From contig SGYR01000002.1 in the NCBI GenBank assembly GCA_004213405.1, positions 2,133 to 66,132 on the forward strand: a DNA stretch of 64,000 bases. Reading direction: 5' to 3'. The notes beneath the pieces were generated by a model. It searched no databases, was not told the origin of the DNA, and worked only from the letters and a program-made list of their open reading frames with translations. The stretch comes from Candidatus Actinomarinales bacterium. GTDB taxonomy: Bacteria > Actinomycetota > Acidimicrobiia > Actinomarinales > Actinomarinaceae. The first letter of the stretch is position 1; each line of letters starts with the position of its first letter. A program made the position numbers and the translations under genes. Below, one piece after another: positions 1 through 64,000 of the stretch.

Positions 1-925
1 TCATACCGTTGCTGTATCTTTTCTCTGGATCAACAAATGGACTAGTTCTTAAAAATACATACAAGCCTTGTGCTCTAGAACCCTGTGCTCTCAACTTCTC
101 ACATGCTCTAGCAACATAGTTAGAAACAGCTTCCTCTAACTCACTTACTAGCATTACTTTTCTACCAAATGACTTAGAGGATATGATGTTTTTCTTATTC
201 TTCACCTCTTCTATACCAATACAGGAAATCCCATTTAGCTCATGATGTATCCTCTCCCCCACAATGCTGATCGTTTTTCTAACATGCCGAGCATTTGCCT
301 GCGTTAAATCATAAGCAGTGTCTACTCCAATTTTTCGAAGCCTTCTTCCCCATCTTGTCGAGATTCCCCATATCTCTTCAAGTGGTAGATCTTTTAAAAT
401 CTCATCTCTTACGCTCTGATCTCGTATATCGAAGACATTAGATGTTGTGTATTTTTTAGCTTGTCTGTTTGCTACTTTTGCCAATGTCTTTGTTGGGCCT
501 ATACCTATAGAAACTGGAATCCCTGTCCACTGTTTGATTAACCTTCGTATCTCTTGAGCCGTCTCTTCTAAATCACAGTAGTAAAAGCTACTGATATCGA
601 GAAACGCTTCATCAATAGAGTAAATCTCTATATCGCTGACAAGAGATTTCAGTGAGGTCATCACTCGGGCCGACATATCACCATAAAAAGTGTAGTTTGA
701 TGAAAATACATGAACTTTGTTTCTATTGATAAGTTGTTTGTATTTAAAGTACGGGGCTCCCATCGGTATGCCTAAAGCTTTTGCTTCGTTTGATCTAGCA
801 ACAACACATCCATCATTGTTAGACAAAACAACAATGGGCTTTCCTTCTAGCTTTGGGTTGAATACTCTCTCACAAGATGCGTAAAAGTTATTACAGTCCA
901 CTAGGGCAAAAATTTTATTATTCAC
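1..925 (-). CDS. umuC: Y-family translesion DNA polymerase, UmuC-like (N-terminal ~308 codons; 3' end lies beyond the window edge)
   Basis: Absent from the ORF track because it is open at the window edge. I checked every minus-strand codon from 925 down to 2 and found no stop. An in-frame TAA at 928-926 bounds it upstream, and the first start is GTG at 925-923. The translation [60 protein letters not shown]...SIDEAFLD...[14 protein letters not shown] is colinear with E. coli UmuC motifs ([37 protein letters not shown]). Confidence 0.88.
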
Positions 926-939
926 TTACTTACTCCTTT

Positions 940-957
940 GAATACTGTACACTATTC
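940..957. promoter_or_regulatory. 18-bp near-palindrome GAATACTGTACACTATTC in the 55-bp divergent umuC/umuD-like spacer; candidate operator
   Basis: Read directly: 8 of 9 position pairs are symmetric, with only C945/C952 mismatched. It contains TACTGTA, identical to one half-site of the E. coli-type LexA box, and lies between two divergent damage-tolerance genes. Confidence 0.35.
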
Positions 958-980
958 TAAGAAAAAAGAAAGACATTTTT

Positions 981-1496
981 ATGCCACGAGGTGGAACAAG
1001 AAAAGGGGCCGGTAGACCAAAAGGTCAAGGCAAGTATGGAGAGCAGACAAAAGCTGTCCGTATTCCTGTAAGTAAGGTGAAGTATATCTCTGAGGTCATC
1101 AACAAAGGGCTATATGAAGTACCAATGTATAGTAATAAAGTTGCAGCTGGGTTCCCATCCCCTGCAGACGACTATTTAGAAGACAAAATAGATTTAAATC
1201 AATATTTAGTAAAACATCCCGCTTCTACATTTTTAGTTAGAGCATCTGGAGAGTCCATGATTAATGCTGGTATATTTCCAGACGATATCTTAGTAGTAGA
1301 TAGAAGCTTAAAAGCTGAAGATGGAAAAGTAGTTATTGCTGTTGTAGATAATGAACTGACTGTAAAAAGATATCGTAAAAAAGGCAAAAGAATCATTTTA
1401 GAACCAGAAAACGAAGCGTTTGATCCAATTGTGATTGCAGATGAAAGTGAAGCATTTGTTTGGGGAGTCGTTACAAATGTTATCCATAACTTATAA
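981..1496 (+). CDS. umuD: S24-family self-cleaving peptidase, UmuD-like, with an extended basic N-terminus
   Basis: VAAGFPSPADDYLEDKIDLNQYLVKHPASTFLVRASGESMINAGI...VIAVVDNELTVKRY aligns with E. coli UmuD (QCGFPSPAADYVEQRIDLNQLL..ATYFVKASGDSM..FTVKKL). The Ala-Gly cleavage site, the Ser in SGESM and the Lys in TVKRY are all present. About 55 residues precede the cleavage site, including RKGAGRPKGQGK. Confidence 0.85.
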   Translation: MPRGGTRKGAGRPKGQGKYGEQTKAVRIPVSKVKYISEVINKGLYEVPMYSNKVAAGFPSPADDYLEDKIDLNQYLVKHPASTFLVRASGESMINAGIFPDDILVVDRSLKAEDGKVVIAVVDNELTVKRYRKKGKRIILEPENEAFDPIVIADESEAFVWGVVTNVIHNL

Positions 1497-1547
1497 ACTT
1501 CAAAATAAAGCTGAATGGACCAACGATAAATTGTAAAATAATGGTAG

Positions 1548-2444
1548 ATGGAAATATTAAAAACAAATTTAGAAGATTTTAATAATATTGAAAACTGGGA
1601 GTATAAAGAGAACTTTCACACTGTTAACTCACGTCACGGTGATATAAATATTCACTATGTAGATGAAAATTCAGATAAGGATGAAACCATACTTTTAATG
1701 CACGGTAATCCTACCTGGGGTTATTTGTATAGAAATATGATTGACCCACTCAAAGACGAGGGATATAGGGTTGTTGTACCAGACTTACCAGGATTTGGGA
1801 AATCGGATAAATTTACTTCAAGGTATCACTATACGTATGAAGAATTTGTTGATTGGATGTCCCAGTGGATTGAAGGAGTTAATCTAGAAAACATCACATT
1901 ATTTTGTCAAGACTGGGGTGGTTTGATTGGATTAAGGCTAGCAGCAAAATATGATGATAGATTTAATCGTATAGTTGCAGCCAATACAGGGTTACCAACT
2001 GGTAAAGCACCATTGAATACTGGATTTTTAGTCTTCAAAGAATTTATGAATATTAAAGAAGACCTTCACGTTGCAGGTCAAGTTAGAAATGGCACTAATG
2101 GACTGGATCAGTCAGCTTTAGATGCATATAACGCACCATTTCCAGATGAAACCTACAAACAAGGTGTAAGACAATTTCCGAATATTGTTCCCTCATCCCC
2201 TATGTCTCCTAGTAGAAAATTTAATGAGGAAGCATGGGAAAAATTGAAAATGTGGAATAAACCTTTTCTCTGTGCTTTTAGTGATAAAGATCCTATATTT
2301 GCTGGTGTAGAAAATTCATTTTTAAAATATATTCCAGGATGTAAAAATATGCCACATGTAACAATTGAGAATGCTGGACATTTTTTACAAGAAGATAATC
2401 CTGATGCATGTGTAAATGCAATTATTTCGATAATGGATTTTTAA
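1548..2444 (+). CDS. haloalkane dehalogenase-type alpha/beta hydrolase
   Basis: HGNPTWGYLYRNMI (the HGNPT..YL.R motif of haloalkane dehalogenases), nucleophile elbow CQDWGG (Asp nucleophile, as in DhlA VQDWGG) and C-terminal AGHFLQED with the catalytic His. Confidence 0.72.
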   Translation: MEILKTNLEDFNNIENWEYKENFHTVNSRHGDINIHYVDENSDKDETILLMHGNPTWGYLYRNMIDPLKDEGYRVVVPDLPGFGKSDKFTSRYHYTYEEFVDWMSQWIEGVNLENITLFCQDWGGLIGLRLAAKYDDRFNRIVAANTGLPTGKAPLNTGFLVFKEFMNIKEDLHVAGQVRNGTNGLDQSALDAYNAPFPDETYKQGVRQFPNIVPSSPMSPSRKFNEEAWEKLKMWNKPFLCAFSDKDPIFAGVENSFLKYIPGCKNMPHVTIENAGHFLQEDNPDACVNAIISIMDF

Positions 2445-3133
2445 CGAGAAGCTATTCCCCAATAGTTATAACCTAAAAACTTTACTGATCCTGGAAGATA
2501 CATCGTACTATTTTCTTCAATTACAAGCCCAGATGAAGTAATTAAATTGATAATATCTCTATTAGCGTGGCAACCACCTGAAAGGCTTGGATAAAAACCA
2601 CTTGTTATATATTGTAACATTCTTGTTAAAAAATCTGGAGATATGCCATGTTCACAAAAATAATATTTTCCACCAGGCTTTAGAATTCGATAAATTTCAC
2701 TTAAAGCCAATTCCGGGTTTGGTATAGAACATAATGAAAACGTACAAACAACTGAATCAAAGCTAGAATCCATTAAATTTATTTGTTCTGCTGAGGAGAG
2801 GTTGAACTCTATATTCAAATTAACTTTATCAGCTTTTTTTTGAGCTATTTCATTTAATTCATTTGAAGGATCTATTCCTATAACTTTATTAACCTTTTCT
2901 GAATTATAATATTGCAAGTTTAAACCAGGACCTATGCCGATTTCTACAACATCACCGACAGCAAGTGGTACAATTTTTTTTCTTTGATATTGATTCGGTT
3001 TTGTTCCACAAAGATAATTAATAAGTTTAGGTACTACATTTTTTTCATAAAATTTTTTACCTAATAGTTTTAATATTGGAAGAATTACAAAGAGTCCTAT
3101 GTATGTTGTAAATTTAAATAATAATTTTTTCAT
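2441..3133 (-). CDS. class I SAM-dependent methyltransferase with N-terminal membrane anchor
   Basis: Motif I VVEIGIGPGLNL, post-II FDSVVCTFSLC and LKPGGKYYFCEHG are typical of Methyltransf_11/25-type enzymes. The N-terminus FKFTTYIGLFVILPILKLL is hydrophobic. Confidence 0.7.
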   Translation of the reverse strand: MKKLLFKFTTYIGLFVILPILKLLGKKFYEKNVVPKLINYLCGTKPNQYQRKKIVPLAVGDVVEIGIGPGLNLQYYNSEKVNKVIGIDPSNELNEIAQKKADKVNLNIEFNLSSAEQINLMDSSFDSVVCTFSLCSIPNPELALSEIYRILKPGGKYYFCEHGISPDFLTRMLQYITSGFYPSLSGGCHANRDIINLITSSGLVIEENSTMYLPGSVKFLGYNYWGIASR

Positions 3134-3180
3134 ATCATAGAATTTTTTTGATAGTTATTTACAAGACACATTAAATATTT

Positions 3181-3720
3181 TTAAGCTTTTGAGAATGAAA
3201 TAACTTGAGACATCGAAATATGGTCAATGGTAGTTTTTCCATACTTTACATCTTGCACTACTCCATTTTCATCAATTAAAACATCAACAGGTAAACCTGT
3301 AAATGCACCACTTAGACTAGTAAATGGATTAAATCCTTTAATGAATATTGCTTTCATAAATCTAAAAAAACCTACAATTGAGCCTAAAAATACGCCAAAT
3401 CCACTCTTTTCAACGCTGTATTTATCAAAATATAACCTTTTTTCATCTGCAAGGATATGTATTGAAGAATCATGTTTTGTTGATGATTTTTGTAGACTTT
3501 CTAATGTGCAGTTAAATATTGCGATCGCTTCAAAATTATCTCCAAAATTTTCTTTATTATTTATAGTTTCATTAATTCTTAAGTGACAAAAGGGACATGA
3601 TGAGTACCTATAGAAAGATACCAATGCCTTTTTACCCTTTATATTTTCTAAATCGAATACAGAACCATCAATAGCGGGTAAAGAAAGTTCACTAACAACA
3701 TCACCTATTTTAATTTTCAA
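3181..3720 (-). CDS. AhpC/TSA (redoxin) family thioredoxin-fold protein
   Basis: LPAIDGSVFDLENIKGKKALVSFYRYSSCPFCHLRI is the peroxiredoxin/redoxin N-terminal pattern with a CxxC. TTG start preceded by AAGGAG. Confidence 0.6.
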   Translation of the reverse strand: MKIKIGDVVSELSLPAIDGSVFDLENIKGKKALVSFYRYSSCPFCHLRINETINNKENFGDNFEAIAIFNCTLESLQKSSTKHDSSIHILADEKRLYFDKYSVEKSGFGVFLGSIVGFFRFMKAIFIKGFNPFTSLSGAFTGLPVDVLIDENGVVQDVKYGKTTIDHISMSQVISFSKA

Positions 3721-3794
3721 TGTATCTCCTTAATGTGAGAATTATAAGGAGTAAAATTCAGAAACACTAATTTAGTATGTTAATTTATTGTAAA

Positions 3795-4301
3795 CTAATG
3801 CCCGCCTCTTGGAACACCACCATATTTCATACGAGTATCCCCCATATAGGCAACTCTATCTTCAGGATTTAATGTTTTGCAATTAATTATTTCTCCCAGA
3901 AAAAAGGTATGAGTGCCAAAGTCAATTTTCTTTGTTGTTTTTAATTCAAACCAGACTGTTGCATTTTGAAAGATAGGTACATTATTTTTGGTTAAAAAAA
4001 TGGGTTCTTTATTAAGAAAGCCATCTGTGTATTCAGCAGGTTTAGAAAATTTTACAAATACTTTTGTATAATCAGGCGAAAACAAATTTAAAGTAAAATA
4101 TTCACTTTGATTCATTAACCTGAACGTCACACTCTTATTATCAATACCAACACCAATTAGAGCTGGATCCATACTGACCTGAGTTATCCAACTTGCTGTC
4201 ATACCATTAAATTCACCATTTGCATGACTTCCAATTATTCCAAGAGGACTTGGTATTTTCCAAGTAGAAACATTTATCTCTTCAGGGGTCAATTCACTCA
4301 T
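3795..4301 (-). CDS. flavin reductase-like FMN-binding domain protein
   Basis: The size (168 aa) and GMTASWITQVSMDPALIGVGI..S.T..L match the flavin reductase (Flavin_Reduct) core pattern (N.MTaSW...vS.dPP.v.v.i). Confidence 0.62.
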   Translation of the reverse strand: MSELTPEEINVSTWKIPSPLGIIGSHANGEFNGMTASWITQVSMDPALIGVGIDNKSVTFRLMNQSEYFTLNLFSPDYTKVFVKFSKPAEYTDGFLNKEPIFLTKNNVPIFQNATVWFELKTTKKIDFGTHTFFLGEIINCKTLNPEDRVAYMGDTRMKYGGVPRGGH

Positions 4302-5342
4302 TTAGAAACAATCTTTAATAAATTTTATAGTTTCAATATCAAGCGGTATTGCGACTGATAGTTCTGTTACATTACAGTTTTTCCAGTCTTCAAGCTTTTC
4401 TTTTATACGTTCTTTAGAGCCAACAAGAGTTAAGTCTTCGAGCAATTCATCAGGAAAAATTGATTCTGCATCTGCTTTTTCACCTTTAAGATACAATTCC
4501 TGAATCTGTGTAGCAATTTCTTCATAGCCGTATTCACACATCAAATTAAAATAAAAGTTCTTATCTTTAGCTCCCATACCGCCTACATATAGGGTGTAAT
4601 TATTTCTAGCAGGAGCTAAATATGCATCTCTTTCAGATTCGTCGCAAACCTTTGCAAATACTGGAGCAGATATTTGAAATTTTTCTTTTTTATTTGGATC
4701 ACCTGATTTTTCAAAACCTTTTTCTAAAAATTGATTAAAAAATTTATCTCCAAGGGTTGGTGAATACATGAAAGGAAGCCATCCGTCTGCAATCTCTGCT
4801 GTAAGTTCAATATTTTTTGGACCAATTGCTGCAAGATAAATTGGAATATCACTTCTTACAGGTTGTTCAATAAGCTTTAATGGTTTTCCTAGACCAGATG
4901 CGTCATCACCTTTGTATGGCAGGTTATAATACTCACCTTCAAATGAAGTTTTGCCATCTCTTTGTAATATGTCTCTAACTATCTGAACATATTCTCTTGT
5001 CTTCTTTAATGGCTTTCCATAAGCAACACCATGCCAGCCCTCAACAACCTGAGGACCAGAAACCCCAATCCCCAATCTAAACCTACCACCAGAGAGTTTA
5101 TCTAAAGTAACGGCTGTCATTGCGGTCATAGCAGGAGACCTACCAGGAATTTGCATGATGCCAGATCCCAGTTTTAATTTATCTGTTAATGCGGCAAAAT
5201 ATGAAAGTGGGGTGACTGCGTCAAAACCATATGCTTCAGCTGTCCATATACAAGATATACCTATTTCATCTAATTCTTTAATTAAAGATTTCTCACTTGA
5301 TATATGTGGACCAAAATACCCAACATTTACACTTACTTCCAT
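4302..5342 (-). CDS. luciferase-like monooxygenase (LLM) family oxidoreductase, probably F420-dependent class
   Basis: TIM-barrel LLM pattern: W.AE.YGFDA..PL, GSGIMQIPGRSPAMTAM...L..LSGGRF.LGIGVSGPQVVEGWHG, IPIYLAAIGPKN, LYVGGMGAKDKNFY. The last motif resembles the F420-dependent Rv3520c/Mer-like subgroup. Confidence 0.68.
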   Translation of the reverse strand: MEVSVNVGYFGPHISSEKSLIKELDEIGISCIWTAEAYGFDAVTPLSYFAALTDKLKLGSGIMQIPGRSPAMTAMTAVTLDKLSGGRFRLGIGVSGPQVVEGWHGVAYGKPLKKTREYVQIVRDILQRDGKTSFEGEYYNLPYKGDDASGLGKPLKLIEQPVRSDIPIYLAAIGPKNIELTAEIADGWLPFMYSPTLGDKFFNQFLEKGFEKSGDPNKKEKFQISAPVFAKVCDESERDAYLAPARNNYTLYVGGMGAKDKNFYFNLMCEYGYEEIATQIQELYLKGEKADAESIFPDELLEDLTLVGSKERIKEKLEDWKNCNVTELSVAIPLDIETIKFIKDCF

Positions 5343-5354
5343 AGGTATAGGATA

Positions 5355-5867
5355 CTATAAAAATATGTCAATAAATTCATCATGAGTTATCAAACTGTGC
5401 ATAAGAATATCGTGACTTTCAGATGGAATTTCATTTATTAAATGATTTTTATCTGTAATACCAATAAATGTAGATTTTGAATGGCGAGATAAAAGCTGAT
5501 CATAAATACCCCTGCCCTTGCCTAGCCTAGTACCTTTTTTATCAAAACCGACTCCTGGTACTAAAAATATGTCTACTTTATCAATTAATTTTAAATTAGT
5601 TGGTTGAAACACATTGAAGCTGTTTTTTTCTAATGGTTCCTCATAAATGCATATTTTTATTTCTCCATCCTCAAGGCATGTTGTTGCTAAAACTGACTGG
5701 CCCTTTAGATGCATGTTTATGTTGACTTCGTTTTCAAGAGGTATATATGTACATACAATCTTATCTTTAATAACATTCTGTAGCTTATCAATAACTATCT
5801 GAGTGTATTCAGCATTGACCATTGAAATTTCTTTTAGTTTCTTCCTTAATTCTATTTTTTCTAACAT
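5355..5867 (-). CDS. 5-formyltetrahydrofolate cyclo-ligase
   Basis: VDIFLVPGVGFDKKGTRLGKGRGIYD is the MTHFS signature (vPg.aFD..G.RlG.G.GyYD). Size is 170 aa. Confidence 0.75.
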   Translation of the reverse strand: MLEKIELRKKLKEISMVNAEYTQIVIDKLQNVIKDKIVCTYIPLENEVNINMHLKGQSVLATTCLEDGEIKICIYEEPLEKNSFNVFQPTNLKLIDKVDIFLVPGVGFDKKGTRLGKGRGIYDQLLSRHSKSTFIGITDKNHLINEIPSESHDILMHSLITHDEFIDIFL

Positions 5868-5905
5868 AATTTATTATCTAGATAGTTCTACATTACACTT
5901 ACAAC

Positions 5906-6637
5906 ATGTTGAAGAACAAATTACTTACATGGATCAATCTGTTGATCATGGGTATTTACACCATCCCAGTTGCATACTCAATTTGGTTTGTAGGTCTTTT
6001 TAACAAATTCACAAAAGCTAAATATTACATAGCACAAAGCTGGACGATACCTTGGATGTGGGCTGCGAGATCAAAGGTAACGTTGATTAAAAATTACGAT
6101 TATAAAAAAAATCAGCCTTATGTTGTGATTTCAAATCACTTATCTAATTTAGATCCGATGATGCAATTTAGATTTCTTAAAATTAAGTGGGTATTTATGG
6201 CAAAAAAAGAAGTGTACAAACTGCCATTCTTTAGAACTGCTGCAAAATCTTTTAATTTTATAAAAGTTGATAGATCAGATAAAAATGATAGAAAAAGTAT
6301 AAATGACCAAGCAAAAACTCTATTTAGTAATGGATGGTCACTTATGGTCTACCCTCAAGGAACAAGAGCAAAGAAAGATAATTTTTTACCTTTCAAAAGT
6401 GGTGCTTTTCATATTGCGTTAGATAATAATATTCCAATCCTTCCTGTTGTCATTGCTGGAACTGGTGACATATGGCCAAGAGGTGGAAAATTTATGACTA
6501 GTGGTAAAGCAATCATCAATACACTGGAACCAATTGACATTTCAAAATATACAAAAGATACTATCGATCAATTAGTTGAAGAAACATATGAAAAAATGTC
6601 TAATGTGTATAAAGAATTAACTGCCTCCATAAAATAA
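5906..6637 (+). CDS. plsC: 1-acyl-sn-glycerol-3-phosphate acyltransferase
   Basis: HX4D motif in VISNHLSNLDP, motif III VYPQGTR and motif IV IPILPVVIAG, with an N-terminal TM segment. Confidence 0.82.
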   Translation: MLKNKLLTWINLLIMGIYTIPVAYSIWFVGLFNKFTKAKYYIAQSWTIPWMWAARSKVTLIKNYDYKKNQPYVVISNHLSNLDPMMQFRFLKIKWVFMAKKEVYKLPFFRTAAKSFNFIKVDRSDKNDRKSINDQAKTLFSNGWSLMVYPQGTRAKKDNFLPFKSGAFHIALDNNIPILPVVIAGTGDIWPRGGKFMTSGKAIINTLEPIDISKYTKDTIDQLVEETYEKMSNVYKELTASIK

Positions 6638-6658
6638 TAAAAAACTTACAATACGAAT

Positions 6659-7174
6659 ATGAACATCTTAGTAGCAGCTCTTTCAATTTTTTTATTAAGA
6701 TTATTGGACCAAACATTAGGCACATTAAGAGTGCTTTATGTAAATAAAGGAAAGCCTGTCTTTGGTGCTGTATTGGGGTTTGTCGAATCAGCTATATGGG
6801 TAGTAGCCATATCAAGAGTAATACAAGACTTAAATGATCCATTATTGATTTTTGGCTATGCGCTTGGGTTTGCATCGGGAACAATTATGGGTTCTTACAT
6901 TGAAAACACAATAGCAATTGGTGATATTGTTGTGAGAATATTTGCACCTAAAGATAGTGACAGTATGAAAGTAGCTGAAGAATTAAGAAAAAATGAATTC
7001 GGTGTAACAATTATTAATGGAGAAGGCATGCAAGGAGAAGTCAGTATAGCTTGGTGTGTAACTCCAAGAAAAAGACTAAAAGAAGTGTTAAAAATTGTAT
7101 CAGAAATTAATCCTGATGCTTATGTAACGACAGAACCTACAAATCCAACTAAATTAACTGGAAATAGAAAGTAA
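6659..7174 (+). CDS. UPF0316/DUF2179 family small membrane protein
   Basis: Three N-terminal TM helices (FLLRLLDQTLGTLRVLYVNKG...) are followed by a soluble alpha/beta C-terminal domain. This arrangement is typical of the UPF0316 (DUF2179) family. Confidence 0.55.
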   Translation: MNILVAALSIFLLRLLDQTLGTLRVLYVNKGKPVFGAVLGFVESAIWVVAISRVIQDLNDPLLIFGYALGFASGTIMGSYIENTIAIGDIVVRIFAPKDSDSMKVAEELRKNEFGVTIINGEGMQGEVSIAWCVTPRKRLKEVLKIVSEINPDAYVTTEPTNPTKLTGNRK

Positions 7175-7175
7175 C

Positions 7176-9479
7176 CTAGAGTCCCTTTTCAAATTCATCT
7201 TCAAAAGAAACTCTTTTTCTGTTTGAAGACTTTCCACCGTTATCTGATTTTTTATCTCTACCATTTCTATTACCATTTCTAGATCTGGAAGGTTTTCTAT
7301 CACGGGAATTTTTTGAATCTCCGCCTTCTGCTTCTTCTGGGATTTCTAAATCTTCAACTGGTGAAAGACTTACTTTTCCATTTTCAATTGAATCTACATT
7401 GACTTTAATTTTGTCTCCAACTGATACAACTGCTTCAGTATTATTTACTCTTTTAGATGAGTGAAATTTTGATACATGCAATAATCCATCTCTACCTGGA
7501 AGAATATTTATAAAAGCTCCATACGTTGCAACACTTACAACTTCTCCATCGTATTGTGCCCCAACTTCCGCTTCAGGTGGATCGATTATTAACATAACCA
7601 TTTCTTTACCTGCTGCTATTGCTTCTTCTTCAGTTGACCCAAGTGTTAAAATACCATCATCGTCAATTTCGACAGAACATCCAGTTTCTTCTTCGATTTT
7701 TTTGATATTTTTACCTTTTGGACCAATGACTTCACCAATTTTATCTTTAGGTAATTCTATAGTTTCAAGTCTTGGTGCATTACCAGATAGACTTTCTGCT
7801 GGTTGAGCAATAGTGTCTTCCATAATGTCTAGTATGTGATGTCTTGCATCCATAGCTTGATTTAAGGCTTTTCTTAATACATCAGCAGGAAGACCTTCTA
7901 TTTTCATATCTAGTTGTAATGCAGTTATGACATTTCTTGTTCCAGCAACTTTAAAATCCATATCACCTAGAGCATCTTCAGCACCCAAGATATCTGTGAG
8001 AGTAACATAGGTATCGTCTTTAGAAATAAGCCCCATAGCGATACCTGCAACATGTTCTCTTATAGGAACACCCGCAGCCATTAATGACAAACTGGATGCA
8101 CATACTGAAGCCTGAGAAGTGGATCCATTTGAAGAAATAGCTTCACTTACGACTCTGATAGTGTATGGAAAGTCAATTTTTGGAGGAATAACAGGTACCA
8201 ATGCTTTTTCAGCCAAAGCACCGTGACCAATTTCTCTTCTCTTTGGTCCTCTCATTGGATAAGCTTCTCCTGTAGAATATGGAGGGAAGTTATAATGATG
8301 CATATATCTTTTTGATGTGACTGTATCAATAGTATCTAGCATCTGTTCAAGCCTTGACATACCTAAAGTTGTAACATTCAAAACCTGTGTTTCTCCTCTT
8401 AAAAATAATGAAGAACCATGAACAGTTGGAAGTAAGTTTATCTCAGCAGATATATTTCTAATATCAGTTGGTGTTCGTCCATCTAATCTAGCACCCCCGC
8501 TTAAAACTCTATCTCTAACTGTATTTTTAACAATCGACTTGAAAGCTAATTTAATTGCTTTAGTATTGTCATCTTCTTCATCTAAGAATTTCTCAACAGC
8601 TTGCTCTTCAAGCGAACTTTGCTTTTCACTTCTTTCAGATCTATCTGTTATAGCCATTGCTGCTTCAACATCGGAACCAAATGCTTCACTAATTTGTGAC
8701 TTTAGCTCTTCTGGGTAGTCTTCAACAATAGGCCAGTCAATCTCAGGTACATCTCTTTTAGCAACTAATTCTTTTTGAGCTTCTAATAATTTTGAAATAA
8801 ATTCTTTGGACATATCAATTCCATCAGCAACAATATTTTCAGATGGTGCAGCACTACCTTCATCAATTTTATTAAAAGCATTGTCTGTTGCTCCAGCTTC
8901 AACCATTACAATATCTATTTCACCTTTAGGATTAAGACTTCCTGCAACAACCATATCAAAAACTGATTCTTCTAATTCAGTATTTGTAGCTTGCACTACC
9001 CAGTTGTCATTAATTAAAGACATTCTCACAGCACCTACAGCAGACTCAAGTGGAACCCCCGCTAATTGAAGACCTAATGATGCAGCATTTAGAGCTAAAA
9101 TATCATATTCATTTTCGTTATCAACACTTAAAACAGTAGCAATAATTTGTGTCTCACATCTAAAACCATCTTTAAAAGAAGGTCGCAGTGGTCTATCAAT
9201 TAATCGACAAGCTAATATAGCTTTTTCCGTTTGCCTACCTTCTCTTCTGAAAAATCCTCCAGGAATTTTTCCAGCGGAATACATTCTCTCTTCTACATCC
9301 ACTGTTAAAGGGAAAAAATCAATGCCATCCCTTACACTTTTGTTAGAAACTGTTGTCACTAAAACTGTTGTATCACCTGAAGTAACAACCACAGAACCAG
9401 GTGCTTGTAGAGCTAATTTACCTGTTTCAAATCCAATTTCTGCATTACCAATATTTACTTTTACATTATCAATCGACAT
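7176..9479 (-). CDS. pnp: polyribonucleotide nucleotidyltransferase (PNPase)
   Basis: Two RNase PH domains (GRQTEKAILACRLIDRPLRP; REIGHGALAEKAL), a KH domain (IGEVIGPKGKNIKKI) and an S1 domain (GAFINILPGRDGLLHVS), plus an Arg/Lys/Asn-rich C-terminal tail. Confidence 0.97.
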   Translation of the reverse strand: MSIDNVKVNIGNAEIGFETGKLALQAPGSVVVTSGDTTVLVTTVSNKSVRDGIDFFPLTVDVEERMYSAGKIPGGFFRREGRQTEKAILACRLIDRPLRPSFKDGFRCETQIIATVLSVDNENEYDILALNAASLGLQLAGVPLESAVGAVRMSLINDNWVVQATNTELEESVFDMVVAGSLNPKGEIDIVMVEAGATDNAFNKIDEGSAAPSENIVADGIDMSKEFISKLLEAQKELVAKRDVPEIDWPIVEDYPEELKSQISEAFGSDVEAAMAITDRSERSEKQSSLEEQAVEKFLDEEDDNTKAIKLAFKSIVKNTVRDRVLSGGARLDGRTPTDIRNISAEINLLPTVHGSSLFLRGETQVLNVTTLGMSRLEQMLDTIDTVTSKRYMHHYNFPPYSTGEAYPMRGPKRREIGHGALAEKALVPVIPPKIDFPYTIRVVSEAISSNGSTSQASVCASSLSLMAAGVPIREHVAGIAMGLISKDDTYVTLTDILGAEDALGDMDFKVAGTRNVITALQLDMKIEGLPADVLRKALNQAMDARHHILDIMEDTIAQPAESLSGNAPRLETIELPKDKIGEVIGPKGKNIKKIEEETGCSVEIDDDGILTLGSTEEEAIAAGKEMVMLIIDPPEAEVGAQYDGEVVSVATYGAFINILPGRDGLLHVSKFHSSKRVNNTEAVVSVGDKIKVNVDSIENGKVSLSPVEDLEIPEEAEGGDSKNSRDRKPSRSRNGNRNGRDKKSDNGGKSSNRKRVSFEDEFEKGL

Positions 9480-9493
9480 ATAACCTCTTTCGT

Positions 9494-9551
9494 GACCAAG
9501 GTTATTAATTGTCAGCTTTCAACAAAAGCTCTCAATTAACAACGCAAGGTC
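9494..9551 (-). promoter_or_regulatory. long imperfect hairpin between rpsO and pnp (rpsO terminator / pnp leader processing stem)
   Basis: Read directly: GACC(9494-97)/GGTC(9548-51), ATTAATTG(9504-11)/CAATTAA(9533-39) and AGCTTT(9514-19)/AAAGCT(9525-30), with loop CAACA. An AAGAGG SD and the pnp ATG follow on the minus strand. An RNase III-cleaved stem in this position is the classical pnp autoregulation element. Confidence 0.45.
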
Positions 9552-9558
9552 AAATTTA

Positions 9559-9816
9559 TTATCTTCTTAAGCCAAGTTTATCTAAAAGATCACGATATCT
9601 TTGAACATCTTGATTCTGAAGGTACTGAAGTAATCTTTTTCTTTTACCAACAAGCATTAATAATCCTCTTCTTGTGTGGTGGTCTTTTCTATGTGTTTTC
9701 AAATGATCTGTTAAATGATCGATTCTATTACTCAATAAAGCAACCTGAACTTCAGCAGAACCAGTATCTGAATCGGATTTACCGTATTCTTTTATAATTT
9801 CTTGCTTTGTTTTCAT
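9559..9816 (-). CDS. rpsO: 30S ribosomal protein S15
   Basis: [48 protein letters not shown] is the S15 signature. Confidence 0.97.
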
Positions 9817-9858
9817 TCGAGATAATAATAGTAGCTGCTATATCTAATGTGAGATTAT

Positions 9859-10752
9859 TTAATTTTTATTAATATCTTCAATATCTTTAGATATTTGCTG
9901 AATTAATTCATCAATACTTGAGAATTTTTTTTCATCTCTTATAAATTTTTTAAAATGTACTGTTAAATCAGCGTCGTAAATATCGTCTTTAAAATCAAAA
10001 ATATGTACTTCTAAACTTTGCTTGTTCCCTTCAGATACCGTAGGTTTATATCCGATATTCATAATTCCTTTGTAAAGGTATTCATTTAAGAGCACGTCTA
10101 CTTTGTATACTCCATTTTTGGGTATTTGAATACTCTTATCAATGTTCAAATTTGCAGTAGGAAATCCAATCTGAGAACCTCTTTGATCACCTTTAATAAC
10201 AGTTCCGGTTAAAGAATATTCATAACCCAAAGCTTCCCTAGCGTGTTCAACAAGACCTTCGCTTAAAAATGACCTAATTAATGTTGAAGATATTTTTTCA
10301 TTGTTGTGTTCATAATCTTCAATAGTATGCACAGAATATTCACCAAAATATTTTTTTAAGTAATCTACGTCACCCTCACGGTTTGTACCAAATTTAAAAT
10401 CATTACCTACATAAATATTTTTAGCTTTCATATTGTTTTTTAACATCTCACAAAAAGTTTTAGGTGAAAACTTCATTACATGTTCAAAATTAATAAATAC
10501 TAAATTACTAGGTTCAAATTTTTTGAATAATTCAATCTTCTCATTATTAGTAGTAAGTAACTTATGTTCATTATTGAAGTATTTTTTTGGAAGTATATCA
10601 AAAGTAACTATTTGAAATGAATTACTTGATTCTTTTGTAAATTTTAAAAGTTCCTGATGGCCTAAATGTACCCCATCAAATCCACCAATACATACAGCTG
10701 GAATATCATCATCAATATAATTATCGGAAGTAAAATTTTCATATATTCTCAT
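9859..10752 (-). CDS. ribF: bifunctional riboflavin kinase / FMN adenylyltransferase
   Basis: IGGFDGVHLGHQ (FAD synthetase), GDQRGSQIGFPTANL and LEVHIFDF (riboflavin kinase). Confidence 0.93.
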   Translation of the reverse strand: MRIYENFTSDNYIDDDIPAVCIGGFDGVHLGHQELLKFTKESSNSFQIVTFDILPKKYFNNEHKLLTTNNEKIELFKKFEPSNLVFINFEHVMKFSPKTFCEMLKNNMKAKNIYVGNDFKFGTNREGDVDYLKKYFGEYSVHTIEDYEHNNEKISSTLIRSFLSEGLVEHAREALGYEYSLTGTVIKGDQRGSQIGFPTANLNIDKSIQIPKNGVYKVDVLLNEYLYKGIMNIGYKPTVSEGNKQSLEVHIFDFKDDIYDADLTVHFKKFIRDEKKFSSIDELIQQISKDIEDINKN

Positions 10753-11630
10753 AAGAGTACTTTTTCTGGTTTGTAATATTTCTCATTAAAAGGTTTATAA
10801 ATTGCCACAATATTGTTCTCGATAGATATTATATAATTTTCTTCATTCGAAAACATAGTTCTAGGTAGAAGTTGACCATTCTTAATAATTTCATACATTT
10901 CTACATCTAATTCAATTTTTGGTAGATTTATAACTTCTACCCAATCTAATGATATTATTTTTGAGTTGTAATCTAAAGCTTCAACATTTGTATTTAGACT
11001 TTTATGATTAATATTTATATTACCTACGGCTGTCCTTGTAAGAGTATCTACTATTGCATAAGTATTCACATACTCACCTAATTGTTGAACAATGCTTCTT
11101 ATATATGTTCCCTTGCTAACAGTTATCTCAAAAGTAACTTTATTATCCATTACTTCTAACAATTCAGTACTTTCTACAAATATTTTTCTTTCAGGAATTT
11201 CTACATCTTGATTTTGACGTGCATATTTATATAATCGTTTTCCTTTTACTTTAATTGCTGAATAAATTGGTGGAGTCTGGGTAGACTCGCCAACTAGCTT
11301 AGTAAGAAATTCTTGTATTTGAGGTTTTAACTGAACTGCACTTATATCATCATGTTTAGTAATTTCTGAGTCCACATCAAGAGTTGGGGAAGAGTAACCT
11401 AATATTGCTATTACTTTATAAGTTTTATTTGTGTTATCGATGTAATCAAATAATTTTGTATATCCATTAGTAGCAAGAAGCATTAAACCATCAGCATTTG
11501 GATCTAAAGTGCCTGAATGACCTACTTTTTTAAATTTAAAATTTTTTTTTAATTTAGTACACAGATCTTGAGAGGTCCAAGTTTTTGGTTTGTCTAGTAG
11601 ATAAAAGTTAGATTTGTGACTTAATTGCAT
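10749..11630 (-). CDS. truB: tRNA pseudouridine(55) synthase
   Basis: KVGHSGTLDPNADGLMLLATN (catalytic Asp motif), PPIYSAIKVKGKRLY and GTYIRS. Confidence 0.93.
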   Translation of the reverse strand: MQLSHKSNFYLLDKPKTWTSQDLCTKLKKNFKFKKVGHSGTLDPNADGLMLLATNGYTKLFDYIDNTNKTYKVIAILGYSSPTLDVDSEITKHDDISAVQLKPQIQEFLTKLVGESTQTPPIYSAIKVKGKRLYKYARQNQDVEIPERKIFVESTELLEVMDNKVTFEITVSKGTYIRSIVQQLGEYVNTYAIVDTLTRTAVGNININHKSLNTNVEALDYNSKIISLDWVEVINLPKIELDVEMYEIIKNGQLLPRTMFSNEENYIISIENNIVAIYKPFNEKYYKPEKVLL

Positions 11631-12549
11631 TCTTAACTTTATTTTTTATTTCTTCCATACTTAAATTTGTAGAAAATCCAGACGCTGCTTTATGTCCACC
11701 GCCACCAAATATAGAAGCAATCTGCTGAACATCTAATTCATTGCGAGACCTTAAACTGCCTTTAAATGATTTATCTTGCTGTTCTTTTAACAATAACGCC
11801 ACACTTGATTCTTTTACCAATCTAATAGAATCAATTAAAAAATCTGTTTCAGAAGATTCAATGTTGTAATTGAGATAATCTTCTTGTAAAACATACGAAA
11901 CGACTAATTCTTCTTTTTCATGTAATTCAATTCTGTTTAACACTTCACTTTGTAGCTTGATTGCATTCATAGGAATAGAACCGTAAATGTTATCACTAAT
12001 ACTTGTAAGCTCGGCACCACTTAACATTAGTTTTGATGCGATTTCAAATACTTCATTATCTGTATTTGAATATTGAAATCTACCTGTATCAGTGATTAAT
12101 CCTGTCATAAGACAATTGGCGATATTTTTATCGATTTCAATATTTGCAGAAAGAATTTCTCTGAACAGTACTTGTGTAGTGCTAGCCGCGTTTGAATCAA
12201 TAATCTGAATATCACCAAAAGAAGGATCGATATGGTGATCTACTACAACTACTCTTTTTGAATTTAATGCTAATTCTTCTAAATCACCAAGTCTTTCTGA
12301 GTTTCCACAATCAAAAACATATACACTGTCATAATTATCCTTTGGGTTATCCATAATTAATTCAATAGGTAAATGATTTAAATTAGAGGGGACGTTACCT
12401 TTCATGTCAAAAGATACGTCGGAATCTATGCCTTTGCTGTCCAATATTAATTTAAATGCTAAGGCAGAACCTAAAGCATCGCCGTCAGGGTTTATATGAC
12501 CTGTTATTAAATTAGAAGAATCTTTAATATCTTCAAAAAGTTTACTCAT
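11608..12549 (-). CDS. nrnA: DHH-family phosphoesterase (NrnA-type oligoribonuclease / pAp phosphatase)
   Basis: HINPDGDALGS, VVVDHH, DTGRF and GGGGHKAASG are the DHH/DHHA1 motifs. It sits in the conserved rbfA-truB position. Confidence 0.82.
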   Translation of the reverse strand: MSKLFEDIKDSSNLITGHINPDGDALGSALAFKLILDSKGIDSDVSFDMKGNVPSNLNHLPIELIMDNPKDNYDSVYVFDCGNSERLGDLEELALNSKRVVVVDHHIDPSFGDIQIIDSNAASTTQVLFREILSANIEIDKNIANCLMTGLITDTGRFQYSNTDNEVFEIASKLMLSGAELTSISDNIYGSIPMNAIKLQSEVLNRIELHEKEELVVSYVLQEDYLNYNIESSETDFLIDSIRLVKESSVALLLKEQQDKSFKGSLRSRNELDVQQIASIFGGGGHKAASGFSTNLSMEEIKNKVKNAIKSQI

Positions 12550-12892
12550 TCTCTGTAGTCCTATCTATCAGTTCGTTGATTCTTAGAACATTATTAAATG
12601 TGCTATCTACTTCAAAAATAATTTTTGGAACATTTTTTGTTGTCATTTCTCTTGCTAAAATTTTTTGAATTTTTGTTCTATTTTTCTCAAGTGCTGTTTT
12701 TAAAGAGCCTTCATTACCATCGAGTGTTGAAACAAAAACCATTGATTTCTTTAGATCTGGTGAAGTAGAAACATGAGTAATAGTTGCTTTGTTTAGGACT
12801 GGATCAGAATTTCTTAAAAGTGCGCTTGAGATAATTTTTTGAATGAGAGGATTTATTCTATTTATTCTTCCACCACGTGTTTGATTACTCAT
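12542..12892 (-). CDS. rbfA: ribosome-binding factor A
   Basis: 116 aa in the infB-rbfA position, with an RbfA KH-like pattern (ITHVSTSPDLKKSMVFVS...P.I.F..D). Confidence 0.9.
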   Translation of the reverse strand: MSNQTRGGRINRINPLIQKIISSALLRNSDPVLNKATITHVSTSPDLKKSMVFVSTLDGNEGSLKTALEKNRTKIQKILAREMTTKNVPKIIFEVDSTFNNVLRINELIDRTTENE

Positions 12893-12901
12893 TATTTGTT
12901 T

Positions 12902-14911
12902 CTAAACTTCTACTTCTCCAAGTATCTCTATTGTGTCGCCTTCTTTAATATCTTTATAGTCTGATAGACCAATACCGCATTCTAGACCTTCGTTAACCAC
13001 TTCAACATTGTCTTTAAATCTCCTTAATGAAACTATTGTGCCTTCATAAATTACTACTCCATCTCTGAGTAGTCGTGCCTTTGCGTCGAGCTCTACTTTA
13101 CCTTCAGAAACTATAGAACCTGCAACCACACCAACCTTTGGTGCACGGAATGTAGTTTTAACTTCAACCATCCCAATAATTGCTTCTTCAGTTTTTATAG
13201 TCATTTGTCCAAGTACCGCTTCAGAAATATCGTCTAGCAATTCATAAATAATATTGTATGTTCTCACGTCAATACCTTTACTTTGAGCCATGTTTCTTGC
13301 CTGACTATCAGGTCTAACATTGAAACCAATAATAAGTGATTCTGTGGCACTGGCTAAATCAACATCAGATAATACAATTCCTCCCACTGCTGAATGAACA
13401 ACTTGGATATTCACATCATCTGTCGCTAATTTGTTAATGCCATCTTTAATTGCTTCAACAGAACCGTTGGTGTCAGCTTTTAAAATTACATTTACTGTAT
13501 TTAACTCACCTTCTTGTAAAAGTTTCATCATGTCACTAACTCGTGACTCAACTGAAAATGATGAGTTGTCATGCTCTTTTAATTTAGTTTTATTTTCCTC
13601 TGCTTTTGCCTTAGCTTCTTTTTGATTTTTAACAGCAACAAATTGATCACCAGCAGTTGGTGATTCATCCCAGCCTATAATATCTATCGGAGAACCTGGC
13701 TCTACAGACTTTACCGTTTTATTATTGTGATCAAACATTGATTTCACTCTACAAAATGCCTGACCAGCATAAAGAAAATCACCTTGTTTTAGAGTACCCC
13801 TTGTTACTATTACTGTAGCTACATTACCTCTACCAACTTCCATTCGTGATTCAACAATATACCCAGATGCATTTGTATTAAAATTCGCTTTTAGTTCTTC
13901 TATTTCTGCTACGAGTGCAAGTGTTTCCAGCAAATCATCAACTCCATCACCTTTAAGTGCAGAAACTTCAACTACAGGTGTGTCTCCACCTAAGTCTTCA
14001 GAAATTACTTCATATTTTGTAAGCTCAGCTTTAATCATAGAAGGATTAGCTTCAGGTAGATCACACTTATTTATGGCTACAACAATAGGTACTTCTGCAG
14101 CTTTTGAGTGGTTGATCGCTTCAATTGTTTGAGGCATTACTCCATCATCAGCAGCTACTACTAAGACAACTATATCAGTGACATTTGCACCTCTGGCTCT
14201 CATTTGTGTAAATGCTTCGTGACCAGGTGTATCAATAAAAGTAATTCCTGACTCTCCAGTATCTACTTTGTAAGCTCCAACGTGTTGTGTTATACCACCA
14301 GCCTCACCGTCTGCTACTTTTTCATTTCTTATATAATCCAACAAGCTAGTTTTACCATGGTCCACATGACCCATAACTGTAATTATTGGTGCTCTTAAAT
14401 TTAATTTATCTGGATCGTCTTCAAAATCTTGAAATTCAATAATGTCTTCTCTTGAAATTGTTACTTCATCTATCAAATCAGGAATTAGATTGTACTTCTC
14501 AAAAAGTTTTTCTATATCACTATCATCTAATGGTGTATCTATAGCTTTCATTATTCCTAGACCCATTAAATCACCAACAATTTGTGTTGCTTCAACTTCT
14601 ATAAGTGAGCTAATTTTTTCTGGTGATGAATTTCTGGAAACTTCAATAATCTGTACATCATCTTCGACAACTTCTTCAGATTCAGCTACTGGTTCATCCT
14701 GAATAGCTTCTTCTTGTTCAGAAACTTCCTCAGATTCAACTTCAGGTTCATCTTCTGGCATCAAAGCTAATTTAACTAATTCTTCTTCCTCTTCGGTTAA
14801 TCCAGATGAAGCAGTTTTTACTTCTATACCAAGCTCTTTTGCTTGATGTAGAATGTCAGCTGATGCTAAATCAAGTTCTTTTGCGATTTGATGAATTCGC
14901 TTTTTAGCCAT
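12902..14911 (-). CDS. infB: translation initiation factor IF-2
   Basis: RAPIITVMGHVDHGKTSLLD, DTPGHEAF, NKCD and C-terminal domain motifs, with an acidic N-terminal region. Confidence 0.97.
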   Translation of the reverse strand: MAKKRIHQIAKELDLASADILHQAKELGIEVKTASSGLTEEEEELVKLALMPEDEPEVESEEVSEQEEAIQDEPVAESEEVVEDDVQIIEVSRNSSPEKISSLIEVEATQIVGDLMGLGIMKAIDTPLDDSDIEKLFEKYNLIPDLIDEVTISREDIIEFQDFEDDPDKLNLRAPIITVMGHVDHGKTSLLDYIRNEKVADGEAGGITQHVGAYKVDTGESGITFIDTPGHEAFTQMRARGANVTDIVVLVVAADDGVMPQTIEAINHSKAAEVPIVVAINKCDLPEANPSMIKAELTKYEVISEDLGGDTPVVEVSALKGDGVDDLLETLALVAEIEELKANFNTNASGYIVESRMEVGRGNVATVIVTRGTLKQGDFLYAGQAFCRVKSMFDHNNKTVKSVEPGSPIDIIGWDESPTAGDQFVAVKNQKEAKAKAEENKTKLKEHDNSSFSVESRVSDMMKLLQEGELNTVNVILKADTNGSVEAIKDGINKLATDDVNIQVVHSAVGGIVLSDVDLASATESLIIGFNVRPDSQARNMAQSKGIDVRTYNIIYELLDDISEAVLGQMTIKTEEAIIGMVEVKTTFRAPKVGVVAGSIVSEGKVELDAKARLLRDGVVIYEGTIVSLRRFKDNVEVVNEGLECGIGLSDYKDIKEGDTIEILGEVEV

Positions 14912-15946
14912 TTACTCTTCCTCTTTTGACGCACTCTCATCTTCGTCAGATTCCTCTATTTGTGGAGAGTCTCCTAGTCCTTCTATGTCTATTTTATACC
15001 CAGTTAATTTTGCAGCTAATCGAGCATTTTGGCCTTCTTTCCCTATAGCTAAGGAAAGTTGACTATCTTTTACAACTACTCTTGCTGTTTTTAAATCTTC
15101 ATCAATTTCAACTTCGTCAATATCAGCAGGCCCGAGAGCTTCTTTGATGAACCTTACTTTGTCTTCTCTCCATTCAACAACATCAAGTTTTTCTCCTCGT
15201 AGTTCATTAACTATCTGCCTTACACGATTACCTCTAGAACCAACACATGCACCCTTTGGATCTACATTAGGATCGTTGGAGAAAACTGCAATCTTAGTTC
15301 TACTCCCAGCTTCTCTTGCTATTGCTCTAAGTTCAACAGTACCATCAGTTAATTCTGGAACCTCTAATTCGAGCATTCTTTCGACAAATTCAGCTTTACT
15401 CCTGCTAACGATAATTGGAATACCCTTAGCGTCTTCCCTTACTTCAGTTATTAAAGCTTTTACTCTATTTCCTCTTTCGAGACGCTCGAATGGTACTCTT
15501 TCACCAGATGGAATAACAGCTTCTGCGTCTTGTAAGTCCAAAATTGTTTGATTAAATCTAGGATCGAATTGAGTTACTATTCCAGTAATAAGTTCACCTT
15601 CTCTGCCGATATATGCATCTAAAACAGTAGCTCTTTTTGCATCACGTATTTTTGTAGTCATCATTTGCTTGAAAGATTGTGCAGCTATTCTTCCAAATTC
15701 ATCTTCATCAAGCTCTACTTTCCACTCTTCAATAACGTTTCCTTCATTATCTAATTCTTGAGCGTAAATTAATACTTCACCACTATCTGGATTTAATGTT
15801 ACTCTTGCTTCTTCTGCCGCCCCAGGAATCCTCATATATGCAGATCTAAAAGCAGACACTAAAGCTTCATACATACTTTCTACAGCGACACCCTTATCCA
15901 GTGCTAAAGATTCAATTGCTTGTTTGCTATCACTTCCTAATTTCAT
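14912..15946 (-). CDS. nusA: transcription termination/antitermination factor NusA
   Basis: S1 domain plus two KH domains (GACVGSRGNRVRQIVNEL; AIGKEGQNARLAAKLTG). It directly abuts infB. Confidence 0.97.
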   Translation of the reverse strand: MKLGSDSKQAIESLALDKGVAVESMYEALVSAFRSAYMRIPGAAEEARVTLNPDSGEVLIYAQELDNEGNVIEEWKVELDEDEFGRIAAQSFKQMMTTKIRDAKRATVLDAYIGREGELITGIVTQFDPRFNQTILDLQDAEAVIPSGERVPFERLERGNRVKALITEVREDAKGIPIIVSRSKAEFVERMLELEVPELTDGTVELRAIAREAGSRTKIAVFSNDPNVDPKGACVGSRGNRVRQIVNELRGEKLDVVEWREDKVRFIKEALGPADIDEVEIDEDLKTARVVVKDSQLSLAIGKEGQNARLAAKLTGYKIDIEGLGDSPQIEESDEDESASKEEE

Positions 15947-15948
15947 AA

Positions 15949-16422
15949 TTATCCCTTTACTCTTTCTTTAAATTGTTTAAATTCTATTTTTGCGTTCTTA
16001 ATGTTTGAAAAACTAATTTCAATTTCAGTTAACTCTGTTTTTAATACTATATTTTCTTCTCCAACTGAAACAAGGTCCCCTTCAAATGTATATACATCAT
16101 TTATCGGATCAAATAATTTAACTTTTATTAACTCTCCTATTGAAAGTTCAAAATGCCTAAAGGATTTAAGTTTTCTTTCAATACCTGGACTTGAAACAAT
16201 CATATCGAATGAGCCTTTTTCAAAACCTAGATCTTCAACTAATCTGTTTAATTGTTTATTTAATCTTGTAGTGATGTCGATATTTACATCTTCAACGGAA
16301 TATATAAATACTTCAATTTTTGAAATATTTGGAAAATTGACAATGTTAAGATCATAAAGTTCTAAATTTTCATCTTTTAAATATGAGTCAATTTGTTGTT
16401 GGATTTCGTTTTCAGATACCAT
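15949..16422 (-). CDS. rimP: ribosome maturation factor RimP
   Basis: In the conserved position upstream of nusA, with SSPGIERKL (RimP motif). I trimmed the start to ATG 16422-16420 (MVSENE...), which is preceded by AGGAGG. The track's upstream extension overlaps a terminator hairpin. Confidence 0.85.
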   Translation of the reverse strand: MVSENEIQQQIDSYLKDENLELYDLNIVNFPNISKIEVFIYSVEDVNIDITTRLNKQLNRLVEDLGFEKGSFDMIVSSPGIERKLKSFRHFELSIGELIKVKLFDPINDVYTFEGDLVSVGEENIVLKTELTEIEISFSNIKNAKIEFKQFKERVKG

Positions 16423-16436
16423 AAAAACCTCCTCAT

Positions 16437-16461
16437 AAAAAAAAGCGGGTTTGACACCCAC
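16437..16461 (-). terminator. rho-independent terminator after proS
   Basis: Minus-strand read GUGGGU-GUCAA-ACCCGC (6-bp stem including one G-U pair) is followed immediately by eight U, then AGGAGG and the rimP ATG. Confidence 0.6.
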
Positions 16462-16523
16462 TTTACGTAGCTAAATTGTCAATCTAAATTATATCAAATA
16501 TAGAAAGTTATTAAAAGAGATTT

Positions 16524-17954
16524 TTAATAAGCTTTTGAGAAAATAGCTAATTTTCCTTGAGTATTTTCATTATTTACAGCTTTATCTGTTTTTTCTTCAT
16601 CTAAAACGTAACATCTGAGCGTAGCTTTGGTTTCTGCTTTAACTTTATCTTCGTCATCACTATTTTCATCCCAAAAACATGTAACAAAACCTGGATCTCC
16701 GTTAAGTGCACTTATAAGCTCTTCATACGAATTAACATGTACTGTATTTTCTTTACGAAAATTTTTCGACGATTCAAGTAAATTATTATGTATAATATCT
16801 AAAGTTTCAGAAACTTTAGTACTAACATCATCGAAATTAATATTGAATTTTCCATCAACACCGTCTCTTCTTGAGAAAACAACTGTTTTATTTTCAACAT
16901 CTCTTGGGCCAATTTCAATTCTTAATGGCACGCCCTTTAATTCCCATTCATTAAATTTAAATCCTGGAGATATATTATCCCTATCATCTACATAGACTCT
17001 AAAAATTTTTCCTAATTCTTCACTGATTTTCTTCGTTGCATCGAATACTGATCCCTTTGAATCCTCGTTAGGTGTAATAGGAATAATTACAACCTGGTGT
17101 GGTGCTAACTTAGGAGGCAAATTTAAACCTTTATCATCACCATGAGCCATTATTATCATGCCAATCAATCTAGTACTCACTCCCCAGCTAGTTTGATAAG
17201 GATGTTGTAAATTATTTTCCTCATCTGAAAATTGAATTTCAAAAGCTTTTGAAAAATTTTGACCTAATTCGTGTGAAGTTCCCGCTTGTAAAGCTTTCAT
17301 ATCTTTCATCATTGCTTCAATAGAATATGTCCTAGTAGCACCTGCGAATCTTTCATTTGCTGACTTTATACCTTTCACAACTGATACTGCAGCTGCATTT
17401 TCTGCAAATTCAGAATAAATTTCTAACATCCTAAGAGCTTCTTCGGTTGCTTCAGATTCTGTTGCATGAGCTGTATGGCCTTCTTGCCATAAAAATTCTG
17501 ATGTTCTTAAAAATAATCTAGTCCTCATTTCCCAACGAACAACATTTGCCCACTGATTTATCAACATTGGTAAATCTCTATAGCTTTTGATCCATTTTGC
17601 AAACATATGATTAATAATTGTTTCTGAAGTAGGTCTTACAACTAATGGTTCCTCGAGCTCTTTTCCACCTGCATGGGTTACCATTGCTAGCTCAGGAGAA
17701 AAGCCTTCTACATGCTCAGCTTCTTTTTGGATAAATGAATTTGGAATAAATAGCGGAAAATAAGCATTTTGGTGTCCTGTTTCTTTAAACTTTTTATCCA
17801 AATACGATTGTACACTCTCCCAAATAGAATAACCGTATGGTCTAATGACCATGGTTCCTTTTACAGGTGAATAATCTGCCAATTGAGCTTGCTGAATGAT
17901 GTCGGTATACCATTCATTAAAATCTTCTGACATTGGAGTAAGCTTTTCAACCAT
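16524..17954 (-). CDS. proS: proline--tRNA ligase, archaeal/eukaryote-like (Thermus-type) architecture
   Basis: 476 aa with no INS editing insertion. DYSPVKGTMVIRPYGYSIWE, FKETGHQNAYFPLFIP, RPTSET, RWEMRTRLFLRTSEFLWQEGHTAH and GTSH are present. The protein ends in ...SKAY, with the conserved C-terminal Tyr of this ProRS type. Confidence 0.95.
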   Translation of the reverse strand: MVEKLTPMSEDFNEWYTDIIQQAQLADYSPVKGTMVIRPYGYSIWESVQSYLDKKFKETGHQNAYFPLFIPNSFIQKEAEHVEGFSPELAMVTHAGGKELEEPLVVRPTSETIINHMFAKWIKSYRDLPMLINQWANVVRWEMRTRLFLRTSEFLWQEGHTAHATESEATEEALRMLEIYSEFAENAAAVSVVKGIKSANERFAGATRTYSIEAMMKDMKALQAGTSHELGQNFSKAFEIQFSDEENNLQHPYQTSWGVSTRLIGMIIMAHGDDKGLNLPPKLAPHQVVIIPITPNEDSKGSVFDATKKISEELGKIFRVYVDDRDNISPGFKFNEWELKGVPLRIEIGPRDVENKTVVFSRRDGVDGKFNINFDDVSTKVSETLDIIHNNLLESSKNFRKENTVHVNSYEELISALNGDPGFVTCFWDENSDDEDKVKAETKATLRCYVLDEEKTDKAVNNENTQGKLAIFSKAY

Positions 17955-17972
17955 GTTTATATATTAAAGGTT

Positions 17973-19193
17973 TTAATTTTCAATATCTTTGTTTGTTGTA
18001 ATCTCTATTACCGACTTTGTCTTTTCTTCAAAATTATTAATATCTCCCTGTATGTTTAACAATTCTTTTACATCTTCCTCAGCTATTTGAGCTGCATCTG
18101 CATCAGCAGCAGCAAGTCTTGCGTCGATGCCTTCCTCAGCAATCAATCTTCCTTCTCTTAACAAGGCACCAACCATATCTTTTTCATCAACAACTTTTAC
18201 AACCTGCCCTTTAATGAATAAATGTCCTCTTTTTTTTCCTGCAGCTATACCCAGGTCGGCTGACCTCGCTTCTCCAGGACCATTTACAACACATCCCATA
18301 ACAGCTACTTGAATTGGAAGACCTTCTTTTTCAAGCACTTCCTGTGCTTCTGCAGCAATTTTTATAACATCAACTTCAGCTCTACCGCAACTAGGGCAAG
18401 CTATCAAGTCAAGTGACTTTCTTTCTCTTAAATTTAGGTATTCTAGTAATTGTCGGCCATATTTAGCTTCTTCTACTGGATCTGTTGTAAGTGACAGTCT
18501 TATGGTATCCCCAATACCTTCAGAAAGAAGCGTAGATATTCCAGCGATAGATTTAATTAAACCACCAGGTAAAGGCCCAGCTTCAGTGACACCTAAATGT
18601 AAAGGGTATTCAACTGTTTCCGCAAGAAGTCTATATGACTCGATCATTAAAGGGACATTAGAATGTTTTACAGAAATCTTAATATCATGAAAATCAACAT
18701 CCTCAAGATATCTAGCTTCTAATAATGCAGATTCAACAAGTGCTTCAGGAACAGCATCACCATATTTTTCTAAAATATCTTTATCTAAGGAACCTGCATT
18801 AACTCCTATTCGTATTGGTATGTTTGCATTTAAACATTCTCTAGCTACTTCTTTAATTTGTTTTTCATTTCTAATGTTTCCTGGATTTAGCCTCAAGCCA
18901 TGTACACCAGCTTCAACAGCTGCAAGAGCTAATTTATATTGAAAATGAATATCTGCAACAATTGGTACAGGACTTCTTGCACAAATTTTTACGAGAGATT
19001 CTGCAGCTTCTATTTCATTGCATGTAATTCTGACAATATCTGCACCATTATTAGCTAGTTCATAAACTTGCCCTAAGGTCTCATCAGTATCTCTAGTCTT
19101 TGTAGTTGTCATAGACTGAACAGATACTGGATAGTCAGAACCTACTCCAACTTTTCCAACTTGTATTTGCGATGTTTGTCTTCTTTCACTCAT
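17973..19193 (-). CDS. ispG: 4-hydroxy-3-methylbut-2-en-1-yl diphosphate synthase (flavodoxin)
   Basis: VQSMTTT, RITCN, ADIHF, LRLNPGN, GVNAGSL and CPSCGR...GCVVNGPGE (Fe-S Cys ligands). Confidence 0.95.
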   Translation of the reverse strand: MSERRQTSQIQVGKVGVGSDYPVSVQSMTTTKTRDTDETLGQVYELANNGADIVRITCNEIEAAESLVKICARSPVPIVADIHFQYKLALAAVEAGVHGLRLNPGNIRNEKQIKEVARECLNANIPIRIGVNAGSLDKDILEKYGDAVPEALVESALLEARYLEDVDFHDIKISVKHSNVPLMIESYRLLAETVEYPLHLGVTEAGPLPGGLIKSIAGISTLLSEGIGDTIRLSLTTDPVEEAKYGRQLLEYLNLRERKSLDLIACPSCGRAEVDVIKIAAEAQEVLEKEGLPIQVAVMGCVVNGPGEARSADLGIAAGKKRGHLFIKGQVVKVVDEKDMVGALLREGRLIAEEGIDARLAAADADAAQIAEEDVKELLNIQGDINNFEEKTKSVIEITTNKDIEN

Positions 19194-20293
19194 AATCTAA
19201 TTGGTTGTGTGATATCTAAGTAAAAAGCAGTAATCCCTAAAAATACAAAAATAACAATTACAACAGCAGCAATAGGATAGAGTTTTTTATCAGGTATTTT
19301 TTTACCAGTAATCCCTTCGTAAAGAGCAAGTACAACTCTACCTCCATCTAAGGGTACAAGTGGAATAGAGTTGAAAACTGCAAGAAAAATATTTACAAAT
19401 GCTAAAAGGGTAAATAAATTTACATATCCACCTTCTGCAATTTGGTTGCCTGCTTGAGCTAATCCTATTGGGCTAAGAGGTCTTGCTTCGTCTGGAACAA
19501 CTTCCCCACTATATGTCCCTAAAAGAGTTTGTAAATTTTGTGGACTAAATAATGTAAATATTCCTTGAACTGCTGCTTTAGTCATATCAATTTCAACTAA
19601 TGTTGTTGCAGATATTGAATCGATAATACCCATCTTTTGATTTTCAATTGTTGGAGAAACACCAAGATATCCAGATTCATTATTTGCGATTACTCTTGAT
19701 TCTAAAACTGCAGTTGTAACATAACTCTGACCATTTCTTGTATACCCAATAGATACTTTAGAATTAGGATTTACCTCTATATAGCCAACCAGTTCTCTCC
19801 AGGTTGTAACTTGGTTGCCATTAAAACTTGTTATTGTATCACCCTTTTTTAGACCTGCTTTAGAGGATGGTGCCTCTGAAGATGGATCGGTTGAGGACAC
19901 TCCAATTGTTTCAATTTGGAGTGTTGGTTGCTCAACGCCATAAAAGGTAAAAATTGAGAAAAGAATTAACCAAGCTAATACAAAATTTACAATTATTCCT
20001 GATGAAGCAATATAAAGTTTTTTTGTCCAAGAAGCAGTATGGAAAAGTTCATCTGAGTCATAACCCTCAACAGACTCATTTTCATCCATACCGGGAATTT
20101 TTACATAACCACCAAGTAAAAGGGCTTTGAGTCCGTACTCTGTATTGTTTCTTTTAAAAGAAAATAATCTTGGTCCAAAACCAACAAAAAATTCAGAAAC
20201 TGCTATTTTTGATCTTTTTGCTGATATATAGTGACCTAATTCATGCAAGACTACAAAAAGAGTTAATAAAGCAATTGTTAAAAATGCGTTCAT
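19190..20293 (-). CDS. rseP: RIP (site-2) zinc metalloprotease, RseP family
   Basis: The HELGH zinc motif lies in the first TM. There is a central PDZ-like region (GLKKGDTITSFNG) and a C-terminal NSIPLVPLDGG motif. Confidence 0.87.
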   Translation of the reverse strand: MNAFLTIALLTLFVVLHELGHYISAKRSKIAVSEFFVGFGPRLFSFKRNNTEYGLKALLLGGYVKIPGMDENESVEGYDSDELFHTASWTKKLYIASSGIIVNFVLAWLILFSIFTFYGVEQPTLQIETIGVSSTDPSSEAPSSKAGLKKGDTITSFNGNQVTTWRELVGYIEVNPNSKVSIGYTRNGQSYVTTAVLESRVIANNESGYLGVSPTIENQKMGIIDSISATTLVEIDMTKAAVQGIFTLFSPQNLQTLLGTYSGEVVPDEARPLSPIGLAQAGNQIAEGGYVNLFTLLAFVNIFLAVFNSIPLVPLDGGRVVLALYEGITGKKIPDKKLYPIAAVVIVIFVFLGITAFYLDITQPIRL

Positions 20294-20312
20294 ATATTAA
20301 TTATTACACTTA

Positions 20313-21233
20313 TTAAATTAAATCTAAAAACTGTATAAAAAGAACTAAAACAGGAAAACTTAGTATTTGAGAATCTACTCTGTCTAACACGCCCCCATGA
20401 CCTGGCAAGAAATCACTCGAATCTTTTACGTCTAATGACCTTTTAATTCTTGATTCAAATAAGTCACCCAATACACCGAATAAAATAAATACTAGTGAAA
20501 TCAGTAAAGTTGGGATAGTTTCTATTTCAAAATTGTTACTTAAAACAATATACATAGCTAATGAACCAGTAATTAAACCTGCAAAGAATCCCTCTACTGT
20601 TTTATTTGGTGAAATTTCTTCATATAGTTTTCTTTTACCATATCGTCTACCGAATTCATACGCAGCAATATCAGAAACAGATATAGAAATAAGAGCCAAA
20701 AAGGTAAACAAAGCTCCAACGTTTTGAAGCACATATCCTATGCAAGCTAAACCAGTACCAAACCATATCAAAAATAAGAATGAACTTCCAAATTTTTCAT
20801 ATATCCCATAAGTTACAAAAGTTCCTGTGTAGACAATCACACCTATCGGGAAAATAAAGAGTGGTACATGAATATTTTCTAGACCATAAAAGTATACAAT
20901 TACAAGTGGTGCAAGAGAAGCATACAACAGTAAAGGATAAGGAATAATTACTCCATAATCAAAAATATCAAACCATTCTTTCGTTGAAATTAGAGCAATA
21001 AGTATTAATAAAATAAAAGCTGAAGTTTTATTTAAGAACAGAAGGGAAACAACTAATAGTAATCCTAATCCAGTAAACACTCTTGGATTTGATGTAAACC
21101 TATTCCCTTTATCTTCATTGTCTGTATCATATTCGCTTGGCAAGCTTTCATCATCGGGGATTTCAATATAACCAGGCCAAAATGTTCCGTCGTTGTCAGA
21201 CTGTAAATACTTATTAAACTTCAAGAAGTTCAT
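20313..21233 (-). CDS. cdsA: phosphatidate cytidylyltransferase
   Basis: Polytopic membrane protein with the CTP_transf_1 signature SRIKRSLDVKDSSDFLPGHGGVLDRVDS. In the frr-cdsA position. Confidence 0.87.
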   Translation of the reverse strand: MNFLKFNKYLQSDNDGTFWPGYIEIPDDESLPSEYDTDNEDKGNRFTSNPRVFTGLGLLLVVSLLFLNKTSAFILLILIALISTKEWFDIFDYGVIIPYPLLLYASLAPLVIVYFYGLENIHVPLFIFPIGVIVYTGTFVTYGIYEKFGSSFLFLIWFGTGLACIGYVLQNVGALFTFLALISISVSDIAAYEFGRRYGKRKLYEEISPNKTVEGFFAGLITGSLAMYIVLSNNFEIETIPTLLISLVFILFGVLGDLFESRIKRSLDVKDSSDFLPGHGGVLDRVDSQILSFPVLVLFIQFLDLI

Positions 21234-21765
21234 TTTGCTTTACAGTAAGCAACTCATCAATTTTATTTACAAAATTGTCAGTGATGTCTTGTACTTGAGT
21301 TTCTAAACGTTTAATTTCATCAGCAGAATGATCATCTTTTAATTTAGATATTTCATCAATTCCAAATCTTCTATGAGTTCTAATTGATACTTTTGCATCT
21401 TCTGAAGCTTTTGATGCAACCTTTCCTAATTCTTTTCTTCTTTCTTCTGAAAGAGCCGGAATAGGTATACGCACTACTTCGCCATCATTTGTTGGATTAA
21501 GGCCTATGTCAGCATTTAATATTGACTTTTCAATTTCATCTAATGAATTTTTGTCAAAAGGTTGTATAACTAAAAGCTTTGGATCCGGAACTGATATAGT
21601 TGCGAGTTGTTGAAGAGGTGTTTTTGTTCCATAATATTCAACTGTAAGCTTGTCTACTAATGCTGGATTTGCTCTTCCAGTTCTTATTGTTGCAAACTCG
21701 TCCACTAGATGATTTATAGTAGTGAGCATTTTGCTCTCTACTTCTTTGATTAATGTTTCAGACAT
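21214..21765 (-). CDS. frr: ribosome recycling factor
   Basis: FATIRTGRANPALVDKLTVEYYG, IRIPIPALSEERRKEL and R.HRR. Confidence 0.96.
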   Translation of the reverse strand: MSETLIKEVESKMLTTINHLVDEFATIRTGRANPALVDKLTVEYYGTKTPLQQLATISVPDPKLLVIQPFDKNSLDEIEKSILNADIGLNPTNDGEVVRIPIPALSEERRKELGKVASKASEDAKVSIRTHRRFGIDEISKLKDDHSADEIKRLETQVQDITDNFVNKIDELLTVKQNELLEV

Positions 21766-21769
21766 AAAT

Positions 21770-22471
21770 CTATTTTATTAATGTTCCTAAAGATTCACCA
21801 GTTAAAGCTTTGTATATATTTCCAGCTGTTGTGCCATCGAATACTCTTATAGGCATTTTGTTTTCTTCGCATAATGTAATAGCCGTAAGATCCATCACTT
21901 TAAGTTTGTTAGAAACAACTTCTTTATAAGATATCTCATCGAATTTTTTTGCATCCGTATCTTTTTCAGGATCTTTATCAAACACACCATCCACTCTTGT
22001 GGATTTAAGCATTAAGGATGCTTCTATCTCAGCAGCTCTTAAAGATGCTGCTGTATCAGTTGTAAAATAAGGATTACCAGTACCTGCTGCAAAAATCACT
22101 ACTCTTCCTTTTTCTAGGTGTCTAATAGCTCTTAGTCTTATATACGGTTCAGCAACTGCTGTCATTGTGATTGCAGACTGAACTCTTGTTTGAGTTCCAT
22201 TTTTATCTAAAGCATCTTTTAAAGCTACAGCATTGATTACTGTTGCTAACATTCCCATATAATCAGCATTAGCCTGTGCCATATTTTTTGCAGATTCTTG
22301 TACTCCTCTGAAGAAGTTCCCTCCACCTACAACAACACCAATTTCAATACCTTTGTTGTTAGCTTCTGTTATTTCAGAAGCGATTCTTTCAATAGTTTCT
22401 GGTTGTATACCAAAATTTGATACTGGATCTGCAAAAGATTCTCCGGAAAGTTTGAGAAGAACCCTGCTCAT
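21770..22471 (-). CDS. pyrH: UMP kinase
   Basis: [36 protein letters not shown] and VDGVFDKDP. Confidence 0.96.
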
Positions 22472-22474
22472 AAT

Positions 22475-23083
22475 TTAGGCTCCTACTTCTATTTGAGAGA
22501 ATTTCTTAATATAAATTTTTTCACCTAATCTTCCAGAAAGTTCTTCAATCATGGTACCAACTTGACCTTCGTAAAATTCTGGATTACAGAAAGTTTGTTC
22601 ATTTAAAACATAATCTTTATAAAAAGATGAAATTTTACCTTCAACAATTTTTTCAATCACTTCTGCAGGTTTACCTTCATTTTCCGATTGTTTTTGAATT
22701 ATATCTTTTTCTTCATCTATTCTTGACTTAGGTACTTCGTCAATATTTACAAATTCTGGTTTTAATGCAGCAATATGCATAGCAATTTGTTTTGCAACAT
22801 TTTTAAACTCTTCCGATTTGGCTACAAAATCAGTTTCACATGCGAGTTCAACTAACACTCCTGATACAGCTCTATCTTGTTGATAATGTATATAATCACC
22901 AATTGTTCCTTGATTAGCTTCCTTATCAGCTCTCTTCTTTGAATCTGCTAATCCTTTTTCTCTTAAAAATTTAACCGCTTTATCAAAATCACCATAACTT
23001 TCTGAAAGAGCCTTTTTAGCATCCATCATTCCTGCACCTGTCATATCACGTAATTTTTTTACGTCTGAAGCTGAGATTGTCAT
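22475..23083 (-). CDS. tsf: translation elongation factor Ts (short, ~200-aa form)
   Basis: VKKLRDMTGAGMMDAKKAL (UBA-like N-terminus), E.ACETDFVAKSEEF and QIAMHIAA. Confidence 0.93.
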   Translation of the reverse strand: MTISASDVKKLRDMTGAGMMDAKKALSESYGDFDKAVKFLREKGLADSKKRADKEANQGTIGDYIHYQQDRAVSGVLVELACETDFVAKSEEFKNVAKQIAMHIAALKPEFVNIDEVPKSRIDEEKDIIQKQSENEGKPAEVIEKIVEGKISSFYKDYVLNEQTFCNPEFYEGQVGTMIEELSGRLGEKIYIKKFSQIEVGA

Positions 23084-23793
23084 TACTCACTCTCCTTATT
23101 TTCGACTTGGTCTCTCTTACCCGAACCTTTTAAGCAACCATCTGCTATAGCTGAAGCTATAAGTTCAATTGACCTAATAGCATCATCATTTCCTGGAATT
23201 AAGAAATCTATCCCTTCTGGATTTACATTAGAATCAGCTAATCCAATAACAGGTATGCCTAATTTCTGAGCTTCTGTAATAGCTGTAGTTTCATTTGCAA
23301 GATCTACAACAAATAAAGCATCTGGAAGTTTGTTTAGATTGACAATTCCACCAATTGATTTATTTAATTTTTCAATTTCTCTTTTTATTTTAAGTCTTTC
23401 AGATTTTGTATATGCATTAATCTCACCTGAAGACTCTAAAGATACTAATTCTTTCAAATAAACAACTCTTTTAATAATTGTTTTAAAATTTGTAAGCATT
23501 CCACCAAGCCATCGAAAATTCACATATGGCATTCCTGCTCTATTTGCTTGATCTTCTATAACTTGTTGAGCTTGAGGTTTAGTTCCAACAAAAAGAACTT
23601 TTCCACTGTTAGCTACTAATTTTTGAACGTAGTCTTGAGCTTGTTCTATAGCTTCATATGTAATTCTTAAGTCAAGAATGTGAATGCCGCTTTTTGCGCT
23701 ATAAATGTATTTGTCCATTTTCGGATTCCATCTTTGAGTTTGATGGCCGAAATGCACGCCTGCTTCAAGCAGATCTTTCATTGATGTAGACAT
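23083..23793 (-). CDS. rpsB: 30S ribosomal protein S2
   Basis: LLEAGVHFGHQTQRWNPKM, ILFVGTK, RWLGGMLTN and DALFVVD. Confidence 0.97.
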   Translation of the reverse strand: MSTSMKDLLEAGVHFGHQTQRWNPKMDKYIYSAKSGIHILDLRITYEAIEQAQDYVQKLVANSGKVLFVGTKPQAQQVIEDQANRAGMPYVNFRWLGGMLTNFKTIIKRVVYLKELVSLESSGEINAYTKSERLKIKREIEKLNKSIGGIVNLNKLPDALFVVDLANETTAITEAQKLGIPVIGLADSNVNPEGIDFLIPGNDDAIRSIELIASAIADGCLKGSGKRDQVENKESE

Positions 23794-23799
23794 CTAATT

Positions 23800-23885
23800 T
23801 CTCCTTTGGTTAATTCATCCCACATTCCTTGCCTAAGCGGTTTCCAAACTTTCGTTCACCAAGGAAACTTGTAAATGTGGTGTCT
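23800..23885 (-). promoter_or_regulatory. structured 5' leader of rpsB (candidate S2 autoregulatory element)
   Basis: Nested inverted repeats read directly: CCACA(23820-24)/TGTGG(23876-80), TTCCTTG(23825-31)/CAAGGAA(23860-66) and an inner AAC-GAAA-GUU tetraloop hairpin. There is alternative GUUUCC/GGAAAC pairing, and CCUUGG could pair with the SD-proximal CCAAAGG. The spacer is locally GC-richer than the surrounding sequence. Confidence 0.4.
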
Positions 23886-23922
23886 ATTTTCTTTAAAAAT
23901 TCTAATATTAATGCTGTATTAA

Positions 23923-24792
23923 TCAACCCCTTGGGTGAGATTGTTTGTATTTTTTCTTCAATTGCTTTTTTGATACATGTGTATATATTTGAGTAGTATT
24001 TGGATCATTGTGACCGAGAAGCTCCTGCACTATACGTAAATCTGCTCCCCCGTCTAAAAGATGTGTTGCAAAAGTGTGTCTTAAGCTGTGTGGAAAAGTT
24101 CCAACTCTAAGTTTTACAATTCTTCTTATTTCCCTATCACTTAATTTTCCGCCCCTTATGCCTAAAAATAAAAATTGACCAGATTTTTCATTAGCAAATA
24201 TTTCTCTAGCAATCTTTAGATAGTCATTAATACTATTAAATGCACGTTCAGTTATTGGTAAAACTCTCTCCTTGCTACCCTTCCCTAAAACTTTAATAGA
24301 TTTATTACTTCTAATATCTTTAATCACGAGATTGCTAACTTCACTTACTCGAAGGCCAGATGAATACATTAGTTCTAATATGGCTTTATCTCTAATCTCT
24401 TTATTATTGCTTACAGGTAAAGAATCAAGTAGTTCATTAATGTAATTTGCGGTTAATACATTTGGAAGTTTTTTATCTGTTTTTAAACTTGTAACAGGTT
24501 TAATTAGGTCTCTTTCAAAATAATCATTGTCTGCACTCCAAAACAAAAAAGTCCTTATAGAGGTAATTTTTCTGTTAATAGTAGATTTTGAATAATTTTT
24601 TTTAGAACAGATTTTTAAAAAATTTGAAAATTCTCCAACATTGTTCTCTTCATTCAAATACTGAGCAATATCATTTTTGTAAGACTTTATAGTATTTGGC
24701 GAATAATTATTAATTTTTTCAAGTGTATTTAAATATTGATTTAAAATTTCTTCTTGATTGCTTTTATTATCTAGCTTCAAGTCTTTTCTCAA
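23923..24792 (-). CDS. xerC: tyrosine recombinase XerC/XerD family
   Basis: N-terminal SAM-like domain (NTIKSYKNDI), catalytic GLRVSE, LRHTFATHLL, GHNDPNTTQIYTHV (R-H-R-Y set). Its position next to rpsB matches actinobacterial xerC. Confidence 0.85.
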   Translation of the reverse strand: MRKDLKLDNKSNQEEILNQYLNTLEKINNYSPNTIKSYKNDIAQYLNEENNVGEFSNFLKICSKKNYSKSTINRKITSIRTFLFWSADNDYFERDLIKPVTSLKTDKKLPNVLTANYINELLDSLPVSNNKEIRDKAILELMYSSGLRVSEVSNLVIKDIRSNKSIKVLGKGSKERVLPITERAFNSINDYLKIAREIFANEKSGQFLFLGIRGGKLSDREIRRIVKLRVGTFPHSLRHTFATHLLDGGADLRIVQELLGHNDPNTTQIYTHVSKKQLKKKYKQSHPRG

Positions 24793-25522
24793 GTCTTCTT
24801 TGTAATCCAGAAAGGATGAGGGTAATAATTAAATACATCACAGTAAGAACGAGATAAGTTTCAGCAAATCTAAATGTACTTCCAGAATATAACCTTCCTC
24901 TATACGTTAGATCTTCTACTGCTAATACTGATAACAATGATGAGTCTTTCATCATAGAAATAAAATCATTTCCTAGTGCAGGTAGCATATTTCGAAAAGC
25001 TTGAGGCAAAACTATATGTCTCATTACTTGTCTTTCAGATAAACCTAGTGATGCTCCACCTTCTCTTTGACCTACAGGTACAGATTCAATTCCAGCTCTA
25101 AATACTTCAGCAATATATGCTCCGTAGAATACTGAAAGTGCAATTATTGCTCTAACCAACATTGGGACGTTACCATTATTAATGTTGAAAAATTCTGCAG
25201 CTCTAACGACTACTACGAAAGCAATTGTAAAAATGAGTATAAGCACGGGAACCCCACGAATAAATTCGATGTATGTTCTTGAGATGGTTCGTGCAAACTT
25301 ATTCTTGGAGATCCTTCCTATTCCAGAAATCAATCCAAGAAATAATGCAATTATGAATGATATAAAAGTTGAAAGAAAAGTAATTGTAAGTCCGGGAAGT
25401 ATAAAATTAAAAGCTTTATTGTATTCAGGCTCTGAATAGATCATAAATAGCATATAAGCTATAACTCCACTTAGAATTAGAATCCACCAATTATCTGGTT
25501 TAAGAAGATTTTTTATTTTCAT
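24767..25522 (-). CDS. polar amino-acid ABC transporter permease (HisM/GlnP-type)
   Basis: EAA-loop region GGASLGLSERQVMRHIVLPQAFRNMLPALGN and IEFIRGVPVL. I moved the start to ATG 25522-25520 (MKIKNLL) because the track's GTG start lies inside a perfect hairpin. Confidence 0.85.
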   Translation of the reverse strand: MKIKNLLKPDNWWILILSGVIAYMLFMIYSEPEYNKAFNFILPGLTITFLSTFISFIIALFLGLISGIGRISKNKFARTISRTYIEFIRGVPVLILIFTIAFVVVVRAAEFFNINNGNVPMLVRAIIALSVFYGAYIAEVFRAGIESVPVGQREGGASLGLSERQVMRHIVLPQAFRNMLPALGNDFISMMKDSSLLSVLAVEDLTYRGRLYSGSTFRFAETYLVLTVMYLIITLILSGLQRRLEKRLEAR

Positions 25523-25540
25523 TTGTATCCATAATAAAGC

Positions 25541-25566
25541 AATAGGCACGGATATCCGTGCCTATT
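25541..25566 (-). promoter_or_regulatory. perfect 13+13 palindrome (intercistronic stem-loop between binding-protein and permease genes)
   Basis: AATAGGCACGGAT|ATCCGTGCCTATT is exactly self-complementary and is followed on the mRNA strand by GCUUUAUUAU. The position fits a partial terminator or mRNA-stabilising element that gives excess binding protein. Confidence 0.6.
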
Positions 25567-25594
25567 ACAAATTTAAATATAAGTAAACTTTTAC

Positions 25595-26482
25595 TTATAC
25601 TTCGCAGTCCTCTGGGAGATATTCTTCTGGAATGTTTTCATCACATTCTGCGATATCATCATAAGTTACTGAGAAGTCAGGTGAGAAGAACTTAGCATTT
25701 ATTTCAGCAAGTTTTCCACTATCCTTCATTGCTGCCAACCCTTGATTAACTACATCTACTAATGGACTTCCATTAGGAAATGCAAAACCGAGTTGTTCAG
25801 AAGTTAAGTCGCCACCAACCAATTGAACTTGGTCTTTGTTGGCTCCCATGTAACCTAAACCAGCTGTTTCATCAATGATTGATGCATCTGCATCACCAGA
25901 AATAACAGCTTGGATTGCAAAGTTAAAATCATCAAAAGCTTGAACTTTATCTTCTCCAAGTTCTGAAACTGCAAACTCATAGTTTGTAGTACCTTTTTGA
26001 GTAGCTACTGTGTAATCTCCATTTTTGAGATCATCGATACTTGTAATTTCTGTGTTTCCAACTGCTACAAGTACTCTTTGGGCTAAATTAATATATCCAT
26101 CAGAAAAGTCGATGATTTCATCTCTTTCAGCTGTAATAGTAATTCCATCACCTGCGACCATGAATTGGCCATCAGCTACTGCTTGTATCATTCCATCCCA
26201 TGCTGCTGGAACGTAAACTGGGGTAAAGTTCATTAATTTACCCATGTGGTTAAAGACATCATAGTCCCAACCTTTTGCTTCACCATCAGCGGCATCAATA
26301 TAGTTAAATGGAAGATACGCATTTTCTACAGCAAATGTAAATTCACATCCACCTAGATCAGGTAATCCATTTTCTCCTGTTGTAATTTCTACCTCATCAC
26401 AAGGTGTTGCGTCAGCGCCTCCACACGCAGCTGCAACCAATGCGAGAACAAAAATTAAAAGGAGTGATTTCTTAGTTTTCAC
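25595..26482 (-). CDS. amino-acid ABC transporter substrate-binding lipoprotein (SBP family 3)
   Basis: Lipobox LVAAACGG after a signal peptide. Family-3 SBP pattern (FAVENAYLPFNYID....GWDYDV, DGITIT.ER...IDFS, GFAFP). Confidence 0.85.
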   Translation of the reverse strand: MKTKKSLLLIFVLALVAAACGGADATPCDEVEITTGENGLPDLGGCEFTFAVENAYLPFNYIDAADGEAKGWDYDVFNHMGKLMNFTPVYVPAAWDGMIQAVADGQFMVAGDGITITAERDEIIDFSDGYINLAQRVLVAVGNTEITSIDDLKNGDYTVATQKGTTNYEFAVSELGEDKVQAFDDFNFAIQAVISGDADASIIDETAGLGYMGANKDQVQLVGGDLTSEQLGFAFPNGSPLVDVVNQGLAAMKDSGKLAEINAKFFSPDFSVTYDDIAECDENIPEEYLPEDCEV

Positions 26483-26556
26483 TTAGTAAACCTCCGTTTT
26501 CTTAAGTAATGATTATTGCATAAAAATGCATATAAATGAATAATTATACATATTTT

Positions 26557-27312
26557 TTATTCATCTAATGTATTTTTATAAACGGGTGGTCTTTTTTCTA
26601 AAAATGCTGACATTCCTTCAGCTGCATCTGAATGAAGAAATCGTTTATTCTGGTTTTCTGTTTCTAAATCTAACGATTCACTGAATGTTTTGTCCAAACC
26701 TTCTCTTATTTGTTGTTTAATCATGCATATAGATATGAAACTTTGTTTGTTTAAGCTTTCAATTAATGATTCGAATTCTTTATCCATATCTTCAAAAGAA
26801 CATAGCTTATGTAGAACACCAAGATTATTTAGTTCAGTACCATTAATTTCATTTGATGTCATCATTAAAGATTTTGCTTTTTGAATTCCAATAATTCGTG
26901 GTAGAACCCACGAACCACCAAAATCAACAACTAACCCTCTCCTAACAAAAACTTCAATAAATCTTGTCTCTGGTGTAGCAATTATAAAATCACTTAAAAG
27001 CATCATATTTGAACCAGCACCGGCCGCAATACCATTAACAAGCGAGATTACTGGTTTTTTACAATTCCATAAAGTTTCTGCAGCATTTGATACATCTTCC
27101 ATTAAGGAGTTAATATTTTCACCCAGTTGTGCTCCAGCGGAATAATTGCCATTAATATGTTTAATTACTAAATATTTCTGATCACTTTTTTCAAAAGATT
27201 CAATTTCAGATTTTAATGACTTCCAGTCTCCTGAACTTATAGCATTAAGAGAAGCTTTATCATTAAAGTATAGATACTTAATATCGTTTTCAATTTTTGA
27301 TTCAAGAACCAT
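26557..27312 (-). CDS. enoyl-CoA hydratase/isomerase (crotonase) family protein
   Basis: PVISLVNGIAAGAGSNMMLLSDFIIA (oxyanion-hole region) and EGMSAFLEKRPP at the C-terminus. Confidence 0.8.
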   Translation of the reverse strand: MVLESKIENDIKYLYFNDKASLNAISSGDWKSLKSEIESFEKSDQKYLVIKHINGNYSAGAQLGENINSLMEDVSNAAETLWNCKKPVISLVNGIAAGAGSNMMLLSDFIIATPETRFIEVFVRRGLVVDFGGSWVLPRIIGIQKAKSLMMTSNEINGTELNNLGVLHKLCSFEDMDKEFESLIESLNKQSFISICMIKQQIREGLDKTFSESLDLETENQNKRFLHSDAAEGMSAFLEKRPPVYKNTLDE

Positions 27313-27437
27313 ATTTCAAGTTTAATATATTTTAATTTAGAATGTAGTTATGGGATTTGATCCAAATAAACCTTATAAGGCAAATAAAACTGACTATATC
27401 AATATTATTTTTGCTTTCATACTTACGGCAATTGTTG

Positions 27438-28025
27438 TTATATGGGCTTTAAGCTAAAAGATTTTCTATGAATTTTAGATAAACCATGTTTTGAAATAGC
27501 CTCTCTATGATCTTTTGTTCCATAGCCTTTATTCTTTTCAAATGAATATTCAGGATATTTTTTTGAAAATTTGATCATTAAATTATCTCTGAGAACTTTT
27601 GCGATAATACTTGCTAAAGCTATTGCCCTGCAATTATCTTCTCCTCTAACCACAGAGATAGATTTAAAGTCGTTAATTTTAAAATGATCAACATATACTA
27701 TTTCATTGCCAGTGTAGATATCTGAGATTGAGTCAGTTAATACTTTTTCATTAGCATTTTTGATTCCAAATTGATCAATAAAAGTATTTGATGATTCATT
27801 AAATGAATACTCAATGTTATTTTCTTCGACCATTGAAAATATTTCTTCTCTTTTTTTTGCACTAAGTTTTTTTGAATCTTTTACATTAGTTAATAGTGCT
27901 AAATGTGAATAATTAATCTTTACCGCTGCTGCACATATTGGACCAGCGAAAGAACCTCTACCTACTTCATCTGCTCCTATTATGTATTTACTTGGATCTT
28001 CTGACCAAATTTTATCTTCAATCAT
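27438..28025 (-). CDS. rnhB: ribonuclease HII
   Basis: GADEVGRGSFAGPI (DEVGRG motif), DSKKLS, ASIIAKV and YGTKDH. Confidence 0.92.
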   Translation of the reverse strand: MIEDKIWSEDPSKYIIGADEVGRGSFAGPICAAAVKINYSHLALLTNVKDSKKLSAKKREEIFSMVEENNIEYSFNESSNTFIDQFGIKNANEKVLTDSISDIYTGNEIVYVDHFKINDFKSISVVRGEDNCRAIALASIIAKVLRDNLMIKFSKKYPEYSFEKNKGYGTKDHREAISKHGLSKIHRKSFSLKPI

Positions 28026-28608
28026 TTAAATTTGTAAAATTTTCAAATGGGAAAATCACATAATAAGCTTTCCCAACAATATTATTGTAAGGTATTGTTC
28101 CGATGTATCTAGAGTCTTGGCTGTTTATTCTGTTATCACCTAAAACAAATATCTCACCATCAGGGACAATATATGTTTGGTCTTTGAAGTATCTACCTTC
28201 TTCAATATTTAGCACTACAAATCTGTTGTTATTTACAAATACTTCTCCTGATTGATTGATAACCACTTCATCACCACCAGTACCAACAACTCGTTTAATT
28301 AATGCAGTATTCAAATAAGTCTGATTATTGGTTAGCTTCCAAATCTGTACAGACTCTATAAATTGGTCATAATAATTTTCATCAAACTGTGTTTGCGGAC
28401 CATAAAAGACAACAATATCACCGGTAGATATATCTGTCTCTATGAAGGTATTCTTTACTACTAAAACTCTGTCATTAACTTGTAAGGTTGGTTCCATAGA
28501 AGATGATGGAATGAAATAAATTTGTATTAGAAAAGTTCTAACTAATGTAGCTGCAACAATAGCTAAAACGATTATTAGTGATGACTTAAATAACTTCTTT
28601 ATAATAAT
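28018..28608 (-). CDS. lepB: signal peptidase I (5' end extended beyond the track ORF; non-canonical start)
   Basis: The track ORF begins at MEPTLQVNDRVLV, which is downstream of the catalytic Ser. Reading the same frame upstream gives ...KKLFKSSLIIVLAIVAATLVRTFLIQIYFIPSSSMEPTL (TM anchor plus the SSSM.PTL box). The frame is open back to the rplS stop (28617-28615). It contains no ATG, GTG or TTG, only ATT (28608, 28605) and ATA (28602). Downstream motifs GDNRINSQDSRY are present. Confidence 0.78.
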   Translation of the reverse strand: MIIKKLFKSSLIIVLAIVAATLVRTFLIQIYFIPSSSMEPTLQVNDRVLVVKNTFIETDISTGDIVVFYGPQTQFDENYYDQFIESVQIWKLTNNQTYLNTALIKRVVGTGGDEVVINQSGEVFVNNNRFVVLNIEEGRYFKDQTYIVPDGEIFVLGDNRINSQDSRYIGTIPYNNIVGKAYYVIFPFENFTNLND

Positions 28609-28614
28609 AAAAGT

Positions 28615-28959
28615 TTAATTACGATCTTCTTTTATTTTGGCTGATTTACCAACACGATCTCTTAGATAATAAAGTTTAGATCTTCTTACTTTACCTTTTC
28701 TAATAACTTCAATTGAGTCAACAATTGGGGCATGAACTGGAAAAATTCTTTCGACACCAACGCCAAAAGAAAGTTTTCTAACTGTAATAGTTTTATTTAC
28801 TCCTGCACCATTGATAGCAATAATAACACCTTCGAATGTCTGAATTCTTTCTCTGTTTCCTTCGGATACTTTTACATTAACTTTTACAGTATCTCCAGAA
28901 CCAAAAGAAGGTAGTTCTTCCTTTAAGAATTCATTTTCAATGCTTTTTATTAAGTCCAT
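28615..28959 (-). CDS. rplS: 50S ribosomal protein L19
   Basis: [49 protein letters not shown] and RRSKLYYLR. Confidence 0.97.
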
Positions 28960-28996
28960 AGTTGCTCCAGATGAGAATTATATAATTAAATTAAGT

Positions 28997-29632
28997 TTAT
29001 ATGTCTTTTAAATTATTCTTTTTCCATTCATCTATTTTTTGATGATTTCCGGACAAAAGCACCTCTGGTACTTCCTTATTTTTAAAGATTTCAGGTCTTG
29101 TATAGACAGGATAATCAATTTTATTATCTGTAAAAGTTTCACTTTTTAATGATTCAGGATTACCTAACACATCTGGAATTTTCCTAATCAACGCTTCTAA
29201 CAAATACAAAGCTGGCACTTCTCCCCCAGAAACAACAGATTGACCAATTGATATTTCATAATCAGAATGAATTTCTAAAATTCTTTGATCATAACCCTCG
29301 TATCTACCGCATACCAAATTAATTGACTTGTATTCAAGTAATTCACTTATAAGGTTTTCATTTAATTGTTGTCCTGATGGGGTAAGAAAAATATTAATAT
29401 CTGCCTTGCTGGAAGTTATAGCTTTGTCTAAAGGTTCTGGCATCAAAACCATTCCTGGTCCACCGCCATATGGAGCATCATCAACTTGTTTATAGGTTCC
29501 TATGCCAAAATCTCTAAGGTTTGTTGAATTTATAGCTACTAAATTATTTTTTAATGCTTGATTAATAATCCCGGTATTTTTCCATTCTTCAATTAGATTT
29601 GGAAATAATGTTATTACATTGTAAGAATTCAT
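28997..29632 (-). CDS. trmD: tRNA (guanine37-N1)-methyltransferase
   Basis: ITLFPNL, DDAPYGGGPGMVL, CGRYEGYDQR, SIGQSVVSGGEVPA and LLSGNH. Confidence 0.95.
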   Translation of the reverse strand: MNSYNVITLFPNLIEEWKNTGIINQALKNNLVAINSTNLRDFGIGTYKQVDDAPYGGGPGMVLMPEPLDKAITSSKADINIFLTPSGQQLNENLISELLEYKSINLVCGRYEGYDQRILEIHSDYEISIGQSVVSGGEVPALYLLEALIRKIPDVLGNPESLKSETFTDNKIDYPVYTRPEIFKNKEVPEVLLSGNHQKIDEWKKNNLKDI

Positions 29633-31464
29633 TTTTTTTCTAGAGTATTTTTTGTTTCGCTGAATTTTGTATATAGAGTGTTTCTCAAAATTGGATTTTT
29701 ATTTTCAGACTCAATTATTTGAATAAATTGATCTTCAGTTGTTTCTTGCCCATGATCTGCTCCTGAAGCTCTGCTAATGTTTTCATTGATCAAAGTACCA
29801 CCTAAATCATTAACACCAGCATGAAGGAGTTTGCCTGCTCCATCATGACCCAATTTCACCCAGCTTGCTTGAATGTTGTCTATTGAATTTACAAAGTAAA
29901 TTCGCGCTAATGAATGAATAAGAACTACCTCATCCCAAGTAGGTCCTGGCATACTTTTACCTTGTAAGTAAATAGGAGAACCCATATGTACAAAAGGAAG
30001 GGGTACAACTTCAGTAAATCCATTAGTTTTGCTTTGAACATTTTTAATTAATGAAAAATGATTAACCCAAGAATCTATATCATCAATATGTCCAAACATA
30101 ATTGTTGCTGTAGATTTTATCCCTAAGTTATGAGCTACTTCCATTACATATGCCCATTGTGAAGAAGTTATTTTATCAGGGCAAAGATATTTTCTAACTC
30201 TATCGTCTAATATCTCGGCCGCAGTACCGGGAAGTGTATTTAGTCCAGCTTTTTTTAACAGGCTTAAGTACTCTTCAACACTCAAACCAATAGTCTCTGC
30301 ACCTTGCCAAATTTCTAAAGGAGTGAAACCGTGAATATGCATTTCTGGAACAGAAGCTTTTATATCTTCTACCATTTTTAAATAAAACTCTCCCGTATAG
30401 TCAGGATGAATGCCGCCTTGTAAACACACTTCTGATGCACCCATATCATATGCTTCGACACTTCTTTCAACTACTTCTTGTATGTCAATGGTGTATGGTT
30501 TTTCTTTTAAATTTAAACTATTAGGACCTTTAGAAAATCCACAAAAACCACATTTGTAATAGCATTGATTCGTATAATTAATATTTCTATTCTTTACATA
30601 AGAAACATTATTTCCGTTTTTTAAAAAATTTAACTCATTAGCAACATTTGCAATATCATTTATTTTTTCTCCTGCGGTATTAAACAATACTCTCAGATCA
30701 TCATTATTAATTTGATATCCATCTAATACCCTTTTCAATATTGAGTCAATTTCAGAATGGTTGATTTGACTTTTATTGTTAAAGACAAAATTATTTAAAT
30801 TTGGGATATTTTTCCCACTACCAGGAGACCAACTTGTCTCTTTTCTTCTAAAACCTCTGACATTTCTAGTTTTTAAGAATCTAAAAAATCTTTCTTTATC
30901 AAATTCTTCTCTTGCCTCATCAATAGAAAATACGGGAGAAAGCAAAGTTCGCTCATAGAAATTTAGACCTTCTAGATTTTGAAGTTCTAATATCTGTTCG
31001 GAACTCCAATCCCTGAGGAGTAAATCTGAAACTCCTGCATTAGCAAATTCAATTGCTTCCTCAATTGTTTCAACGTATGTCGATGTTATAAAATTTGTTT
31101 TTGAGTTGATAGATTTAAGGAATTGTAGTTCTGAATTAGTAGAAATTAAAATTGTGTGTGGCTTTAGTCTATCGATAACCTCTAATGCGATTTCAATATT
31201 ATTTTTAAAAATGTAAATCAATCTTTTTGGATGAACAGATTTAAATTCTTTCCAGTTTTCATCAGTAACAATCCATACGTCTGAATTTATGGAGATATCC
31301 TTTGATACTGTTTGAAATTCCTTATTATGTAAATTATCTGTATTTACTGATACATCACTTTTTATTAAGAATGTAGAAGTTCCTTCTTTTTTTCTTGAAT
31401 TTAAATATATTTCGTTGTCGTTATCACATGGTCTGATTCGAAGAAAAGAAATGTTATTGTTCAT
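29629..31464 (-). CDS. cofH: FO (7,8-didemethyl-8-hydroxy-5-deazariboflavin) synthase subunit CofH with an unassigned ~240-aa N-terminal extension
   Basis: The C-terminal ~370 aa are CofH-like: VSYVKNRNINYTNQCYYKCGFCGF (radical-SAM CxxxCxxC), VCLQGGIHPD, HIHGFTP, LPGTAAEIL and NDLGGTLINENISR. I set the start to ATG 31464 (MNNNISF), which overlaps the cofG stop by 11 nt. Residues 1 to about 240 match nothing I recognise. Confidence 0.85.
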   Translation of the reverse strand: MNNNISFLRIRPCDNDNEIYLNSRKKEGTSTFLIKSDVSVNTDNLHNKEFQTVSKDISINSDVWIVTDENWKEFKSVHPKRLIYIFKNNIEIALEVIDRLKPHTILISTNSELQFLKSINSKTNFITSTYVETIEEAIEFANAGVSDLLLRDWSSEQILELQNLEGLNFYERTLLSPVFSIDEAREEFDKERFFRFLKTRNVRGFRRKETSWSPGSGKNIPNLNNFVFNNKSQINHSEIDSILKRVLDGYQINNDDLRVLFNTAGEKINDIANVANELNFLKNGNNVSYVKNRNINYTNQCYYKCGFCGFSKGPNSLNLKEKPYTIDIQEVVERSVEAYDMGASEVCLQGGIHPDYTGEFYLKMVEDIKASVPEMHIHGFTPLEIWQGAETIGLSVEEYLSLLKKAGLNTLPGTAAEILDDRVRKYLCPDKITSSQWAYVMEVAHNLGIKSTATIMFGHIDDIDSWVNHFSLIKNVQSKTNGFTEVVPLPFVHMGSPIYLQGKSMPGPTWDEVVLIHSLARIYFVNSIDNIQASWVKLGHDGAGKLLHAGVNDLGGTLINENISRASGADHGQETTEDQFIQIIESENKNPILRNTLYTKFSETKNTLEKK

Positions 31465-32575
31465 TGTGTTCTTTTGGATATCCATCTGTATCAATAATAT
31501 TATTAACTTTTTCAAAAATTTTACTATTTAACCATTCTTTTTTTATAAATTCGGGATAAACGGGTAACCTCTTTTTTAGAACTTGACCTGTACTTGAAAT
31601 ATCTAATTTTAATTTATTTATATTTGGCCATAAATGATCTGGATTTACCCAATCAATAGTTAATGGAGATATTCCACCTAGATCATTAATGCCACTATTT
31701 AAAAATATTGTTATATCGGGTGAAAGATTTGGTGGAACTTGAAGAGATATATGTGAAGGGGCGTAAATTCTAGTTGTGGCAATTATTCTTAAAAATAAAT
31801 CATTTGTTATTTCAGAACTATTCTTCATTAATGTATTTTTCTTTGCTCTGAAATTTTGTAATATTACTTCCTGAATTGCAGAGTTCTTTTTTACATAATC
31901 AATTAAATTTGATATATCATTTACAATTTCTTCTTTTGTTGGGGTTAAACCAAGAAGTAATCCAGTTGTGACTGGATATTTTTCTTCTAATGCATTGTTA
32001 AGGGTATCCAACCTTAAATCAATATATTTAGTATCTGTTTTGTAATGAGCTTTTCCCTTATCGTATATATTTTTTGAAAATGACTCAATCATAACCCCAC
32101 CAGATGGTGAGTATTTTCTTAACTCCTTAATCTCTTGTCTGCTCATTAAACCAGGGTTGGCGTGAGGAAAAAGATTAAATTTATCATTTACAACCTTCAT
32201 TGAACTAATTAAATAATCATGAGTTGAGGAATGGCCTAATTCTTTAAGTTGGGTTAAAGCAAAATCCCATTTGAGCTCTGGCTTATCTCCTAAAGTAAAC
32301 AAAGCTTCATAGCAACCAGCTTCATCACCAGCTTCTGCTATCGAGAGAACCTCTTCTTGATTTAAATAAGTTCCACCCTCTTTTGGAGATTTTACAAATG
32401 TACAATATCCACAATTATCTCTACACATTGTTGTTAGTGGAATAAAAACTTTAGGACTATATGTTATTTTGTCGCCAAAGTAATTTATTTTCTTCTCAAA
32501 AGCATTAGATAACAGTTCTTCAGTTGAAACTGCTCCAAAGATGGAATCATTAATTTTTCTTGTTAAATCTGTCAT
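31454..32575 (-). CDS. cofG: FO synthase subunit CofG
   Basis: VFIPLTTMCRDNCGYCTF (radical-SAM cluster motif of CofG), HANPGLM, VTTGLLLGL and INDLGGISPLT. Confidence 0.9.
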   Translation of the reverse strand: MTDLTRKINDSIFGAVSTEELLSNAFEKKINYFGDKITYSPKVFIPLTTMCRDNCGYCTFVKSPKEGGTYLNQEEVLSIAEAGDEAGCYEALFTLGDKPELKWDFALTQLKELGHSSTHDYLISSMKVVNDKFNLFPHANPGLMSRQEIKELRKYSPSGGVMIESFSKNIYDKGKAHYKTDTKYIDLRLDTLNNALEEKYPVTTGLLLGLTPTKEEIVNDISNLIDYVKKNSAIQEVILQNFRAKKNTLMKNSSEITNDLFLRIIATTRIYAPSHISLQVPPNLSPDITIFLNSGINDLGGISPLTIDWVNPDHLWPNINKLKLDISSTGQVLKKRLPVYPEFIKKEWLNSKIFEKVNNIIDTDGYPKEHNEQ

Positions 32576-32644
32576 AAATAATGTTTTTAAGCTATATTAT
32601 TAGTTGATTGTAACAACAATTAATCAATAATCTTGTGAGGGTTA

Positions 32645-33649
32645 ATGGCAAATGTATCTTTAGTTGGCTTTGGAAGAATAGGTAGAGATCTATTTAGGCA
32701 AACATTGGGTGATACTGATATAAACATTGTATCTATTTCTGACACCGCTGATAAAGCTAACTTAATTTATTTATTAAAGTACGACTCAATTTACGGAAAG
32801 CTAGATGCAGAAATTGAGGAATCTGAAACTGGTATTGTTGTTAATGGTAAAGAAATCATATTTAATTCTTGGAAAAATGGTGACGAAGCAAATTGGGATG
32901 AACTAAACACTGACATCGTAGTTCTTGCAACTGGTAGACCGAAGACTAAAGAAGAAGTTGATAAACATTTATCAAAAGGTTGTAAAAAAGTTATCGTTGC
33001 CTCAACTCCCGAAAATTTCGAAGATATACAAATATATGTGCCTGGTGCAAACGATGAAGAGATAGATTTAAACTCAAGAGTATTTTCCTTAGGTTCCAAT
33101 ACAGCAAATGCAGTTGCACCCATTCTTAAAGCTTTAGATAGTAAAGTTGGGGTTGAAAGAGCATTTCTTACGACTGTTCATGGATATTCAAATTCAAACC
33201 GTTTAGCAGATGTAGCAGGTGAAGGTTTTAGACTTAACAGAGCAGCTGGTGAAAATATTATCCCAAGTATTACTAAGTCTTCTGAGGTAATATCAAATGT
33301 TCTTCCATTCATAGAAGGAAAGATAGCTTCATCGTCTATGACAGTACCAATTCCTGACGGAAGTACAGTTGATTTGACAATTGATATCAAAAACAAAACA
33401 AGTATTGAAGATATCAATAAAATAATTGAGGATGCTTCCAATTCTGATTTAAAAAACATTATCGGATTAACATATGATCCAATTGTTTCTTCTGATGTTG
33501 TGAGAAGTACACTCTCTGGTTTAGTGGACGGGTTAGCAACAATGGGTATTAATAATAAAAAAATTAAAATCATTATTTGGTTTGATAATGGTTGGGGTTA
33601 TGCGGCTAGAATTGTCGATACAGTGAAAAAGCTCAGTCAGGTGTTATAA
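32645..33649 (+). CDS. glyceraldehyde-3-phosphate dehydrogenase paralogue lacking the catalytic cysteine (probable pseudo-enzyme or neofunctionalised)
   Basis: Full-length GAPDH fold (VGFGRIGR NAD motif, TTVHGYS, W.DN.WGY). The active-site box reads SLGSNTANAVAP where GAPDH has SNASCTTNCLAP, so Cys is replaced by Asn (codon AAT, verified in the DNA). The STGAAKA phosphate loop reads SITKSSEV. Confidence 0.8.
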   Translation: MANVSLVGFGRIGRDLFRQTLGDTDINIVSISDTADKANLIYLLKYDSIYGKLDAEIEESETGIVVNGKEIIFNSWKNGDEANWDELNTDIVVLATGRPKTKEEVDKHLSKGCKKVIVASTPENFEDIQIYVPGANDEEIDLNSRVFSLGSNTANAVAPILKALDSKVGVERAFLTTVHGYSNSNRLADVAGEGFRLNRAAGENIIPSITKSSEVISNVLPFIEGKIASSSMTVPIPDGSTVDLTIDIKNKTSIEDINKIIEDASNSDLKNIIGLTYDPIVSSDVVRSTLSGLVDGLATMGINNKKIKIIIWFDNGWGYAARIVDTVKKLSQVL

Positions 33650-34654
33650 ATGGGTAATGTAGCAATAAATGGTTTTGGAAGAATTGGACGTTCTATATTA
33701 AGAATAATTATTGAAAATAATTCTGATATAAATGTTGTTGCAATTAATGACCTCGGTAATTATGAAAACCTTGCATATCTTTTGAAACATGATTCTGTAA
33801 TGGGCATTTTGGATAGTGATGTACAAGTTGATGGAGACAATCTTTTAGTCGGAGATAGAGTTATTAAACTTACCTCAATAAAAGATCCTGCTGACCTTCC
33901 ATGGAGCGAATTAGATGTGGATGTTGTAATTGAATCAACTGGAATTTTTAGAGATAATGAATCCCTTAATAAACACATATCTGCTGGTGCTAAAAAAGTA
34001 TTACTTACTGTACCACCCAAAGATGAAATTGACGCAACAATAGTTTTAGGTGTAAATGACAATGACTTGAAGCCAGATGATAAAATTGTCTCTAATGCAT
34101 CTTGTACTACAAACTGTTTAGCACCGATAGCTAAAGTACTGGATGATAATTTTGGAATCAAATCTGGTCTTATGACCACAGTGCATGCATACACTAATGA
34201 TCAAGCACTAGCTGAAACAACACATAGTGACTTTAGGAGAGGCAGAAGTGCTACCCAAAATATAATTCCTACTTCAACAGGCGCAGCTAAAGCAGTTGGT
34301 ATGGTTTTACCTGAATTAAACGGTAAATTAGATGGCATGGCAATGAGAGTTCCTGTTCCAGATGGAAGTGTAGTTGATTTAGTAGTGGAATTAGAAAAAT
34401 CTGTTTCTATAGATGATGTAAATAAAGCTGTTAAAGAAGCTGCAGATAACGAACTAAAAGGTATTTTAGAGTACTCTGAGGTTCCTCTTGTATCTACCGA
34501 TATATTAAATAATCCACATTCAAGTATTTATGATGCATCTTCTACACAATTAATAGACGAAAATCACGTCAAAGTTGTATGTTGGTACGACAACGAATGG
34601 GGTTACTCAAATAGAGTTGTAGATCTTATTGGTAATCTTTTAAATAATGGATAA
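33650..34654 (+). CDS. gap: glyceraldehyde-3-phosphate dehydrogenase (canonical type I)
   Basis: NGFGRIGR, SNASCTTNCLAP, TTVHAYTNDQ, RRGRSATQNIIPTSTGAAKAV and WYDNEWGYS are all intact. Confidence 0.95.
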   Translation: MGNVAINGFGRIGRSILRIIIENNSDINVVAINDLGNYENLAYLLKHDSVMGILDSDVQVDGDNLLVGDRVIKLTSIKDPADLPWSELDVDVVIESTGIFRDNESLNKHISAGAKKVLLTVPPKDEIDATIVLGVNDNDLKPDDKIVSNASCTTNCLAPIAKVLDDNFGIKSGLMTTVHAYTNDQALAETTHSDFRRGRSATQNIIPTSTGAAKAVGMVLPELNGKLDGMAMRVPVPDGSVVDLVVELEKSVSIDDVNKAVKEAADNELKGILEYSEVPLVSTDILNNPHSSIYDASSTQLIDENHVKVVCWYDNEWGYSNRVVDLIGNLLNNG

Positions 34655-35063
34655 CAACCTTCCAATCGCTCCGGAAGCAATTGGAAATTATGTAACATAT
34701 AAAAAAATTGGAAACTATGTTTACACATCCGGACATGTACCGATTACAGAACAAAAAAAATATGTAGGAAAAGTACCAACTGAAATTTCAGTAGAAGAAG
34801 CCTATAAAGCTGCAGAGTTGTGTGCTGAACTTACTATTGCAACAATTAAAAAACATGGATCTATTGAAAACTTGCAACCTGTAAATGTTATTGGTTTTGT
34901 AAATGCTAATGAAGGTTTTGGGGACCACGCAAAAGTCCTCAATGGATTTACAGATAAACTTTCAGAATACTTTAGTGAAAAGTCGACACGATCAGCTGTA
35001 GGTGTTGCTAGCTTACCATTAAATGTATGTGTAGAAGTACAGTGTGTTTTTATCGATGGGTAA
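34647..35063 (+). CDS. RidA/YjgF family protein
   Basis: 138 aa with a YjgF/RidA-like pattern (YVYTSGHVP..., RSAVGVASLPLNVCVEVQ). Confidence 0.78.
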   Translation: MDNNLPIAPEAIGNYVTYKKIGNYVYTSGHVPITEQKKYVGKVPTEISVEEAYKAAELCAELTIATIKKHGSIENLQPVNVIGFVNANEGFGDHAKVLNGFTDKLSEYFSEKSTRSAVGVASLPLNVCVEVQCVFIDG

Positions 35064-35760
35064 ATTAATAGGAATATCCACTGGTCTTAAAAATGTAGAC
35101 ATGGCACCTGGTAATATTCCATGCGTTGTTATTAATAGTGATTTTGTTAAAGCATGTAATAAATATGGAAATACTGCTGTAATCTTTGGGCCACAAGAAA
35201 ATTTAGAAATGATAGACGTATCAAAATTTGATGCAATAGTAATTTCCGGTGGTGGTGATATTAACCCAAATATCTATGGAGAAGAAAAACTCGAAAAAAC
35301 AATAAGAATTTCGGATAATAGGGATAGCACTGAATTGGCAATGTTTAAATCTGCAGAAGAACATAATGTAAAAACTCTTGCTATATGTAGAGGACATCAA
35401 TTATTAAATGTTTATAAAGGTGGAACACTTCATCAAGATCTCAAAGATAGTGGATTTAGCCAAATCGATCACGATAAACCATTTGATGACGCACGTTCAC
35501 ATGTTCATGATGTAAATATAGAAAGTAACTCAAAGTTATATAACATAATTCAAGAAAATGAGATACAAGTCAATTCAATTCATCATCAAGCAATAAACAA
35601 AATTGGAAATGACTTACAAATAACTGCTAAATCATCTGATGGTGTTATTGAGGGTGTAGCGGTCACAAATGGTTGGAATGCAATAGGAGTGCAATGGCAT
35701 CCTGAAAACATGCTTGAAGATAATGTAAGCATTAAATTGTTTGAATGGTTAAATAGTTAA
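35056..35760 (+). CDS. class-I glutamine amidotransferase, peptidase C26 (gamma-glutamyl-GABA hydrolase-like)
   Basis: ISGGGDINP, nucleophile elbow LAICRGHQLLNV, SIHHQAI and GVQWHPE. ATG 35056 overlaps the ridA-like stop. The track's GTG 35044 is an alternative start. Confidence 0.8.
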   Translation: MGKLIGISTGLKNVDMAPGNIPCVVINSDFVKACNKYGNTAVIFGPQENLEMIDVSKFDAIVISGGGDINPNIYGEEKLEKTIRISDNRDSTELAMFKSAEEHNVKTLAICRGHQLLNVYKGGTLHQDLKDSGFSQIDHDKPFDDARSHVHDVNIESNSKLYNIIQENEIQVNSIHHQAINKIGNDLQITAKSSDGVIEGVAVTNGWNAIGVQWHPENMLEDNVSIKLFEWLNS

Positions 35761-36228
35761 GCTACTGTCCAATAAAGTTAAATTATCGTTTTCATAAATA
35801 AAAAAATTACTGTTGTAAGGGACACTCATTTCTACACCACTAATTTTGAGAAAATATATATTATTTAACACTTCATAACTTAAAAACTTGTAATCATTAT
35901 CTTTTAATTCTTGCCCTATAAAAAAACCAGGCCAAGGTAATTTATTTTCATTAATAAATGTATTAATAAAGTCTCTATTAATTGTTACATCCATGTTTCT
36001 TAAATTACTAATTGATTCAATCGTGTCATAAGATTTGAATTTTATTAAATTTCTATTCTTTAAATGTTTTTTAAATTCCTCAACAACAAAATTTACACCT
36101 TCAATTTGTAATGTAATTTCTTTTAAATCGAAATTGCGAAAAAAATATTCAATATTTATATATTGAAAACCTTTTAAAGAATGTGGTTTACCTAACTTAC
36201 CTACAATAAAATAGTTTTGATTAGTCAA
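35749..36228 (-). CDS. rimM: 16S rRNA processing protein RimM
   Basis: VGKLGKPHSLKGF N-terminal motif, with a PRC-barrel-like C-terminus. In the conserved position after rpsP-KH. Confidence 0.85.
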   Translation of the reverse strand: MTNQNYFIVGKLGKPHSLKGFQYINIEYFFRNFDLKEITLQIEGVNFVVEEFKKHLKNRNLIKFKSYDTIESISNLRNMDVTINRDFINTFINENKLPWPGFFIGQELKDNDYKFLSYEVLNNIYFLKISGVEMSVPYNSNFFIYENDNLTLLDSSLTI

Positions 36229-36472
36229 TAAATTCTACAGAAGATTGTAGGCCTTCTTCATCAGCTGCAGCTTGTGCAACAGTTCTGATTGCTCTTGCAA
36301 CTCTTCCTCTTTTACCAATGACTCTTCCCATATCATCAGGTGAAGTTCTAACCTCAATAGTTACATTTTCATCATCAGAGTCTGCAACATCAACTTTTAC
36401 AGATTTAGTATCTTCTACAATCTGATTAACGATGTACTCAACAACATTTTTAACAATTGTACCTGAAGCCAT
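36221..36472 (-). CDS. KH-domain RNA-binding protein (YlqC/KhpA-like)
   Basis: 83 aa with GRVIGKRGRVARAIRTV (GxxG KH loop), between rpsP and rimM. Confidence 0.87.
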   Translation of the reverse strand: MASGTIVKNVVEYIVNQIVEDTKSVKVDVADSDDENVTIEVRTSPDDMGRVIGKRGRVARAIRTVAQAAADEEGLQSSVEFID

Positions 36473-36876
36473 TATTCTTCTTCCTTATCTGAGGATTCTT
36501 CAGAAGATTCATTATTATTTTCTTCGTCTAAATTTTCTTCTTGTTGTTTTTTATTAGCTTTAGAACTGTTTTTAATTTTTTCTTCAGGAGCTTGTGGTAT
36601 AGAGACAACCTCTCCTTTTGTCGAACGCCATTGTGCCCATGCACCTGAAATTTCTAATATTTTTTGTGCCCTTTCAGAAGGTTGTGCTCCTTTATCTAAC
36701 CAAGCAACAGCTTTTTCTACATCAATTTCAACCATAGATGGGTTATGATGTGGATCGTAATAACCTAAATCTTCAATAAATTTTCCATCTCTTGGTGAAC
36801 GAGAGTCAGCAACAATCACACGGAATGTTCTATTTTTTTTCTTACCTCTTTGAGCAAGTCTTATTCTTACAGGCAT
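36472..36876 (-). CDS. rpsP: 30S ribosomal protein S16 with acidic C-terminal extension
   Basis: MPVRIRLAQRGKKKNRTFRVIVADSRSPRDGKFIEDLGYYDP. The C-terminal tail is Glu/Ser/Asn-rich. Confidence 0.96.
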   Translation of the reverse strand: MPVRIRLAQRGKKKNRTFRVIVADSRSPRDGKFIEDLGYYDPHHNPSMVEIDVEKAVAWLDKGAQPSERAQKILEISGAWAQWRSTKGEVVSIPQAPEEKIKNSSKANKKQQEENLDEENNNESSEESSDKEEE

Positions 36877-37003
36877 TAATTTCCTTTATTTAAATTGCAA
36901 TACATTATCTTACATGAAGTGAGACATAAAATGTACATAAAACAGATTAACTTCTTCATAAAAATAACTAGAAAAGATTTAATGTTTTGCTAACCTAATT
37001 TTG

Positions 37004-37624
37004 ATGCAAGTAATTGAAATTTCACATCCTTTAAAAGATCATTATCTAACAATAATTCGAGACAAGGAAACAGATTTCGAAAATTTTAGAGAATACTCCT
37101 CTAAATTGTCATATCTTCTTTTTATTGAAGGTACAAAAAATATATCAACAAAAGTAAAACCTATAGAGACTCCTTTAACCAGTATTGATGGTTTAGAAAT
37201 TGAGAATGAAAATGTTGCTATTGCAGTTTTAAGAGCAGGTTTAGGTCTTGTTGATGGTGTTAAGAACCTACTACCTAGTACATCATTTGGATACATCGGA
37301 GTTCAAAGAAATGAAGAGACAGCCACGCCTGAGTATTATTACGAGAATTTACCAAACTTAGAAAACAAAAATGTTTTTATTCTAGAACCTATGCTTGCTA
37401 CTGGTGGTTCTCTTTCATTTGCAATAGATAAGGTCAAAGAACACAATCCTAAAAGCATAATTGCTTTAACAGTTATTTCTGCTCCAGAAGGTATTGAAAG
37501 ATTGAAAAAAGAACACAGTGACATTACCTTAGTAACTGCAAAAATAGATGAAAAACTTAATGAGAATTGGTACATAGTTCCTGGACTAGGTGATATGGGA
37601 GACAGGCTTTTCGGAACAACCTAA
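37004..37624 (+). CDS. upp: uracil phosphoribosyltransferase
   Basis: VLRAGLG, ILEPMLATGGS (PRPP loop) and YIVPGLGDMGDRLFGT. ATG at 37004; the track begins at TTG 37001. Confidence 0.94.
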   Translation: MQVIEISHPLKDHYLTIIRDKETDFENFREYSSKLSYLLFIEGTKNISTKVKPIETPLTSIDGLEIENENVAIAVLRAGLGLVDGVKNLLPSTSFGYIGVQRNEETATPEYYYENLPNLENKNVFILEPMLATGGSLSFAIDKVKEHNPKSIIALTVISAPEGIERLKKEHSDITLVTAKIDEKLNENWYIVPGLGDMGDRLFGTT

Positions 37625-38775
37625 TGAAAAGATGTTTTCTTGTTGTAATAGATTCTTTAGGTGTTGGTGAAGCACCAGATGCAAAACAATATGGAGACGA
37701 AGGTGTAAATACACTTGGTAATGTCGCAAAACATGTTCAAGGTGTTGATTTACCTACTTTTGATAAATTAGGATTTGGAAAGATTACTAATGTTTTAGGA
37801 CTAGGTACTGAGCATGCAGCAACTGTTGGTAGGCTTTCTGAAGTATCTATAGGAAACGACTCAACCACAGGACATTGGGAAATTGCAGGTTTAATAACAA
37901 CAAAGGAATTTGAAACATTTCCAGATGGTTTTCCTCATGAACTTATCAGCAAGATAGAAGATGAAATTAATTTTAAATTTATTGGGAATATTCATGCTTC
38001 AGGTACTGAAATTATTAAAGACCTTGGTGAACAACACATGCAAACCAAAGAACTTATTTTATACACATCTGGTGACTCAGTTTTTCAAATAGCTGCGCAT
38101 GAAGATGTATACAGTCTTGAAGAGCTTTATAGAATTTGTGAGATTTCTAGAAAACACTGTAATCAGTACAACATAGGTAGAGTAATTGCTCGACCATTTA
38201 GAGGTCCTATTAACGCTTTTGAACGAACTTATGATAGGAAAGATTATGGAATGAATCCACCTGGAGAAACACTTCTAAGTTATGCATCAAAAAATAATTT
38301 AAAAACTTATGGAATAGGAAAGATTTCTGATTTGTTTGGTACTGAATTTCTTAATAGTTATGTCCATACTGAAGGCGATCAAAATGGTATTGACTGCTTG
38401 TTAAAAGAAGTTGAGTCCGGAGATAATGATTTTACTTTTGTTAATTTAGTAGATCTAGATATGTTGTATGGTCACAGAGAAGACCCTGATGGTTACTACA
38501 AAGGTTTACAGATAATAGATAAAGGTATGGGAAAAGTTATTGAATTATTAAACGAAAATGACTTGCTTATTTTAACTGGAGATCACGGCACAGACCCAAC
38601 AGATGGAAAAACTGATCACTCAAGGGAATATGTTCCGTTTGTTGCATATAAAAATAACGGTAAAGCAAATTATATTGGCGATGTTGAAAGCTTTGCAAAT
38701 ATAGCCTCTACTGTTTCAGAATTTTTTAATTTAGAAAATATATTCCCTGGTAAAAGCTTTTTAAATCAAATATAG
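37624..38775 (+). CDS. deoB: phosphopentomutase
   Basis: VIDSLGVGEAPDA, TTGHWE, NLVDLDMLYGHR and LTGDHGTDPT (metal-binding motifs). Confidence 0.94.
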   Translation: MKRCFLVVIDSLGVGEAPDAKQYGDEGVNTLGNVAKHVQGVDLPTFDKLGFGKITNVLGLGTEHAATVGRLSEVSIGNDSTTGHWEIAGLITTKEFETFPDGFPHELISKIEDEINFKFIGNIHASGTEIIKDLGEQHMQTKELILYTSGDSVFQIAAHEDVYSLEELYRICEISRKHCNQYNIGRVIARPFRGPINAFERTYDRKDYGMNPPGETLLSYASKNNLKTYGIGKISDLFGTEFLNSYVHTEGDQNGIDCLLKEVESGDNDFTFVNLVDLDMLYGHREDPDGYYKGLQIIDKGMGKVIELLNENDLLILTGDHGTDPTDGKTDHSREYVPFVAYKNNGKANYIGDVESFANIASTVSEFFNLENIFPGKSFLNQI

Positions 38776-38794
38776 ATTATTAATCTGTAAACAT

Positions 38795-39619
38795 ATGATT
38801 GAAAAAATTAACGAAGCTAAAGACTTTATAAGTACTTTTACCAATAATAAAAACATAGATACGATGATTATTTTAGGTTCAGGGATGGGGGGCTTTGAGG
38901 ATAACTATGAATCATTAAGCCAAGTAGATTACTCAGATATTCCTAATTTTTTAACTCCATCAATTGAAGGACATGCCGGTAAGTTATCTTTAGTGTCCAT
39001 TAATAATAAATTAACTGCAATTTTGTCAGGAAGAGCACATTATTATGAAGGATACCCTATCCAAGACCTCGTAATTCCTATTAGAGCTTTTTCATTGCTT
39101 GGTGTAAAAAACCTTGTACTAACAAATGCAGCTGGTGGTATATCAGATAATTATGTTCCGGGAGATATAATTTCAATCACGGACCATATAAATTTAACCG
39201 GAGATAATCCATTAATTGGAAAGAATCTAGATACATTTGGTCCAAGATTTCCAGATATGTCTGAAGTTTATAGTAGAAATTTCTTAAAACTTGCCGAAAA
39301 GGTATCAGAAAATCATTTTGAATTTAAGACAGGAATCTATGCATGGTTCACGGGACCATCGTACGAAACGCCCGCAGAAGTTCAATATGCAAAAAATATT
39401 GGAGCTGACTTAGTTGGAATGTCAACTGTTCCAGAAGCAATAGTTGCCAAACATTCAGGTATGGAAATCAGTGCTTTTTCTTTAGTTACAAATCTTGCAG
39501 CAGGAATAAGTAAAGATCCACTAAACCATGAAGAAGTTGTTGAAATTGCTGATAAGTCAAAAAAAAAACTACAAGGGTTTATGAAAGAATTTTTATCTGA
39601 ATTAAATTCAGATAATTAA
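38795..39619 (+). CDS. punA: purine nucleoside phosphorylase (trimeric PNP-I / PunA type)
   Basis: EGHAGKL, GRAHYYEGY, LTNAAGG, GPSYETPAE and GADLVGMSTVPE. Confidence 0.9.
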   Translation: MIEKINEAKDFISTFTNNKNIDTMIILGSGMGGFEDNYESLSQVDYSDIPNFLTPSIEGHAGKLSLVSINNKLTAILSGRAHYYEGYPIQDLVIPIRAFSLLGVKNLVLTNAAGGISDNYVPGDIISITDHINLTGDNPLIGKNLDTFGPRFPDMSEVYSRNFLKLAEKVSENHFEFKTGIYAWFTGPSYETPAEVQYAKNIGADLVGMSTVPEAIVAKHSGMEISAFSLVTNLAAGISKDPLNHEEVVEIADKSKKKLQGFMKEFLSELNSDN

Positions 39620-39641
39620 AAACATAAATTAATATATAGAT

Positions 39642-40391
39642 ATGAAAATTGCAGTTTGTGCTAAACAAATTCCTGATCCAGCAAATGAAGTTACCTACAG
39701 TAATGGAACAATTGTTAGACCTGAAGAACAAGTCTTAGATGATACTGACAGATATGGAATTGAAGTTGCTCTCCAGTTAAAAGAAAAATTTGATGCAGAA
39801 GTAACAATAATCTCAATGGGACCATCTGGAACACAGAAAGGTCTTCAACAAGCACTTCAAATGGGCGCAGACAAAGCTGTATTTGTTGATGACGAATCCT
39901 TAAAGGGTGCGAACTCATTAATGACTGCAAATGTTCTTAGTGAATTAGCTAAATCCCTGTCGGCAGATATTGTAATATTTGGCACTGAGTCTACAGATGG
40001 TTATTCTGGCACGGTTCCACAGCAAGTTTCAAGATATCTTGACTTAGAATGTATTTCATATGTAAAAGCAGTTGAAATTAATGATAACGTTACATTAACT
40101 AGACAAACTGTAGAAGGCTCTGAAAAATTAAATATGCCTGAAAAATGTGTTTTATCTGTAACTGCAGGTGGGGTTGAACCAAGATACCCAAACTTTAAAG
40201 ATATTATGGCAGCTAAGTCTAAACCAATAGAACAGGTTTCAATCAGTGACTTAACAATTAATACAACTCAGAATCTTGAATTCATAGATATTGAAACAGT
40301 CGAAAATTCTAAATCCGGTGAGAAAATTATTGATGAAGGTGAAGCCTATCAAGAAATTGTAAATAAATTGAAAGAGTTAAAAGTAATATGA
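39642..40391 (+). CDS. etfB: electron transfer flavoprotein beta subunit
   Basis: MKIAVCAKQIPD..., DLIIFG-type IVIFGTESTDGYSGTVPQQV, and coupling to etfA (ATGA overlap). Confidence 0.9.
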   Translation: MKIAVCAKQIPDPANEVTYSNGTIVRPEEQVLDDTDRYGIEVALQLKEKFDAEVTIISMGPSGTQKGLQQALQMGADKAVFVDDESLKGANSLMTANVLSELAKSLSADIVIFGTESTDGYSGTVPQQVSRYLDLECISYVKAVEINDNVTLTRQTVEGSEKLNMPEKCVLSVTAGGVEPRYPNFKDIMAAKSKPIEQVSISDLTINTTQNLEFIDIETVENSKSGEKIIDEGEAYQEIVNKLKELKVI

Positions 40392-41305
40392 AAACTTTAA
40401 TAATTGGTGAAATTATAAACAACAACCTAAGTTCTGGAACTTTGGAAATATTAGGCAAAGCAAAGTCCTTAGATTTAGATGTTCAAGTTGTAACTGTCGG
40501 TAGTGATGAAAATCCATCAATCGGTCTTGATCTTTGTAAACAAACCTATCTCAAAAGGCAAAACAATTCATTAAATTTATCAAAAGTAGCAACAAAAATT
40601 TCTGAAATGATTAAAAATGAGGAAATCAGTTTAATTCTGGGATCTTCAACATACATGTGCAGGGATTTAATTTCATTTTTGTCTGTAGATTTAAACAGTA
40701 GTCCAGTATCAAATGTTATTGATTTTGACGTCGCATCAGGAAATGTATCTACAGTAAATTCTATAAATGGTGGAGAAAGTTTATACAAAACAAAAATTAA
40801 TTCAGATCAAGCATTATTACTTATAAGACCAAAAGCATTTGATCCTATTGAGGTAAATTTTAATGAAGATTTTGAAACTATTGATTTAGACGGCAGTGAT
40901 TTAGAGGTTTTTGATATATTTATTGAAGAAAAATCTGGTCCACAGCTTGAAGATTCTAAAGTTGTCATATCAGCTGGTAGAGGCATGGTCGACAAAGAGA
41001 ATTTAGAATTAATTGAAACTTTAGCATCAAAATTGAATGCAGCTATTGGTGGTACTAGAGCAATAGTTGATGCTGGTTGGATGCCCTACTCACAACAAGT
41101 AGGACAAACAGGAAAAACTGTAAAGCCAGATGTATATATTGCATGTGGAATTTCTGGAGCAACTCAGCATCAAGTTGGTATGAAAGATTCAAAATTTGTG
41201 ATAGCTATTAATAAGGATGAGGAAGCCCCTATTTTTCAATTAGCAGATTTAGGCATAGTCGGTGACACGCTAAGTGTTATACCTAAATTGAACGACAATA
41301 TTTAA
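40388..41305 (+). CDS. etfA: electron transfer flavoprotein alpha subunit
   Basis: C-terminal FAD domain: VVISAGRG, GGTRAIVDAGWMPYSQQVGQTGKTVKPDVYIACGISGATQH and AINKDEEAPIFQ.ADLGIVGD. Confidence 0.92.
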   Translation: MKTLIIGEIINNNLSSGTLEILGKAKSLDLDVQVVTVGSDENPSIGLDLCKQTYLKRQNNSLNLSKVATKISEMIKNEEISLILGSSTYMCRDLISFLSVDLNSSPVSNVIDFDVASGNVSTVNSINGGESLYKTKINSDQALLLIRPKAFDPIEVNFNEDFETIDLDGSDLEVFDIFIEEKSGPQLEDSKVVISAGRGMVDKENLELIETLASKLNAAIGGTRAIVDAGWMPYSQQVGQTGKTVKPDVYIACGISGATQHQVGMKDSKFVIAINKDEEAPIFQLADLGIVGDTLSVIPKLNDNI

Positions 41306-41694
41306 TCTTTAAACTGAATTTTATTATTGTACGGGAGCACATCGTCGAATTTATATTTTTCAAAACTGTCCTTGTGAACAACAATTACATCCTCAACACC
41401 AAACTCTGACATTCGCTGCCTGGAAACACCACAAGGAAATATTGCTTCTTCATCTGCATCAATACATGCTACAGCTAATATATCAATTTTTGTTTCACCT
41501 TCTGAAATGGCTTTGAGTACAGCTACATCCTCTCCACAAACAGTTGCTGGATAAGATACATTTTCTATATTGCAACCTGTATATACATTTCCTGAATCTG
41601 TAATAAGTGCTGCTCCAACTCTAAAATTTGAATATGGTGCATAAGCTTTTTTTGCAGTATCTCTAGCTAATTGAGCTAATTCTTGATCGTTCAT
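41302..41694 (-). CDS. cdd: cytidine deaminase (homotetrameric type) with one zinc-ligand substitution
   Basis: AYAPYSNFRVGAAL, GCNIEN and CGE (catalytic Glu). The PCGxCRQ box reads PCGVSRQ (TCC Ser codon, verified in the DNA). Confidence 0.82.
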   Translation of the reverse strand: MNDQELAQLARDTAKKAYAPYSNFRVGAALITDSGNVYTGCNIENVSYPATVCGEDVAVLKAISEGETKIDILAVACIDADEEAIFPCGVSRQRMSEFGVEDVIVVHKDSFEKYKFDDVLPYNNKIQFKD

Positions 41695-44336
41695 GATTTG
41701 TTTATCAACTCTTCAAAATCTGCTTTAGTTTTTGTAAACACTCTTGATCCAGAACCTGGCTCCATAGTAACCCCATATAAAACATCACCAGCATGCATAG
41801 TCTGCTGTTGGTGTGTAACAATAATATATTGAGCATCTCCCTTTACATGCTTTAATAAGTTAATCATTCTATGTAAATTAGCATCATCGAGTGCAGCTTC
41901 AACTTCATCAAGTATATAAAAAGGGCTTGGGAATGACTTAAATATAGAGAACAAGAATGCTATTGCAGCTAATGATCTTTCCCCACCAGATAATAAACTT
42001 AATTTCTTAACCTTTTTACCTTTAGGTTGTACCGAAATATCAATTCCAGTTTCTAAAATATTTTCTTTATCTGTGAATGACAAAGATCCTTTTCCTCCAG
42101 GGAACAAAGTTTCAAATATTTCAGAAAAATGTACTGAAATTGAATTAAAAGAAGACTCAATTCTAAATGATATTTCATTTTCAATATCTTTAATGTGTGA
42201 ATGCAATTCTTTTTTGGCTAAATTTAAGTCTTCTATGTTTCCTGTTATTTCTTCATGTCTTGAATTTAAGGTTTCAAAATCTTCTTTAGCTAAATAATTT
42301 ACTGTACCTATATTTTCTAATTGAGTCTCATAATTTTTTATTTCATTTTCTAAAGTATGATGAATCAATCCATCAATTTGAACTTGAACAAGACTTTCGT
42401 CATTCAAACCATAAATATTTTTTAAAGTAGAAAAATGAGAAGAAGTAGAAACTTGATTTTCAGATAGTTTAATTACTACTGCGGTTTTTTCCTCTTTTAT
42501 ATCAAAATAATTTTTATTTAACTGTTCAATTTCTGAATCAATTTTCTGAATTTTTTTATTAGTATTTCCATACTTATCATCAAACTCTTCAGATTTTTGA
42601 GCTAATAAATTACTAGTTTTATTTGTAAATATAATAAAGTCTTTTATTTCAGAAACAAGCTTTTCTAAATCTGATTTTGAAGTGGCATTTTTAGTAGATG
42701 AAATTTTTTCTTTTTCATTAAGAAATTCATTATTTTGTTCCGTAAGATTTTTGATTCTTTCTTGAGAAGTAACTAATTGGTTAGAAATTGAAGTTATTTG
42801 ATTTTCTAAATTTTCAATCTGTTTTTCTAAATCAATCTTCTGATTATTTATATCAATTTTGAACTCTTCATTTTGATTAATTCCAGAAAGCAATACTTCT
42901 TTTTGACTTAATTCTCTTTCCATAGATTCATTCTTAGAAGTTATTTGATCTATTTTTTCTTTTGATGAGTTAAATTCCCTATTCAATATATTTTGATGAA
43001 AAGTAACATATTCATCTTTTGAGGAAATATTAAATTCAGTGCTTTTAATATCATTATTAAATTTCTGTAAAAGGTCTTCTGAATTTTTAACATCGCTCTC
43101 CCACTTACTAAGTTCAAGATTTAGTACTCCTAAATCTTGTGATGTTTCAGATATGTTCTTTTGTAATGACTTAATTTCATTTTCTAGCAAAGCTTCATTT
43201 ACTTCTTTTGATGCAGAAGACTTCTTAATAACAGACTCGAGTTGAGTTTTTAAATCATCATAAGTTGATTGAAGATTCTTTAAAGAATATTGTTTAGACA
43301 CCAACTGATTAGAAAGCATATTTATCTGGTCTGAATTTTGATCTATTTTATTTGAAATTTTATTAATTTGCTCTATATTCCTAAAATCTTCACGTTCTAA
43401 ATTATCTTTTCTTTCATTTGCCACTTGAGCAATTGTTCTTAATTGTTCAGTAACATTGTTAATTTTTGAAGAATATTCTTTGAATGTAGAGCCAATGGAA
43501 ACTCCGTCGCCAAGTTCATTATTTATTCTTAGTTTTTCTTTTTTCAAATTTTCAACTTTTAACTCAATAGAATCAATTGAATTTGAAAGTTCATTTTCTT
43601 TGATTTTTAAATCTTCATATTCATTTTGAAATTTTCTATAAAGCAAAGTATGTAGTTTTATATTTCTATCTTTTAATTGATTTGTTACATCTTCATGAAG
43701 CCTTGCCTGCTCAGCTTGTTCCTGTAGAGGCTTCAGTTGTTTTTTAATCTCACGTAAAACATCTTTAGCTCTTTTGATTTCTTTATCACCAGATTCAATT
43801 CTCTTAAGCGCTTTTTCTTTTTTCGATCTTAAAGGTAAAATTCCTGAAGCTTCTTCAATTGTTAATCTGTGATCCTCAGGCTTTGAATTCAATATTTCAG
43901 CGATTTGACCTTGTGAAATTATGATATGTTGCTGTTTACCTATACCTACGTCACTTAAAAACTCTTGAATATCTAATAATCTGCAATTTAAGCCATTCAT
44001 AAAGTATTCAGAAGTACCATCTCTAAACAGTTTTCTTCCTATGGAAATTTCACTATTTCCGTTAAATTTTTGTTCATCAACTTCGAAATTTAAATAGACC
44101 TCAGCAAATCCTTTTTCTGATAATTTTTCAGTACCAGCAAATATCACATCTTCCATCTTGTTAGTTCTAAGAGTGGCGGGGCTTTGGGTTCCCAATACCC
44201 AAGATATTGCATCTACTACATTTGACTTGCCAGAACCATTAGGTCCAACAATAACATTTACTTCGTCTGATAATTGAATAGTTGTCTTTTCAGCAAAAGA
44301 CTTGAACCCATTAATATCTAATGATTTTAAATACAT
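41691..44336 (-). CDS. smc: SMC chromosome-partition ATPase, short (881 aa), no recognisable hinge
   Basis: N-terminal head MYLKSLDINGFKSFAEKTTI...IVGPNGSGKSNVVDAISWVLG. C-terminal head LSLLSGGERSLAAIAFLFSIF (signature), FYILDEVEAALD (Walker B) and IVTHQ. The middle ~530 aa are uninterrupted heptad-like Glu/Lys/Asn/Ser sequence. In the conserved rnc-mutM-smc position. Confidence 0.85.
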   Translation of the reverse strand: MYLKSLDINGFKSFAEKTTIQLSDEVNVIVGPNGSGKSNVVDAISWVLGTQSPATLRTNKMEDVIFAGTEKLSEKGFAEVYLNFEVDEQKFNGNSEISIGRKLFRDGTSEYFMNGLNCRLLDIQEFLSDVGIGKQQHIIISQGQIAEILNSKPEDHRLTIEEASGILPLRSKKEKALKRIESGDKEIKRAKDVLREIKKQLKPLQEQAEQARLHEDVTNQLKDRNIKLHTLLYRKFQNEYEDLKIKENELSNSIDSIELKVENLKKEKLRINNELGDGVSIGSTFKEYSSKINNVTEQLRTIAQVANERKDNLEREDFRNIEQINKISNKIDQNSDQINMLSNQLVSKQYSLKNLQSTYDDLKTQLESVIKKSSASKEVNEALLENEIKSLQKNISETSQDLGVLNLELSKWESDVKNSEDLLQKFNNDIKSTEFNISSKDEYVTFHQNILNREFNSSKEKIDQITSKNESMERELSQKEVLLSGINQNEEFKIDINNQKIDLEKQIENLENQITSISNQLVTSQERIKNLTEQNNEFLNEKEKISSTKNATSKSDLEKLVSEIKDFIIFTNKTSNLLAQKSEEFDDKYGNTNKKIQKIDSEIEQLNKNYFDIKEEKTAVVIKLSENQVSTSSHFSTLKNIYGLNDESLVQVQIDGLIHHTLENEIKNYETQLENIGTVNYLAKEDFETLNSRHEEITGNIEDLNLAKKELHSHIKDIENEISFRIESSFNSISVHFSEIFETLFPGGKGSLSFTDKENILETGIDISVQPKGKKVKKLSLLSGGERSLAAIAFLFSIFKSFPSPFYILDEVEAALDDANLHRMINLLKHVKGDAQYIIVTHQQQTMHAGDVLYGVTMEPGSGSRVFTKTKADFEELINKS

Positions 44337-44402
44337 TTATTACCCTGTTGTTACTTATATATTAGTAATAATTGGATTAAATTTCTTATTTTTGAATTTT
44401 TT

Positions 44403-45338
44403 TTAAACTACTTCTATTTCTACAGCACGTGTATTTTGCCTGTTAGATGTGTATATATTATCAAGATATTCAAAAGGTTTTTTATTTATCCAGCCATTTG
44501 AATATAAAAAATAAGACGCAGCCAAATCTACTCCTCTTTTGCTACCGTCTGTACAGTTAAATATAAAGGATTCGCTATTATCAGTAACAAACAATACTCC
44601 TTCTGCACCTGATTTTGCTAAAAGTTTTCGTTCTGAATTTATTATTATATTTGTATCAGTTCTATTTTCGCCACCTATTATTTCTGGATGAGCTATATAA
44701 GCTTGAAATACTTTATTCCAAGATTCAGCACTTCGAGTTTTTTGCATAAATTTTATGGAGTTTAAAAAATTTGTTACATTTAAATTAATTGCTGGCAGAC
44801 CACATCCATCAATACCAAATCCAATATCTTCATTTTCAAATATTTCGATAAAGTACTGCTTTGTGATTTCTTGGGTTTTATGAATTAAATCATAGTAATT
44901 ACTGCTATCAACAGATAATAATTTAGAAAATATCAACATTGATAAATGCTTGCCAGAACAATTGTTGTGCAACTTAGTATATTTCTCACCTAAAATTAGC
45001 AAATTATCTGCAGTTTCATCATGAAAAGGTCGCTGTGGCCCACAAATTATGTTATCTAAATCAACTTTAAATTTTTTTGCTGTTTCTCTTAATAGTTCTA
45101 TATGCTCAACTTGACCAGAATGTGATGCTGCAAACAATGCTATCTCTTCAGAAGTAAATTCAATATTTTGATTTGATGCCTCCAGCAATAAAGGAATCAC
45201 TTGCATTGGTTTGACTGAAGACCTAGGAAAAAAATAATCGTCATATTGTTTTTTGTTTGAGTAAAGATTTACTTCATGAGAAGACTCTATAGAACCATCT
45301 CTATATAAATTAACTGTTAATTTATTATCTTCTGACAT
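44403..45338 (-). CDS. asparaginase, Rhizobium etli-type (Asparaginase_II family)
   Basis: PRSSVKPMQ (Ser-x-x-Lys region), ASHSGQVEH, NNCSGKH and GIDGCGLP match the conserved boxes of this family as I recall them. Confidence 0.7.
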   Translation of the reverse strand: MSEDNKLTVNLYRDGSIESSHEVNLYSNKKQYDDYFFPRSSVKPMQVIPLLLEASNQNIEFTSEEIALFAASHSGQVEHIELLRETAKKFKVDLDNIICGPQRPFHDETADNLLILGEKYTKLHNNCSGKHLSMLIFSKLLSVDSSNYYDLIHKTQEITKQYFIEIFENEDIGFGIDGCGLPAINLNVTNFLNSIKFMQKTRSAESWNKVFQAYIAHPEIIGGENRTDTNIIINSERKLLAKSGAEGVLFVTDNSESFIFNCTDGSKRGVDLAASYFLYSNGWINKKPFEYLDNIYTSNRQNTRAVEIEVV

Positions 45339-46120
45339 TTTTTACACACATAAGTAGCTCTAGAATCTATAAATATCTTATCAATTTTATTTGAACATGA
45401 AAAACACTTATCTTTTGAATAAATATACAAATTATTTTGATTGTTACCATATACACCTTGTGGTAGAACATAAGTCATATCACTTAAGGTTGTTCCATTA
45501 TTTTTAATAGCCTTTTTTAAAACTTTCTTTGTATATAAAAATATATCATTCCAATTTGTGTCTTTTAATTTAAAAGATACTGAATGTGGATGAATGCCAA
45601 CAAGAAATAAAATTTCATTAACATAAATATTTCCTAGTCCGCTTATATTTTTTTGATCTAATAAGAATTTTTTAATACTCGTCGAACTTTTTTTTGCTTT
45701 ATTCATTACAAAGATTTTATCTAGTTTTGACAATGAAAGTGCGTCTGGACCTAGAATGGAAAATTGTTTATTTGATTGATCATTTTTAAGAATCTTTATA
45801 TATCCAAACTTTCGAATATCATCATAAAGCAAAACGTCTTCATCAAAAAAAAATATACCATGTGTATGTTTATTTTTTATACCATTTAGATCTAATCTTC
45901 CACTCATTCCTAAATGAAAAAAAATAGAATTATTTTTAAAGTTAAACTGTAAAATCTTTCCTTTTCTATATATCTCAAGCAAAACTCCTAAATTTTCAGG
46001 ATTTACACTGTTAAATCTATTTATTCGTTGATCAAATATTTTATATTTTTGTAATTTTTGATTTATTAAAGAATTTTTTAAAACCCTTCGTATAGATTCA
46101 ACTTCGGGTAATTCAGGCAT
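45317..46120 (-). CDS. mutM: formamidopyrimidine-DNA glycosylase
   Basis: MPELPEVE N-terminus (catalytic Pro2/Glu3), H2TH region LLDQKNISGLGNIYVNE and a C-terminal zinc finger C.SC...C.KCQ. Confidence 0.92.
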   Translation of the reverse strand: MPELPEVESIRRVLKNSLINQKLQKYKIFDQRINRFNSVNPENLGVLLEIYRKGKILQFNFKNNSIFFHLGMSGRLDLNGIKNKHTHGIFFFDEDVLLYDDIRKFGYIKILKNDQSNKQFSILGPDALSLSKLDKIFVMNKAKKSSTSIKKFLLDQKNISGLGNIYVNEILFLVGIHPHSVSFKLKDTNWNDIFLYTKKVLKKAIKNNGTTLSDMTYVLPQGVYGNNQNNLYIYSKDKCFSCSNKIDKIFIDSRATYVCKKCQKIIN

Positions 46121-46790
46121 CTAACTTTGCTAAAGCATCTTTTGCAGCAGATTGTTGAGCACTTTTTTTAGATTTTCCATCTCCAGCGCCAATTACCTCA
46201 TCATTTAATAAAACTTTAGATGAAAAATTTTTATTATGGTCAGGACCATGTGAACTATCTTTATAGATTACTTTTAACCCCTTTTTAGCATAGTATTCTT
46301 GTAATCTTGTTTTGTAGTCTTTTTGTCCAGGATTTTGAGATAGGTCCTTTATGCTTGGATAAATAAATTTTGAAACAAAATCATTTACAGCTTTTAGACC
46401 ACCATCAAAATATAAAGCAGCTATTAAAGCTTCCAGAGCGTCTTCAATAATTGAATCTTTATGTCTTCCTCCAGTTGAATCTTCTGCTGTGCCTAAATAA
46501 AGATACTTACCAATGTTTATTTTTTTTCCAAGTTCAACAAGATAAAACTGATTAACAGCGCTCGATCTAATTTTGGTAAGACTTCCTTCGTCCAATTCTG
46601 GATAATTTTCAAATAAATATTCAGTTAGATCAAAATCTAGTATTGCATCACCAAAAAATTCATATCTTTGGTTTGATTGTAAGTCCGGGTACTCATCTAA
46701 ATATGATTTATGGGTTAAAGCAATCTGTAAAAAAGTTATATTTTTAAATTTGTATCCAATATTCTTTTCTAAATCTTTTAAATTACTCAT
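46113..46790 (-). CDS. rnc: ribonuclease III
   Basis: ALTHKSY, NQRYEFFGDAILD (RNase III signature), EALIAALYFDGG and a C-terminal dsRBD (GKSKKSAQQSAAKDAL). Confidence 0.94.
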   Translation of the reverse strand: MSNLKDLEKNIGYKFKNITFLQIALTHKSYLDEYPDLQSNQRYEFFGDAILDFDLTEYLFENYPELDEGSLTKIRSSAVNQFYLVELGKKINIGKYLYLGTAEDSTGGRHKDSIIEDALEALIAALYFDGGLKAVNDFVSKFIYPSIKDLSQNPGQKDYKTRLQEYYAKKGLKVIYKDSSHGPDHNKNFSSKVLLNDEVIGAGDGKSKKSAQQSAAKDALAKLDA

Positions 46791-47758
46791 AACTCTTTAA
46801 TGGCATCAGAAAACTTACCAATAAAATCTTTGTTGATGGATTCATTTGTATATTGAATACCATTCATAATTGCTTCCTGCTTAGATGAACCATGGCCAAT
46901 TGTTACTAAACCATCGACGCCTAATAAGTAAGAAGCATTTGTTTTATCAGGGTTTAATTGATCCTTCACAGGTTTTAAAGCTTTCTTGACTGATGGTAAA
47001 AAAGGTTTAAATAGATTTTGTTTTAGAGAGGAAGATATTAGGTTTTGCTGAAGTTTTGCAGTTCCTTCTAAAGTTTTTAATACAACATTACCTGTAAATC
47101 CATCAGTAACAAATACATCAACCTTATTAGTTGCAAAATCTCTACCTTCTACATTTCCAACGAAATTTAAAGAACTTGAATTTAAAAGTTTAAAGACGGA
47201 TTTTTCAAGTTCTCTACCCTTAGACTCTTCTTCGCCGTTATTTAAAAGTCCTATTTTCGGAGATTCGATGTCAAAAAGAGATTCAGCAAGCTTTGATCCC
47301 ATGACTGCAAATTGATAAAGGACTTTAGGTTTAACATCTAAACTTGCACCTGAGTCAAGTAATATGACACTTCTTCCAATAGTTGGCAAGACTGAAGCAA
47401 TTGCAGGTCTAATAACACCTCTTTGCTTTCCCAAAATTGTAATTGCACTTATTAGGGTTGCACCGGTGGAACCCGCAGAAAATACTGCCTGAACCTTTTT
47501 TTCTTTTAATAATTGCATACATCCATTTATTGATGCTTCTTTTTTAGACCGTACAGCTTTAAGTGGATCCTCGTCCATAGAAATTACCTGAGGAAAATGG
47601 TAGACAGGTATTTCTGTTGATCCAAGATAAGGTTTGATTAAATTTTCGTCACCACACAATACGACATTGACACCATATTCTTTTGCTTTTATTGCACCTT
47701 TAACAATTTCTACAGGTGCTGAATCACCACCCATTGCATCTACGGCAATAGTATTCAT
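46787..47758 (-). CDS. plsX: phosphate acyltransferase PlsX
   Basis: IAVDAMGGDSAP, SAGSTGA, VTDGFTGNVVLK and HGSS. Confidence 0.94.
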   Translation of the reverse strand: MNTIAVDAMGGDSAPVEIVKGAIKAKEYGVNVVLCGDENLIKPYLGSTEIPVYHFPQVISMDEDPLKAVRSKKEASINGCMQLLKEKKVQAVFSAGSTGATLISAITILGKQRGVIRPAIASVLPTIGRSVILLDSGASLDVKPKVLYQFAVMGSKLAESLFDIESPKIGLLNNGEEESKGRELEKSVFKLLNSSSLNFVGNVEGRDFATNKVDVFVTDGFTGNVVLKTLEGTAKLQQNLISSSLKQNLFKPFLPSVKKALKPVKDQLNPDKTNASYLLGVDGLVTIGHGSSKQEAIMNGIQYTNESINKDFIGKFSDAIKEL

Positions 47759-47765
47759 AATTTTT

Positions 47766-47948
47766 TTAGCTTACTTCAGGTTCTTTGACTTGTCGACCGT
47801 TATAAGTTCCATCTGTAGGATTAACCCTATGTGACTGTTTTGCAACACCAGTCTCTGGGTCAACTACAAAATGCGGTTTTGAAACTTTATGAGTAGCTTT
47901 TCTACGTCTAGTTCTAGATTTAGACATTTTTTTCTTTGGCACTGCCAT
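47766..47948 (-). CDS. rpmF: 50S ribosomal protein L32
   Basis: MAVPKKKMSKSRTRRRKA is the L32 N-terminal signature. 60 aa. Confidence 0.94.
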   Translation of the reverse strand: MAVPKKKMSKSRTRRRKATHKVSKPHFVVDPETGVAKQSHRVNPTDGTYNGRQVKEPEVS

Positions 47949-47966
47949 GGTTATATTCCTTTCAAA

Positions 47967-48464
47967 CTACAAATCTAGCTGACTTAGAGAAGAAAATGGA
48001 CTTTCTTTTGAATTTTTTTCATTGTGATTACAGCTTAAATTGTTTTTATTTATACCACAAAATGAGCAAAGTCCCTTACATTTTTGTGAACATACAAAAT
48101 TTATGTCCATTTTTTCAATAATTATTTCAGAAATAAAAGGTGATAAGTCAAAATATTCATCATCATAATTTATTTCATAGTCGTTATCATCTTTTACATT
48201 CAAAGTTGTTGAAAAGGAACTTCTATCTTCATTATGTGAAGTCATTAAACATCTCCCGCAATTGCTTTGATATCTGAAATTAACTTCAATTGAAAAAGAA
48301 AGCCTATCTTCAATTAGTTCAATTTCTGATTGGAATTTAATTTGTTCATTATCATCAATAAAATTATTACCAAAATTTATTGGAAACGTGCCTTCATTGT
48401 CGAATTGTATTTTATCTTTTGAAGAGATTAGATCAATTGACTTAATCTTGGTATTTAATTTCAT
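47967..48464 (-). CDS. DUF177 (YceD-like) protein
   Basis: In the conserved position upstream of rpmF. CGRC...C..KCKGLCSFCG Cys pattern and size are typical of YceD. Confidence 0.8.
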   Translation of the reverse strand: MKLNTKIKSIDLISSKDKIQFDNEGTFPINFGNNFIDDNEQIKFQSEIELIEDRLSFSIEVNFRYQSNCGRCLMTSHNEDRSSFSTTLNVKDDNDYEINYDDEYFDLSPFISEIIIEKMDINFVCSQKCKGLCSFCGINKNNLSCNHNEKNSKESPFSSLSQLDL

Positions 48465-48465
48465 T

Positions 48466-48963
48466 TTATGGTTTTTCTATATCGCGTGGTTGTCTAAGCT
48501 TCGTTCTCTCTTGATCTAAAAAATCTTTTAACTGATTAATTTTGCTTTGAATTTCTTCCATTTTACGGTCTACTGAATCTTCAATATTTGCTCTATAAGA
48601 TTGAGCTTCAAGTTCAGTTTGCTTAATTATTGCATTTGCTTCAATAACTGCTTCTTGTAAAACATATGATTCTTGAATAAGTTTTTCAGATTCACGCCTA
48701 GCTTCTTCAACAATCTCTTTTGATTCATCTTTGGCCTTTGTAATAAACGATTCCTGTTCTCTTACGATCCATCTTGCAGTTCGAAGTTCTACTGGAATTG
48801 TGTCAATTATTTCATCTATATTGTTAATAATATCTTTTTTATTGACTCTTCCAGTAAGTGAATTCGATTCGAGACTTGCCCTTAAGTTTTCTAGTTTATC
48901 AACTATGTCAATTCTGACATTTCCTTTTGCAATATCTTCAAAATTAATTTCTGCTTCAGGCAT
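48466..48963 (-). CDS. hypothetical coiled-coil protein (position equivalent to the actinobacterial DivIVA-like/Rv2927c-type gene)
   Basis: Charged heptad-rich sequence (KAKDESKEIVEEARRESEKLIQES...) between coaD and DUF177. I recognise no catalytic motif. Assigned by position only. Confidence 0.4.
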   Translation of the reverse strand: MPEAEINFEDIAKGNVRIDIVDKLENLRASLESNSLTGRVNKKDIINNIDEIIDTIPVELRTARWIVREQESFITKAKDESKEIVEEARRESEKLIQESYVLQEAVIEANAIIKQTELEAQSYRANIEDSVDRKMEEIQSKINQLKDFLDQERTKLRQPRDIEKP

Positions 48964-49420
48964 TGTTCATTCTCTCTAAAACATAATCAGGAACCAAAGA
49001 CGTAATATCTCCACCGTATGAATGAATTTCTTTCACCATGGAACTTGAGAGGTATCCATATTCAGGAGAAGAAGGTATGAATATTGTTTCAAATCCTTTT
49101 AAAGTCGAGTTAGCTTGTGCCATTTGAAATTCATAGTCAAAATCTGTCATAGCTCTTAATCCTTTGACAATAGCATCAACTGACTCTGATGAGGCAAAAT
49201 CAACTAATAAACCTTCAAAACTTTTTACTTTGACATTCGCTTTTTCATTACAAACTTTTTCAAGCATTTCTGATCTTTCCTCTGGTGTAAATAAAGATTC
49301 CTTTGAGGGGTTAACAACGACTCCAACAATAATCTCACTAAATATTTCAGAACATCTATTTATAACATCAATATGTCCATTAGTAGGTGGGTCAAATGAA
49401 CCAGGAATTAAAATTTTCAT
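48956..49420 (-). CDS. coaD: phosphopantetheine adenylyltransferase
   Basis: PGSFDPPTNGHIDVI (T/HxGH), KGLRAMTDFDYE and SSSMVKEI. Confidence 0.94.
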   Translation of the reverse strand: MKILIPGSFDPPTNGHIDVINRCSEIFSEIIVGVVVNPSKESLFTPEERSEMLEKVCNEKANVKVKSFEGLLVDFASSESVDAIVKGLRAMTDFDYEFQMAQANSTLKGFETIFIPSSPEYGYLSSSMVKEIHSYGGDITSLVPDYVLERMNNA

Positions 49421-49953
49421 ATTCTCCTCAATATAAGAATTTTACTTTGCCCATAGTTTTTTTCCCTGTGTAATTCATAATTTTTTGAAAACTTTACATC
49501 CTCAGAAGCTTTATGTCTATGAATAATTAAAAGCCCATTATCATTTAAAATATTCTCTATGATTAAAACTTCTTCATCTACTTGATTTGCATCAAGTTCA
49601 AAAGGAGGATCATAAAAAATTAGATCATATTTATTAATAGAATTTTTAATAAAAGAATTAACGGGCGAATTTACAATACTTAAATTACTTAACATATTTT
49701 CAACGTTTTTCTTAAGTATTAAAATGCATTCTTTAGAGAGTTCAACAAAGGTAACATAATTTGCTCCCCTACTTAATGCTTCAATGCCTAAACTTCCAGA
49801 ACCAGAATATAAATCAAGAACATCTTTTTCTTCAACCATGAACTGAATTGAGTTAAAAATTGCTTCCCTAACTTTACTCATCATCGGTCTTGTATCTGCG
49901 TTATTAATAGTTTCAATCTTTTTAGACTTGTAAATGCCTGCCAAAACTCTCAT
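49417..49953 (-). CDS. rsmD: 16S rRNA (guanine966-N2)-methyltransferase
   Basis: TRPMMSKVREAIFN, LDLYSGSGSLGIEALSRGA and IFYDPPF (DPPF/Y motif). Confidence 0.88.
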   Translation of the reverse strand: MRVLAGIYKSKKIETINNADTRPMMSKVREAIFNSIQFMVEEKDVLDLYSGSGSLGIEALSRGANYVTFVELSKECILILKKNVENMLSNLSIVNSPVNSFIKNSINKYDLIFYDPPFELDANQVDEEVLIIENILNDNGLLIIHRHKASEDVKFSKNYELHREKNYGQSKILILRRI

Positions 49954-52076
49954 GTAGTACCATCTGCTTGAAAATAATTTGGAAATAATAATTTTGCTTC
50001 TTCAAATACTTTATTCGAAGAATTTAAACTATTGATATCATTATAAATTTCTTTGGATTGAATAAGTAAACCATAATCAAAACGTAAATCAGCAATTTTT
50101 AGATCAGACCTGCCTGATTGGCTTTTACCAGTTACCTTTCCTTCACCGCGGATTTCTAAATCTATCTCTGATAATTTAAATCCATCACTCATTGTTGATA
50201 TAGCCTCTAATCTTTTCACACCTTCTTCACTGATAGTGCTGAGAGATTTTTTATTCGTAATGTGAAAAATACACTCTGATTGTTTTTCACCTCTACCTAC
50301 TCTTCCTCTGAGCTGGTGCAATTGATTAAGACCAAATCTTTCTGCGCTTTCAATAATCATTAGAGAGGCATTTGGAATGTCTATACCCACCTCTATTACT
50401 ACAGTAGAGACAAGTATGTCTATGGAGCCATCCTGCATTGATCGCATTATATTTTCTTTTTCCTCATAAGACATCTTTCCATGCAAAAGAACAACCTTAT
50501 AATCCGTAAATTTTTTAGAATATTCCAAAAAAACTTTTTCTGCTGCCTGTATATCAGAAGACTCACTCTCTTCTATGTAGGGACAAACTACAAATATTTG
50601 CGAATCAGCATCTAAATGTTTAGAACACTTTTCAAAAACTTTTTCATTGTCTTTTTTTAAACCACTATATAAATGTGAAACAATTGGCTTTCTGCCTGGA
50701 GGTAATTCATTAATTGAAGATATCTCTAAGTCACCATATATAGATAAAGCAGTAGTTCTCGGTATTGGAGTTGCAGTCATAACAAGTTGGTCTGGAGTTA
50801 TTTCTGAATCTGAAATTAATTTTTTTCTTTGATCAACACCAAATCTCTGTTGCTCGTCAATAATTACGAGACCTAAATTACTAAAGAATACTTTGTCTTG
50901 AATTAAGGCATGAGTACCTATATATAAGCCAGGCTTACCATCAGATATATTATTCATTACTTCGCTTCTATCTTTGACAGAGGAAGTAAGAAAATTAATC
51001 TCTACATCTGAATTTTTTAAAAATGCATTTAATGAATTTAAATGTTGTTCAGCCAATACTTCCGTTGGAGCCATTAGTGCCACTTGGTAACCTGAATTTA
51101 TAACAGCATATATAGAAATTGCAGCTATAACTGTCTTTCCTGAGCCAACATCACCTTGAAGAAGTCTTTTCATGGGATAATCATTTTTCAAATCTTCTAA
51201 AATCTCTTTATAGGCTTTTGTTTGAGATTTTGTGAGTTTAAATGGTAAGTCTGCAACAAAAGTGTCTATTAATGAATTTTCAAAAAAATATTTTGGTCCT
51301 TTGTTTTTATTTTTAAACTCAGATTTTAAATTTTCAAATATAGAACGTAAATAAATAAATTCATCAAGAGCAAGTCTTTCTCTTGCTTTTTGGAATTCTT
51401 CAATGGTTTTAGGAAAATGAATTGATTTAAAACTTTCAGTTCTAGAAAAAATTGAATTTTTATCTACTACCTCACTAGTAAGCATATCTTCAATTCCAGG
51501 TTCAAACTCTTCTTTAGGTGTATCAATGATTGACAATGCGTCTTTTATTGCTTTTCTTATTACACCACTAGATACACCATCAACTTTTGGATATATAGGA
51601 ATTAAAGATCCCGTCTCGCTTAATTCATCTATATCAGCAAATTTTTCAATTGTGGGATTTTTAAATTCTATTGATCCAGTTTTTTTAATTTCAGGCTTTC
51701 CAGAAAGAGCAACATCTTCACCCTCTTTAAATCTGGATTCTATATATTGAGGTCCAAACCATTTTGCTTTTACCAGGCCGGTGCTGTCTTTTATTGTAAG
51801 CGTCGTTATTCTTAATCTTGATTTAGTTGTAAAGACTGAAACATTACTGATCGTACCAATCATTGTTACTTCTTTTTCAATATCTGATTGATCAATTTGA
51901 TTTATTGTTTTTATTTTTGATCTATCAATGTGCTTTTTTGGATAAAATCTAATTAAATCGGTAATAGAAGATAGACTACTCTTTTTAAGATTTGAATATC
52001 TTTTCTCACCAAATCCTTTTAAAGAATCTAACTTTATATTATTTAAGTAACTTAAACTTCTTTCAACCACAATCAA
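49950..52076 (-). CDS. recG: ATP-dependent DNA helicase RecG
   Basis: Wedge/OB N-terminus, LPFKLTKSQ, RLLQGDVGSGKT, DEQQRFGV, ATPIPRT and LHQLRGRVGRG. Confidence 0.94.
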   Translation of the reverse strand: MIVVERSLSYLNNIKLDSLKGFGEKRYSNLKKSSLSSITDLIRFYPKKHIDRSKIKTINQIDQSDIEKEVTMIGTISNVSVFTTKSRLRITTLTIKDSTGLVKAKWFGPQYIESRFKEGEDVALSGKPEIKKTGSIEFKNPTIEKFADIDELSETGSLIPIYPKVDGVSSGVIRKAIKDALSIIDTPKEEFEPGIEDMLTSEVVDKNSIFSRTESFKSIHFPKTIEEFQKARERLALDEFIYLRSIFENLKSEFKNKNKGPKYFFENSLIDTFVADLPFKLTKSQTKAYKEILEDLKNDYPMKRLLQGDVGSGKTVIAAISIYAVINSGYQVALMAPTEVLAEQHLNSLNAFLKNSDVEINFLTSSVKDRSEVMNNISDGKPGLYIGTHALIQDKVFFSNLGLVIIDEQQRFGVDQRKKLISDSEITPDQLVMTATPIPRTTALSIYGDLEISSINELPPGRKPIVSHLYSGLKKDNEKVFEKCSKHLDADSQIFVVCPYIEESESSDIQAAEKVFLEYSKKFTDYKVVLLHGKMSYEEKENIMRSMQDGSIDILVSTVVIEVGIDIPNASLMIIESAERFGLNQLHQLRGRVGRGEKQSECIFHITNKKSLSTISEEGVKRLEAISTMSDGFKLSEIDLEIRGEGKVTGKSQSGRSDLKIADLRFDYGLLIQSKEIYNDINSLNSSNKVFEEAKLLFPNYFQADGTT

Positions 52077-52158
52077 ACATTACCTAAAAAGTTTTAAAAT
52101 GAAAGTACCTACAAATTAATAAATTAGTTATAGTTATATTTGTAATTAAAGGAAATAC

Positions 52159-52347
52159 ATGGCGAAAAAATGTGAAATTTGTGGCAAGGGACCTTGGTTT
52201 GGAAAGCAAGTAAGTTTCTCTCATAAAAGGTCTAGTAAAAAGTGGTCTGCGAATATACAAACAGTTAGAGTTGCTGATAATACAAATACAAAAAAGGTAA
52301 AAGTATGTACTTCTTGCTTAAAATCAGGGAAAGTAGTTAAAGTTTAA
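52159..52347 (+). CDS. rpmB: 50S ribosomal protein L28
   Basis: MAKKCEICGKGPWFGKQVSFSHKRSSKKWSANIQ is the L28 pattern. 62 aa. Confidence 0.93.
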   Translation: MAKKCEICGKGPWFGKQVSFSHKRSSKKWSANIQTVRVADNTNTKKVKVCTSCLKSGKVVKV

Positions 52348-52562
52348 TGTCACAGGGTGTCGTAAAGTCTTACGATCCTAATACAGGTAATGGAATAATA
52401 ATTCTTGATACTGATAAATCTGAAGTTTTTCTTGCACCAGGTTCTTTAAAAGGCTCTATTTTTAGAACTTTAAGACAAGGACAAAGAGTAAATTTTGAAA
52501 TAGAAGACAGGGAAGGCATCCCAACTGTTCAAAATATACGAATTGGACAAGACAAGTACTAA
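52347..52562 (+). CDS. cold-shock-domain-like small OB-fold protein with degenerate RNP motifs
   Basis: QGVVKSYDPNTGNGIIILDTDKSEVFLAPGSL....FRTLRQGQRVNFEI aligns with CspA-type QGTVKWFN.EKGFGFI....DVFVHYS.I...FR.L.EGQ.V.FE. The aromatic RNP1/RNP2 residues are replaced. Confidence 0.55.
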   Translation: MSQGVVKSYDPNTGNGIIILDTDKSEVFLAPGSLKGSIFRTLRQGQRVNFEIEDREGIPTVQNIRIGQDKY

Positions 52563-52571
52563 ATAGACTTA

Positions 52572-53771
52572 ATGTCCTTAATAAATCTTGAATTAGAAAA
52601 TGAACAAATAATCAATGATTATTTTAAAGATCTTTGTTGTGACAATTACACAATTCCTTTTTTATTAGGTGGGCAGTCAAATGCAGATAATGCATTAAAT
52701 CAACTAAACATTAATAAATACGCTACAAAAAGAAACAACGTATACCCAAAAGATTCAAGAGGTTCATCTTATTTATCCCCCTATATACGACATGGTTTAC
52801 TTAGTCTCTCTGATGTATGGAAAGCTGTTGAGAAATTTGAATACAAAGATAAAACTAAATTCCAAGATGAATTGCTTTGGCAAGAGTTTTCAAGACATTT
52901 ATATGCAATAGTTGGTAAAAAATCAAGAAATTATCTAAATTACAAAATAGAAAATCCTGATTCGAATGCAGATATTTATAAAAATATGAATTGTGTATCG
53001 ACTATTGAAGAAGAGCTTGAAAAAACGGGTTATATGGTTAACCAAACAAGAATGTGGTATGCATCTCATAATTCTTTAAGGGTAGGTAACGACTGGAATC
53101 AATATGAAGACTACATGTTTCAACATTTATTAGATGGGTCTCGATTTGCAAACAGATTAGGATGGCATTGGGTCATGGGATCACAAACAGGAAAGCCATA
53201 TGGATTTTCCAAATTCCAAGTTGAAAAAAGGGCACCACAGTTATGTAATAATTGTGAATTAAAATATGACTGCCCTATTCAAGAATGGCCACAAACAAAT
53301 ATTTCTGAAAAATTAAGTAATGATTTTAAAGTAGATGAAGAAAAAGTTTTTGGTCCAAAAAACATAAGAGAAAATAACAGAAATAAACCATCCTTTGTGT
53401 GGATTACAGGTGAATCTATTGGAGACAATGATCCAGCAATGAGTCATTATCACGAAATACCAGTAATTTTTATATTTGATATAAAGTTGCTAAGCAAATT
53501 GCAATTATCAACAAAGAGAATTAATTTTTTACTTGATTGCCTTAAAGAAATAAATAACAAAAGGGAGCTGCAGGTACATTTAACCAATCCAGATGATTAT
53601 TTACGAAATAAATATTTTGCATCAACATTTGCACCAGTGCCAAAATACAAAAAAATTACAGAAAGAAATATACCATCTATAGAATTCCCGGCATTACGAC
53701 TTGCAGATCCCATTAATTTCTACCCTACAAGTTTCAGTTCATGGAGAAAAAAGATAAAGTTAAATATATGA
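52572..53771 (+). CDS. cryptochrome/photolyase-family flavoprotein with apparent permuted domain order (FAD domain N-terminal, alpha/beta-like domain C-terminal) and a 4-Cys set
   Basis: Residues ~30-235 carry FAD-domain boxes: GGQSNA...L, SSYLSPYIRHGLLS, ELLWQEFSRHLY, TGYMVNQTRMWYAS, LLDGSRFANRLGWHWVMGS and TGKPYGF. Cys141 plus C225-x2-C228-x5-C234 form a 4-Cys set. Residues ~273-330 (PSFVWITGESIGDNDPAM...IPVIFIFD...TKRINFLLDCLKEIN) resemble the photolyase N-terminal alpha/beta domain start (lvWfr.DLRl.DNpAL...v..vfi.dp...r..Fl...L..L). Confidence 0.68.
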   Translation: MSLINLELENEQIINDYFKDLCCDNYTIPFLLGGQSNADNALNQLNINKYATKRNNVYPKDSRGSSYLSPYIRHGLLSLSDVWKAVEKFEYKDKTKFQDELLWQEFSRHLYAIVGKKSRNYLNYKIENPDSNADIYKNMNCVSTIEEELEKTGYMVNQTRMWYASHNSLRVGNDWNQYEDYMFQHLLDGSRFANRLGWHWVMGSQTGKPYGFSKFQVEKRAPQLCNNCELKYDCPIQEWPQTNISEKLSNDFKVDEEKVFGPKNIRENNRNKPSFVWITGESIGDNDPAMSHYHEIPVIFIFDIKLLSKLQLSTKRINFLLDCLKEINNKRELQVHLTNPDDYLRNKYFASTFAPVPKYKKITERNIPSIEFPALRLADPINFYPTSFSSWRKKIKLNI

Positions 53772-54190
53772 GAAGATATATAATTTTTACATTCTTGTTT
53801 TTTCACAATTATATTTATATCTATTCAAATGGCAGAATAGGAAAATTTCTACAAGGAAGGCCGTGTTTAATTCTTTTCTCAACTGGTGCCAAGACTAATT
53901 TGTTAAGAAAAAATGTTCTTGTGTTCATGAAAGAAGGTGATGAGATTTGTCTTGTAGCATCTAAAGGTGGAAGCCCTACTAATCCAGGCTGGTATCATAA
54001 TTTAAAAGCTAATCCTAAATGTGAAATTCAAATTGGAAGAAAGAAATACACTGCAGTTGCAAAAGAAGTATTTGATGAAGAGCGTGAAGACTGGTGGTCA
54101 AAAATGGATTACATGAATAATGGTGGATATTCTAATTACCAACAAAGAACAAAACGTAAAATACCTGTATTAATTTTAAATTTGTCTTAG
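53768..54190 (+). CDS. deazaflavin (F420H2)-dependent nitroreductase/quinone reductase family protein (DDN/FDOR-A type)
   Basis: LILFSTGAKTNLLRKNVLVFMKEGDEICLVASKGGSPTNPGWYHNLKANPKCEIQIG.......A.EV..EERE.WW is the PF04075-type pattern (G.kSG..R...L.....dg..vvASkGG....P.WyhNL.AnP.v.vq.g). ATG 53768 overlaps the upstream TGA (ATGA). The N-terminus is hydrophobic. Confidence 0.75.
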   Translation: MRRYIIFTFLFFHNYIYIYSNGRIGKFLQGRPCLILFSTGAKTNLLRKNVLVFMKEGDEICLVASKGGSPTNPGWYHNLKANPKCEIQIGRKKYTAVAKEVFDEEREDWWSKMDYMNNGGYSNYQQRTKRKIPVLILNLS

Positions 54191-54243
54191 TCACTTTTTG
54201 CGCCTAAGTCAGTTTTGTAATTTATATTGAATTTCATCAATGT

Positions 54244-54879
54244 TTAAAGGCTATTAAAAACTGTTTCTATGATATCTATAGATAAATTATCAACGATTAA
54301 GTCAGCTTTATTTAATTCGTCTTTTGAAAATATACCTCTATCAATTGCAACTACAAAAGAACCCGATGCCTTTCCAGAAGAAATGCCAGGAGGACTGTCT
54401 TCAATAATTATATTTTTAGTAGTTTGAAGTATACTGATCGCTTTATTATATATATCTGGATATGGTTTATTTCTTTCAACTTGATCACCACCAATAACAT
54501 ATGAGAAATAATTAAAAATGTTTGCTTTTATTAATTTATTTTTTAATAACTCATAAGGGCTTGCTGAGACACATGCCGACGTCCATCCCCTGTTGTTTGT
54601 CTCCTCGAGTAATATTTTTGCATCTTGATACATTAGTTTTTCGTTCAACGTCACTTCTATAATTTTTCCAAGAGATGCCATAGTTTTCTCAAAATTTTCT
54701 AAATCTACATTTTTTGCATAAAAGCTGTGAACTAATCTATCGTCAATACCCACCCATTGTCTAGTTTCCTCTTTAGATATCTCAAGTCCAAAATTACTTA
54801 GATGTTCTTTCCATGCTAAACCATATGATGTTTCGGTATCCATTAAAGTGCCATCGCAGTCCCAATAAATACCGTTCAT
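54244..54879 (-). CDS. HAD-superfamily hydrolase (beta-phosphoglucomutase-like subfamily IA)
   Basis: Motif I YWDCDGTLMDTE (DxDxT), motif II SAS, a motif III Lys region and motif IV EDSPPGISSG. Confidence 0.8.
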   Translation of the reverse strand: MNGIYWDCDGTLMDTETSYGLAWKEHLSNFGLEISKEETRQWVGIDDRLVHSFYAKNVDLENFEKTMASLGKIIEVTLNEKLMYQDAKILLEETNNRGWTSACVSASPYELLKNKLIKANIFNYFSYVIGGDQVERNKPYPDIYNKAISILQTTKNIIIEDSPPGISSGKASGSFVVAIDRGIFSKDELNKADLIVDNLSIDIIETVFNSL

Positions 54880-54885
54880 AAATTT

Positions 54886-55968
54886 TTAACCTAGTTTGCT
54901 TTGTATGTCTTTAGCGCTTTTTAAAGCTATTCCGTCTGATCCCTCTGTACTCCAATGGGTAACACAATTTTTAGCCTCTTCTATCATGTCATTTAAAAGT
55001 TCGAACTTACTTTTACCAATATTTTGCCAAAGATATAATGCATGGCTTCCAGGAATTGTATTAATTTCATTTAAATATAAATTTTCATTGTGAAGTAAAA
55101 AATCTACTCTTGATATTCCTCTTATTTCAATTTGTTCAACGAATAATGTAAGTATTTTTTTAATTTGAGCTTCAATTTCTGTACTAATAGTTGCAGGTAA
55201 TTCTCTTTTTGATCCTTCTAATCCTCCATTATCAAGATATTTATCATTGTATGAAAACAATTCAAAACTACTTGTCCTAATTGGTTTTTCAATTTCTGAG
55301 AAATCTAAGTTTGGGTATGTCCTGATTCCAATAAGAAGATCGTTAGACTTTTCAAGGAATTTTTCTACTGTTGCTCCTTGACTGTAAATTTTTGAATTTC
55401 TAGAGAGTTTTAAAGCTGTTTCGTAGTCTTCAACAACCTCTACTCCGATAGAGGATCCTCCAAATCTAGGTTTTAAAATATAAGGTCCAGAAAAATTAGG
55501 TTTAGTATTTTTGCTAACTAAGTGTTTATCTAAAACAGGTATTCCAATTTCTTTCATTAAGGTAAAGAAAACGTACTTATCCATACCTATCTGTGAAGTA
55601 GTCAATGAGGGACCTGTATAATTAATATTTAGTAAACTTAACAAACTTTGAAGTGTTCCATCTTCCCCTGGCCCTCCATGACAAGCATTAACTGCTACTT
55701 CAAATGAAATTTTTTTCTTTTTTAAATAAAATCCTGGCTCAGAATCATATTTTATTGTTAATTCTTTCTTGAAAATATCGTCATTATCAACAAAATCTAT
55801 TGATTCTAAGGCATTATTAACCAAATACCATTTATTGTCTTTTGACCAATAAATATTTTTAACATCATACTTATTAGATAAAATCCTGGAGGACTGTAGT
55901 CCGGTCAATATAGATATATCATGCTCGTCAGATGGGCCACCAAATATTACGGCAATTGATTCTGTCAT
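54886..55968 (-). CDS. ddl: D-alanine--D-alanine ligase
   Basis: IAVIFGGPSDEHDISILTG, HGGPGEDGTLQSLL, ATP-grasp core (ILKPRFGGSSIGV) and RVDFLL....LYLNEINTIPG. Confidence 0.93.
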   Translation of the reverse strand: MTESIAVIFGGPSDEHDISILTGLQSSRILSNKYDVKNIYWSKDNKWYLVNNALESIDFVDNDDIFKKELTIKYDSEPGFYLKKKKISFEVAVNACHGGPGEDGTLQSLLSLLNINYTGPSLTTSQIGMDKYVFFTLMKEIGIPVLDKHLVSKNTKPNFSGPYILKPRFGGSSIGVEVVEDYETALKLSRNSKIYSQGATVEKFLEKSNDLLIGIRTYPNLDFSEIEKPIRTSSFELFSYNDKYLDNGGLEGSKRELPATISTEIEAQIKKILTLFVEQIEIRGISRVDFLLHNENLYLNEINTIPGSHALYLWQNIGKSKFELLNDMIEEAKNCVTHWSTEGSDGIALKSAKDIQSKLG

Positions 55969-55971
55969 ATT

Positions 55972-57495
55972 TTAAGGATGATGATCTGGTAAATCGTTTT
56001 CAAATAATACAATATCATTTTCATTCACAACAGAGTTTAGATAAGAAACAGCTAAATCTCTATTTTTAAAATATTTTACTGGAATATTATTTTCTTCAAA
56101 TGCAAGCATTAACGGTCCCTTGTTGGTGTAACCAACGATAAGGGCTTCATCAATAACTTCACTTGCATAATGAGCAAATTCATAATTATAACTAAATTGT
56201 TCAGAACCTAGCTCGACCATTCCAGGAGTTATAAGATACTTTTTACCAGAAGAATTAAAATCTTCTAATGTTTCAAGCGAAGAAATAAATGAAATAGGAT
56301 TCGAATTAAATGAATTATCTATAATTGTTTGACCCATACTTCCCTGAAGAATAGTTTGACGATGATCAGTTTTTTCTAACTCACCAAGACTTTCGAGATA
56401 AGATTTAACATTAAGTTCTAGTGCAACCATAACCCCAACTGATAAGGATATAGATAATTGTAGAATTTTGGGGCCTTCAATATTACCTATAAATTCTCCT
56501 CCAATGTAAACACTATGTAATTTATTTTTGTAGTCTACAAAAACTGCAGCTCTTTCAGAAGTCGTAGAGCAATCTATAACCATCTTCTGGGCAGTCCAAA
56601 GTCTTGCTTGATTCAACAAAAGTGGATCATCACCATTGATAACTACAGAACCAGTTAAGTCGACTATTTCAGACTTTGCATCAAGTATATTTTCCAAAGT
56701 TTTCATTCTTTCAAGGTGAACTGGTGCTATTCCTGTTATTACTGATATGTGAGGTCTGACCCATGAACACATTTCTCTGATCTCTCCAAAACCATAAGTA
56801 CCCATTTCAATAATTGAAATTTCGTCATCATTTTTTAGATTTTCATTGATTGCTTTTGCTATACCTAAACGATTATTAAAACTTTCTGGTGTTACAAAAG
56901 TTTTATTTTTTTGAGAAAGAATCTGAGACAATATATTTTTAGTAGTAGTTTTTGAGTATGAACCAGTAATTGCAATTATTGGGCCATCAAACTTTTTTAA
57001 TTCATTTTCTGCATCAATAATAAATTTTTCGGATTTATTTTTTTCATAACCCTTTGTAAACCTTAGAGCTTGGTCATAGACATAAAAAGAAAATAAATTA
57101 GCAACTAATGCAATAAAGTAACCTAAATCCATTGTTAAAGATACAATAGAAATCAAAACTATAAGAATGCAATAAATTATATTTAGCCTTTTAAGCCTTT
57201 CGGTTAGGTTCACTTTGGTTGTTCTGTATTTAAAATCTAATCCAAGTGGTGTTACTAAAGTTAAGACTGATAGTAATAATGCTGGATATGGTGACCATAA
57301 ACTTAATAAAGCCAGGATGATAGCTAGAAAAAAATAAAGATTATTAAATGGGACTAACCTAACCCATCTGAAATAAAATTTAGTGACATATCCCGAGATA
57401 TAATGTTCTCTTTGAGCAATTCTGCCCCACCTTATTGAATTCAAGCATGAACTCAAAGTAAGCAAAATTAAAACAAATATATAAAGTAAATTCAT
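55972..57495 (-). CDS. MurF-type Mur ligase with the N-terminal UDP-binding domain replaced by a ~145-aa multi-TM domain
   Basis: Residues 1 to about 145 form four or five hydrophobic segments. These are followed by PIIAITGSYSKTTTKNIL (P-loop, with Ser where Gly precedes Lys), IIEMGTYGFGEI, ITGIAPVHLE, NGDDP, DNSFNSNP (MurF hallmark DDSYNANP) and PGMVELGSEQ (MurF GDM.ELG). Confidence 0.75.
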   Translation of the reverse strand: MNLLYIFVLILLTLSSCLNSIRWGRIAQREHYISGYVTKFYFRWVRLVPFNNLYFFLAIILALLSLWSPYPALLLSVLTLVTPLGLDFKYRTTKVNLTERLKRLNIIYCILIVLISIVSLTMDLGYFIALVANLFSFYVYDQALRFTKGYEKNKSEKFIIDAENELKKFDGPIIAITGSYSKTTTKNILSQILSQKNKTFVTPESFNNRLGIAKAINENLKNDDEISIIEMGTYGFGEIREMCSWVRPHISVITGIAPVHLERMKTLENILDAKSEIVDLTGSVVINGDDPLLLNQARLWTAQKMVIDCSTTSERAAVFVDYKNKLHSVYIGGEFIGNIEGPKILQLSISLSVGVMVALELNVKSYLESLGELEKTDHRQTILQGSMGQTIIDNSFNSNPISFISSLETLEDFNSSGKKYLITPGMVELGSEQFSYNYEFAHYASEVIDEALIVGYTNKGPLMLAFEENNIPVKYFKNRDLAVSYLNSVVNENDIVLFENDLPDHHP

Positions 57496-58199
57496 CTTTT
57501 TATAATTTCCACTATTTTTTCTGCACTGCTTCTAAGCATATTGTGACCTTCGTCAGGAATTATCGTTAATTCAGAATCACGAATTATACTGCTTGAGTCG
57601 ATACCAACTTTTACAGGTACCACCAAATCATCTTCTCCATAAATAAGTTCAACTTTTGTAGAAATTTTTGGAAGAATTTCAGTCAAATCATCATTCACTG
57701 CCATAACTAATGTATCTTTTAAAACTTTATTAGCATTTCTGTAATCTTCAGAACCATATTTATTTTTTAATTCATCAAGCCTGCGGTCACTAATAATATT
57801 TAATTTATTCATAAATTTATATAATTTAAAAAAAGAAAAACCACTGTTCGGTTTTAATTTTCTAATAAGCGGTGATGCAATAATCACTATTTTTCTGTAA
57901 TTTTGCATTTGTGAAAGGTGTACTGCTATTCTTCCTCCGAAAGAATGGCCAACAATAACATCGACTGATTCTGGGATTAATTTAATAAGGTACTCTGCAT
58001 AGCTTCTTGGTGAAAAACTTTTTGTAAATGGTACAGACTTGCCAAATCCAGGTATATCAATAGTTATAAAATCAAAGTGCGTTTCAATCTTGTTAAAATC
58101 TTTACCGCTTGTACCCCATCCATGTAAGAAACACACTTTAGGATTCTCTGAATTTACATTGGCAAATGTTAAGTCATCATTCAATATTTTATACGCCAT
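57492..58199 (-). CDS. alpha/beta-fold hydrolase
   Basis: FLHGWG, nucleophile elbow VGHSFGG and C-terminal DEGHNML (catalytic His). Overlaps the Mur ligase gene by 4 nt. Confidence 0.75.
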   Translation of the reverse strand: MAYKILNDDLTFANVNSENPKVCFLHGWGTSGKDFNKIETHFDFITIDIPGFGKSVPFTKSFSPRSYAEYLIKLIPESVDVIVGHSFGGRIAVHLSQMQNYRKIVIIASPLIRKLKPNSGFSFFKLYKFMNKLNIISDRRLDELKNKYGSEDYRNANKVLKDTLVMAVNDDLTEILPKISTKVELIYGEDDLVVPVKVGIDSSSIIRDSELTIIPDEGHNMLRSSAEKIVEIIKR

Positions 58200-58567
58200 T
58201 AGTTAAGTCCTAGCCCTATTGTCTGAATTGCTCTGATTTCCATTCCCATCAAAAAGAGTAATGCAAATGACCAATAAAGATGATAATTCACTTTCATTTC
58301 GTTTCTGTAAATATAAAGAAATGTCAAAATGAAAAGATTAACAATATTATAAAATAGGCTGAATGAGCCTATTTCATTGTTTTGTGTATAGTAAATAACA
58401 ACTAAAACTTGTAAGAGCACAGAAAAACAAGACAGCAGAATTAATTTGTTTGAAAAATTAAAAGAAAGTTCAAATTTGGAAAAATGAATTGCTAAAAATA
58501 TCAACCCTACAAAACCACAAATAACAAGGCTTATATAAGAAGGCAATTCTAAAAAATAAAACTCCAT
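58199..58567 (-). CDS. small polytopic membrane protein (4 predicted TM), unknown function
   Basis: 122 aa, almost entirely hydrophobic segments. Its stop overlaps the hydrolase start by 1 nt, making it the first gene of the ddl-containing array. Confidence 0.5.
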   Translation of the reverse strand: MEFYFLELPSYISLVICGFVGLIFLAIHFSKFELSFNFSNKLILLSCFSVLLQVLVVIYYTQNNEIGSFSLFYNIVNLFILTFLYIYRNEMKVNYHLYWSFALLFLMGMEIRAIQTIGLGLN

Positions 58568-58629
58568 ATTTTTATTTTAGTAGTTACAAAATTGAGTATT
58601 AATAATTATTCAGTTACAGTGAATTAGTA

Positions 58630-59892
58630 ATGGTATACATTCAAAATGATCAAATACAATCAAATGTGCCAAGTGCTTGGTATAGCTCCTTAGAAAATTT
58701 TATTGTTAAGGGTAAAAATGCTGAAATCTGGGATTCTGAAGGTAATCGATATTTAGATTATGTCGGAGGATATGCAGTTCTAAACACTGGCCACCTTCAT
58801 CCAAGAGTTGTTGATAGAGTCAAAAATCAACTCGATAATTTTTCACATTCTTGTTTTGCTTTTGCACCACATGAAAACGCAGTAAGACTATCCGAAGAAC
58901 TTAATAAAAGGTATCCCATAGATTCTGAAACTAAAACCTTTATGGTCAATAGTGGTGCTGAGGCTGTGGAAAATGCAGTCAAGATTGCAAGGTATTATAC
59001 AAATAAAAAAGCAATTTTATCTTTTAAAGGTGGATTCCACGGAAGAACATACCTTGCAATGGGATTAACTGGAAAGGACAAACCTTATAAAGAAGGTTTT
59101 GGACCGTTTCCAGAATTTGTAAAGCATGCTGTTTATCCATATAGTTATAGAGATATTTCAGATGAAGATGCATTGATGAGCGTCAAAGATGTACTCAACA
59201 ATGAACTTGATCCAAATGACACAGCAGCAATTGTGATTGAAGTTGAACTTGGAGAAGGTGGATATATTCCAGCCTCAAGTAATTTTTTATCACAACTGAG
59301 AGATATTTGTGATAAAAATAATATCTTATTAATTTTTGATGAAGTTCAAACAGGTTACGGACGTACTGGAAATATGTTTGGTGCAGAGACTGTCGGGGTA
59401 AAACCAGACATTGTTACGTTAGCTAAAGGAATAGCTGGTGGTTTTCCTCTAGCTGCAGTTTTGGGTAAATCAGAAATAATGGATTCTATTCATGAGGCTG
59501 GTATAGGAAGTACATTTGGAGCCTCACCTGTGTCTTGTGCTGCAGCATTAGGTGTGTTAGATGCTTTTGATAACGAGGATATTTTAAAAAATGCAAACAG
59601 ACAAGCAAAGACAATGAATAAAGTTTTATCAAGCTTAGCGATTGATTTTGATTTTATTGGGGATGTAAGAGGTTACGGACCAATGATTGGTGTTGAAATT
59701 GTAAATGACAAAGAATCTAAAAGTCCTAATAAGGAGAAAACTCAAGAAATTATCTCAAACTGTAAAGAAAAAGGTTTACTCCTTGTTTCATGTGGTGAGT
59801 TTGGAAATGTAATTAGATTTATGGGTCCTTTAACTACGCCACTTAAACAGGTAGAAGAAGCACTAGGAATATTTAGCGAATCTCTAATTTAG
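58630..59892 (+). CDS. gabT: class-III PLP aminotransferase, 4-aminobutyrate aminotransferase-like
   Basis: GGYAVLNTGHLHP, NSGAEAVE, FDEVQTGYGRTG, TLAKGIAGGFPL (PLP Lys) and GSTFGASP. Confidence 0.82.
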   Translation: MVYIQNDQIQSNVPSAWYSSLENFIVKGKNAEIWDSEGNRYLDYVGGYAVLNTGHLHPRVVDRVKNQLDNFSHSCFAFAPHENAVRLSEELNKRYPIDSETKTFMVNSGAEAVENAVKIARYYTNKKAILSFKGGFHGRTYLAMGLTGKDKPYKEGFGPFPEFVKHAVYPYSYRDISDEDALMSVKDVLNNELDPNDTAAIVIEVELGEGGYIPASSNFLSQLRDICDKNNILLIFDEVQTGYGRTGNMFGAETVGVKPDIVTLAKGIAGGFPLAAVLGKSEIMDSIHEAGIGSTFGASPVSCAAALGVLDAFDNEDILKNANRQAKTMNKVLSSLAIDFDFIGDVRGYGPMIGVEIVNDKESKSPNKEKTQEIISNCKEKGLLLVSCGEFGNVIRFMGPLTTPLKQVEEALGIFSESLI

Positions 59893-60962
59893 TCAGATTC
59901 AATATGAGTGAGCTCATGAAGCTGATTTAAGACATCTCCATCTTTTATTGGTTTGAATGGTGCTTTCATTAGCCAAGCAGAAACTAAATCTAAAGAGTCT
60001 AAATCATTTTTTTCTTTAAAAAACTTCATATATCTAACAGCGTCGATAGTAACTCCTGCACTGTTTGGTGAATCCCATACTTCTAATTGAACTTCTAAAT
60101 TAAGAGGAGCGCCTCCAAATCCTTTACCTTCAAGTCTAATGAATGCTTTCTTTCTGTCTTCAAGCCACTTTACATAATCAGATGGGCCAATTCTTACATT
60201 TTCAGATGAAATGCCTTTACCTTTATTAGCTACAGAAGTAACTGAAGAAGTTTTACTTGTTCTTTTAGTTTCTAAACGATCTTCTTCAAGCATATTTAGA
60301 AAGTCCATATTTCCACCAACGTTTAATTGATAGGTATTTTCAAGATTTACACCTCTGTCAGAAAATAATTGAGCTAAAACCCTATGAACAATTGTTGCTC
60401 CAACTTGACTCTTAATATCATCACCGATAAGAGGGACTCCAGCATCTCTAAACTTTTGATACCATTCTTTATCTCTAGCTATGAAAACTGGTATACAGTT
60501 AATGAATCCAATACCTACGTTTATAGCAGATTCGGCATAGAACTTAACAGCCTCATCAGATCCTACTGGTAGAAGATTAATTAGTATCTCAGCTCCTGAA
60601 TCTCTTAATGAATCTTCAAAATTCTCAGAGTCAGGTGAAGTTGTAATAATATCTTTGACAAACTTACCTACTCCATCATTTACAACTCCCGGTTGAACTA
60701 TGACGCCAGTTTCTGGAACATCAGAAAATTTAATTGTATTATTAGGTTCAGCAAAAATAGCTTCGCTGAGATCTTTACCAACTTTTGTAGTATTAATATC
60801 ATATGCTGCAACTACTTCAATGTTGGAGGCCTTGTATCCCCCAATGACATCAGAGATTAAACCATCTTCATTTTCGGAATTACTATAATGAACGATTCCT
60901 TGAACAAATGAACTAGCACAGTTACCAACACCCAATATTGCAACTTTTATATTTTTTTCCAT
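59889..60962 (-). CDS. ino1: myo-inositol-1-phosphate synthase
   Basis: KVAILGVGNCASSFVQGI, LIGDDIKSQVGATIVHR, NVGGNMDF and LEVWDSPNSAG, which are actinobacterial/archaeal-type MIPS motifs. Confidence 0.9.
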   Translation of the reverse strand: MEKNIKVAILGVGNCASSFVQGIVHYSNSENEDGLISDVIGGYKASNIEVVAAYDINTTKVGKDLSEAIFAEPNNTIKFSDVPETGVIVQPGVVNDGVGKFVKDIITTSPDSENFEDSLRDSGAEILINLLPVGSDEAVKFYAESAINVGIGFINCIPVFIARDKEWYQKFRDAGVPLIGDDIKSQVGATIVHRVLAQLFSDRGVNLENTYQLNVGGNMDFLNMLEEDRLETKRTSKTSSVTSVANKGKGISSENVRIGPSDYVKWLEDRKKAFIRLEGKGFGGAPLNLEVQLEVWDSPNSAGVTIDAVRYMKFFKEKNDLDSLDLVSAWLMKAPFKPIKDGDVLNQLHELTHIESD

Positions 60963-61163
60963 TTTTTTACTCTAGCAATTGTGAGTTTTATATTTTTACA
61001 GTGTTAATTAAAGAGATAATTAAACCAACTAAAAGAGCTGTAGAGCATTCCAATAACAAAATACATTACAAAAGTGATGATTCCTATAATTTGTAATATT
61101 TTTATAAACTTAGTCACTATTACATTTTACAAATATTCAAAATAATATAGATATAATTTATGT

Positions 61164-62135
61164 ATGATTAAAAATTTATCTCCATCAAGAGCATCTCAAT
61201 TTAAAACATGTCCAAAGCAATTTAAATTTGCAAATGTAGATAAATTAAAAGAGCCAACAAATGAAGTGCAGGCTAAAGGAACAACCGTCCATCAAGCTCT
61301 CGAAGACTTGTTTGACCTACCTAAAGAAGACAGGAATATTGAAAAACTCCATAATTTATTTCGTGAAGCATGGACGAAAGTTAGAGGAACAGATGAACAT
61401 CATGATCTTTTTTCTAGTGTCGAAGAAGAGAGAGAATGGGGTGTTGATGGACTAAAGCTGCTTAATAACTATATGACAATAGAGGACCCAACGAGTTTTA
61501 ACCCCTTAGAAAGAGAGCGTTGGGTCAGAGGAAGTATAGAAGATTTAAATTTAAGAGGAATTCTTGACAGAATGGATAGAAATGAAAAAGGCGAACTAAT
61601 AATTGTTGATTATAAAAGTGGTAAAGCTCCAATGGCTAAATATAAAGAACCAAGATTTTTTGCACTTAAATTATACGCTTTATTGATAAAGGAAGAACTT
61701 GGGGAAATGCCTGCAGAATTGAAATTAATATATCTCAAAAACTCCACTATTCATACATTAAAAATCAATGAAGAAGACTTAATAGAATCAAAAAAAGAAA
61801 TTCTTGAAATTTGGGAGAATATCAAAAAAGCTTATGAGAATGATGATTTTCCGGCAATAAAAAATACACTGTGCGACTGGTGTTACTATAAACCGATTTG
61901 TCCAGTATTTAATGACAACCCTCCAGATACTGAAGGGCTAAGAATGATAAATGAATCCATTTCAGATTTAGAAGAGGAAATTGAGGTACTAGATATGTCT
62001 AAAAACGAAAATGAAGTTCCAAAGGAAAGTCCAATTGGAAGCAAAGATAAAGAACAAATTAAAATTCAGATAGCAGAGTTAGAGGATCAAAAAAATAATA
62101 TCCAAGCAGAAATAGAAAAACTTTTACGGAAATAA
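61164..62135 (+). CDS. PD-(D/E)XK nuclease, RecB/Cas4-like with 4-Cys (Fe-S) arrangement and C-terminal coiled-coil tail
   Basis: SPSRASQFKTCPKQF (first Cys), GILDRMD....IIVDYKSGK (D...D/ExK core) and CDWCYYKPIC (C-x2-C-x5-C), as in AddB/Cas4 iron-staple nucleases. The last ~70 aa are charged and heptad-like. Confidence 0.8.
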   Translation: MIKNLSPSRASQFKTCPKQFKFANVDKLKEPTNEVQAKGTTVHQALEDLFDLPKEDRNIEKLHNLFREAWTKVRGTDEHHDLFSSVEEEREWGVDGLKLLNNYMTIEDPTSFNPLERERWVRGSIEDLNLRGILDRMDRNEKGELIIVDYKSGKAPMAKYKEPRFFALKLYALLIKEELGEMPAELKLIYLKNSTIHTLKINEEDLIESKKEILEIWENIKKAYENDDFPAIKNTLCDWCYYKPICPVFNDNPPDTEGLRMINESISDLEEEIEVLDMSKNENEVPKESPIGSKDKEQIKIQIAELEDQKNNIQAEIEKLLRK

Positions 62136-63389
62136 GCCTCTAGTTAGTTTTGCTGCGGCAACTCTCTTTATTCCTTTAATGAGAGCAGCTGTTCTTAAAT
62201 CACAATTTTGTTTCTGAGAGATAGTCCAAACTTCTTCAAAAGAAGTTATCATTACATCAATTAACTTCTCATGTAGTTCAGTTTCTTTCCATAAATAATT
62301 TTGTGTGTTTTGTACCCATTCGAAGTAGCTTGCAGTAATACCACCGGCATTTGCTAGGATATCTGGAATTATCAGTACATCGTTGTCCCTTAAGATTTTA
62401 TCCGCATTTAAAGTTGTGGGCGAATTAGCACCTTCAATTATTACATTTGCTTTAATTTTTTCAGCGTTGCTAGAGGTAATAACTCCTCCTACAGCTGCAG
62501 GTATCAAAACATCACAATCAACTTCAAGGATTTCCCCATCATATTCTTCTCCGCCTGAAAAGCCTTTGACTGATGGATTTTTAGCTATATGCTTAAAAAG
62601 TTCAGGGATATTAAGACCATCTTTGTTTATCACTGCACCACCCAAATCATTTATAGCTACTACTTTTGCACCCCTTTCATATGAATCAAGAGCTGCATAT
62701 CTTCCAACATTCCCAAACCCTTGAATTACAACTCTTGAATCCTTATAACTTCTCCCAATTTTTTCCATAGCAGCTTGGCCAACAGCTACTGCACCCCTAC
62801 CGGTTGATTCTCTTCTTGTTATTGAGCCGCCAAGAGAAACGGGTTTTCCAGTGACTATCCCAGGCTGAGGTGATCCAACAAAGTTACTGTAAGTGTCCAT
62901 AATCCATGCCATTGTTTGCTCATCAGTGCCTAGATCAGGAGCAGGTACGTCTTTATCAACGCCAATAATTGGTAATAATTCAGCTGTATACCTTCTGGTA
63001 ACTCGCTGCTTTTCAGCTCGAGTAAGAGGATTAGGATCTATCGCTACTCCACCTTTTGCTCCACCATAAGGTAATCCGACAATTGCAGACTTCCAAGACA
63101 TAAGAATAGCTAAAGCTGTAACTTCACCTAGATTTACATCTGGTGCGTATCGAATACCACCTTTAGTAGGGCCCATTGATAAAACATGTTGAACTCTATA
63201 ACCAATTACTGTCTCGACTTCATCGTATTCATCTCTTCTAAATGGAAAAGTTACTACAAGAGATCTTTGAGGTAATTTAAGCCTTTCTTTTATATTTGAA
63301 TCAAGATTGATTAAATCAGAAACTTCATCATACTGCCTGATGACTTCTTTATACATATGTGAGTCAAAGAGATTATTTTCAACTATCAC
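62124..63389 (-). CDS. gdhA: NAD(P)-specific glutamate dehydrogenase
   Basis: GPTKGGIRY, LPYGGAKGG (catalytic Lys), QGFGNVG (Rossmann), EGANSPTT and GGITASYFEWVQN. Confidence 0.94.
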   Translation of the reverse strand: MIVENNLFDSHMYKEVIRQYDEVSDLINLDSNIKERLKLPQRSLVVTFPFRRDEYDEVETVIGYRVQHVLSMGPTKGGIRYAPDVNLGEVTALAILMSWKSAIVGLPYGGAKGGVAIDPNPLTRAEKQRVTRRYTAELLPIIGVDKDVPAPDLGTDEQTMAWIMDTYSNFVGSPQPGIVTGKPVSLGGSITRRESTGRGAVAVGQAAMEKIGRSYKDSRVVIQGFGNVGRYAALDSYERGAKVVAINDLGGAVINKDGLNIPELFKHIAKNPSVKGFSGGEEYDGEILEVDCDVLIPAAVGGVITSSNAEKIKANVIIEGANSPTTLNADKILRDNDVLIIPDILANAGGITASYFEWVQNTQNYLWKETELHEKLIDVMITSFEEVWTISQKQNCDLRTAALIKGIKRVAAAKLTRGLFP

Positions 63390-63601
63390 AAGCTCATCAT
63401 ATATAGGTTTTTGTTAGAAAGATTGCTATTTTAATTTTTTTGTCACACTGAATTTCTAAATTATAGATTATGAAAGAAAAAGAAATACTTAAATTATTAG
63501 AAAAATCTGGAATAAAAGCGAATTTTATTTGTTTAGACCATAATGACCGATGTGATTGTCATAGAATATATGATGAAGCAGCATAAGTTATAGGAGAATA
63601 A

Positions 63602-64000
63602 ATGAAAGATTTGATCTGGGATATCGCTAAAAGTGGTGAAGAAACTTTAGAAAATACTGAATTGCAATCAATTGAAGAGCCAAAAGAATTGTTTATTGCA
63701 AGAGGAGTTTCACTAGAAGCAAAAGATAGTACTTATAAAATAAATAAATTTGTTGATAATAAAATTGCTCTCGATGTTAAAGAAAAAGGTGCTATAAAAA
63801 TATCTGATACTGTATTTAATTACTCAAAAAGTTATAAATCAAAAACAATAGATTTAAAAAGATTAATTGATTGGGCTACAAGCAAAAAACTTTCAGAAGA
63901 TGATATAGAAAATTTAGTAGCACTTTGTGGAAGTACTTTTGTTCCTAAATTAAGGGGTTTAGATGCAGTTGCAGAAAAAAAAGGAATGGATAAACAATTA
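63602..64000 (+). CDS. hypothetical protein (5' part only; runs off the window end)
   Basis: Not in the ORF track because it is open at the edge. ATG 63602, and my translation MKDLIWDIAKSGEETLENTELQSIEEPKELFIARGVSLEAKDSTYKINKFVDNKIALDVKEKGAIKISDTVFNYSKSYKSKTIDLKRLIDWATSKKLSEDDIENLVALCGSTFVPKLRGLDAVAEKKGMDKQ stays open to position 64000. No motif recognised. Confidence 0.4.
   Translation, partial: MKDLIWDIAKSGEETLENTELQSIEEPKELFIARGVSLEAKDSTYKINKFVDNKIALDVKEKGAIKISDTVFNYSKSYKSKTIDLKRLIDWATSKKLSEDDIENLVALCGSTFVPKLRGLDAVAEKKGMDKQL

Follow-up and report, generated by a model that had tools for sequence, protein, structure and literature searches.

The locus considered here raises a question of architecture: what is a protein that carries the helical FAD domain of a photolyase first and a segment resembling the photolyase alpha/beta domain second, and is this second part a photolyase domain at all? 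The initial annotation knew of no described family built in this way. Such a family has, however, been published, as NewPHL by Emmerich et al. (2020; PMC7736829), who described the inverted topology, and as SPL by Xu et al. (2021; PMC8476157), who introduced this name and a four-cysteine, Fe-S-bearing actinobacterial subgroup. Our analysis of the window, by which we mean the whole stretch of 64,000 nucleotides, indicates that this Candidatus Actinomarina gene very probably encodes an SPL/NewPHL orthologue belonging to the Fe-S-bearing 'Ac'-type (actinobacterial) subgroup. Earlier papers already cover the class with its topology and its Fe-S subgroup, and the Actinomarina protein is a further member; the homology of its C-terminal Z-domain and the placement in the Actinomarinales are what this study adds. 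The homology, the order of the domains, the predicted fold and the conservation of residues and of the cysteine set were computed in this study, and FAD binding, Fe-S content and CPD repair are taken from the literature on relatives.

An intact gene in a streamlined genome

The spl/newPHL gene (52572..53771, + strand) is a single intact ATG open reading frame encoding a short photolyase-like (NewPHL) protein of 399 amino acids. A 9-nt gap separates it from the csd stop codon upstream, and its own stop (53769..53771) shares nucleotides with the start codon of the downstream ddn-like gene (ATGA). The catalytic domain is N-terminal, with no alpha/beta domain before it. A scan for promoters and terminators across 51900..54400 found nothing beyond the level of shuffled sequence.

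The full-length reading frame was recovered from 9 independent Ca. Actinomarina SAGs and MAGs, and full-length homologues occur in at least 583 GTDB species-representative genomes. An assembly fusion of two genes, which the initial annotation had considered, is ruled out by these 9 genomes and by the hundreds of others. Within the order Ca. Actinomarinales the gene is single-copy and syntenic. The source genome is small (~1 Mb), with a GC content of about 31%, and belongs to a streamlined marine planktonic bacterium. Despite this extreme streamlining, spl was retained in every Ca. Actinomarinales locus that we retrieved (the copy in locus L036 is incomplete, as it is interrupted by the contig end), which argues for a genuine function under selection and against an evolutionary relic. 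The finding places an iron-sulfur photolyase of the SPL/NewPHL type in a bacterium whose cells are among the smallest free-living ones in sunlit ocean waters.

The catalytic FAD domain and its active site

The N-terminal half of the protein is, as judged from its sequence, a photolyase catalytic domain with a class-I CPD-type site. The all-alpha FAD-binding domain spans residues ~28-240 (52653..53291, + strand). It matches PF03441 above the Pfam cut-off (E 2.9e-08), and phmmer aligns query residues 54-205 with chain residues 231-396 of the class I photolyase 1tez in the PDB (E 1.3e-11). Foldseek searches with the full AF2 model returned photolyases and cryptochromes only, with 207-248 columns aligned to canonical photolyases. 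Together with the Z-domain profile described below, these results bear out the earlier assignment to the photolyase/cryptochrome superfamily with the FAD domain first. Each of the boxes quoted for residues ~30-235 was indeed found at its position: GGQSNA at 33-38, SYLSPYIRHGLLS at 66-78, ELLWQEF at 100-106, TGYMVNQTRMWYAS at 152-165 and LLDGSRFANRLGWHWVMGS at 186-204. The NCBIfam class I and Cry-DASH models match the catalytic half only, and score below their cut-offs (TIGR03556, 55.0 vs 884.6 bits; NF007955, 44.2 vs 506; TIGR02765, 35.1 vs 317).

Residues of the CPD site (E100, W103, N157, M161 and W200) and FAD contacts (R160, D188, A193, N194 and G197) are all present. Their equivalents in EcCPDI, as listed for SPL, are E274, W277, N341, M345 and W384 for the CPD and R344, D372, A377, N378 and G381 for FAD (PMC8476157). 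In alignment A1, which comprises 40 sequences with identities down to 41%, these residues are invariant, except for A193, which is conserved in at least 90%. W198 and W175 form a tryptophan dyad that is conserved both in this alignment and in 24 diverse representatives of the family. Direct reading of the sequence reveals no Trp in the interval between W103 and W162, and hence the triad for photoreduction lacks its distal member. This is consistent with reports that SPL/NewPHL proteins retain just two Trp of the triad, the proximal and the middle one (PMC8476157; PMC7736829).

An alternative explanation might be that the protein is a photoreceptor or regulator, i.e. a bacterial cryptochrome, in which the Z-domain or the Fe-S cluster serves signalling instead of repair. 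Xu et al. speculate on signalling for the C-terminal extensions of SPL proteins (PMC8476157). The characterised relative RfSPL of Rhodococcus fascians (SPL subgroup Ac) has weak repair activity, and its knockout barely altered photoreactivation (PMC8476157). Moreover, five distant relatives that have the four cysteines lack some of the CPD-site residues (P0128, P0134, P0138, P0122 and P0124), and therefore non-repair offshoots exist in the family. Yet, E100, W103, N157, R160, M161, D188, N194 and W200 are kept in the query and in 39/39 homologues, in a ~1 Mb streamlined genome, and no linked regulator gene was seen in the loci examined. CPD repair has been demonstrated for RfSPL (PMC8476157) and for two NewPHLs, DsNewPHL and MmNewPHL (PMC7736829). 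We consider a photoreceptor role quite improbable, and a CPD photolyase of the SPL/NewPHL family the preferred reading.

Orthology to the actinobacterial SPL subgroup

RfSPL was reported to contain FAD, Fe and acid-labile sulfide, with an air-unstable cluster that was seen as [3Fe-4S] (PMC8476157). It repairs CPDs in oligo(dT)16 and leaves 6-4 photoproducts unrepaired (PMC8476157). All eleven residue numbers quoted for RfSPL (PMC8476157) equal our query numbers plus 14. Thus, R160, D188, A193, N194, G197, W198 and W175 correspond to R174, D202, A207, N208, G211, W212 and W189.

Orthologues from Mycobacteriaceae are ~43% identical to the Actinomarina protein, and two of them (L080 and L059) have their cysteines at exactly positions 155, 239, 242 and 248. 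Mycobacteriaceae are in the same order as Rhodococcus. Orthology to RfSPL has strong indirect support from the agreement in residue numbering and from the Cys positions that the Mycobacteriaceae orthologues share. A genome scan that started from a Mycolicibacterium orthologue had no Rhodococcus locus in its top 80, and neither phmmer nor Foldseek found a solved NewPHL/SPL structure in the PDB.

The four-cysteine set

Four cysteines have been described for the actinobacterial and cyanobacterial SPL subgroups, Ac and C (PMC8476157). In the Actinomarina protein, the first putative [4Fe-4S] ligand is Cys141 (codon 52992..52994, + strand; RfSPL Cys155), and three further putative ligands lie in C225-x2-C228-x5-C234(P) (53244..53273, + strand; RfSPL Cys239, Cys242 and Cys248). 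The spacing of 84/3/6 is identical to that in RfSPL. All four cysteines are invariant in the 40 sequences of alignment A1, contrary to the concern that they might not be conserved among homologues. Among the 24 diverse family representatives, 19 have all four, four lack all of them, and one retains the equivalent of Cys225 alone; the relatives without the four cysteines are ~27-30% identical to the spl protein. The four cysteines are, on this pattern of conservation, a putative cluster-ligand set that is kept or lost jointly across diverse relatives.

The initial annotation likened these cysteines to those of the FeS-BCP/CryPro (6-4) photolyases. The part of this comparison that concerns an Fe-S ligand set holds, with the spacing of RfSPL; the (6-4) part does not, since the active site is of the CPD type. 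One might still suppose that the protein belongs to the FeS-BCP/CryPro type of (6-4) photolyase and has lost its N-terminal domain. The four-Cys pattern resembles Cys350/438/441/454 of PhrB (PMC8476157), and in Foldseek searches with the full model no target aligns over more columns or reaches a higher TMq than PhrB. However, the sequence matches are to class I, 8-HDF-type and DASH proteins, and PhrB is absent from the phmmer matches up to E 10. Furthermore, the active site carries the CPD-type residues, RfSPL did not act on 6-4 photoproducts, and the third and fourth Cys are separated by 5 residues versus 12 in PhrB (PMC8476157). Membership of the FeS-BCP group was rejected on these grounds and for want of an N-terminal alpha/beta domain, and we give this explanation very little credence.

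The C-terminal Z-domain is a photolyase-type alpha/beta domain

The catalytic domain is followed by an inter-domain linker (residues ~241-272; 53292..53387, + strand) that is variable in sequence and length; the gaps of alignment A1 fall here, and the AF2 model has a short strand and a short helix in it. Next comes the Z-domain, residues ~273-399 (53388..53768, + strand), which is predicted to be a five-strand beta-alpha Rossmann-like domain. It contains FVWITGESIGDNDPAM at residues 275-290, PVIFIFD at 297-303 and RINFLLDCLKEIN at 316-328. The full AF2 model has a pLDDT of 93.0 and a pTM of 0.92, with a beta-alpha-beta pattern across residues 275-372; modelled by itself, the Z-domain has a pLDDT of 91.7. 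Across the subgroups of the family, residues 273-399 align collinearly and are conserved.

Several lines of evidence bear on the origin of this domain. In a Foldseek search with the Z-domain alone, the best five matches were all to the class II photolyase MmCPDII (probability 0.99-1.00, E from 8.8e-4, TMq 0.49-0.58, 129-140 columns; Foldseek did not give the aligned target residues). The match of the C-terminal part to the start of a photolyase alpha/beta domain is sub-threshold when a single sequence is used. A profile built from diverse Z-domains (A3) matched residues 26-91 of CraCRY in the PDB with E 1.9e-4, and 28 of its 30 PDB matches were to photolyase/cryptochrome N-terminal domains, at residues ~26-120. 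PF00875 was the only recurrent Pfam family. It was found in 11 of 32 Z-domain members and was collinear with them (Z-domain 12-84 to profile 2-83), with scores of 12.8-15.7 bits that are below the cut-off of 26.6. These sequence profiles and models speak clearly for true homology between the Z-domain and the alpha/beta (antenna) domain at the N-terminus of canonical photolyases. The likeness to this domain that was noticed in the initial annotation is thereby upheld by profile A3 and the five best Foldseek matches, and the same results speak against its caveat that residues 260-399 might not be photolyase-type.

Could the C-terminal 130-160 residues nevertheless be an unrelated tail, or could assembly or annotation have joined two genes into one reading frame? 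Pfam and NCBIfam gave no match in residues 240-399 of the query sequence by itself, and the predicted secondary-structure order of the NewPHL Z-domain was reported not to match a Rossmann fold (PMC7736829). Against this, an architecture of 395-412 amino acids is common to thousands of proteins from SAGs, MAGs and isolate genomes, and the high pTM covers both domains. An unrelated tail or fusion is refuted by the 9 Ca. Actinomarina genomes, the species representatives, Foldseek and profile A3, and we regard it as exceedingly improbable.

Near the C-terminus, W391 is conserved in 23/24 diverse representatives. According to Emmerich et al. (2020; PMC7736829), the NewPHL Z-domain has a single conserved Trp together with a 'GFF' motif. 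A literal GFF motif was found neither in the query nor in any of the 24 representatives; the Trp is preceded by S387-F388-S389 in the query, and by RFS or FFS in others.

The homology of the Z-domain bears on the origin of NewPHL/SPL, for which an ancestral one-domain photolyase stands against a domain swap or circular permutation. With a Z-domain that is homologous to the canonical alpha/beta domain, our sequence and model data favour common descent from a two-domain ancestor, or else fusion of these two modules on more than one occasion.

Gene neighbourhood, FO and a possible antenna

The gene lies in a tight array of co-oriented genes, rpmB-csd-spl-ddn, as had been noted earlier and as the Pfam matches (PF00830, PF00313, PF03441 and PF04075) confirm. 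The first gene, rpmB, encodes ribosomal protein L28 in its Zn-ribbon CxxC...CxxC form (52159..52347, + strand; PF00830, E 2.6e-18). It is followed by csd, which encodes a divergent cold-shock-domain protein of 71 amino acids (52347..52562, + strand; PF00313, E 2.8e-09); every score of this protein against the NCBIfam Csp models is below cut-off. Downstream of spl is a ddn-like gene of the F420H2-dependent (deazaflavin) nitroreductase family (53768..54190, + strand; PF04075, E 6.4e-39; TIGR00026, 97 bits vs 46), for which there is an alternative upstream ATG at 53741. The array recurs throughout the order Ca. Actinomarinales. It was found in 0/55 other actinobacterial loci and in 0/3 long contigs. 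Since it is confined to Ca. Actinomarinales, the array seems to represent lineage synteny and not a general partnership; a functional link of spl to ddn, csd or rpmB was rejected for the same reason.

FO synthase genes (CofG and CofH) are also present in the window, in agreement with the initial annotation. Its hint that FO serves as antenna lacks support, however: two NewPHLs co-expressed with FbiC did not bind 8-HDF (PMC7736829), and the ddn neighbour is confined to Ca. Actinomarinales. This published negative concerns two cluster-less alphaproteobacterial NewPHLs. Emmerich et al. consider an antenna possible in other orthologues (PMC7736829). We find it unlikely that, in FO/F420-producing Actinomycetota, the Z-domain binds FO (8-HDF), that a translationally coupled Ddn-like deazaflavin-dependent reductase keeps the FAD or Fe-S cluster reduced in the dark, or both. 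If true, csd-spl-ddn in Ca. Actinomarinales would form a module dedicated to the photorepair of single-stranded nucleic acid.

In Ca. Actinomarinales, another photolyase adjoins the rhodopsin gene (PMC7771536). This agrees with the reported co-occurrence of NewPHL with canonical photolyases (PMC7736829). When the sequences flanking 93 related loci were searched for canonical photolyases, a single weak extra match (L062) emerged.

Proposed mechanism

By analogy with the characterised relatives, the N-terminal helical domain would bind FAD, and blue or near-UV light acting with FADH- would split cyclobutane pyrimidine dimers at the class-I-type site formed by E100, W103, N157, M161 and W200. Photoreduction of FAD would run along a chain of two tryptophans, from W198 to W175, instead of a triad. 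A [4Fe-4S] cluster may be bound by Cys141, Cys225, Cys228 and Cys234 where the catalytic domain has its C-terminal edge, for which RfSPL is the closer precedent and PhrB a looser one. The compact Z-domain is predicted to pack on the catalytic domain and might seal the FAD pocket, replacing the canonical N-terminal domain. The probable substrate is CPDs in single-stranded DNA, repaired alongside the canonical photolyase beside rhodopsin. Single-strand specificity itself has been reported for the two cluster-less alphaproteobacterial NewPHLs only (PMC7736829).

Comparison with known photolyases

The closest counterpart is RfSPL. Its length is similar (406 vs 399 amino acids), an N-terminal FAD domain is likewise followed by a C-terminal extension, and it shares the four-Cys spacing, the CPD-type site and the actinobacterial origin (PMC8476157). 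RfSPL is biochemically characterised, whereas the Actinomarina protein is known here from sequence and predicted structure. Xu et al. left the C-terminal 'extension' unmodelled, while in the Actinomarina protein the profile and fold results show it to be a photolyase-type alpha/beta domain.

DsNewPHL (Dinoroseobacter shibae) and MmNewPHL (Methylobacterium mesophilicum) also have a catalytic domain followed by a Z-domain of ~125-150 amino acids, and share the Trp dyad, the CPD site and a conserved Trp near the C-terminus. The spacing N151-W169-W192-W194 of DsNewPHL is that of N157-W175-W198-W200 in the spl protein (PMC7736829). However, they belong to SPL subgroup A, without the four Cys and the Fe-S cluster (PMC8476157), and the literal GFF motif described for NewPHL was not found in the Actinomarina protein.

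Class I photolyases of the 8-HDF type (Synechococcus elongatus PhrA; 1TEZ/1QNF) are the closest solved relatives in sequence and have the same substrate and FAD residues. In contrast, the Actinomarina protein has the reversed domain order, a Trp dyad instead of a triad and the Fe-S Cys set, and it has neither the long inter-domain linker nor the phosphate-binding loop.

The FeS-BCP/CryPro proteins (PhrB, 4DJA; CryB) share the four-Cys [4Fe-4S] arrangement at an equivalent place in the catalytic domain (PMC8476157), and the PhrB alignments to the full model span 245-248 columns with a TMq of 0.45-0.46. They differ in having their own N-terminal alpha/beta domain with a DMRL antenna, a (6-4) active site, and C-x12-C between the last two ligands versus C-x5-C (PMC8476157).

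Finally, Cry-DASH resembles the Actinomarina protein as a presumed second photolyase for CPDs in single-stranded DNA. It differs in its canonical domain order and MTHF antenna, in line with the low TIGR02765 score. NewPHL and DASH are almost mutually exclusive across genomes (PMC7736829).

Domain order of the photolyase-family protein

The photolyase-family gene spl (52572..53771, + strand) is a single ORF of 399 amino acids with an ATG start, in an AT-rich window where the GC content near the gene is ~30%. The sole Pfam match in its product is PF03441 (DNA photolyase FAD-binding domain; residues 141–208, E = 2.9e-08). Full-length NCBIfam models of 8-HDF-type photolyases, class I photolyases and Cry-DASH were matched by their C-terminal halves only, with scores far under their cut-offs (e.g., 55 versus 885 bits). 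Among solved structures, class I CPD photolyases are the closest relatives; residues 231–396 of the 1tez chain align with spl residues 54–205 (E = 1.3e-11). Because the matches to PF03441, NCBIfam and 1tez all map to the N-terminal part of the protein, the catalytic domain comes first, ahead of the alpha/beta domain. This agrees with the initial annotation, whose motifs and cysteines were all found at their assigned places in the ORF.

An AlphaFold2 model (40-sequence alignment as input; pLDDT 93.0, pTM 0.92) predicted a helical domain, a linker, a beta-alpha-beta-alpha-beta-alpha-beta-alpha-beta unit at residues 275–372 and a terminal helix. In a Foldseek search of the PDB with the entire model, the catalytic half alone was aligned, to photolyases and cryptochromes (207–258 columns), and the Fe-S photolyase PhrB had the top TMq among the solved structures listed (0.45–0.46, 245–248 columns). 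This search found no solved structure of the NewPHL/SPL class. The C-terminal 138 residues, modelled separately (pLDDT 91.7), had as their top five matches the class II CPD photolyase of Methanosarcina mazei (E from 8.8e-4, probability 0.99–1.00, TMq 0.49–0.58, 129–140 columns). Lower-ranked matches were mixed alpha/beta enzymes, including phosphopantetheine adenylyltransferases, universal stress proteins and SAM-dependent methyltransferases. The only alpha/beta domain known in photolyases is the N-terminal one.

Of the two Pfam profiles proposed for the two halves of the protein, PF03441 passed its cut-off. PF00875 was the only Pfam family recurrently matched by the family's C-terminal domains; 11 of the 32 members matched it, always below threshold (at best with E = 0.015) and collinearly (profile positions 2–83 with domain positions 12–84). 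PDB matches of a profile from actinobacterial members were sub-threshold throughout. Profile A3, built from C-terminal domains (Z-domains) of all subgroups, matched residues 26–91 of the Chlamydomonas animal-like cryptochrome (E = 1.9e-4) and a second cryptochrome (E = 9.2e-4); 28 of its 30 PDB matches were photolyases or cryptochromes, all within N-terminal domains. The swapped domain order proposed initially is therefore supported by both fold matches and profile statistics, which together are evidence that the Z-domain is a true photolyase alpha/beta domain.

Active site and cysteines

E100, W103, N157, R160, M161, W175, D188, N194, G197, W198 and W200 were invariant in the 40-sequence alignment (identity down to 41%), and A193 was kept in at least 90% of the sequences. 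These are the counterparts of the substrate and FAD residues of EcCPDI that Xu et al. report as conserved in SPLs, namely E274, W277, N341, R344, M345, W359, D372, A377, N378, G381, W382 and W384 (PMC8476157). The distal member of the Trp triad is absent, as already reported for the class (PMC8476157, PMC7736829): the stretch from W103 to W162 contains no further Trp.

The proposed set of four cysteines is conserved as well. C141, C225, C228 and C234 were invariant in the same alignment, and 19 of 24 more distant cluster representatives (27–46% identical) kept all four; four of the others had none, and one had only the Cys225 equivalent. Such joint retention and loss is the pattern that a joint set of metal ligands would show.

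Five distant family proteins (P0128, P0134, P0138, P0122 and P0124) retain the four cysteines and the Z-domain with substituted CPD-site residues (E100 by N/K, N157 by H/D/A/G, M161 by R/Q/A/L, W200 by L/A). These proteins may represent a branch of the Fe-S SPLs that resembles cryptochromes and does not carry out repair.

Proposed function

The spl product is very probably an Fe-S CPD photolyase of the SPL/NewPHL class. Established directly for spl are its homology, the order of its domains, the fold prediction and the conservation of catalytic and ligand residues. FAD binding, Fe-S content and CPD photoreversal are known from relatives, with single-strand specificity known for cluster-less members only (PMC7736829, PMC8476157); by analogy, we lean towards this specificity in spl too. 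FADH- would split CPDs in single-stranded DNA, FAD would be photoreduced via W198 and W175, and the Z-domain would cover the FAD pocket. A [4Fe-4S] cluster on C141, C225, C228 and C234 would have a structural and possibly a redox role.

Family size and spread

At E ≤ 1e-3, 3745 protein clusters (90% identity) matched the spl protein, the best full-length ones having 394–419 amino acids and a query coverage of 91–100%. When 50%-identity representatives were scanned exhaustively with HMMER, 1449 clusters matched at the same threshold, and at least 583 genomes among GTDB species representatives have a homologue. The best 80 of these are nearly all Actinomycetota (Actinomarinales, Acidimicrobiia, Nanopelagicales, Solirubrobacteraceae, Mycobacteriaceae, Gordonia, Pseudonocardia and others). 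Judged by these sequences, the family is large and its architecture constant.

The spl protein is 92–97% identical to those of eight Candidatus Actinomarina SAGs/MAGs and 78% to that of a ninth, which places the source of the window in Ca. Actinomarinales. Every locus examined from this marine order with streamlined genomes has kept the gene (one copy is truncated at a contig end). An assembly fusion of two genes is excluded, because independent genomes of several kinds (SAGs, MAGs and isolates) contain the intact ORF.

Gene neighbourhood and deazaflavin genes

The tight array described initially was found in full: rpmB (52159..52347, +) overlaps the cold-shock-domain gene csd (52347..52562, +) by one base, csd is separated from spl by 9 nt, and the ATG at 53768 (+) of ddn, a Ddn-like deazaflavin-dependent reductase gene, overlaps the stop codon of spl. 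Nearly all Ca. Actinomarinales loci share the gene order recG / rpmB-csd-spl-ddn / HAD-ddl, at SPL identities down to 55%; exceptions are locus L023, without the upstream genes, and L014 and L036, truncated at contig ends. In 55 other actinobacterial loci and on three long contigs, spl has none of these genes beside it. We read the array as synteny within a lineage of compact genomes, not as a sign of a general functional partnership.

FO synthase is encoded in the window, as had been noted, by CofG (31454..32575, -) and CofH (29629..31515, -), together with an F420-dependent LLM oxidoreductase (4302..5342). These genes agree with the F420 pathway published for Ca. Actinomarinales (PMC7771536). 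The operon that joins spl with a deazaflavin-dependent reductase gene is specific to the order. NewPHL is reported to have FAD as its only chromophore, with 8-HDF unbound even when FbiC is co-expressed (PMC7736829). For spl, an FO antenna and a partnership with Ddn are both unlikely.

The CofG and CofH ORFs overlap by 62 nt. Listed from its first TTG, the CofH ORF has an N-terminal stretch of ~245 amino acids without a family match, the CofH model beginning at ~250. Tandem glyceraldehyde-3-phosphate dehydrogenase paralogues of 334 amino acids each (32645..33649 and 33650..34654, +) also occur in this highly streamlined genome.

The cold-shock-domain protein, whose gene is kept beside spl across the order, is divergent (RNP1-like GNGIII, RNP2-like VFLAP); it passes the Pfam CSD model, and all NCBIfam Csp models stay far under their own cut-offs. 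In Ca. Actinomarinales, two L28 isoforms share the syntenic rpmB slot (window 52159..52347; L003 5540..5776; L028 ~2590..2778). A 62-aa Zn-ribbon form (CxxC...CxxC) occurs in the window, in L002 and in a number of distant genera (L028, L030, L032–L034; 90–97% identical). A 78-aa single-Cys form, ~38% identical to it, occurs in L003–L008, which are very close to the window (SPL 92–93% identical), and in L009 (78%). From the sequences, this looks like replacement of a zinc-dependent or zinc-independent L28 by recombination.

In many other Actinomycetota (Nanopelagicales, Micrococcales, Phycicoccus, Cellulomonas and others), a ~120-aa DUF2256 (PF10013, Zn-ribbon)–DUF3253 (PF11625) fusion gene adjoins the SPL gene in the same orientation, directly upstream everywhere except in Euzebya. 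It was found in 17 of 55 loci (L039–L093) and 34 of 80 (L094–L173); in L091, for example, it spans 2604..2960, with the SPL start at 3001. The window lacks it, csd occupying that position. The literature searched did not mention DUF2256 together with a photolyase.

Comparison with NewPHL and SPL

The initial annotation knew of no described family with this architecture. However, Emmerich et al. (2020) had defined it as the NewPHL subfamily, which repairs CPDs exclusively in single-stranded DNA, and had explicitly discussed domain swapping as its possible origin (PMC7736829). Covariation predicts that the NewPHL Z-domain seals the FAD pocket; a figure legend calls its first 125 residues strikingly similar to the antenna-binding domain, and the main text states that its element order does not fit a Rossmann fold (PMC7736829). 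Our Z-domain evidence refines the latter statement.

Xu et al. (2021) named the same class 'short photolyase-like' (SPL), with four conserved cysteines in the cyanobacterial (C) and actinobacterial (Ac) subgroups (PMC8476157). Co-occurrence with a canonical photolyase has been reported in both studies, which fits the photolyase adjoining the rhodopsin gene of Ca. Actinomarinales (PMC7771536).

RfSPL of Rhodococcus fascians is reported to contain FAD, iron and acid-labile sulfide, and, in UV-treated oligo(dT)16, to repair CPDs while leaving 6-4 photoproducts unrepaired (PMC8476157). Each RfSPL residue named there (Cys155, 239, 242 and 248, Arg174, Trp189, Asp202, Ala207, Asn208, Gly211, Trp212) has the number of its spl counterpart plus 14, and Cys occupies exactly positions 155/239/242/248 in the orthologues of Mycolicibacterium and of a Mycobacteriaceae MAG. 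Orthology of spl and RfSPL is thus very well supported, albeit indirectly. The initial observation is confirmed and its structural reading was right, but the claim of novelty was wrong: spl adds a new, as yet uncharacterised protein to a class that had already been published.

Follow-up and report, generated by a model that had tools for sequence, protein, structure and literature searches.

A Mur ligase encoded by Ca. Actinomarina, of the class Acidimicrobiia, in a window of 64,000 nucleotides (the whole stretch of DNA analysed), is probably the MurF of Acidimicrobiia: it would add the D-Ala-D-Ala made by the neighbouring Ddl to the peptidoglycan tripeptide precursor, with a membrane domain replacing MurF domain 1. 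Sequence, tree, fold and neighbourhood all point to this reaction. A membrane-anchored MurF made together with a partner hydrolase was not found described in the literature searched.

The gene array and its conserved core

The ligase belongs to an array of five minus-strand ORFs that runs from 58567 to 54244 in the ORF listing; all feature coordinates given here are on that strand. The first gene of the array in the window encodes a small membrane protein of 122 aa with 3–4 TM helices (58199..58567), followed by an alpha/beta-fold serine hydrolase of 235 aa (57492..58199; Pfam Abhydrolase_6/1), the membrane-embedded MurF-type ligase of 507 aa (55972..57495; Pfam Mur_ligase_M and Mur_ligase_C), a D-alanine–D-alanine ligase of 360 aa (Ddl, 54886..55968; Pfam Dala_Dala_lig_N and _C), and a co-oriented HAD-IA phosphatase of 211 aa (54244..54879; Pfam HAD_2, 83 bits). 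The junctions are tight: the small membrane gene and the hydrolase overlap by 1 nt (TAATG), the hydrolase and the ligase by 4 nt (ATGA), and gaps of 3 nt and 6 nt separate ligase from Ddl and Ddl from HAD. The sequence-only reading had described five chained genes with these domains; their coordinates, the 1–4 nt overlaps and the 3–6 nt gaps were all borne out, as were, by profiles, the GHSFGG alpha/beta hydrolase, the Mur ligase, both Ddl domains and the HAD-IA assignment. The array is expressed, with RNA-run contigs spanning each of its four gene junctions.

The same reading took the five genes for an envelope-modification module. In relatives, the hydrolase–ligase–Ddl core is kept class-wide, but the HAD and 4-TM genes lie outside it. 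In 81 of 82 loci the hydrolase gene precedes the ligase gene; ddl is present in 78 of the 82 and nearly always follows the ligase directly, high-GC Acidimicrobiia included. The HAD gene, in contrast, is a neighbour only in Actinomarinales: it occurs in the 22 low-GC loci among L032–L113 plus other Actinomarina loci, and is absent from all high-GC loci examined. In Actinomarinales, the whole neighbourhood is syntenic anyway. The small membrane protein, with three clear TM helices by hydropathy, matches no Pfam family and is only loosely linked to the array elsewhere; in L032, an SDR gene and a GAF histidine-kinase gene separate it from the hydrolase, and in about half the high-GC loci weak homologues (27–43% identity) are located ~3.5 kb upstream of the hydrolase.

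Within the core, the Ddl scores 200 bits against TIGR01205, with D-Ala-D-Ala models outranking D-Ser and D-Lac models, and the ddl neighbourhood with L28, cold-shock and RecG genes is common to the window and L032. Translational coupling of hydrolase and ligase extends through the class: the hydrolase stop codon and the ligase start overlap by 4 nt throughout Acidimicrobiia, and the two proteins are occasionally fused in one ORF (P0329, P0379). Judging by its sequence, the hydrolase should be catalytically intact: the triad Ser86 (GHSFGG), Asp191 and His219, together with an HGW motif, is kept by 96 or more of 98 distinct orthologues. Overlap, triad and fusions strengthen the earlier suggestion that the hydrolase is a partner of the ligase. 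Its family assignment goes no further than Pfam Abhydrolase_6/1.

A MurF-type catalytic part behind a membrane domain

By sequence, phylogeny and predicted fold, residues ~160–507 of the ligase appear to be MurF, with Mur_ligase_M at residues 176–317 and Mur_ligase_C at 378–498. The ligase scores 178.7 bits against TIGR01143 (murF), aligned to profile positions 65–403 only, and the next best non-MurF family is MurD at 60.8 bits. MurF domain 1 is missing across the family, seven members of which likewise cover the profile only from position 62–69 onward; all tested members score 168–200 bits, below the curated MurF cutoff of 288.6. A phmmer search of the PDB ranked MurF best (E 1.7e-22 to 4.7e-16), ahead of MurD (9e-07), cyanophycin synthetase (6e-05) and MurT (2.8e-04), and Foldseek, run with a ligase model of pLDDT 91.8, also placed MurF on top (E 1.4e-21 to 3.4e-18, ~355–373 columns). 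The neighbour-joining (NJ) tree places the catalytic part, whose position the earlier reading had left to be settled, inside MurF to the exclusion of MurE and MurC (95/100 replicates); the family forms a single clade (100/100), whose branch is long and whose sister group is unstable. Homologues of the ligase carry the MurF name in JGI and some NCBI records.

The motifs quoted earlier (DNSFNSNP, PGMVELG, NGDD and GSYSKTT) are each found in the translation. Invariant across the family are the P-loop Lys and Thr, E230, H260, K274, H378-R379, DDxYNxNP and PGMxELG. The box DNSFNSNP (residues 393–400, 56296..56319; family consensus DDTYNSNP, with D393, N397, N399 and P400 invariant) aligns with DDTYNASP and DDSYNANP of T. 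maritima and P. aeruginosa MurF. In the P-loop TGSYSKTTTK (residues 177–186, 56938..56967; K182 and T183 invariant), the Ser in place of Gly is present as reported, but it is fixed in Actinomarinales only and is no family-wide trait: 42 of 42 low-GC sequences from that order have GSYSKT or GSYAKT, and 52 of 52 high-GC sequences from other Acidimicrobiia have GSYGKT or GSFGKT. The protein ends in the tail FENDLPDHHP (55975..56004; consensus [YF]ENDLPDH[YHF]P, then the stop codon), with E499 to H505 and P507 invariant, which is C-terminal in 53 low-GC and 55 high-GC loci. The invariant ENDLPDH.P tail and the conserved hydrolase partner are without counterpart in canonical MurF and hint at chemistry beyond the textbook MurF reaction. 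They weigh against the MurF reading, as do the sub-cutoff scores, the long branch and the P-loop Ser of Actinomarinales.

In Mur ligases, a published summary assigns binding of the UDP-MurNAc-peptide to the N-terminal domain (PMC10214165). In place of this soluble domain, which has that role in every Mur ligase studied, the Acidimicrobiia ligase has a five-helix membrane domain, which with its linker helix spans residues 1–168 (56992..57495). Hydropathy and charge distribution agree with the transmembrane start noted earlier, giving ~five TM helices within residues 3–143, their K/R-rich loops gathered on a single side; on the predicted cytoplasmic side there are two short helices and a 17-residue loop. 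In AF2 models, the pLDDT is 92.7 for the N-domain alone and above 90 for the TM helices at full length, and a single 33-residue helix (136–168) joins the last TM segment to the central domain. The loop between TM1 and TM2 holds the signature RW.R.AQREHY.......F..RW (R22–W44, 57364..57432), in which R25, Q28, R29, E30, H31, Y32, F40, R43 and W44 are invariant among 68 sequences of 33–100% identity; P.G and T.R motifs of the domain are also invariant. Its invariant Arg, His and aromatic residues are predicted to face the cytoplasm. Residues 1–~150 have no match in Pfam, the N-domain model finds no PDB fold better than E=2, and the domain is carried by 428 of 1.84e9 representatives, nearly all with it N-terminal on such ligases. 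In sequences and models the domain is conserved, specific to the family and folded with confidence.

With the N-domain signature and the C-terminal ENDLPDH tail as search patterns, and matches confirmed by tblastn, the ~500-aa architecture was found class-wide in Acidimicrobiia, in at least 569 tblastn-confirmed stretches of GTDB species genomes. The best 120 matches to P0116 are all ~370–510 aa long, and near 500 aa in all but a few. Homologues from hundreds of genomes align from residue 1, down to 33–39% identity, and the ORF is continuous in single-cell genomes, MAGs, complete chromosomes and many metagenomes, at GC contents from 31% to 72%.

The murF slot of the dcw cluster

Acidimicrobiia have MurC, MurD, MurE, MraY, FtsW, FtsI and MurB, and because of this complement they need a D-Ala-D-Ala-adding step. 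A murF sought between murE and mraY was absent from all nine dcw clusters recovered, a sample of Acidimicrobiia outside which Ca. Actinomarina's own cluster falls; no single assembly showed both the membrane ligase and a murF-less dcw cluster. The order in L118 is rsmH-ftsL-ftsI-murE-mraY, with murE and mraY overlapping by 4 nt; L115 and L194 (a complete chromosome) likewise have murE-mraY without murF, and the murE-mraY gap is 39–136 nt in six further Acidimicrobiia. In other Actinomycetota, by contrast, it is ~1.4–2.3 kb, with a canonical murF in nearly every interval-spanning locus sampled. Since Acidimicrobiia dcw clusters pass straight from murE to mraY, the ligase is very probably the sole MurF of the class, Ca. 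Actinomarina included.

Competing explanations and the proposed role

It is rather unlikely that the ligase, as the only MurF-type enzyme of the class, acts on a lipid-linked acceptor and not a UDP-linked one. MraY would first move phospho-MurNAc-tripeptide to undecaprenyl phosphate, and at the inner membrane face lipid I- or lipid II-tripeptide would then receive D-Ala-D-Ala from the ligase, whose TM domain would bind polyprenyl-diphosphate, with the hydrolase serving as an editing or processing partner. Loss of the UDP-MurNAc-binding domain to an integral five-helix module rather than to a simple anchor is consistent with this route, as is a domain found nowhere else and hence specialised for this ligase. 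MurT/GatD, whose Mur-type ligase has a partner enzyme adjacent to it and acts on lipid II, is a precedent. The invariant Arg-rich and aromatic surface at the predicted membrane–cytoplasm interface would suit a diphosphate head group, but could also bind UDP. The route would require efficient use of the tripeptide by MraY. The Acidimicrobiia MraY is ordinary-looking and passes the curated mraY model at 296 bits, and membrane tethering alone has other precedents, such as MurD-FtsW chimeras (PMC10214165).

Of the two readings offered from the sequence, a membrane-tethered sole MurF is favoured by MurF affinity, the adjoining Ddl and the murF-less dcw clusters. The other, a paralogue that places D-Ala-D-Ala, another dipeptide or an amino acid on a different membrane-associated acceptor while a conventional murF is located elsewhere, with the hydrolase as processing partner in envelope modification, we consider distinctly improbable. 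Sub-cutoff profile scores, the novel N-domain and tail and the dedicated hydrolase are in its favour; a long, unstable branch would be expected of a neofunctionalised paralogue too, and the absence of murF concerns the dcw slot rather than whole genomes. Nevertheless, that slot is empty in nine of nine clusters where other Actinomycetota keep murF, the ligase adjoins ddl in the neighbourhood shared with L032, databases use the MurF name, and the gene is retained in streamlined Actinomarina genomes of ~1 Mb, in which a redundant paralogue would hardly be expected.

It is very improbable that the ligase is a non-peptidoglycan amide ligase (CapB/PgsB, cyanophycin-synthetase or MurT type) which, paired with a Ddl-like ATP-grasp enzyme, synthesises or decorates some polymer at the membrane. 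An ATP-grasp gene beside a Mur-ligase module may recall the two catalytic modules of cyanophycin synthetase, and the small membrane gene heading the window array might suggest CapB/PgsB, in which a Mur-like ligase anchored to the membrane has a small membrane partner; that gene, however, is non-adjacent outside Actinomarinales. Cyanophycin synthetase and MurT reach 33 and 20 bits in the profile search against 179 for MurF (phmmer E 6e-05 and 3e-04 against 2e-22), a CapB-type model is absent from the profile matches, the MurF-specific boxes are invariant, and the adjacent Ddl matches true D-Ala-D-Ala ligase models best.

A sequencing or assembly frameshift joining an upstream membrane ORF to a truncated murF, for which no support was found, is rejected as next to impossible, given the recurrent full-length ORFs, the family alignment from residue 1 and the helix 136–168 running unbroken from the TM segment into the central domain.

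As the MurF of Acidimicrobiia, the ligase would use ATP to join the dipeptide from Ddl to the tripeptide precursor of peptidoglycan, with central (ATP) and C-terminal (dipeptide) domains that work as in ordinary MurF. We infer that acceptor binding falls to the N-domain and that the acceptor is the usual UDP-MurNAc-tripeptide, the nucleotide/diphosphate end of which is most likely held by the Arg, His and aromatic residues. The membrane domain would keep the ligase where MraY consumes its product, and the co-translated hydrolase probably acts with it. If this is true, the whole class Acidimicrobiia makes its final soluble cell-wall precursor by means of a headless, membrane-anchored MurF.

A membrane-anchored ligase in a five-gene array

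The array comprises five minus-strand genes, found in the ORF listing at exactly the coordinates claimed by the sequence-only reading: a 122-aa small membrane protein with no family match in Pfam or NCBIfam (58567-58199), an alpha/beta hydrolase of 235 aa (58199-57492), a Mur ligase of 507 aa (57495-55972), a 360-aa Ddl (55968-54886), and a HAD-IA phosphatase of 211 aa (54879-54244). Both databases recognize the hydrolase, Ddl, and phosphatase; in the ligase, they match the middle and C-terminal domains only. Of the four junctions, the first two are overlaps, of 1 nt (TAATG) and 4 nt (ATGA), and the last two are gaps, of 3 and 6 nt. All four are spanned by contigs assembled from metatranscriptome runs, in which DNA carry-over is possible, and these contigs are compatible with expression of the array as one transcript. 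Promoter and terminator scans gave 27 sites vs. 26 expected, and so say little in this AT-rich DNA. Within the gene of the small membrane protein, an inverted repeat with a 12-bp stem (58349-58377) looks terminator-like on both strands, and is probably due to chance, with two such sites counted where shuffled sequences would give 1.8.

The catalytic part of the ligase resembles that of MurF. The central domain (PF08245, 94 bits) retains the P-loop, the Glu and His that bind Mg, and the Lys of the carbamoylation site, and the C-terminal domain matches PF02875 at 30.9 bits. Among 68 ligase sequences, the catalytic residues K182, T183, E230, H260, K274, and H378-R379 are invariant, and so are two C-terminal boxes (D393/N397/N399/P400 and P424-G425..E428-L429-G430). 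The DDxYNANP and GxMxELG boxes of the ligase align with the same boxes of MurF from T. maritima and P. aeruginosa, and the C-terminal end, ENDLPDH.P, is invariant across the family. All the ligase motifs quoted in the sequence-only reading were found, including the Ser that replaces Gly in the P-loop; this Ser is, however, a lineage substitution (42/42 Actinomarinales, 0/52 elsewhere) rather than a family trait.

Profile, structure, and tree-based comparisons place the ligase with MurF. The best-scoring family is TIGR01143 (murF) at 178.7 bits, with MurD the runner-up among non-MurF families (60.8 bits). This is short of the curated cutoff of 288.6 bits, as are the 168-200 bits of six further members. 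The TIGR01143 profile is matched only from position 65 in the window protein, and from positions 62-69 across all seven members tested; the shortfall fits the ~60 missing profile positions plus divergence. A PDB sequence search put MurF from five species on top (E 1.7e-22 to 4.7e-16), followed by a MurE-MurF chimera, MurD, cyanophycin synthetase, and MurT, and Foldseek returned the same ranking for the ligase model, with ~355-373 of 507 residues aligned. In a neighbour-joining tree that also contained 32 canonical MurFs from dcw (division/cell-wall) clusters, MurE, and MurC, the membrane ligases were monophyletic in 100/100 replicates and fell within MurF in 95/100, in keeping with the MurF-type assignment proposed from the sequence; their clade sits on a long branch, and its sister group is unstable. 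The ligase appears to act like MurF and to descend from it, yet it lacks domain 1 and scores under the curated cutoff. In public records, the naming varies between MurF (JGI and some NCBI entries) and Mur ligase family protein, and a MurF architecture lacking domain 1 would explain why one family carries two names.

Domain 1 of MurF had no match in any of the seven members; in the window protein, residues 1-~150 form transmembrane helices instead. Each domain of a Mur ligase has its own ligand, the N-terminal one the UDP-MurNAc-peptide, the central one ATP, and the C-terminal one the incoming amino acid (PMC10214165); the replaced part is therefore the acceptor-recognition domain. Hydropathy predicts about five transmembrane helices in residues 3-143, in agreement with the transmembrane N-terminus noted at first reading. 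Two K/R-rich loops (residues 22-46 and 86-103) share one side of the membrane with the catalytic part; by the positive-inside rule, this would be the cytoplasmic side. Three blocks of this N-domain are invariant in the 68 sequences: one after TM1 (R25, Q28, R29, E30, H31, Y32, F40, R43, and W44), one in the TM3-TM4 loop (P83, G85, T98, and R100), and one in the last helix (D141 and E151). AlphaFold2 models the full-length ligase with pLDDT 91.8 and pTM 0.85, and the N-domain alone just as confidently (pLDDT 92.7). In the model, the N-domain helices span residues 2-18, 20-29, 36-47, 51-64, and 70-81, then, after a 17-residue loop, 99-121 and 127-134; a single long helix (136-168) runs from the membrane to the first strand of the ATP domain. 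The N-domain matched no Pfam family, and a fold search of the PDB gave no significant relative (best E=2). Its profile matched just 428 of 1.84 billion representative proteins, and in the full-length matches, of 490-600 aa, the domain is at the N-terminus. The N-domain is a membrane module without known relatives, standing in place of a ligase domain.

Distribution and gene neighbourhood in Acidimicrobiia

The window has ~31% GC, and its proteins are 98-99% identical to those of Ca. Actinomarina single-cell genomes; full-length ligase homologues range from 99% down to 33-39% identity. Scanning GTDB species genomes with two family peptides, [YF]ENDLPDH and W[LSG]R[VI][AS]QREH, yielded at least 569 confirmed stretches with the ligase architecture. 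Among the matches listed, nearly all carry an Acidimicrobiia label; they include Microthrix, chromosomes of Spongiisociaceae, and many soil and marine MAGs at 54-72% GC. The sequence-only reading had allowed for a separate transmembrane ORF fused to murF by an assembly or sequencing frameshift. This explanation is refuted, because the 507-aa architecture recurs far beyond the window, in at least 569 stretches, and is universal in the family. Eight loci with a membrane ligase and the typical hydrolase-ligase-Ddl trio (L057, L065, L073, L075, L085, L102, L105, and L109) come from records labelled Acidobacteria, Gammaproteobacteria, Boseongicola, or Pseudonocardiales; these contigs probably belong to Acidimicrobiia and were mis-binned or mislabelled.

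Among Ca. Actinomarina loci, synteny extends over the entire region and its flanks, so a conserved array says little in this group. The high-GC loci, from other Acidimicrobiia, are more informative about the proposal that all five genes form one module. The hydrolase-ligase-Ddl trio is kept class-wide: the hydrolase lies immediately 5' of the ligase in all high-GC loci except one, which is truncated, and Ddl is present in all but four, directly downstream of the ligase with the single exception of locus L071. The HAD gene is absent from every high-GC locus examined; it is confined to Actinomarinales and was dropped as a core partner. The 4-TM gene is loosely linked, with a weak homologue of the 122-aa protein ~3.5 kb upstream in about half of the high-GC loci. 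In L032, a locus of a distant relative whose trio has the same L28/cold-shock/RecG neighbourhood as the window, SDR and histidine-kinase genes stand between this homologue and the hydrolase.

The hydrolase (PF12697, 51 bits) has the G-x-S-x-G nucleophile elbow, the Ser-Asp-His triad, and an HG at the usual oxyanion-hole position; Ser86 (in GHSFGG), Asp191, His219, and the HGW motif (H26-G27-W28) are kept in at least 96/98 orthologues. No subfamily emerged from NCBIfam, searched with three orthologues, or from PDB sequences; the matches were generic esterase, BioH, MenH, and PcaD-like ones, far below cutoffs. In most sampled loci, the hydrolase stop overlaps the ligase start codon by 4 nt. In two database representatives, P0329 and P0379, one ORF encodes both the hydrolase and the membrane ligase; each is either a natural fusion or the result of a 1-nt indel in the 4-nt overlap.

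Ddl carries both the N-terminal domain of its family (PF01820, 82.9 bits) and the ATP-grasp C-terminal domain (PF07478, 80.1 bits). It scores 200 bits against TIGR01205 (cutoff 245.65), above the D-Ala-D-Ser (134) and D-Ala-D-Lac (104) models, so the D-Ala-D-Ala type is the best-scoring assignment and would fit the window Ddl better than the D-Ser or D-Lac types. The HAD phosphatase matches PF13419 at 83 bits and has WDCDGTL (motif I DxD) near its N-terminus; every equivalog score was under its cutoff. In another distant relative (locus L033, 6136-10703), ddl lies 3' of the hydrolase-ligase pair in fragments, with genes for a Peptidase_M15 (VanX/VanY-type) and a DDE transposase close by; the fragmentation could reflect gene decay or a long-read assembly error.

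Several other genes of the window deserve mention. SMC (41691-44336, minus strand) is only 881 aa long and matches its 1181-position profile in two stretches, with the head (residues 2-487) aligned to positions 1-497; it may have a shortened coiled coil in a streamlined genome. A photolyase/cryptochrome-like ORF of 399 aa (52572-53771, plus strand) matches the FAD-binding half of photolyase profiles, over residues ~43-223 only, at 55 bits, far below cutoffs; in the profile search, neither an antenna domain nor its ~175 C-terminal residues were matched. The last 31 nt of the ORF are shared with a deazaflavin-dependent nitroreductase-family gene that passes its own cutoff (53741-54190, plus strand). 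Two adjacent or overlapping radical-SAM ORFs (29629-32575, minus strand) include one with a CofH/MqnC C-terminal region (FO-synthase-like); taken with the photolyase-like and F420-type genes, this pair suggests use of a deazaflavin cofactor. Lastly, a Cas4-like PD-(D/E)XK nuclease (61164-62135, plus strand; 56 bits, cutoff 65) bears a long Glu/Lys-rich C-terminal tail, and a PDDEXK_1 gene occurs in the matching neighbourhood of L032.

The murF slot and the candidate reaction

The dcw clusters were sampled by conserved MraY motifs across Acidimicrobiia and other Actinomycetota. No murF was found between murE and mraY in 9/9 Acidimicrobiia clusters, none of the nine from Ca. Actinomarina. For instance, an Acidimicrobiaceae cluster (L118) reads rsmH-ftsL-ftsI-murE-mraY-murD, with a 4-nt overlap of murE and mraY. 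Similarly, murE abuts mraY in the Acidimicrobiales locus L115 and in a complete 3.97-Mb Acidimicrobiaceae chromosome (L194), and the gap is 39-136 nt in MedAcidi-G1, MedAcidi-G2B, MCMED-G02, a Tara MAG, SAG AG-410-I20, and Aldehydirespiratoraceae. The other Actinomycetota loci spanning this interval, from Actinomycetes (including the low-GC Nanopelagicales and Bifidobacterium) and Thermoleophilia, nearly all have ~1.4-2.3 kb there, holding a canonical murF. A side observation concerns L115 (4901-7267; Acidimicrobiales MAG MFD06742), in which mraY is followed by ftsW; since the two are only ~100 nt apart, both murD and murF are missing from their usual place, unlike in L118, where murD is kept after mraY.

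In the search for the dcw cluster of Ca. Actinomarina, the MraY block of actinobacteria, WWN..PA.[IV]FMGDTG, was used as an AT-codon pattern; of the 52 loci it retrieved, none came from Actinomarina. One 31% GC candidate (L251) was rejected, as it belongs to another lineage and has murF. In metagenomes, the class-specific pattern HHHFEL.GWPETTVI retrieved one fragment, at 45% GC, and no Actinomarina dcw cluster.

The sampled Acidimicrobiia encode MurB, MurC, MurD, MurE, MraY, FtsW, and FtsI, and hence require an enzyme that adds D-Ala-D-Ala. With moderate confidence, we take the membrane ligase to be the MurF of Acidimicrobiia. From the dcw sampling, in which the ligase and the murF-less clusters were seen in separate assemblies, we infer that it would also be the sole MurF of the class. 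Ddl would supply D-Ala-D-Ala, and the central and C-terminal domains would carry out the usual acyl-phosphate ligation. In the membrane domain, the conserved cytoplasmic face, which is positively charged and aromatic, would take the place of domain 1 and hold the nucleotide/diphosphate end of the acceptor. Synthesis would then occur at the membrane, the site at which MraY consumes the product.

The main mechanistic rival keeps everything in the MurF reading except the acceptor, which would be an undecaprenyl-PP-linked tripeptide; we regard this as possible, if rather unlikely. In its fullest form, which we put forward just as tentatively, Acidimicrobiia would complete the stem peptide at the membrane rather than in the cytosol, with MurF adding D-Ala-D-Ala to undecaprenyl-diphosphate-MurNAc-tripeptide, the five-helix domain, of a kind not seen before, binding the lipid carrier, and the hydrolase serving in editing or release. 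Such a lipid-linked route would change the textbook order of MurF then MraY. It is more doubtful still that the ligase is a paralogue, a reading that requires a canonical murF elsewhere in the chromosome, outside the slot found empty in all nine clusters. A polymer ligase is hardly credible, being disfavoured by the family scores. An identity as MurT, CapB, or a cyanophycin-type enzyme was likewise rejected on scores much weaker than those for MurF: MurT (NF045635) reached 20.4 bits against a cutoff of 800, and the adjoining gene is an alpha/beta hydrolase, with no GatD glutamine amidotransferase; cyanophycin synthetase (TIGR02068) reached 33.3 bits against 850, with a PDB cyanophycin synthase match at E 6e-05 vs. 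2e-22 for MurF; and no CapB/PgsB model was among the ligase hits of the profile search.

Related systems and significance

Compared with canonical MurF (E. coli 1GG4, A. baumannii 4QF5, P. aeruginosa 4CVM, and T. maritima 3ZL8), the membrane ligase shares the central and C-terminal domains, but has a five-helix membrane domain where the soluble substrate-binding domain (profile positions 1-~61) should be, an invariant ENDLPDH.P C-terminus, and a gene beside ddl and a coupled hydrolase rather than in the murE-mraY slot. In Firmicutes such as B. subtilis and S. aureus, murF also lies outside dcw, beside ddl, so that, as in Acidimicrobiia, it is not in the murE-mraY interval; murE abuts mraY in both Clostridia loci sampled (L124 and L155). 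The Firmicute MurF is an ordinary soluble three-domain enzyme, and no hydrolase is known to be coupled to it. The Acidimicrobiia arrangement is probably independent of that of Firmicutes.

MurT has a Mur-ligase fold without the canonical N-terminal domain, a co-expressed adjacent partner, and a membrane-bound precursor as substrate. Thus, MurT/GatD is, like the ligase, a Mur-type protein lacking domain 1 with an adjacent partner enzyme, but it is soluble and its partner is a glutaminase, whereas the ligase has an alpha/beta hydrolase partner and scores 20 bits against MurT vs. 179 against MurF. The MurT/GatD structures 6FQB and 6GS2 were weaker matches of the ligase in both sequence and fold searches. 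The poly-gamma-glutamate synthetase CapB/PgsB, an amide ligase anchored in the membrane, has an ATP domain of the Mur-ligase type and is encoded alongside small membrane proteins. Unlike the ligase with its conserved five-helix domain, it has a single N-terminal anchor and lacks the MurF C-terminal boxes.

Natural chimeras such as MurD-FtsW and MraY-MurG tie Mur enzymes to a membrane protein, a precedent for holding a cytoplasmic precursor enzyme covalently at the membrane (PMC10214165). These fuse two complete, recognizable enzymes, whereas the membrane part of the ligase is not a known protein and takes the place of a ligase domain rather than extending the enzyme. In none of these systems does a new integral-membrane domain stand in for domain 1 alongside a coupled hydrolase, and literature searches turned up no relevant paper on a membrane-bound MurF or on the MurF of Acidimicrobiia.

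In textbooks, the Mur ligases MurC-MurF are soluble enzymes of three domains, and they have long been targets for antibiotics. Acidimicrobiia include Ca. Actinomarina and the MedAcidi groups, which are among the most abundant marine bacteria, as well as sponge symbionts and Microthrix, a filament of wastewater. When pathway completeness is judged by curated MurF models, the MurF of this class could be overlooked. The ligase raises the questions of how a Mur ligase without domain 1 recognizes its acceptor, whether the D-Ala-D-Ala step takes place on a lipid-linked intermediate, and whether membrane tethering channels substrate to MraY. If the MurF reading is true, an entire class of Actinomycetota would use a MurF of different build, in which the substrate-recognition domain has been swapped for a membrane module without known relatives, and which would be made along with a dedicated hydrolase and embedded in the membrane beside the next enzyme of the pathway.
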